Virus record (IMG/VR): IMGVR_UViG_3300044540_000029
Location: 1-25,250 of that record
From: a virus
Lineage: Duplodnaviria > Caudoviricetes
Direction: 5' to 3' (one strand)
DNA length: 25,250 bases
In this document: piece by piece, positions 1 through 25,250 of the stretch
How positions within the stretch are numbered: the stretch's first letter is position 1
Layout: every line of letters begins with the position of its first letter
Translations under genes and position numbers: made by a program
The notes under the pieces: model-generated
Seen by the model: only the letters and a program-made list of their open reading frames with translations
Databases searched by the model: none
What the model was told of the DNA's origin: nothing

Positions 1-152
1 TAGTTACCTCAGACGCTCTTGACGCTGCTCAAAAAGAAGTCCTTGACATTTTAAAACCAGAAATTCCTGAAATTAAAGATGAAGAGGCTTCTGTAAAGAA
101 AACAGCCTCCGCCACAAAAAAGAAAATAACAGTTGAGCCTGATGAAGAATGA
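1..152 (+). CDS. 3' end of a hypothetical protein (5'-truncated by window)
   Basis: Open frame from nt 3 reads VTSDALDAAQKEVLDILKPEIPEIKDEEASVKKTASATKKKITVEPDEE. It ends at TGA 150-152, overlapping the next ATG (ATGA coupling). Not in the supplied ORF track. Confidence 0.7.
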   Translation, partial: VTSDALDAAQKEVLDILKPEIPEIKDEEASVKKTASATKKKITVEPDEE

Positions 153-382
153 AACTTATAAGAAAATTTGCAGTACAGGGACACCCCGTTCCTGCAAGTT
201 CAAGTAGGCCTCTAGGACCCTTTCCCCCTGAAGTTTTAAGTCAACCCCAGGTCGAATACGGTAACGAACATTCGGACTCCTTACATGAAGCACTCGATAC
301 CGTTCGTCTTTTCAGATGTCGCGACTGTGACGAGGTTCTTTACAGAGACCAACTTGATAACCACACATGTGAGGAAGAATAA
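149..382 (+). CDS. Small protein with a C-terminal putative zinc finger
   Basis: C-terminus FRCRDCDEVLYRDQLDNHTC has CxxC followed by HxC (C2H2/C2HC-like spacing). ATGA overlap with the upstream gene and a 2-nt gap to the next gene. Confidence 0.65.
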   Translation: MKLIRKFAVQGHPVPASSSRPLGPFPPEVLSQPQVEYGNEHSDSLHEALDTVRLFRCRDCDEVLYRDQLDNHTCEEE

Positions 383-384
383 AA

Positions 385-813
385 ATGGCTGTAAATAATT
401 CAGGTAAATTGCTTGATTCAAAGAATGAAATCGCTATCGATTTTGTATGGGGTAACATGCCTATGCAACCAGATGACGACCGCACTACACGTCTTGACCG
501 TTCTCTTGGTGACCACATTATTGAGTCAACCGCTTGGAATGGATACCCACAGTACACTCCAAACACAGATGGAGCATACGTAGCAGGAGTTGCGTACGCA
601 GTTGTTCCAAACCTTGTTGGACTAACAGAAGCATTAGCAACTGATGCTCTATTGGATGCAGGTCTTGTTAAGGGAACTGTAACTACATCATCAGTTGGTT
701 ACGTTGCTGACCCTTCAAATGCTGGTTTAGTTAAGAGCCAGTCTGTTGCAGCAGATGCAGCATCAGTAGCATTTGGTTCATCAGTTAACTTAGTACTCTT
801 TGTTGCACCCTAA
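385..813 (+). CDS. PASTA-domain protein
   Basis: C-terminal ~70 aa VVPNLVGLTEALATDALLDAGL...GLVKSQSVAA...GSSVNLVL fits the PASTA consensus (VPdvvG....A...L...Gl...G.V..Q.p..G..v.l.v). GAGG upstream. No signal peptide or TM segment evident. Confidence 0.75.
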   Translation: MAVNNSGKLLDSKNEIAIDFVWGNMPMQPDDDRTTRLDRSLGDHIIESTAWNGYPQYTPNTDGAYVAGVAYAVVPNLVGLTEALATDALLDAGLVKGTVTTSSVGYVADPSNAGLVKSQSVAADAASVAFGSSVNLVLFVAP

Positions 814-826
814 TTAAGGAGTAATA

Positions 827-1591
827 ATGGCTCGGGTTACCTCCACAGGTGGTAGTGACGATAGACAAAGAAACGCTGTGCGTGCTCGCACATCTGCTAC
901 TGAACTATCTGCGCTTTTAGACCCGACCCGCGAACTCTATGGAGTTGGCGAAAAAGAAGTAAAAGGCATGACAAGGATGCTGGGGGTGACTCCACAAACG
1001 GGTCGAATTAATCCGTTTCAGTCACTCCCAGTATCTCCAGGCTCTGACTTTTATGATGCAATTGAGATTTTTGAAGGTGATGAACAAGAAGAAGCGGGTG
1101 AGTTTTATTCACCTACTTCATACGCAAATTATGCAGATGAGCCTTTAGATAATTATGATGCTCCTGCACCGCTAACAATCCTCCCTACATCAACTACTAA
1201 TTACCAACGTCCTAGAACAGTTGCTGCAGGATATGACCCAAAACGTGAAACATTGACTGTTGTTTTTAGAGATGGTTTGTTTTACAACTACTACGACGTT
1301 AAGCCCTCTACATGGAGTGCTTTTAAAGCCACTATTTCTAAAGGACGTTTTATCAGGCAATACCTAGATAGCCATGCTCGTGGTGACGCTGCTATGGGAA
1401 GTCTACCTACTTACGCTAGAGAAACCCTGTATCGAATTGTTCGTACTAATCAGATATACTTTGAAGGTAAACAAAGTCTTGTGCGAAGTGGTCCATCTAC
1501 TTACGGAGTTACAAAACAACCTAAAACTAAAGCAAACAAACCTAAAACTACTGCCTTAAAGTCTAGTCGAGGTAATAAAAAGAAACGGTAG
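827..1591 (+). CDS. KTSC-domain protein with acidic central region and Lys-rich C-terminal tail
   Basis: VAAGYDPKRETLTVVFRDGLFYNYYDVKPSTWSAFKATISKGRFIRQYL matches the KTSC pattern (GYD....L.V.F..G..Y.Y..V.......A.SKG.f). Strong RBS AAGGAG at 816-821. Confidence 0.8.
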   Translation: MARVTSTGGSDDRQRNAVRARTSATELSALLDPTRELYGVGEKEVKGMTRMLGVTPQTGRINPFQSLPVSPGSDFYDAIEIFEGDEQEEAGEFYSPTSYANYADEPLDNYDAPAPLTILPTSTTNYQRPRTVAAGYDPKRETLTVVFRDGLFYNYYDVKPSTWSAFKATISKGRFIRQYLDSHARGDAAMGSLPTYARETLYRIVRTNQIYFEGKQSLVRSGPSTYGVTKQPKTKANKPKTTALKSSRGNKKKR

Positions 1592-1594
1592 AAA

Positions 1595-1903
1595 ATGCCC
1601 AAGGCGCACAACATCGGAACAGAACGCTTCATTCAAATTATTAAACAACCATTAACATGGGGCAATAAGTTTGTAGTCCATGGTTGGACCCAAGAAATTG
1701 AAGAGCCATACCGTTTTGCAACCCCAATTATGGTTAGACTACCCTTAAGCCGTATCCTTGTTTTAGGAAAATGGCAAGGAACAAAATCTGAAGAGGAAGC
1801 ACTAAATAGTGCGGTTTCTAGAAGGGACGTAACTTACGATGATTTTAAAGAAGAAAAGGGATGGATACCAGCCCCAGACGAAGATACAGAAGCGTATCTC
1901 TAA
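1595..1903 (+). CDS. Hypothetical phage protein
   Basis: 102-aa ORF starting 3 nt after the previous stop, with natural composition. No motif recognised. Confidence 0.7.
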   Translation: MPKAHNIGTERFIQIIKQPLTWGNKFVVHGWTQEIEEPYRFATPIMVRLPLSRILVLGKWQGTKSEEEALNSAVSRRDVTYDDFKEEKGWIPAPDEDTEAYL

Positions 1904-2069
1904 GTTACCCACTCCAGAGTTAATTGGTTGGGTTGAGGCTTCTTTGTTTGCTATTGGAAGAGATACTTTTGCTTGGCAGAAGTCTAACGACACAGTGTTA
2001 TTAGATGAGTTAGAGATGGGTGCAGAAGCACTTTTGGAAATAATGCGGGAATTAAAGAGAAGGTCTTAA
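1839..2069 (+). CDS. Hypothetical helical protein immediately upstream of terL
   Basis: 76-aa ORF filling the gap before the terminase. Amphipathic-helix pattern (LLDELEMGAEALLEIMRELKRR). Overlaps the upstream gene by 65 nt, so the start is uncertain. Confidence 0.6.
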   Translation: MILKKKRDGYQPQTKIQKRISKLPTPELIGWVEASLFAIGRDTFAWQKSNDTVLLDELEMGAEALLEIMRELKRRS

Positions 2070-2074
2070 CTTAG

Positions 2075-2083
2075 TGATAGAAT
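2075..2083 (+). promoter_or_regulatory. Putative extended -10 promoter element (TGnTAGAAT)
   Basis: TG-A-TAGAAT in the intergenic gap upstream of terL. No clear -35 element seen. Confidence 0.4.
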
Positions 2084-2105
2084 TAAACGTCTCCCTCTCT
2101 CAGAC

Positions 2106-2139
2106 GCGGGGTTGCCCACTTCGGTGGGCTTCTCTGTTT
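2106..2139 (+). terminator. cUUCGg-capped hairpin, terminator/attenuator-like, in the terL leader
   Basis: GCCCAC-TTCG-GTGGGC (2114-2129), extendable by G-C/G-U pairs, followed by TTCTCTGTTT just before the AGGA RBS of terL. Confidence 0.55.
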
Positions 2140-2148
2140 AGGAACTAA

Positions 2149-3750
2149 ATGGCTATTGATTTTAATGATGATAAGTTTGAGGAAATTAATCCCGAACTTT
2201 ACGCAAGTGATGATGATGAAGAGGCTCCCCTACCGCCTGAAGAAAATGACCTTGATGAACTCTCTATTCAGTTTGTTGAAAAATTAATAAATAAAATTTT
2301 AGAGTTCCAAGAAGTTCTTGTTGGTTACCCTTTACACCCCTATCAAATGCCTTTGGCACGTCGTGTAATTGAGTCTGTTTTAATTAATGACGGAGAAGAA
2401 ATTACAGCACTTGCTGCACGTCAGTCAGGAAAATCAGAAACAGTTGCAAACACTGTTGCAACTTTGATGATTCTTCTACCGCGTCTTGCAAAGTTATACC
2501 CAGATTTATTGGGTAAATTTAAAGACGGTCTTTGGGTTGGATTGTTTGCACCAACAGAAGGACAGGCAGAAACACTGTTTGGACGTACTGTTACTCGGCT
2601 TACTTCTGAAAGAGCATTAGAAATTTTGGGTGACCCTGAAATTGATGATTCTGCTGCCCGTATTGGTGGAGTAACCAGAATGATAAAACTAAAGAAATCT
2701 GGTTCAACAATTACGATGATGACAGCAAACCCACGTGCAAAGATTGAGTCTAAGTCGTTTCATCTTATTGTTATTGATGAGTGTCAAGAAGCGGATGACT
2801 TTGTTGTTTCTAAGTCAATTTCCCCGATGCTTGCTTACTATGCAGGAACCATGGTGAAGACTGGAACTCCTACAACGAGCAAAAATAACTTCTATCGTGC
2901 TATCCAGTTAAATAAGCGTAGACAAACTACACGTGGGGCAAAACAAAACCATTTCCAATGGGATTGGAAAGACGTTGCAAAGTTTAACGATAATTACTTA
3001 AAGTTTATAAAAAAAGAGACTTTGCGTATCGGAGAAGATTCTGATGAGTTTCAGATGTCCTATAACTGTAAATGGCTTCTTGAAAGAGGTATGTTCGTAA
3101 CTTCAGGAATTATGGATGAACTTGGAGATACTTCTCAAGAGTTAGTAAAGGTTTGGCATAAGACTCCTGTTGTTGTAGGAATTGACCCTGCTCGTAAAAT
3201 GGACTCAACTGTGGTGACTGTTGTTTGGGTTGATTGGGATAGACCTGACGAGTTTGGTTATTTTGAACACAGAGTTTTAAATTGGTTAGAACTTCAAGGA
3301 GATGACTGGGAAGAGCAATACTTTCAAATTGTTAACTTTTTAAGCAACTACGACGTTTTGGCTGTAGGAGTTGATGCTAATGGTGTTGGAGATGCTGTAG
3401 CACAACGTCTTCGCCTTCTTTTACCAAGAGCAGAAGTAGCGTCTATAACTTCTAGTGCCACAGAACAATCACAACGATGGAAACACCTTCAAGCCTTGAT
3501 TCAAAGAAAAATGTTGGGATTTCCAGCCCATGCAAAAACACGAAGGTTACGTACTTGGAAACGGTTCTATCAACAAATGGTAGACGCTGAAGTCCAGTAC
3601 AAAGGACCTAACTTTCTTGTTGCAGCCCCTGATGAGTCGTATGCCCATGACGATTACGTAGATAGCCTCGCAATTGCCTGCTCCCTAACTAAGGATTTAG
3701 TCATGCCAGAGGTAGTTCTGACAAGTAGCCCATTTTTTAATAAAAATTAA
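2149..3750 (+). CDS. terL: Terminase large subunit
   Basis: LHPYQ Q-motif, Walker A ALAARQSGKSE, Walker B LIVIDECQE, coupling motif GTPT, RNase H-like nuclease motifs VGIDPAR, VDANGVG and HDDYVDS. Confidence 0.95.
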   Translation: MAIDFNDDKFEEINPELYASDDDEEAPLPPEENDLDELSIQFVEKLINKILEFQEVLVGYPLHPYQMPLARRVIESVLINDGEEITALAARQSGKSETVANTVATLMILLPRLAKLYPDLLGKFKDGLWVGLFAPTEGQAETLFGRTVTRLTSERALEILGDPEIDDSAARIGGVTRMIKLKKSGSTITMMTANPRAKIESKSFHLIVIDECQEADDFVVSKSISPMLAYYAGTMVKTGTPTTSKNNFYRAIQLNKRRQTTRGAKQNHFQWDWKDVAKFNDNYLKFIKKETLRIGEDSDEFQMSYNCKWLLERGMFVTSGIMDELGDTSQELVKVWHKTPVVVGIDPARKMDSTVVTVVWVDWDRPDEFGYFEHRVLNWLELQGDDWEEQYFQIVNFLSNYDVLAVGVDANGVGDAVAQRLRLLLPRAEVASITSSATEQSQRWKHLQALIQRKMLGFPAHAKTRRLRTWKRFYQQMVDAEVQYKGPNFLVAAPDESYAHDDYVDSLAIACSLTKDLVMPEVVLTSSPFFNKN

Positions 3751-3841
3751 AAAGGAGTTAACCATTACTTATGGGGAAAAATCAGAGAAAATCGTCTGTG
3801 GAATAGGCCATTCCGATTTACTAACCTTATAAGGAGTCATA

Positions 3842-4237
3842 ATGACACTAGCACCAAACCCACAGTTCCCTGAAAAGGGCACTAATGTTTATGAGATGAA
3901 GGCAGCAGGAAACGCAACACGTCGTGGTCCGCTTCGCTTTGAAGAAGGTATTGCAACTGATACTGATGTTCCAAACGATTTTGAACTAGGAATGCAACAG
4001 GGCTTTGCTGCTGCTGCAGGTCGTCCAAATCGTAACGCTCCAGTTCACACAAAGACTGCTGCAGAAACTATGCAGGCACGTGCCCACGTTGGTTCTGCTG
4101 CATGGACAGAAGCACCAACATTCCTTGCTGAGTTCTCACACGGTTCCTTTACAGACTACGCAGAACAGAAGACTGAGGTTGTTGCACGTTCAGGTGGACG
4201 TACACAGCGCACTTCTCCAACCGTAGTAAACGACTAA
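3842..4237 (+). CDS. Hypothetical protein, probably abundant and virion-associated
   Basis: 131 aa, strong AAGGAG RBS, codon choices like the capsid gene (CGT, AAC, TTC, GCA), followed by a stable hairpin. Lies between terL and portal. Confidence 0.8.
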   Translation: MTLAPNPQFPEKGTNVYEMKAAGNATRRGPLRFEEGIATDTDVPNDFELGMQQGFAAAAGRPNRNAPVHTKTAAETMQARAHVGSAAWTEAPTFLAEFSHGSFTDYAEQKTEVVARSGGRTQRTSPTVVND

Positions 4238-4250
4238 AAGAGTTTTTTGT

Positions 4251-4286
4251 CTTTGACCCCCTAGGATTGTCCTAGGGGGAACAAAG
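4251..4286 (+). terminator. Stable intergenic hairpin (terminator or RNA-stabilising element)
   Basis: CCCCCTAGGA-TTG-TCCTAGGGGG (4257-4279) extended by CTTTG/CAAAG. No U-tract downstream. Confidence 0.55.
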
Positions 4287-4303
4287 TTGTAAAGGAAATA
4301 ATT

Positions 4304-4585
4304 GTGGCTGAAAAACCTGCTAATCCAAAACTTTGGGAAATGGTAATTGCTCAAGCAAAAGCCAAGTACTCAACCTACCCAAATCCTGCAGCAAGTCATT
4401 GGGTTCGAGAGAGATACGTCCAAAGTGGTGGTAGATTTACAGACTCAAATAGTCCTATTGAGCAAAGAAAAAAACTTAATGAAAAGCAGTTTGCAAAATT
4501 ACAGAAAGAACGCGGAAAGAAAAAAGACGTAAAAGACGTAAAACATAAAAAGGATAAGGGCGGAAAAAAGAGTGACACAAAGTAG
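4304..4585 (+). CDS. Small basic protein
   Basis: GTG start with AAGGA RBS. N-terminal PANPKLW...AKAKY..YP..A..W....Y...GG.F resembles a motif I recall from many small phage proteins. Very Lys-rich C-terminus. Confidence 0.75.
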   Translation: MAEKPANPKLWEMVIAQAKAKYSTYPNPAASHWVRERYVQSGGRFTDSNSPIEQRKKLNEKQFAKLQKERGKKKDVKDVKHKKDKGGKKSDTK

Positions 4586-4594
4586 GGTCATACG

Positions 4595-6334
4595 ATGAGT
4601 TTTGTTGACTTTTCTCCTCCATCATATAGAGCAGCCTCCTCTGATTTAACTATTTCAATTTCTCCACTTGGTTTAGTGGAACTTGCAGATGAAGAGTTTG
4701 AAGTACACGGTCCGCGTTTAAACCGTTACTCACTTAACTGGGCAATGTACCTAGGACATCACTGGGGTTATCGTCGTGAACAAGGCGAAATGCAGATTGC
4801 TGTAAATTACTATAGAGCATTTACAGATTATCTTTCTAGATTTACCTTCGGTAAAGGAATTCATTTCCGTAGTCCTAAAGCAACTGAAGCAATTGTTCCA
4901 GACCGTCTGCAAAGAGTTTGGGAAGTAGACAACGATAAAACTCGCGTCCTTTTAGAAATGGCACAGCAAGGCGGAATTTCTGGAGATTGTTTTGTCAAAG
5001 TAGCGTATGAAGAACCTTGGACCGATGCAATTGGTCGTGTACATCCTGGCAAGGTACGAATTCTTCCGCTTAACTCTTCTTTTTCATTCCCAGAGTTTCA
5101 CCCACATGACCGTAATCGTCTTCTAAGATTTAAACAAAAGTATCGTTTTTGGGGAACTTCTTTAGAGGGTACTAGACAAGTCTTTACTTATACTGAGATT
5201 CTTACAGATGACCTAATTGAAGAATACATTAATGACGAATTAATTGACTCTCGTCCAAACCCTCTAGGAACAATCCCAGTAGTACATATTGCAAATATTC
5301 CAGTTGCTGGTTCTCCGTGGGGACTACCTGACTGCCATGACATTATTAGTATAAATCGTGCCTACAATGAAATTTCAACAGATGTTGCAGACATTATTAA
5401 CTACCATGCTGCTCCTGTAACAGTAATTGTTGGTGCAAAGGCTTCTAACCTTGAAAAAGGTCCTAAGAAAGTTTGGGGAGGTCTTCCAAAAGATTCTCAA
5501 GTATTTAACCTTGAAGGTGGTGGGTCAGGAATTGAAGGCGCACTTAAGTACCTAGAGTTATTAAAGCGTTCTATGCATGAGTTAATGAACGTTCCAGAAA
5601 CCGCTCTCGGACAAGTTCAGCCAATTTCAAATACTTCTGGTGTTGCTCTGTCTATTCAGTATCAACCATTGATGAACCGTTGGACTCAAAAAACATCGCA
5701 GTACGGCGTGGGCATTGAGAAAATTAACGAACTAATTCTTTTAAACTTAGCGGTTAAAGAACCAGAAACAATGGTTTACAACCCAGAAGAAGATGGTCCA
5801 ATTAAAGAAGGTCAGATGGTTAAACTGGACCCAAATGATTCTATTACCTATCAAAACTATGTTCAGTTCCCACAACCTCTTCCACTAGATAAGTTAATTA
5901 TCCTTAATGAGGTACAGACCAAACTTGGTATGGGGCTTGAGTCTAAAGAAGGTGCTCTTCGTACTTTGGGAGAAGAGTTCCCAGAAGAGAAGTTGCAAGA
6001 AATTAGGGCTGAACTTAAAGCAGAAGCACTTTCAGACGGTTCTCTAACCCTACTTAAAGTTCAAATTCAAAAAGAAATTCAAGATATGACTGGCATGATG
6101 CCAGGGCCTGGGGGAGAGGGAGCAGTTCCACTGCAACCTACTCAATTAGCCGATGGTGAAATCATGGGGGACAACATGTCTGGTGTGCCTTCCCCAGAGG
6201 CTGCTGCTGACCCTGCTCAACAGGAACTAGCCATGACAGAGGCTGGTATGGAAATGGATATTCGGAACAAACTGCTAACCGAAGCCTATGGAACCAAAAT
6301 TCCACAGAGACGAGCAGTAAATAGAGACCAATAA
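4595..6334 (+). CDS. Portal protein (SPP1 gp6-like)
   Basis: 579 aa between terminase and scaffold. Portal-type motifs NPLGTIPVVHIAN..GSPWG..D and SNTSGVAL..QYQPL. Acidic/Pro/Gly-rich C-terminal tail. Confidence 0.88.
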   Translation: MSFVDFSPPSYRAASSDLTISISPLGLVELADEEFEVHGPRLNRYSLNWAMYLGHHWGYRREQGEMQIAVNYYRAFTDYLSRFTFGKGIHFRSPKATEAIVPDRLQRVWEVDNDKTRVLLEMAQQGGISGDCFVKVAYEEPWTDAIGRVHPGKVRILPLNSSFSFPEFHPHDRNRLLRFKQKYRFWGTSLEGTRQVFTYTEILTDDLIEEYINDELIDSRPNPLGTIPVVHIANIPVAGSPWGLPDCHDIISINRAYNEISTDVADIINYHAAPVTVIVGAKASNLEKGPKKVWGGLPKDSQVFNLEGGGSGIEGALKYLELLKRSMHELMNVPETALGQVQPISNTSGVALSIQYQPLMNRWTQKTSQYGVGIEKINELILLNLAVKEPETMVYNPEEDGPIKEGQMVKLDPNDSITYQNYVQFPQPLPLDKLIILNEVQTKLGMGLESKEGALRTLGEEFPEEKLQEIRAELKAEALSDGSLTLLKVQIQKEIQDMTGMMPGPGGEGAVPLQPTQLADGEIMGDNMSGVPSPEAAADPAQQELAMTEAGMEMDIRNKLLTEAYGTKIPQRRAVNRDQ

Positions 6335-6464
6335 ATTTCAGATGAAAAATCTGATTTAGCCTGACAAACACTACGAAATGTTGTGCAATTATCAGGTAAG
6401 AACGTGGGACACGCAGGTAAAACTGCATTCGGACAATAACCAAGGAAACGGATACTGAACTACT

Positions 6465-7223
6465 ATGGAAAACACTGAAGTACAAGAAGTACAGATTGAG
6501 TCAGCAATGCAAGAGACTGCTACTCCTATCGTGGAAAGTAAGGCTTCTAAGGAAGCAACTGACTTTGGCTTTTCAGCCGAAGACTTATCTCGTGCTCGTG
6601 CACAAGAAAAAGAAAAGTTGTATCCGCAAATGGAAAAACTCAAAGAAGAACTTGCTGCCCTGAAGAAGGAGCGCGATGAGAAAGCCGAGCAGGAAGAACT
6701 TGCTCGTCAAAGGCAGGCTGAACTTGAGGAAAAGAAACTTGAAGAAGACATGGATGTTCGTCAACTTCTAGAAAAAAAGGAAAAGGAATTTCAGTCTCAG
6801 TTAGAGGCAGAGCGTATCGAAAGAGAACGTGCTTTTGCTCTACTTGAACAAGAAAAACATTTTCAAGAAATAATGCAGTACCGTCAACAAAGAATTGAGC
6901 AGGAACGTGAAAACGTTATTCCAGAACTCATTGATTTGATTGAAGGTAACAACCGTGATGAAATCGAGCAGAGCATCGCGTCATTGAAAGAAAAATCTGC
7001 TCGTATTCTCGACTCTGCACAGCAGGCTTTACAGTCTACTCGCAGGGAAATGGCAGGGACACGCATTACGTCTCCTGCATCAGGACCTCTCGATAATGAT
7101 TCGGAACAACGTTCGTATTCTCCCGAAAGTATTCGGGAAATGTCATTGGCGGATTACGCGAAGCAACGAGCCAAACTACTTGGCGAAGCAGCAGGTAATC
7201 GTGGTAAGGGACTGTTCGGGTAA
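6465..7223 (+). CDS. Capsid scaffolding protein
   Basis: 252 aa, Glu/Lys/Arg/Gln-rich coiled coil, directly upstream of the capsid gene. Short C-terminal helix (IREMSLADYAKQRAKLLG) typical of coat-binding tails. Confidence 0.82.
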   Translation: MENTEVQEVQIESAMQETATPIVESKASKEATDFGFSAEDLSRARAQEKEKLYPQMEKLKEELAALKKERDEKAEQEELARQRQAELEEKKLEEDMDVRQLLEKKEKEFQSQLEAERIERERAFALLEQEKHFQEIMQYRQQRIEQERENVIPELIDLIEGNNRDEIEQSIASLKEKSARILDSAQQALQSTRREMAGTRITSPASGPLDNDSEQRSYSPESIREMSLADYAKQRAKLLGEAAGNRGKGLFG

Positions 7224-7272
7224 GCCCAAACAAACTAAATTATCCATCTAACAGGAAAGGACTGATACCAAA

Positions 7273-8397
7273 ATGGCATCAGCGATTACAGGCACTAGTG
7301 AACTAGCAGGTGCTCCTACCGCATATAGCGGTTCGAACTCCAGCCTTTCAACAGCAATTCAGACCATCTGGTCTAAAGAAATTCTATTCCAAGCAATGCC
7401 AATTCTGCGTTTCGAGCAGTTTGCAGTTAAGAAGACTGAACTAGGTGTAGCACCTGGTCTTCGTGTGAACTTCCTTCGTTACAAGAACTTTGCTGTAGAC
7501 CCAGCACCACTTACAGAAGGTGTACGTCTAACAACAAACGCTCTTACAGCAGAACAAATTGCAATCACAGTTGCAGAACACGGCTACGCAGTAGCAGTTT
7601 CTGAACTACTACTTAACGCATCATTCGATGACGTTATGGCATCATCTTCACGCCTTCTAGGTCGCCACATGGCACAGTACCTAGATGTACAGGCACGTAA
7701 CACACTAGGTGCTGCTACTTCTGCAGTATTCGGTTACGACCGTACAGGCGTATCAGCAGGGTCACAGTCATTCTACGATGAAGGCTCAAAGGCAACATCT
7801 ATCGCAACAATTACAGCAAACCACAAGTTGACTACTGGTGCTGTAAAGGATGCTGCACTTACCCTTGCTTCAAAGAACATTCCTCGCCTCGGTGAGACAT
7901 ACGTAATGTTCATCAATCCAAAGCAGTCACGTGATATTCGTTCGAACCCAGAGTTCATCGAAGTTACCAAGTACGCTGCCCCAGGAAACTTCATGCTCGG
8001 TGAAATCGGTCGTCTATACGACGTAGTATTCATCGAAACAACTCAGGTTAAGTCATACGCATCAGGAGCAGTTATTAACGAGACTGCAAATGTTGGTGCA
8101 CCTGCTGACCAGACTGAAGTTCCAGTAAAGGCAAACACCAACCCAGGTTCAGGTGGAAACCCAACAGGTTCAACTTCACCAAACCCTGCTGGTGGTTCTG
8201 GCGGAACTGCAGCAACAACTGTCTACGAATCAATCATGATTGGTGACAACGCATTTGGTCACGCAATTTCCCTTCCAGTTGAACTTCGCGATGGTGGCGT
8301 TCTTGACTTCGGTCGTGAGCACGCCCTTGCTTGGTATGCAATTTGGGGTCTTGGCGTTATCACAGACCAAGCAATTTGCAAGGTCTTCACTGCTTAA
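7273..8397 (+). CDS. Major capsid protein (HK97 fold, N4-gp56-like family)
   Basis: 374 aa after the scaffold. Motifs LTEGV, ITVAEHG, YVMFINPKQSRDIR..PEF, GEIGRLYDVVFIET and AWYAIWG. High-expression codon bias and RBS AGGAAAGGA. Confidence 0.92.
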   Translation: MASAITGTSELAGAPTAYSGSNSSLSTAIQTIWSKEILFQAMPILRFEQFAVKKTELGVAPGLRVNFLRYKNFAVDPAPLTEGVRLTTNALTAEQIAITVAEHGYAVAVSELLLNASFDDVMASSSRLLGRHMAQYLDVQARNTLGAATSAVFGYDRTGVSAGSQSFYDEGSKATSIATITANHKLTTGAVKDAALTLASKNIPRLGETYVMFINPKQSRDIRSNPEFIEVTKYAAPGNFMLGEIGRLYDVVFIETTQVKSYASGAVINETANVGAPADQTEVPVKANTNPGSGGNPTGSTSPNPAGGSGGTAATTVYESIMIGDNAFGHAISLPVELRDGGVLDFGREHALAWYAIWGLGVITDQAICKVFTA

Positions 8398-8409
8398 TTA
8401 AATAAGCAT

Positions 8410-8453
8410 TGGTCGGAAGAGTCCCATACTCCTTCTTTGGGACTCTTCCGCCA
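8410..8453 (+). terminator. 13-bp perfect hairpin downstream of the capsid gene
   Basis: CGGAAGAGTCCCA (8414-8426) / TGGGACTCTTCCG (8438-8450), with 11-nt loop TACTCCTTCTT. No U-tract. Confidence 0.65.
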
Positions 8454-8490
8454 CAAAAATTAACACAACCAATTTAGGAGAATAAACATC

Positions 8491-8862
8491 GTGGCAAACA
8501 AAGCAACTAGTCCTTTGGACGCAACAGGGCGTGCACAGGAAAAAGCAACAAGAGATAATGCAGAAGCACTTCGTAAGCGTAAGGAAGAAATTTCTGTCGC
8601 AAACAAGATTGAGGCTGAACTTCTGGAGACTGCGGTCTTTGACCCAAAGAGTCCAGAAAAACCAATTGTTCTAGACGAAATCGTAGAAGTTGGCGTAACA
8701 CTTGCAAATGACAAAGTTGTTATCCGTACCATCACAGACATCGAAGAGATGACTTGGGGTGTAGGAAACACTTACAACTTTAAAGCAGGCGTTAAATACT
8801 CAGTTCCTTCAGAACTGGCTAACTATCTTGAAGGTCTAGGTTATATTTGGCGACCAAACTAA
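8491..8862 (+). CDS. Hypothetical protein following the capsid gene (possibly head-associated)
   Basis: GTG start with AGGAG RBS, 123 aa. Function is suggested by position only. Confidence 0.75.
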   Translation: MANKATSPLDATGRAQEKATRDNAEALRKRKEEISVANKIEAELLETAVFDPKSPEKPIVLDEIVEVGVTLANDKVVIRTITDIEEMTWGVGNTYNFKAGVKYSVPSELANYLEGLGYIWRPN

Positions 8863-8889
8863 ACACTGTTTAGTCGTCGTCAATACTCT

Positions 8890-8936
8890 GGTTACTCCTC
8901 TAGTTTCTGCCCTCCTCCTAGAGGAGTAACCTTTTT
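8890..8936 (+). terminator. Intrinsic terminator
   Basis: 14-bp perfect stem GGTTACTCCTCTAG (8890-8903) / CTAGAGGAGTAACC (8918-8931), 14-nt loop, followed by TTTTT. Confidence 0.8.
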
Positions 8937-8998
8937 AATGCTGATTAAATTTGCTTAATAAGGAATCATTAGCATCTAAAGTTAAGCACGGAGGATAC

Positions 8999-10054
8999 GT
9001 GGCAACAACGTCTAACTTAGCCGACATGGTTAGGTCCGAAATAGGAGATTCCTCTAAATCTTTTGTTATGCAGTTTATTGCAGATGGAACAACAAACAGA
9101 TTTGGTCTTCATTACTCTCCTGTAGATGCAGCGAGCCTTTACGTAAGATTTGATGACTTTAATGTCTCTAATGACGTATCTGTAGAAGAAGCAACGGGCG
9201 TTCTCGTTACTGATGTAATACCACCAGACGGAACTGAAATTACAGTTGCAGGAAACTACTTCAGATACTTTACTCCAGCAGAAATAAATCGTTTTGTAGA
9301 AAATGCTCTTTTACAGCATTCAAATAATAGAACAGACTCTTTGGGAAGAGTACAAACAATCGAAACTCTCCCAGCAGTAGAGGTATACCCTGTTGCTCTT
9401 TTAGCAAGCACACTAGCACTTTATACTCTAGCAACAGATGCTTCTTTTGATATTAACGTATTTGCTCCAGACGGTGTGACCATTCCACGTTCTGAGCGTT
9501 ACCGTCAGTTAATGGACATGATTCAAGCAAGAAAAGACCAGTACCGTGAATTGTGCATTTTATTAGGCATCGGTCTTTACAGAATTGAAGTATTTACATT
9601 CCGCAGAATTTCTAAAACAACAAATCATTACGTTCCAGTATATCGACCACAGGAGGTGGATGATTATTCCTACCCAGAAAGAATCGAACTTGCACGACCT
9701 ACCTACGGCGACCAGCCCTCAGAGCGACCTTATGACTCTGTGGAACTTACTGCCTATCAAGATGTGGCGTTTACGTACTCTATTCCGTACGTCGGAAACC
9801 TCACAGAAAAAGGCGTAGTAGCAAATATTCGTTGGAAAGCAGGGGTTTTACAAAGTCACATGCCGTTTACTGTGACAGTAACTACCTCTCCAACCGATAA
9901 TACAAGCCATACAATTACTATCAGTTTGACCAAAGAACAGACCAGGAGACTTGCACAGCGTATGTACTGGGACATCGAATTTGTTTATAACGATGGACAA
10001 AGAACCACGTATAAGGCTGGCAAACTATTTACAGTGCGTGAGGTGACAACGTAA
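8999..10054 (+). CDS. Putative head-tail adaptor/neck protein with extra beta-rich C-terminal domain
   Basis: Start moved from TTG 8951 to the in-frame GTG 8999, which follows GGAGGA. The [11 protein letters not shown] ... YFTPAEI ... [14 protein letters not shown] pattern is typical of head-completion adaptors. Located after the capsid cluster. Confidence 0.6.
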
Positions 10055-12198
10055 TGCCTATTGACCCAAATAGCCCTCTCTATCCAGAGATTGACCCTGC
10101 ACTTTTACCTGGAGTTCCTACAACTAGAGGACCTCGTGGTTATCAAGGACCAACAGGTCCTACTGGTCCACAAGGACCAGCAGGTTCTGCTTCTGCAACT
10201 GGTGCAACAGGACCAACTGGTTTAACTGGTTCGACTGGTGCAACAGGACCAACAGGTCCTACTGGTGCAGTTGGACCACAAGGTTTAACTGGATTTACTG
10301 GACCACAAGGACCAACAGGTCCTACTGGTGCTGACTCTCTTGTAACAGGTCCTACTGGTGCAGCAGGAGCAACTGGTGCTACTGGTGCTACTGGAGCAAC
10401 GGGTGCTACTGGTTTGCAAGGAGCAACTGGACCTAGTGGTCCGCAAGGTATTCAAGGACCGCAAGGTATTCAAGGTCCTACTGGACCTACTGGTGCATCT
10501 GGTGTTGCTGGTAACATTGGTCCAACTGGTCCAACTGGTGCACAAGGTATTCAAGGTCCTACAGGTGCTACTGGTGCAACAGGTGCTGCATCTACTGTTA
10601 CTGGTCCAACAGGACCTACTGGTGCACAAGGTGCAGTTGGTGCAACTGGTCCTACTGGTGCACAAGGTGTAACTGGTCCTACAGGTGCTGCATCTACAGT
10701 AACTGGTCCTACTGGTGCACAAGGTGTAACTGGTCCTACTGGTCCAACTGGTCCACAAGGAACTGCCGTAACAATTAAGGGTGAGTATGCAGACCAAGCA
10801 ACATTAGTTGCTGCTCGTCCTACAGGAAATTTTGGCGACGCATATTTAGTTGCAAATGGTGATTTGTATGTTTGGACTCCAAACTCAACCCCGCCAAACT
10901 TTGGTACATGGACCAACGTTGGAAATATTCAAGGACCAACTGGTCCATACGGTGCTACAGGAGCAACTGGTCCAACTGGTGCTGCATCTAACGTAACAGG
11001 TCCAACTGGTTCAACTGGACCTACTGGTGCTACAGGACCTACTGGAGCAGCCTCTAACGTAACAGGTCCAACTGGTGCGATTGGTGCGACAGGACCTACA
11101 GGAGCAACAGGACCTACTGGTGCAGCCTCACAAGTAACAGGTCCGACAGGACCTACAGGAGCAACAGGACCTACTGGTGCAGCCTCACAAGTAACAGGTC
11201 CTACTGGTGCTACTGGTGCAACTGGTCCTACAGGAGCCACAGGTCAAGATGGTACATCTATTAACCTTAAGGGAACTGTTGCAGCAGTTGAAAACCTTCC
11301 TTCTACAGGAAATACAAATGGTGATGCTTACCTTGTAACTGCAACAGGAAATATTTGGATTTGGTCAGGAAGTGCTTGGACAGATGGTGGTCCATTCCGT
11401 GGACCAACTGGTCCAACAGGAGCGACAGGTCCTACAGGAGCAACAGGTGCTGCAAGCACTGTAACTGGTCCAACTGGAGCAACAGGCCCTACAGGAGCAA
11501 CAGGACCTACTGGTGCACAAGGTCCTACTGGTGCACGTAACGGAACAACTTTTAAGATTTCAAATAATGGTGCGGGAACACAATTCTTAGTTGAAGGTAT
11601 CCCAGGAGATACCCCAACACTGGATGTTGTTCGTGGAGAAACTTACTACTTTGATTTAAGTTCTGTGCCTATTACAGACTCTTTTACAATTCGATTTAAC
11701 CTAACTGATACTGCAAACCCAATTCCTGGAATGGTTGGAAACAACATTTCTACAGGAGCATACGCTGGCAGTACTCCAAATATAATTACTTACACAGTTC
11801 CTCTTGATGCTCCAGCAAATTTAATTTATCGAAGCGTTCAAGATGCAACTCAAGTTGGTGTAATTGCAATCTACGATAAGCGAGGACCAACTGGACCTAC
11901 AGGTCCACAGGGTGTAACTGGACCTACTGGTGCAGCATCAACAGTTCCTGGCCCTACTGGTCCAACTGGACCTACAGGTCCAACAGGTCCTGTTGGTCAG
12001 TTTACTGCTTCAGCATCAGCACCTGCAGTTGAGAATTCAGAGCCAGGTGATGCTTGGTTTAACACTCAAACTGCAAAAACTTACGTATTCTTTAACAATG
12101 CTTGGACAGAGGTTGCTTCTGGAAATATTGGTCCAACAGGTCCACAAGGACAGGCTGGTTCTTTAGCACTCTCGACAATGTGGTGGCTTGGAGCATGA
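10054..12198 (+). CDS. Collagen-like fibre protein 1 (GPT/GAT repeats with interspersed globular domains)
   Basis: Long Gly-X-Thr runs. Two copies of a KG.......L...G..GDAYLV...G..WIW/YVW...WT..G...GP module, a cupredoxin-like domain lacking Cu ligands, and a C-terminal AP....GDAWFNT...Y.....W module. TAATG coupling to the upstream gene. Confidence 0.88.
11087..11201 (+). repeat. Perfect 57-bp tandem duplication inside the collagen region
   Basis: Unit CGACAGGACCTACAGGAGCAACAGGACCTACTGGTGCAGCCTCACAAGTAACAGGTC starts at 11087 and again at 11144. Confidence 0.85.
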
Positions 12199-12271
12199 TG
12201 TTTATACAGTTAAATTCAAATTTACTTAGTAAAGTATGCACGATGATTAAAGAGAAGGATGGTCGTAACTA

Positions 12272-14974
12272 ATGCCTGGTTTTCTTGGTGGTAGTAGTGG
12301 TGGAAGTACTAGTTCTTCTGGCGTAGGCGGAGAAATTACTTTCCCATCGGCGTTTATTGACCCAGTAACTAAACTCCGTATTTCACAGCCTGAAACACTG
12401 ATTGATACTGACTTTGAATACGGTTTGCAGCCTACTAAGTGGGAAACTGTTGAACTTATTAATAACACACCATCGTTCTTTTCAAAGAGCGGTGACACAA
12501 CAATTCCAAATATTTCATCAATCTTGTCTACTGAGCAATCTCGAGAAATTAAAGTTATTACTTCTCTTGCTCACGGACTTGCTGTTGGTATTCCAATTAA
12601 CGTTGCTGGAACTAAGTCTCTTACAGCAAACGGTTCTTTCATTATCAACTCAGTTCCAACTCCAACTTCTTTTACATACCTATGTAAGCAAAATCAGGCA
12701 CAAACTGCTTCTATTGAAGACTTGTATACATCTGTTATTACAGGTGAGTTTTTCCAAGGTTCACAAATTAGAATTTCTGACTCTGAAGGTATTAAGACAG
12801 ATGCGGGAACTATTTCAACACTTACAGTTAAAACAGATAGCCCACACGGTTTTGGTTTAAATACCCCATTTTATTTCCTAAACCTAAACTCTTCTATCTC
12901 TCAAGAGTTTGACTCTTCAAATACAACTGGTAAGTCCTTTGATGCTTCTAACTCATCTACTGCACAAACATTTGATGGTTCAAATACCCTCAATTATCTA
13001 CCTGTTGATTTTGATAATAAAGCAAGTACAGGAAATATTACAAGTAGCATTCTTTCTGTTGACACATCTGCAGACACAATCACAGTGTCACACCAAACTG
13101 GTGAAACATTTGTAAACGCTGTTGTTGGAACCCCTCTTTACTACAACGTAGTTGCTGGTTCAGGATTCTTCTTTAACAACCCTCGTGGAATTGTTTTCGT
13201 AAAGTCAACAGGAACTTTGAGTGCTTCTACCGCTACATTCTCTGTAAGCGAAGTTCCAAACGGAACTACTATCGACATCGTAGGTTCAATGACAGGAACC
13301 TTCCAACTAGCAAACCTTGCAAAAACATTTGCTGGAAATAATCAAGGATTAGAAGCACCTGTAACAGTCCAACTTGGAACAGCAAAAACATTTGATGGTG
13401 CAAATACTGCTGGTGGTTCTGGAACGATTTCATCCTTTAGCGGTTCTTTGGTAAGTATGTTGTCTGATTCAGGAATCTCAGACCTTGATTGGTACAACGG
13501 CACTATGGTGCAGTACACCACAACAGGAAATGCTGCTACAGGTTTGACAGCAAATGCAACTTACTTTATTGACACATTCTTCTTTAACAATACTCCTGGA
13601 CAATACTTCTTTACGCTAAAGAACCTTCCAGGAGCAGCAGGAAGCCCAATTACCTCTATGTCAGGAGGAACTGGAACTCAAAAATTTAGGCAAATTGGAG
13701 TTTCCGCAGACCTTGATATTGTTCACGTAAGAAACAACGGCTTTACTGATAAGCAGATGGTTAAGTACACTTACCCAGCAAACGGACGTTTTACTACCCC
13801 TGGTTCTGAAGCAAAAGACTTCTACTTTGTTACTAATAAGTATGATGACCACAACTTCAAGTTAAACCATTTACTGGCTTCTATTTTGCCTCTTACTGCA
13901 GCAATTAATGGTGAAGCGGTAACTAATAACATTGTCGCTGGTTCTCAACAGACATTAACTGCTCAAGGCTTTACAGGAGCGGTTTCATACTCTATTTCTC
14001 CAGCGTTGCCTTCAGGTTTATCAATGAGCACATCTACAGGTTTAATTAGCGGAACACCTACAGGTGCTTATGCTGCTGCTCATACAATTACTGGAACTGA
14101 TGCTTCTGGAGGTCAAGCATTCCAGACAGTTAACATTAACTTTACTGCTCCACCTCCACAAGGACAGTCAGCCTTTACATCACCTGGAACATACACATTT
14201 ACAGTCCCTGCTCGTGTATCAACAATTTCAGCAATGGCTGTTGGTGGTGGCGGTGGCGGTTCTTATATTTGGTCATACGGTGCTGGTGGCGGTGGAGGAA
14301 CCGCTTGGATTGCAGGTCTTCCTGTAACTCCAGGAGAAACCTTTACTGTTGAAGTTGGCGGTGGCGGAAGCACTTGGTCTTACGAAGGTTCTCGCCCAGG
14401 AAACAACTCAGTATTACGCCGTAACTCAAGCGGAGTTAACCACATCATTGGTTATGGTTCAGGACAAGGTGGACCTAACTCTGCTGGTGGTGCTTCTGGT
14501 GGATACACATTCACTGGTGGTTCATCTGGTGGTGGCGGTCGTGGTGGATACACTAACTGGAACTGGCCTTATGCTGGTGGCGGTGCTGGTGGTTACCAAG
14601 GTCATGGTGGCGATTACAACGGTGGTCAAGGCTATGGTGGCGGTGGCGGTGCTGGTGCTATGCACTCCTCATATTGGGGAACACCTGCTGGTGGCGGTGT
14701 AGGTATTAACGGTCAGTTTAATGACGGTCAGGCTTCTTACTATGGTCATGGTGGTTTCGGTGGCTCTGGTGGAACACAAGGTGGTTTCGGTGAGCCTTAC
14801 CACTACTACGGTCGTGGAGATATTAACGGCGGTATTTATGGTGGCGGTGCTGGCGGTTCTGGCTCTGCTTACTACGGTGGCGGAAACGGTGGCGGAGGAG
14901 CGGTTCGAATTATCTGGGGTCCAAACCGTGCTTATCCAAATACAAACACTACAGACCAGACAACAACCACTTAA
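12272..14974 (+). CDS. Large virion structural/fibre protein A (beta repeats, He_PIG-type Ig domain, C-terminal glycine-rich domain)
   Basis: 900 aa, Thr/Ser/Gly-rich. HG-type beta repeats, Ig-like YSISPALPSGLSMSTSTGLISGTPT, and polyglycine domain FTSPGTYTFTVP...VGGGGGG...GGAVRIIW. Confidence 0.8.
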   Translation: MPGFLGGSSGGSTSSSGVGGEITFPSAFIDPVTKLRISQPETLIDTDFEYGLQPTKWETVELINNTPSFFSKSGDTTIPNISSILSTEQSREIKVITSLAHGLAVGIPINVAGTKSLTANGSFIINSVPTPTSFTYLCKQNQAQTASIEDLYTSVITGEFFQGSQIRISDSEGIKTDAGTISTLTVKTDSPHGFGLNTPFYFLNLNSSISQEFDSSNTTGKSFDASNSSTAQTFDGSNTLNYLPVDFDNKASTGNITSSILSVDTSADTITVSHQTGETFVNAVVGTPLYYNVVAGSGFFFNNPRGIVFVKSTGTLSASTATFSVSEVPNGTTIDIVGSMTGTFQLANLAKTFAGNNQGLEAPVTVQLGTAKTFDGANTAGGSGTISSFSGSLVSMLSDSGISDLDWYNGTMVQYTTTGNAATGLTANATYFIDTFFFNNTPGQYFFTLKNLPGAAGSPITSMSGGTGTQKFRQIGVSADLDIVHVRNNGFTDKQMVKYTYPANGRFTTPGSEAKDFYFVTNKYDDHNFKLNHLLASILPLTAAINGEAVTNNIVAGSQQTLTAQGFTGAVSYSISPALPSGLSMSTSTGLISGTPTGAYAAAHTITGTDASGGQAFQTVNINFTAPPPQGQSAFTSPGTYTFTVPARVSTISAMAVGGGGGGSYIWSYGAGGGGGTAWIAGLPVTPGETFTVEVGGGGSTWSYEGSRPGNNSVLRRNSSGVNHIIGYGSGQGGPNSAGGASGGYTFTGGSSGGGGRGGYTNWNWPYAGGGAGGYQGHGGDYNGGQGYGGGGGAGAMHSSYWGTPAGGGVGINGQFNDGQASYYGHGGFGGSGGTQGGFGEPYHYYGRGDINGGIYGGGAGGSGSAYYGGGNGGGGAVRIIWGPNRAYPNTNTTDQTTTT

Positions 14975-14989
14975 GGGAGTGAGTAGATA

Positions 14990-17900
14990 ATGCCAATTAA
15001 TATTACTGCGTCGGGTTTAACAGGAACACACTCCTTCACACCCACAAATATAAATACTGCTGACTACTACCTCTATTACCCAACAGACACAAGTGGTCAA
15101 CCAACTATCCCTGCAGCGTTAAGAGATGGTTCTGCCTTTATTTATAATACTGGTCTAGGAACAATCAACGGACTTACAGATGGAAACCTTTACTACATTA
15201 AGCGTGTTGGAACTGCTCAAGTTTTCTTTAGTAATACAGCAGGTGGTACTGACGTAACATTAACAACCCCAAGTGCTGGTACTGCATTTTTTAACGCTCC
15301 TTACGTTTACCAAAATAAACTTTCTATTGAGGCAACTCTTTCAGATAATCAGGCAGTTCGTTATGTAACAGACGGAACAGCAATTGGCGGACTTACAAAA
15401 AATAACGTTTACTTTATTAAAACTTCTAACACAGGTTTTGGTACCGCAAATGCTCTTTACTCATTCTCATCATTTACTTTCACAACGGCTGGAACTACTG
15501 GAAACGTAGGCCCTTCTATTAGCACTATCAAAGCACACTCTAGTTACAGTGGTGCTGCATGGAGAACAGATTACCTACAAGCAGGTAATTTCCAAGGTTA
15601 CCAAGATTGGACTGTTCCAACATCTGGTACATATACATTTAACGTTCGCGGTGCTTCAGGACTTAACGGCTCTGGTTCTGGTTCTGCTGGTCGCGGTGCA
15701 ATTGTTCAAGGACGCGTATTCCTACAAAAGGGTGAAGTTATCACGATTGTAGTTGGACAACGCGGAACTGCTGCTCGTTCTGGCTCCACTTATGGTGGTT
15801 CAGGTGGAGGTTCTTGGGTTGTTCGCAAATCAGGAAATGTTCCTCTTTTTGTGGCGGGTGGAGGTTCTGCAGATGCAGATACCACTAACGGTTTAGACGG
15901 TGTGCTTTCAACTGGTGGCGGTTCATCCTCTGCTGGTGCTGATGGAGGTTCAAACGGTAACGGTGCACTTGCAACTGGAGGTAACTCTGGTGGTGGCGGT
16001 GGTTTCTCTACTGACGGTTCTAATGCAGCCACAGGTATTAAGGGCGGTGGTTCTTTTGCTACAGGTTTAACAACCTCTGGTGGAGGAACTGTTGGTGGTC
16101 TTGGTGGTTTTGGTGGCGGTGCATCTGCTGATGGAGACACAACTGGTCAATCTGGTGGTGGCGGTGGCTACTCTGGTGGTGCTGGTGCTCGCTCTAATGC
16201 TGCACGTGTTGCTGGTGGTGGCGGTGGTTCATTCATCGTAACTACAGCAACAAACGTTGCAACATCAAACGGTAGTTTTAACGGTTCAACTTCTTGGGGA
16301 ACAGAAACAATTACAAACCTTAACTCTTGGAATGCAGATGCTGATGGTCAAGTAACAGTAACACTAGTTGCTGCTGCTGCTGCAACAATTACTTTGCACC
16401 CAACAGCAGTTGATGCAAACGACGGAACTAACACAATTACTCTTACTCCTGGTGGAAGTAAGTACCATGCTTTGGTTCCTCTACAGGTAGATTTAACAAG
16501 CAACACCTTCTATTCACCATCTTTGCATGGTCTTAGTAATGGAGAAGCAGTTAAGTTTGTAACCAATGGAACTACTCCTGGCGGTATTACTGCAAACACA
16601 TCAACCTATTATGTAAATAAGATTGATAACTATTCTTACAAATTAAGCACAACACCATCTCCAGGATTTACTGATGTTGATGTAACAAGCCCTGGTTTTG
16701 GAACTATTGAGCGTTTTGACAAGATTATTGTTAACACAGCAACAAATACAATTACTATTAATAACCACGGTTTCTTGGCTAATCAGCCTGTTAAGTATGC
16801 TGTTAATGGTGGAACTGCTATTGCTCCACTCGTTGATGGTGCGACCTACTATGTAAAGACAGTAGTTGATGCAAACCGCATTATTCTAAGTCAATCTTTG
16901 AATGGTCCAGATTTAGATTTAACATCTGCTGGAACAGGCACTGGTCACTCCTTTATCTTCGTTACAGTTAACGTAGAAGAAGATAGCCTTTACATCCCAC
17001 AGCATGACCTATCAACAGGTCAAAGAGTTGTATACTCAAGTGGTGCTGGAACAGCAATTGGCGGACTTACAAATGGTTCTTCTTACTTCGTATTTAGAGT
17101 AGATGCAAACATTATTAAGTTGTCTACTGTTAAAACAGGAGCAGCAATTGTTAACCTAACTGGATTAGGTACAGGAACTCACACCCTTACTGTTAACTCA
17201 GTGGATTTGACTACTGAAACGATTACAATTCCAAACCACGGATTTACTACAGGTGAACTTGTATCTTACGATACAGCAGGACAAGCACCACTAACAGGAC
17301 TTGTTTCTGGTTCTCCTTACTATGTAATTGCACCAAATGGTGATGAAATTAAGTTGGCAACAACTTATGACAATGCTATTAATGGAACAGCAATTAACCT
17401 AACAGGTGTAGGTGTTGGAAAGCATAGACTTTACTCACTTATCCGTACACCAGACGGTATCTACACAGTAGATTCGGTTCCAAGTACCACAACGTTCTCT
17501 GTTAAGGCGAATGGTCTTGTTCCTCTTATTGTTAAAGAGTTTGTTCCACGTTCTACAGTTGACACACAACAGAACGTATTTAAAATCTTAGGACATGGAT
17601 TTATTACTGGAACTAAGGTTACTTACAGTTCAGGTGGAGGCTCATCAATTGGTGGCTTGTCTTCTGGAACAGATTATTACGTAATTAACGTAAACAAGGA
17701 CTACATCAAACTTGCTTCTTCTGCAGATAACGCTATTTCTGGTACACCTGTCATAATTTCTGACTTTGGTTCTGGAAATGGTCACCACTTCACTTCTGCC
17801 CAGATTAACGGACAGATTGTTGGTGCAGGTACAGTTACAACTGAAGCAGGCTCTGTATTGGTAGCAGGTTCTGGAACCGCTTTTGCTAAAATTTTAAAGG

Positions 17901-20584
17901 TGGGAGATAAGTTTAGAGTCTTCCCAGCCAATACAAATAAGAGCAACACTTTTGCAAGTTCTGCTTTTAATGCGTCAACTAACGTTATTACAATTTCAAA
18001 CCATGGTTATTTGACTGGTGACGTTGTTACATACACAGCAGGAGCGGGTGGTGTTGCACCAACTGGTCTTGTTACAACCTATAACTACTATGTTCGTCGT
18101 ATTGATTCATCAACCCTTACATTGCACAACACACTAACTGATGCAAATAACAACACAAACCAGGTTGACTTTACTAACCAAGGAACTGGTAGTGCTCATA
18201 ATCTAATTAACGTAGTTCCAAGAACTCCAATTATTAGAACAATTACTGCTATTGGTTCTGACACTCAGATTACAATTGATAGACCATATAGTGAGGCATA
18301 TTCAGGTGTTGCGTATTCATACCCAACCTTTATCTATGTTCGTCCTGAAGGATACTCTCTACACCGTCCATTCGATGGTGGTGTTGAAATGTCAACAGGT
18401 GTCGGAACATCCTTCTCTCAGATTGTTCGTCAGACTCGTAAGTACTTCCGTTACCAGTCAGGTAAGGGTATTCAGGTATCCTTTGCTATTAACTTCAAGC
18501 CATCAATTGACCTTGAGACACTTACAAAGATTAGTGCAACAACTATTCAAGGTAAGACTCGTCGTCCACATGGTTTGTTAAATGGTCTAACAGTTGCGAT
18601 TAAGGATGCTCTAAAGCCAGATGGAACACAGAGCACTGTTTATAACGGACTTTTCCAAATTTCTGTTCTAGACCCGTACAATTTCACCTTTATCTCTCCT
18701 GCAGCAATTCCTGCGGGTCAAGAAAAAGCATACGGATTCCCACATCTTTATGTAAATGCTTGGCAAAACGGTGCGGTTCGTTCAGGTATGTTTGACTTCC
18801 AGAACGGTATGTTCTTTGAGTTTGATGGTCAAAAGATTTACGCAGTACGTCGTTCTTCTACCCAGCAAATTGCTGGAACTGCTGCAGCACAGCAAGGTTC
18901 TGAGTTAGTCTTTGGAACTGGCACATCATTCACATCTCAACTTTCTGTAGGTGAGTACATTGTTATGCGTGGTCAAACCTACAAGGTTGCTGCAGTTACA
19001 AGTGATACTCAAATTACAATTAAGCCTGAGTACAAGGGTGCTTCAGGTTCTCTCAAAGAGTTTAACCCTCAAACAGTTGTAAATGCTTCAACAGACACAT
19101 TTACAATTCTAGGTCACGGCTTTGTTGAGAACCTAGCGGTCTCTTATGACTCAATTGATGGAGTTCCAATTGGAGGTCTTATCAATGGACGTACCTACTA
19201 TGTAAAAGTTGTAGATAACAACAACTTTAAGTTAATGGGTACACCAAACTCTGTATCTACAGTAGCAATTGCTGACACAGGTAGCGGAACTCTGCACTCA
19301 TTCCAGCCTTCAAAGGCAGGTATCATCATTACTAAGACCATTGATACACGAGTCCCACAAGACCAATGGAATATCGACGTTTGCGATGGAACAGGTCCTA
19401 CAGGATACGTTCTTGACCTATCTAGAATTCAAATGGCTTACATTGACTACTCTTGGTACGGTGCTGGAAAGATTCGTTTTGGATTTAAGACAAAGGATGG
19501 ACAAGTACGTTATGTCCACGAGTTTAAGCACAACAACGAGTTGTATGAGTCATACCTACGTTCAGGTAACTTGCCTGCCCGTTATGAAGTAACCACTCTC
19601 TCTAACCCAACTTATATCCCTTACCTATTCCACTGGGGTACTTCGGTTATCATGGATGGTCGCTTTGATGATGACAAGGCATACCTCTTTACAGGAACTA
19701 GCCAGACACTACAGATTCTTGGTACTACAGCCAAGTCCTTTGGTTCAAAGGCTATCAACACAACAACTAACCGAATTAACATCCCAACACACGGTTTCTC
19801 TAGCGGAGATGCTGTAACGTTCCAGGGCTTTACATCAGCAGGTATTGCTGGTGTTGTAAATCAGAACCCAGGAACTGTTAATAACGTAGCACACCCATTC
19901 AGTAACCTACAGAATCAACGGACATACTATATCTGCCGTCAAGATGCTGACAATATAACCTTCCACAATACTCAGGCAGATGCAATTGCAACTTCTGGTA
20001 CTTCACCAAATATTGTGCTAGGTACAAACCCTATTGATATTACTACTACAGGTAATACTCAGTACACATTCTTTATCTATCCACTAGGTGCTGCAAATAA
20101 CACCTCTGGTGTTAACTACCAGCCACTTCTATCAATTCGCCTTTCTCCTTCAGTATCTGAAGGTTTGACAGGTAAGTTGGGTGACCGTGACGTTATCAAC
20201 CGTATGCAGTTGACTATGAGTGAAATCGGTATCCAAACAACTCAGTTGGTAGACGTGAAGTTGCTACTCAATGGACGTTTGAACAACTTGAACTTCCAAG
20301 GAGTGCCACAGCCTTCTCTAACTCAGACAATTCAACATACATCAAACGACACTATCTCTGGTGGTGTTCAGGTGTATAACTTCCGTGCACAAGGTGGTTC
20401 TTCAGGTGCTGAAGCATCAACCACTGTTGACATTAGTGAGTTGTTTGAACTTTCAAACTCTATTCTAGGAGGAGACTCTGTGTATCCAGATGGTCCAGAC
20501 ATTCTAACGATTGCTGTGGCTCGTCTAACAGGTAACACTACTCTGACTTCTGCTAAATTATCATGGCGAGAAGCACAAGCCTAA
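14990..20584 (+). CDS. Giant virion structural/fibre protein B (about ten ~75-80 aa HG repeats, glycine-rich domain, conserved C-terminal core)
   Basis: 1864 aa. Repeats of I...HG..TG..V.Y......I.GL.....YYV.......KL......ID.T..G...H. Glycine-rich domain (QDWTVPTSGTY...GGGGS). Core motifs RQTRKYFRYQSGKG, WNIDVCDGTGPTG, YSWYGAGKIRFG and NLPARYE. Confidence 0.82.
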   Translation: MPINITASGLTGTHSFTPTNINTADYYLYYPTDTSGQPTIPAALRDGSAFIYNTGLGTINGLTDGNLYYIKRVGTAQVFFSNTAGGTDVTLTTPSAGTAFFNAPYVYQNKLSIEATLSDNQAVRYVTDGTAIGGLTKNNVYFIKTSNTGFGTANALYSFSSFTFTTAGTTGNVGPSISTIKAHSSYSGAAWRTDYLQAGNFQGYQDWTVPTSGTYTFNVRGASGLNGSGSGSAGRGAIVQGRVFLQKGEVITIVVGQRGTAARSGSTYGGSGGGSWVVRKSGNVPLFVAGGGSADADTTNGLDGVLSTGGGSSSAGADGGSNGNGALATGGNSGGGGGFSTDGSNAATGIKGGGSFATGLTTSGGGTVGGLGGFGGGASADGDTTGQSGGGGGYSGGAGARSNAARVAGGGGGSFIVTTATNVATSNGSFNGSTSWGTETITNLNSWNADADGQVTVTLVAAAAATITLHPTAVDANDGTNTITLTPGGSKYHALVPLQVDLTSNTFYSPSLHGLSNGEAVKFVTNGTTPGGITANTSTYYVNKIDNYSYKLSTTPSPGFTDVDVTSPGFGTIERFDKIIVNTATNTITINNHGFLANQPVKYAVNGGTAIAPLVDGATYYVKTVVDANRIILSQSLNGPDLDLTSAGTGTGHSFIFVTVNVEEDSLYIPQHDLSTGQRVVYSSGAGTAIGGLTNGSSYFVFRVDANIIKLSTVKTGAAIVNLTGLGTGTHTLTVNSVDLTTETITIPNHGFTTGELVSYDTAGQAPLTGLVSGSPYYVIAPNGDEIKLATTYDNAINGTAINLTGVGVGKHRLYSLIRTPDGIYTVDSVPSTTTFSVKANGLVPLIVKEFVPRSTVDTQQNVFKILGHGFITGTKVTYSSGGGSSIGGLSSGTDYYVINVNKDYIKLASSADNAISGTPVIISDFGSGNGHHFTSAQINGQIVGAGTVTTEAGSVLVAGSGTAFAKILKVGDKFRVFPANTNKSNTFASSAFNASTNVITISNHGYLTGDVVTYTAGAGGVAPTGLVTTYNYYVRRIDSSTLTLHNTLTDANNNTNQVDFTNQGTGSAHNLINVVPRTPIIRTITAIGSDTQITIDRPYSEAYSGVAYSYPTFIYVRPEGYSLHRPFDGGVEMSTGVGTSFSQIVRQTRKYFRYQSGKGIQVSFAINFKPSIDLETLTKISATTIQGKTRRPHGLLNGLTVAIKDALKPDGTQSTVYNGLFQISVLDPYNFTFISPAAIPAGQEKAYGFPHLYVNAWQNGAVRSGMFDFQNGMFFEFDGQKIYAVRRSSTQQIAGTAAAQQGSELVFGTGTSFTSQLSVGEYIVMRGQTYKVAAVTSDTQITIKPEYKGASGSLKEFNPQTVVNASTDTFTILGHGFVENLAVSYDSIDGVPIGGLINGRTYYVKVVDNNNFKLMGTPNSVSTVAIADTGSGTLHSFQPSKAGIIITKTIDTRVPQDQWNIDVCDGTGPTGYVLDLSRIQMAYIDYSWYGAGKIRFGFKTKDGQVRYVHEFKHNNELYESYLRSGNLPARYEVTTLSNPTYIPYLFHWGTSVIMDGRFDDDKAYLFTGTSQTLQILGTTAKSFGSKAINTTTNRINIPTHGFSSGDAVTFQGFTSAGIAGVVNQNPGTVNNVAHPFSNLQNQRTYYICRQDADNITFHNTQADAIATSGTSPNIVLGTNPIDITTTGNTQYTFFIYPLGAANNTSGVNYQPLLSIRLSPSVSEGLTGKLGDRDVINRMQLTMSEIGIQTTQLVDVKLLLNGRLNNLNFQGVPQPSLTQTIQHTSNDTISGGVQVYNFRAQGGSSGAEASTTVDISELFELSNSILGGDSVYPDGPDILTIAVARLTGNTTLTSAKLSWREAQA

Positions 20585-20596
20585 AAAGGAGCACAA

Positions 20597-21133
20597 ATGG
20601 CAATTATCAGGCTGGGGGTTGCTAACCCTTCTGCAAACGTGGCGACTATTGCGTCAACAGTGGCTAACTCCCACCTTGTTTCCGTAATTATTGCTAACAA
20701 GTCTCTTAATGCTTCTCCCGTGATGAAAGCAAATGTTTGGGTTGTGCCACAAGGTGCTAGTACAACTTCTCAGTATGCTTACGTTTGTTCTAACTTAATT
20801 GTTGGACCAGGACAGTCTTTTGAAACATTTCGGTTTGCATTAAACGCAAATGACGCTTTGTATGTCTCAGCAACAACTGACGACGCATCATTTTCTGTCT
20901 ATGGTTTGCTACAATCGGAAGATGTAGGACCAGGGGATGCTTACCAAACATTCAGAAATAAAACAATTCGCGGTAACGCAAATGTTCTTTATGTAGATAA
21001 GGGTACAACTGCTCAACGCGATAACACTACAGAAGTTGGTTATATTCGGTTTAACACAGATTTAAATAATAATGAAGGAGCACTAGAAGTGAAGACAACA
21101 AGCGGTTGGAAAACAGTTAGGTGGGTTGATTAA
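20597..21133 (+). CDS. Virion structural protein (beta-sandwich plus small fibre module)
   Basis: AAGGAG RBS. N-terminal ~105 aa paralogous to the next gene. C-terminal KGTTAQR....GYIRFNT.....LEV....W module of the type common in phage fibre proteins. Confidence 0.75.
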   Translation: MAIIRLGVANPSANVATIASTVANSHLVSVIIANKSLNASPVMKANVWVVPQGASTTSQYAYVCSNLIVGPGQSFETFRFALNANDALYVSATTDDASFSVYGLLQSEDVGPGDAYQTFRNKTIRGNANVLYVDKGTTAQRDNTTEVGYIRFNTDLNNNEGALEVKTTSGWKTVRWVD

Positions 21134-21136
21134 GAA

Positions 21137-22573
<1,437 letters not shown>

Positions 22574-22594
22574 GTAACTACAACTGGAGCATAA

Positions 22595-23173
22595 ATGACG
22601 GACTACCCAAATTGGTTTAAAGCAGGCGGAGCCGAAGCAAACTTTGAAAAGTTTCTTTCCCCTTATAAAGGCATGCCTTTAACTTGTTTACAGGTTGGTG
22701 CTTACACAGGAGATGCTACTGAGTGGTTATTTAATAACGTATTAACCCATGAAGAGTCAAACCTTACTGACGTAGATACCTGGGAAGGCTCTGAAGAGCC
22801 AGACCATGCTGAGATGAATTGGCATAGCGTTGAAGAAACCTATGATTTAAGAACTCTGTGGTATCAAAACGAGGACCGTCTTTATAAGCGCAAAATGACT
22901 AGCGATGAGTTCTTTAAGAAGAACATATCTTCTTTTGATTTTATCTACATTGACGGAGACCACAAAGCATTGTCAGTGCTCAAAGATAGTATGAACGCAC
23001 TCCTATGTTTAAAACCTAAAGGTATTTTGGCGTTTGACGACTATATGTGGTCTTTAGGAAAAGAACCATTCTATGACCCTAAACCAGCAATTGATGCAAT
23101 TCTTTCTTGTATACCTTCTCATGAGTTTACGTTGTTAGAGAAAGGACTCCAAGTATGGATACAAAAAAATTAA
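22595..23173 (+). CDS. Class I SAM-dependent methyltransferase (Methyltransf_24-like)
   Basis: Motif I LQVGAYTGDA, then DVDTW, FDFIYIDGDH and LKPKGILAFDDY. GGAG RBS. Confidence 0.88.
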   Translation: MTDYPNWFKAGGAEANFEKFLSPYKGMPLTCLQVGAYTGDATEWLFNNVLTHEESNLTDVDTWEGSEEPDHAEMNWHSVEETYDLRTLWYQNEDRLYKRKMTSDEFFKKNISSFDFIYIDGDHKALSVLKDSMNALLCLKPKGILAFDDYMWSLGKEPFYDPKPAIDAILSCIPSHEFTLLEKGLQVWIQKN

Positions 23174-24216
23174 AAGTTGCCGTTTATGCAATTGCATTAA
23201 ATGAAGAGCAGTTTGTAGAGCGTTGGTATAACGCTGCTAAAGAAGCAGACTTTTTACTTATTGCAGATACTGGTTCAACAGATAAGACTATTGAAAAAGC
23301 CAGAGCACTAGGAATTAACGTTGTTGAGATTGCTATTGTTCCTTGGAGATTTGACGATGCACGAAATGCAGCAGTTGCTGCAATCCCTCGCGACATGGAT
23401 TACTGCATTGCACTAGATATGGATGAAGTTTTTGTGGCGGGATGGCGTGAAGAGTTAGAGAAAGTTCCTGAAGGAATTACTCGTCCTCGTTATAAGTACA
23501 CTTGGTCATGGAACGCTGATGGGTCAGAGGGTTTAACTTACAGTGGAGATAAGATTCATTCACGTAAAGGTTATAGATGGACACATCCTGTTCACGAAGT
23601 GATGAGAAATTATGGGATGGAAGAAACTCAAGCGTGGACTGGTTTACAGATTCATCATTTCCCAGATAACACTAAATCAAGAAGTCAATACTTCCCATTA
23701 TTAGAAATGGCTGTTGCTGAAAGCCCTAATGATGACAGGAACGCTCACTACTTAGGTAGAGAGTATTACTTCAATGGAATGTGCGATAAAGCAAAAGCAG
23801 AGTTACAACGACATCTTGCGTTACCTACAGCAACATGGAAACCAGAACGTGCTGCTTCAATGCGATACATTGCTCGGTGTTCTGAAGGTGCAGAAAAAGA
23901 ATCATGGTTATTAAAAGCGCATCAAGAATACCCTGAATCTAGAGAAGCATTAGTAGAGTTATCTGAGTATTACTATGGAATCAGTGATTGGCACTCTTGC
24001 CTTCGCATGGCAAAAAAAGCCTTGGATATAAAAGAACGCCCTCTTGAATATCTAACAGACCCTAAAGCATGGGGATACACACCATACGATATGGCAGCAA
24101 TTTCCTCGTATCACTTAGGTTTTAAAGAGGATGCCCTGACATTTGGACAAGAAGCACTTAACATAGAGCCTAATGACGAACGTCTAAAGCGTAATTTAGA
24201 GTTCTATTCTGCTTAG
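23155..24216 (+). CDS. GT2-family glycosyltransferase with C-terminal TPR-like repeats
   Basis: YAIALNEE, IADTGSTDKT, FDDARN, DxD motif LDMDE and VHE, followed by TPR-like helices (PNDDRNAHYLGREYY, PESREALVELSEYYY, ALNIEPND). 19-nt overlap with the methyltransferase. Confidence 0.9.
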   Translation: MDTKKLKVAVYAIALNEEQFVERWYNAAKEADFLLIADTGSTDKTIEKARALGINVVEIAIVPWRFDDARNAAVAAIPRDMDYCIALDMDEVFVAGWREELEKVPEGITRPRYKYTWSWNADGSEGLTYSGDKIHSRKGYRWTHPVHEVMRNYGMEETQAWTGLQIHHFPDNTKSRSQYFPLLEMAVAESPNDDRNAHYLGREYYFNGMCDKAKAELQRHLALPTATWKPERAASMRYIARCSEGAEKESWLLKAHQEYPESREALVELSEYYYGISDWHSCLRMAKKALDIKERPLEYLTDPKAWGYTPYDMAAISSYHLGFKEDALTFGQEALNIEPNDERLKRNLEFYSA

Positions 24217-24224
24217 GAGAGTTC

Positions 24225-24851
24225 ATGCGGGGAAGTAGATTACAGGGTCGTTTTGACCTTGAGTATGAACAAAAGCGGATGTATGAGAGCATCAAAGAAG
24301 ATTTACAACATCCTGTTGGTGTTGAAGTTGACTGGTTCCGTTGGAATGACCAATGGTACGAAGAAAACGTAGACACTGTAAGAGACCCTCTTTATGATGT
24401 CTCAAACTCAGGTTATGTGGGAACAGGTAATGTCGGAGGTCGACGTTGGATTCCTCCCTTCAGTCTTCCTGCTATTACTGCTCAAATTATTCGTGGTAGC
24501 AACGATATGAATGAACGCGGTTTCTACGTTATCGATACTTTACGTTTAGTTCTAAACGTTGGAGATGTTGAAAAACTTTTGCCTGGAATGTTGACAGACC
24601 CATCATCGCATTTGAAAGACCGCGTTGTTTATCGCGGTAATGTGTTTACTCCTTCTAGAATTAACCCTAGAGGACATTTTGGATATAACTGGGCTGTTGT
24701 AACTATTGACTTAACTGAAGTTAACTCAGAAGAGTTGGTAAATGACCCTCAATTCCAGTATTTGGCACTAAAAGGTCAGCGAGAAATGATACCTTACGAA
24801 GAGTTGTATTACGGATTTAATGGATATGGAGAAGGAAAATATGGTTACTAG
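24225..24851 (+). CDS. Hypothetical virion protein, possibly head-closure/neck type
   Basis: AGGAG RBS, 208 aa. The beta-rich DPLYD ... KDRVVYRGNVF pattern is reminiscent of head-closure proteins. C-terminal YYGFNGYGEGKYGY tail. Confidence 0.6.
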   Translation: MRGSRLQGRFDLEYEQKRMYESIKEDLQHPVGVEVDWFRWNDQWYEENVDTVRDPLYDVSNSGYVGTGNVGGRRWIPPFSLPAITAQIIRGSNDMNERGFYVIDTLRLVLNVGDVEKLLPGMLTDPSSHLKDRVVYRGNVFTPSRINPRGHFGYNWAVVTIDLTEVNSEELVNDPQFQYLALKGQREMIPYEELYYGFNGYGEGKYGY

Positions 24852-24993
24852 CGAAGAGCGTGCAGTTTTAGAAGCACAAAAAGCCGTTTTAGAAAACGAT
24901 ATTGCTGAGTCTCAATCTTGGCGAGGTGCTCGTGAACTAAGTTCTATGAGTGATGCACTTGCAAAACTCACTGCTAAATTAGAAGAAGAGTAA
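24841..24993 (+). CDS. 50-aa coiled-coil protein (not in the supplied track)
   Basis: ATG 24841 after GAAGGA. Reads MVTSEERAVLEAQKAVLENDIAESQSWRGARELSSMSDALAKLTAKLEEE*, exactly filling the gap between neighbours. Confidence 0.7.
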   Translation: MVTSEERAVLEAQKAVLENDIAESQSWRGARELSSMSDALAKLTAKLEEE

Positions 24994-24996
24994 ACC

Positions 24997-25250
24997 TTGC
25001 CTCTTAATCTTCCGCAGCGTGGAGATAACAACTGGGATACTCCACTTAATGCTGCTTTAATTGACTTAGACACTAGAGTAACTACCCATACTCATGCAGG
25101 TGTAACTGGTCCTACTGGTCCTGCTGGTGCTACTGGACCAACTGGTCCTTCTGGTGGACCTACTGGTCCAACTGGTGCTGCTGGTGTAACTGGTCCTACT
25201 GGTCCTGCTGGTGCTACTGGACCAACTGGTCCTTCTGGTGGACCTACTGG
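24997..25250 (+). CDS. Collagen-like fibre protein 3 (3'-truncated by window)
   Basis: Probable TTG start 3 nt after the previous stop. Reads [57 protein letters not shown]... and stays open to the window end. Confidence 0.8.
25099..25250 (+). repeat. 84-bp-period tandem repeat in collagen gene 3
   Basis: 25099-25166 is identical to 25183-25250 (68 nt visible before the window end). Confidence 0.85.

Follow-up and report, generated by a model that had tools for sequence, protein, structure and literature searches.

Two neighbouring giant fibre genes of a freshwater tailed phage as probable halves of one nested barrel protein divided within a repeat

Two giant fibre genes, here called A and B, lie side by side in a fragment of a tailed phage whose own record is 26% complete, and the window that contains them, the whole analysed stretch of 25,250 nucleotides, raises the question of whether they encode two unrelated proteins or the two halves of a single one that was divided in mid-repeat. 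Fused relatives, the position of the cut and the distribution of half-domains point to the halves of one chain, and A and B probably reassemble as a heterodimer by complementing each other's strands, with the freed C-terminus of A serving as a swappable tip that would probably bind the host; the heterodimer would likely be obligate. Along the window, the terminase, portal and capsid genes are followed by a collagen-like fibre gene, A, B, a 178-aa gene, a second collagen-like gene, and methyl- and glycosyltransferases. The sequencing runs that contain the stretch (three of them contain all of it and may be its source) are freshwater metagenomes, and the nearest annotated relative of the window phage is DSL-LC01 (77-80% identity), a lake phage assembled from a metagenome and described with Actinomycetia as its predicted host (PMC10611076). 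One close fragment of the core of B is filed under a Micrococcales MAG, and because of this fragment and the host prediction for DSL-LC01, the phages that carry the split genes are taken as freshwater phages that are probably actinobacterial.

Gene A (12272..14974, on the plus strand like all features given here) encodes 900 amino acids that comprise the N-terminal half of the split virion protein and a variable tip, as judged from its open reading frame and a match to PHROG 5838. Near its start lies the family N-motif (DPVTKLRISQP..DTDFEYG..KWE; 12359..12445), followed by an intact FCCH-like barrel, barrel 1 (A89-139; 12536..12688), recognised by half-module matrices and a lead from the ESM Atlas, and by the N-half only of a second such barrel, barrel 2 (A183-205; 12818..12886), whose C-half is in B. 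Orphan 'opening' motifs of the form xxF-D-xx-N come next (A206-253; 12887..13030) and are highly conserved; residues 181-240 of A keep 78-83% identity over 61 homologues, as against 36-69% for the folded repeats and linker. Two complete six-stranded HG barrels (A257-347 and A372-472), together with a linker that carries further opening motifs, occupy 13040..13687 according to AlphaFold and the repeat HMM, and the same methods delimit a cut HG barrel that lacks its closing strand (A475-533; 13694..13870), the end of which, YFVTNKYDDHNFKL, stops at 13864. The tip begins with a He_PIG Ig-like domain (13895..14143; Pfam E 3.2e-08, above the cut-off) and continues with a glycine-rich domain (14159..14971) that matches PHROG 4474 and, below the cut-off, Gly_rich_2.

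Gene B (14990..20584; 1864 aa) supplies the C-terminal half, again on the basis of its open reading frame and a PHROG 5838 match. It opens with MPINITASGLTGTHSF, and its conserved first residues (B1-16; 14990..15037) are assigned as the closing strand of the cut barrel by a closing-strand matrix, the repeat HMM and the register of a fused relative, P0002. An ALK/LTK-type glycine-rich domain is inserted within an HG barrel of B (15461..16369); PF12810 scores 37.7 bits over B211-458 against a cut-off of 24.5, and ALK/LTK chains in the PDB match it at E 5e-06. Beyond it are four tandem HG barrels found by the repeat HMM (B495-815; 16472..17434), the orphan C-half of barrel 2 (B821-838; 17450..17503), assigned like its counterpart in A by half-matrix score, and the conserved family core with inserted barrels (18326..20581), which is defined by PHROG 5838 and by homologue alignment (HRPFDGG, YFRYQSGK, DYSWYGAG, NLPARYE and a W-x-E-A-Q-A end) and whose RQT..YFRYQSGK motifs begin at 18428. 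Pfam E1_FCCH matches B weakly. The motifs and the junction from which the original prediction set out were all found again at the same positions when re-checked on the sequence.

The PHROG 5838 profile matches the two genes collinearly, at A28-91 (profile 102-162; E 4.4e-21) and at the core of B (profile 557-655; E 3e-117). That N-motif and core normally belong to one polypeptide is borne out by five annotated phages in which both lie in one open reading frame (S-PM2 p175, annotated as T4-like GC 863, S-RSM4 gp036, S-BM3 gp190, S-CAM1 and the podovirus ctQRb9) and by 119 of the 120 long homologues listed (209 in all), the remaining one being a long A-type protein, in a set whose length filter favours fused forms. 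The shorter core homologues returned by the search were mostly contig fragments of the split clade. Homologues that join the two ends in one frame, which the original prediction had proposed to look for, are also common outside that clade, where 35 of 40 loci have the N-motif and the start of the core in one open reading frame, 4 are truncated and 1 went undetected; a cut at the A/B site was found in 0 of these 40. The cyanophage members of PHROG 5838, whose virion status is an annotation, share with A and B the N-motif, the barrels, the core and the C-terminal end, arranged in an identical order, but the fused members form one open reading frame instead of two and have no free internal C-terminus. 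Since N-motif and core lie on separate polypeptides in the window, unlike in these members, A and B are a split variant and not a plain member of the family. An N-terminal domain of ~90 aa (MAKKL..) carried by most fused members was not found in the split loci with an HMM built from 100 fused proteins, which matches only the five fused annotated proteins; a few fused members are also without the domain. No structure or function for the family was found in the open-access literature or by a PDB sequence search, which gave glycine-rich, Ig and small barrel matches only, and the ESM Atlas returned viral clusters and the FCCH lead, a weak one.

The place of the cut can be read from P0002 (4358 aa), the closest fused relative. 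Profiles of A385-533 and B1-150 score best on it at 1378-1508 (38.0 bits, next 27.9) and at 1524-1667 (51.1 bits, next 22.7), and with about a dozen repeats available, these best sites adjoin within one six-stranded repeat, 15 residues apart. This register and the fused homologues uphold the claim that one ancestral nested protein was cut within a repeat. The more specific claim, that the last repeat of A lacks its closing strand and that B begins with the missing segment, agrees with the 91-column repeat HMM, which covers columns 10-66 in that repeat and then ends (taken on the A of locus L001, identical to that of the window). A closing-strand matrix, trained on stand-alone repeats only and, being ungapped, blind to closings one residue shorter, gives the first 25 residues of B a median of 11.6 bits, with 34 of 47 homologues above 8, and finds a closing strand in the 45 residues after the repeat of A in 0 of 47. 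A looser closing motif occurs in 0 of 56 A tails as against 25 of 79 intact controls, and in 56 of 56 B heads, which were chosen on part of that motif; the local alignment of A to the HMM continues into closing columns at 41% of 56 loci. Among loci fetched by internal B motifs, a stop lies within 40 codons upstream in 161 of 162 (duplicates were not removed from this count; of all the loci looked at, 20 gave no B match and 2 lay at an edge), and the exception, L316, has its split at the same start too and carries an additional glycine-rich insert. Breaks in the B gene of L059 and in the core of L125 are confined to single loci and look like deletions or errors. In unrooted trees of 25 or 21 split rows with 46 fused rows, the split forms fall on one side of one branch, whether the tree is that of the A N-terminus (86/95), the B core (99) or the B C-terminal part (93), and P0002 is closest to the split clade in two of these trees but not in that of the core. 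Split rows were chosen for their likeness to the window, a choice that favours monophyly; the trees therefore agree with a single origin without proving it, and the cut would be consistent with a single gene fission in one clade.

A second barrel had likewise been described as divided between the genes, and both of its halves exceed the 95th percentile of shuffled maxima, A184-203 with 9.9 bits (against 4.4) as the N-half and B822-838 with 14.3 bits (against 8.9) as the C-half; half-matrices were used because a full-length FCCH HMM fails to detect half modules (89 of 119 undetected). Barrel 2 is contiguous in S-RSM4 (halves at 260 and 287), and in ctQRb9 its C-half stands at 791 of the same chain; in the window the two halves are on separate chains. 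The halves in S-BM3 and P0002 fall outside the top four half-matrix hits, and their assignment comes from reading alignments. Each chain is thereby without strands of two barrels that its partner carries.

The expectation that A would not fold into complete domains by itself was met with a divided answer. AlphaFold models of A178-540 alone (33 sequences) contain two confident six-stranded barrels, and A178-253, the half barrel with its xxF-D-xx-N motifs, is almost wholly below pLDDT 50, which speaks for the heterodimer; the cut repeat, in contrast, is modelled at pLDDT 68-91 without B and with no sixth strand, and since it is fairly confident alone, the main joint may lie elsewhere than at the closing strand. 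The barrels of A resemble EF-Tu domain II/III (best single-domain Z 7.5) and E1 FCCH entries (Z 5.8-6.1), values below 8 that may mean merely a common fold. For L171, a natural single-chain homologue (1000 aa, 71 sequences), the model reached pTM 0.70, with the N-motif and several invariant core motifs below pLDDT 50; the model thus does not show the predicted pairing of N-motif and core, and the low values hint at an interface with a partner or within an oligomer. In fused homologues, there is no one-to-one match between opening motifs and tandem barrels. In couplings learned from 1201 repeats, the closing segment is tied to the barrel before it (17-77, 54-75, 62-75 and 43-80), and natural A/B pairs score above shuffled pairs on these couplings, relatedness being uncorrected. 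At one coupled pair, an exchange of D/N for N/D between the genes was seen in 14 of 17 versus 15 of 89, a difference that is not significant after correction for relatedness (4-5 independent pairs the same and 1 opposite, p 0.2-0.4; by another count 4 to 0, p 0.125), and as a sign of A-B binding, cross-gene covariation is no more than suggestive.

A stepwise history may be proposed, in which barrel 2 would at first have been intact, as in S-PM2 and S-RSM4, strings of barrels would then have been inserted into one of its loops to give an out-and-back chain (ctQRb9, S-BM3, P0002), and a terminal domain with its own stop would finally have lodged in the loop that precedes the last strand of a barrel near the far end of the hairpin, the strand after the inserted domain gaining a start and becoming the beginning of gene B. 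In the assembled pair, B1-16 would close the last barrel of A, A183-205 and B821-838 would rebuild barrel 2, A206-253 would run antiparallel along the tandem barrels of B and pack on them, and the N-motif of A would dock on or between the cores of B. A more far-reaching picture, which may well be right but is slightly more apt to be wrong, has A and B as a two-chain out-and-back appendage zipped over its full length, strands of A to a ladder of B barrels, with two barrels shared; the fission would have made an exchangeable adhesin site at the apex, and the cassette would be a portable host-recognition module across unrelated head/tail backbones of freshwater actinophages.

The junction bears on whether two chains are made at all. 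It reads TAA GGG AGT GAG TAG ATA ATG, in which both TAA and TAG are in-frame stops, and its intergenic part (14975..14989) holds the second of these and a Shine-Dalgarno-like GGGAG for B. Stop read-through or frameshifting might still yield one fused protein, since A and B of the window are in frame across a 15-base gap without a TGA codon, and the original prediction had noted the common frame; among 68 A/B pairs, however, 34 are in frame and 34 out (not de-duplicated, and with a few starts mis-called), which reduces the common frame to a coincidence, and the gaps range from 2 to more than 360 bases. Of 64 loci, 59 have a Shine-Dalgarno-like word ahead of B (counted without a chance control), and in L013 and L019 a separate, unrelated gene of 116-119 aa stands between A and B. 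With neither a conserved frame relation nor a single stop, programmed read-through or frameshifting was rejected, and a fused product of this kind is very improbable; a sequencing error at the junction was rejected because the cut is conserved across loci. The reverse history, with the split state ancestral and the single chains as later fusions, would be allowed by unrooted trees, but the split forms are a single shallow group nested among fused forms of much greater diversity (from myo-, podo- and other phages), and the boundary interrupts a barrel that every other repeat has complete, so that this history is barely credible.

Two separate chains could also meet in fewer places than proposed. 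A and B might join only through base and stalk (N-motif, barrel 2 and A206-253), with B1-16 kept as a run-in to strand 1 of B's first barrel and with the cut barrel of A tolerating the loss of a strand, a reading with which the confident model of A's last repeat alone, the weak score of B13-20 as an opening motif (4.2 bits) and the straight passage of the closing strand into the next barrel in tandem repeats all agree. We nonetheless consider it unlikely, as the closing-segment couplings point at the preceding barrel, natural pairs outscore shuffled ones on those couplings (with the same reservation about relatedness), and B3-10 (I-N-I-T-x-x-G), ahead of the shared strand, ranks with the most conserved stretches at the start of B. 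It is quite unlikely that A and B became independent virion components after the fission and kept their half-domains for contacts with other cassette proteins, the collagen-like fibres and the 178-aa protein; the genes for these do accompany A and B, and the 116-119 aa gene can separate the two, but nearly every pair retains, on opposite chains, both halves of two different barrels, A178-253 combines high conservation with disorder when A is modelled alone, and the order A-B is identical in 68 of 68 pairs. Reassembly of A and B by complementing strands is the reading that we prefer.

Beyond about residue 535 of A, identity drops to 20-36%. By pattern class, the tips of 56 complete and distinct A proteins comprise 25 with Ig plus glycine-rich domains, 14 that are glycine-rich and 17 that are fibrinogen-like (L007 is misfiled and belongs with Ig plus glycine-rich), and Pfam finds Gly_rich_2 in 9 of 17 representative tips, He_PIG in 2, Fibrinogen_C below the cut-off in 3 and nothing in 4. 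An Ig plus glycine-rich cassette, which had been put forward as the original cutting insert, need not have been that insert, with 17 of the 56 tips fibrinogen-like. At least five changes of the fibrinogen-like label are forced by the starred branches of the tree, and in 37 of the 89 pairs whose stalks share 70-80% identity, the tips are less than 20% identical. Unlike tips on like stalks and the forced label changes indicate that the tip is exchanged, in keeping with the predicted free and exchangeable end, and from their domain families and position the tip domains probably bind host surfaces.

In donor-strand complementation, as in chaperone-usher and type V pili, the terminal strand of one protein completes the domain of another, and the proposal for A and B is alike in that a terminal strand would complete a partner domain. 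Membership of these pili was nevertheless rejected, as A and B are built of barrel repeats, not of an Ig fold, with one cut and two different proteins and without repeating subunits that polymerise; a chaperone or usher gene was not seen. In the nozzle of the Pseudomonas podophage A1002, gp39 and gp42 fill each other's missing beta-strands in the cryo-EM structure, and the authors propose an acquired complementary module (PMC13730344); as in A and B, a normally single-chain virion protein is divided over two products and the freed end has a fibre function, but the nozzle has a propeller and platform fold, whereas A and B are a nested barrel chain, known from sequence, whose fused relative can be traced and whose tip has been exchanged repeatedly. 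In Tuc2009, a terminal hairpin of BppU completes a beta-sheet of BppA and so attaches an accessory carbohydrate-binding module (PMC4742702), which differs from A and B, as far as that account goes, in its Ig/titin-like composite domain, its one joint and its lack of an out-and-back chain. Because both systems are published, the principle of strand complementation in phages is known. FCCH itself has been described as a six-stranded closed antiparallel barrel that points outward from the tail tubes of some siphoviruses (PMC13576161), with a weak likeness also in PMC13612043; those barrels, as presented there, are single and intact, and those of A and B are repeated, nested and cut. A description of the PHROG 5838 family split was not found in the open-access literature, and what appears to be new is an architecture of nested barrels in which at least two domains would be shared, a fission that can be traced, and the swappable tip that would result from it.

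The genes around A and B travel with them to a varying extent. The upstream collagen-like fibre gene (10054..12198), ending ..WWLG(A/I/V), accompanies the pair, its C-terminal part matching in 80 of 81 loci, and the downstream 178-aa and collagen-like genes (20597..22573), with N-termini alike, belong to the same cassette in 41 of 81, many loci ending earlier. The window's capsid type lies upstream of the cassette in 39 of 81 loci and is absent from 25 whose upstream sequence extends over ~10 kb. In DSL-LC01 the cassette is ~25 kb away from the tail operon and on the opposite strand, and in S-BM3 and S-CAM1 the family gene stands directly before the neck genes gp13-15. The family is found in myoviruses, one podovirus and siphovirus-type genomes, and its profile matches small barrels of the F2-pyocin side fibre and of endosialidase. 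Cyanomyoviruses are reported to be without the T4 wac and tail fibre genes, for which unknown structural proteins may substitute, and the available text of that report mentions S-PM2 proteomics without naming p175 (PMC2984593); in cultured Nanopelagicales phages, variable fibre/collagen islands have been suggested as host-recognition regions (PMC10202952). From this setting, the role of A and B is most likely that of an accessory appendage for adhesion, encoded in a cassette that moves as a unit, with the core most likely anchoring it to the particle as an oligomer.

The split pair would represent a rare gene fission inside a folded domain, traceable stepwise from an intact barrel through an interrupted barrel to a split chain, and one that is tied to a gain, namely a new C-terminus at which unrelated binding domains swap. 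It provides testable joints for an abundant virion protein family, and complementing split barrels of this kind could serve protein engineering as a natural plug-and-socket. For the phages of freshwater Actinobacteria, the tip of A is a likely determinant of host range.

The repeated six-stranded beta-barrel domains of B, the larger half of the split virion protein, carry glycine-rich domains in their loops, and the places of insertion differ. One such insert lies at positions 15461-16369 of the window and another at L316:2856-4100, the B protein of L316 having a second glycine-rich domain inside its first barrel. In one subclade (L037, L048, L051, L054, L058, L070, L074, L075, and L081), B reaches approximately 2650-2850 aa, with about 800 additional residues between B578 and B862, and the partner A proteins carry fibrinogen-like tips at their variable C-terminal ends. 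The B homologue of the lake phage DSL-LC01 (L081; OQ999401.1 108221-116782) is annotated in its record as an "ALK tyrosine kinase receptor," a label that is due only to its glycine-rich insert. Interruptions of B or its conserved C-terminal core at L059:14418-15293 and L125:5926-5938 are each confined to a single locus and look like deletion or error.

In L013 and L019, A and B are separated by an inserted ORF of 116-119 aa (L013:7280-7630; L019:12794-13153). Farther upstream in the window, the terminase gene is preceded by those for a PASTA-domain protein (385-813) and a KTSC-domain protein (827-1591). The collagen-like gene immediately 5' of A (window 10054-12198) ends in an S/T-x-W-W-L/F-G-(A/I/V) tail conserved in the loci inspected, including the upstream genes of L010, L013, L019, L025, L037, L041, and L064, and this tail is possibly an anchor or docking motif. 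Both genes 3' of B (window 20597-21133 and 21137-21580) begin with similar domains of approximately 110 aa, and the 178-aa protein encoded after B has no match in Pfam or PHROG. These two genes are candidate adaptors between the core of B and collagen fibres.
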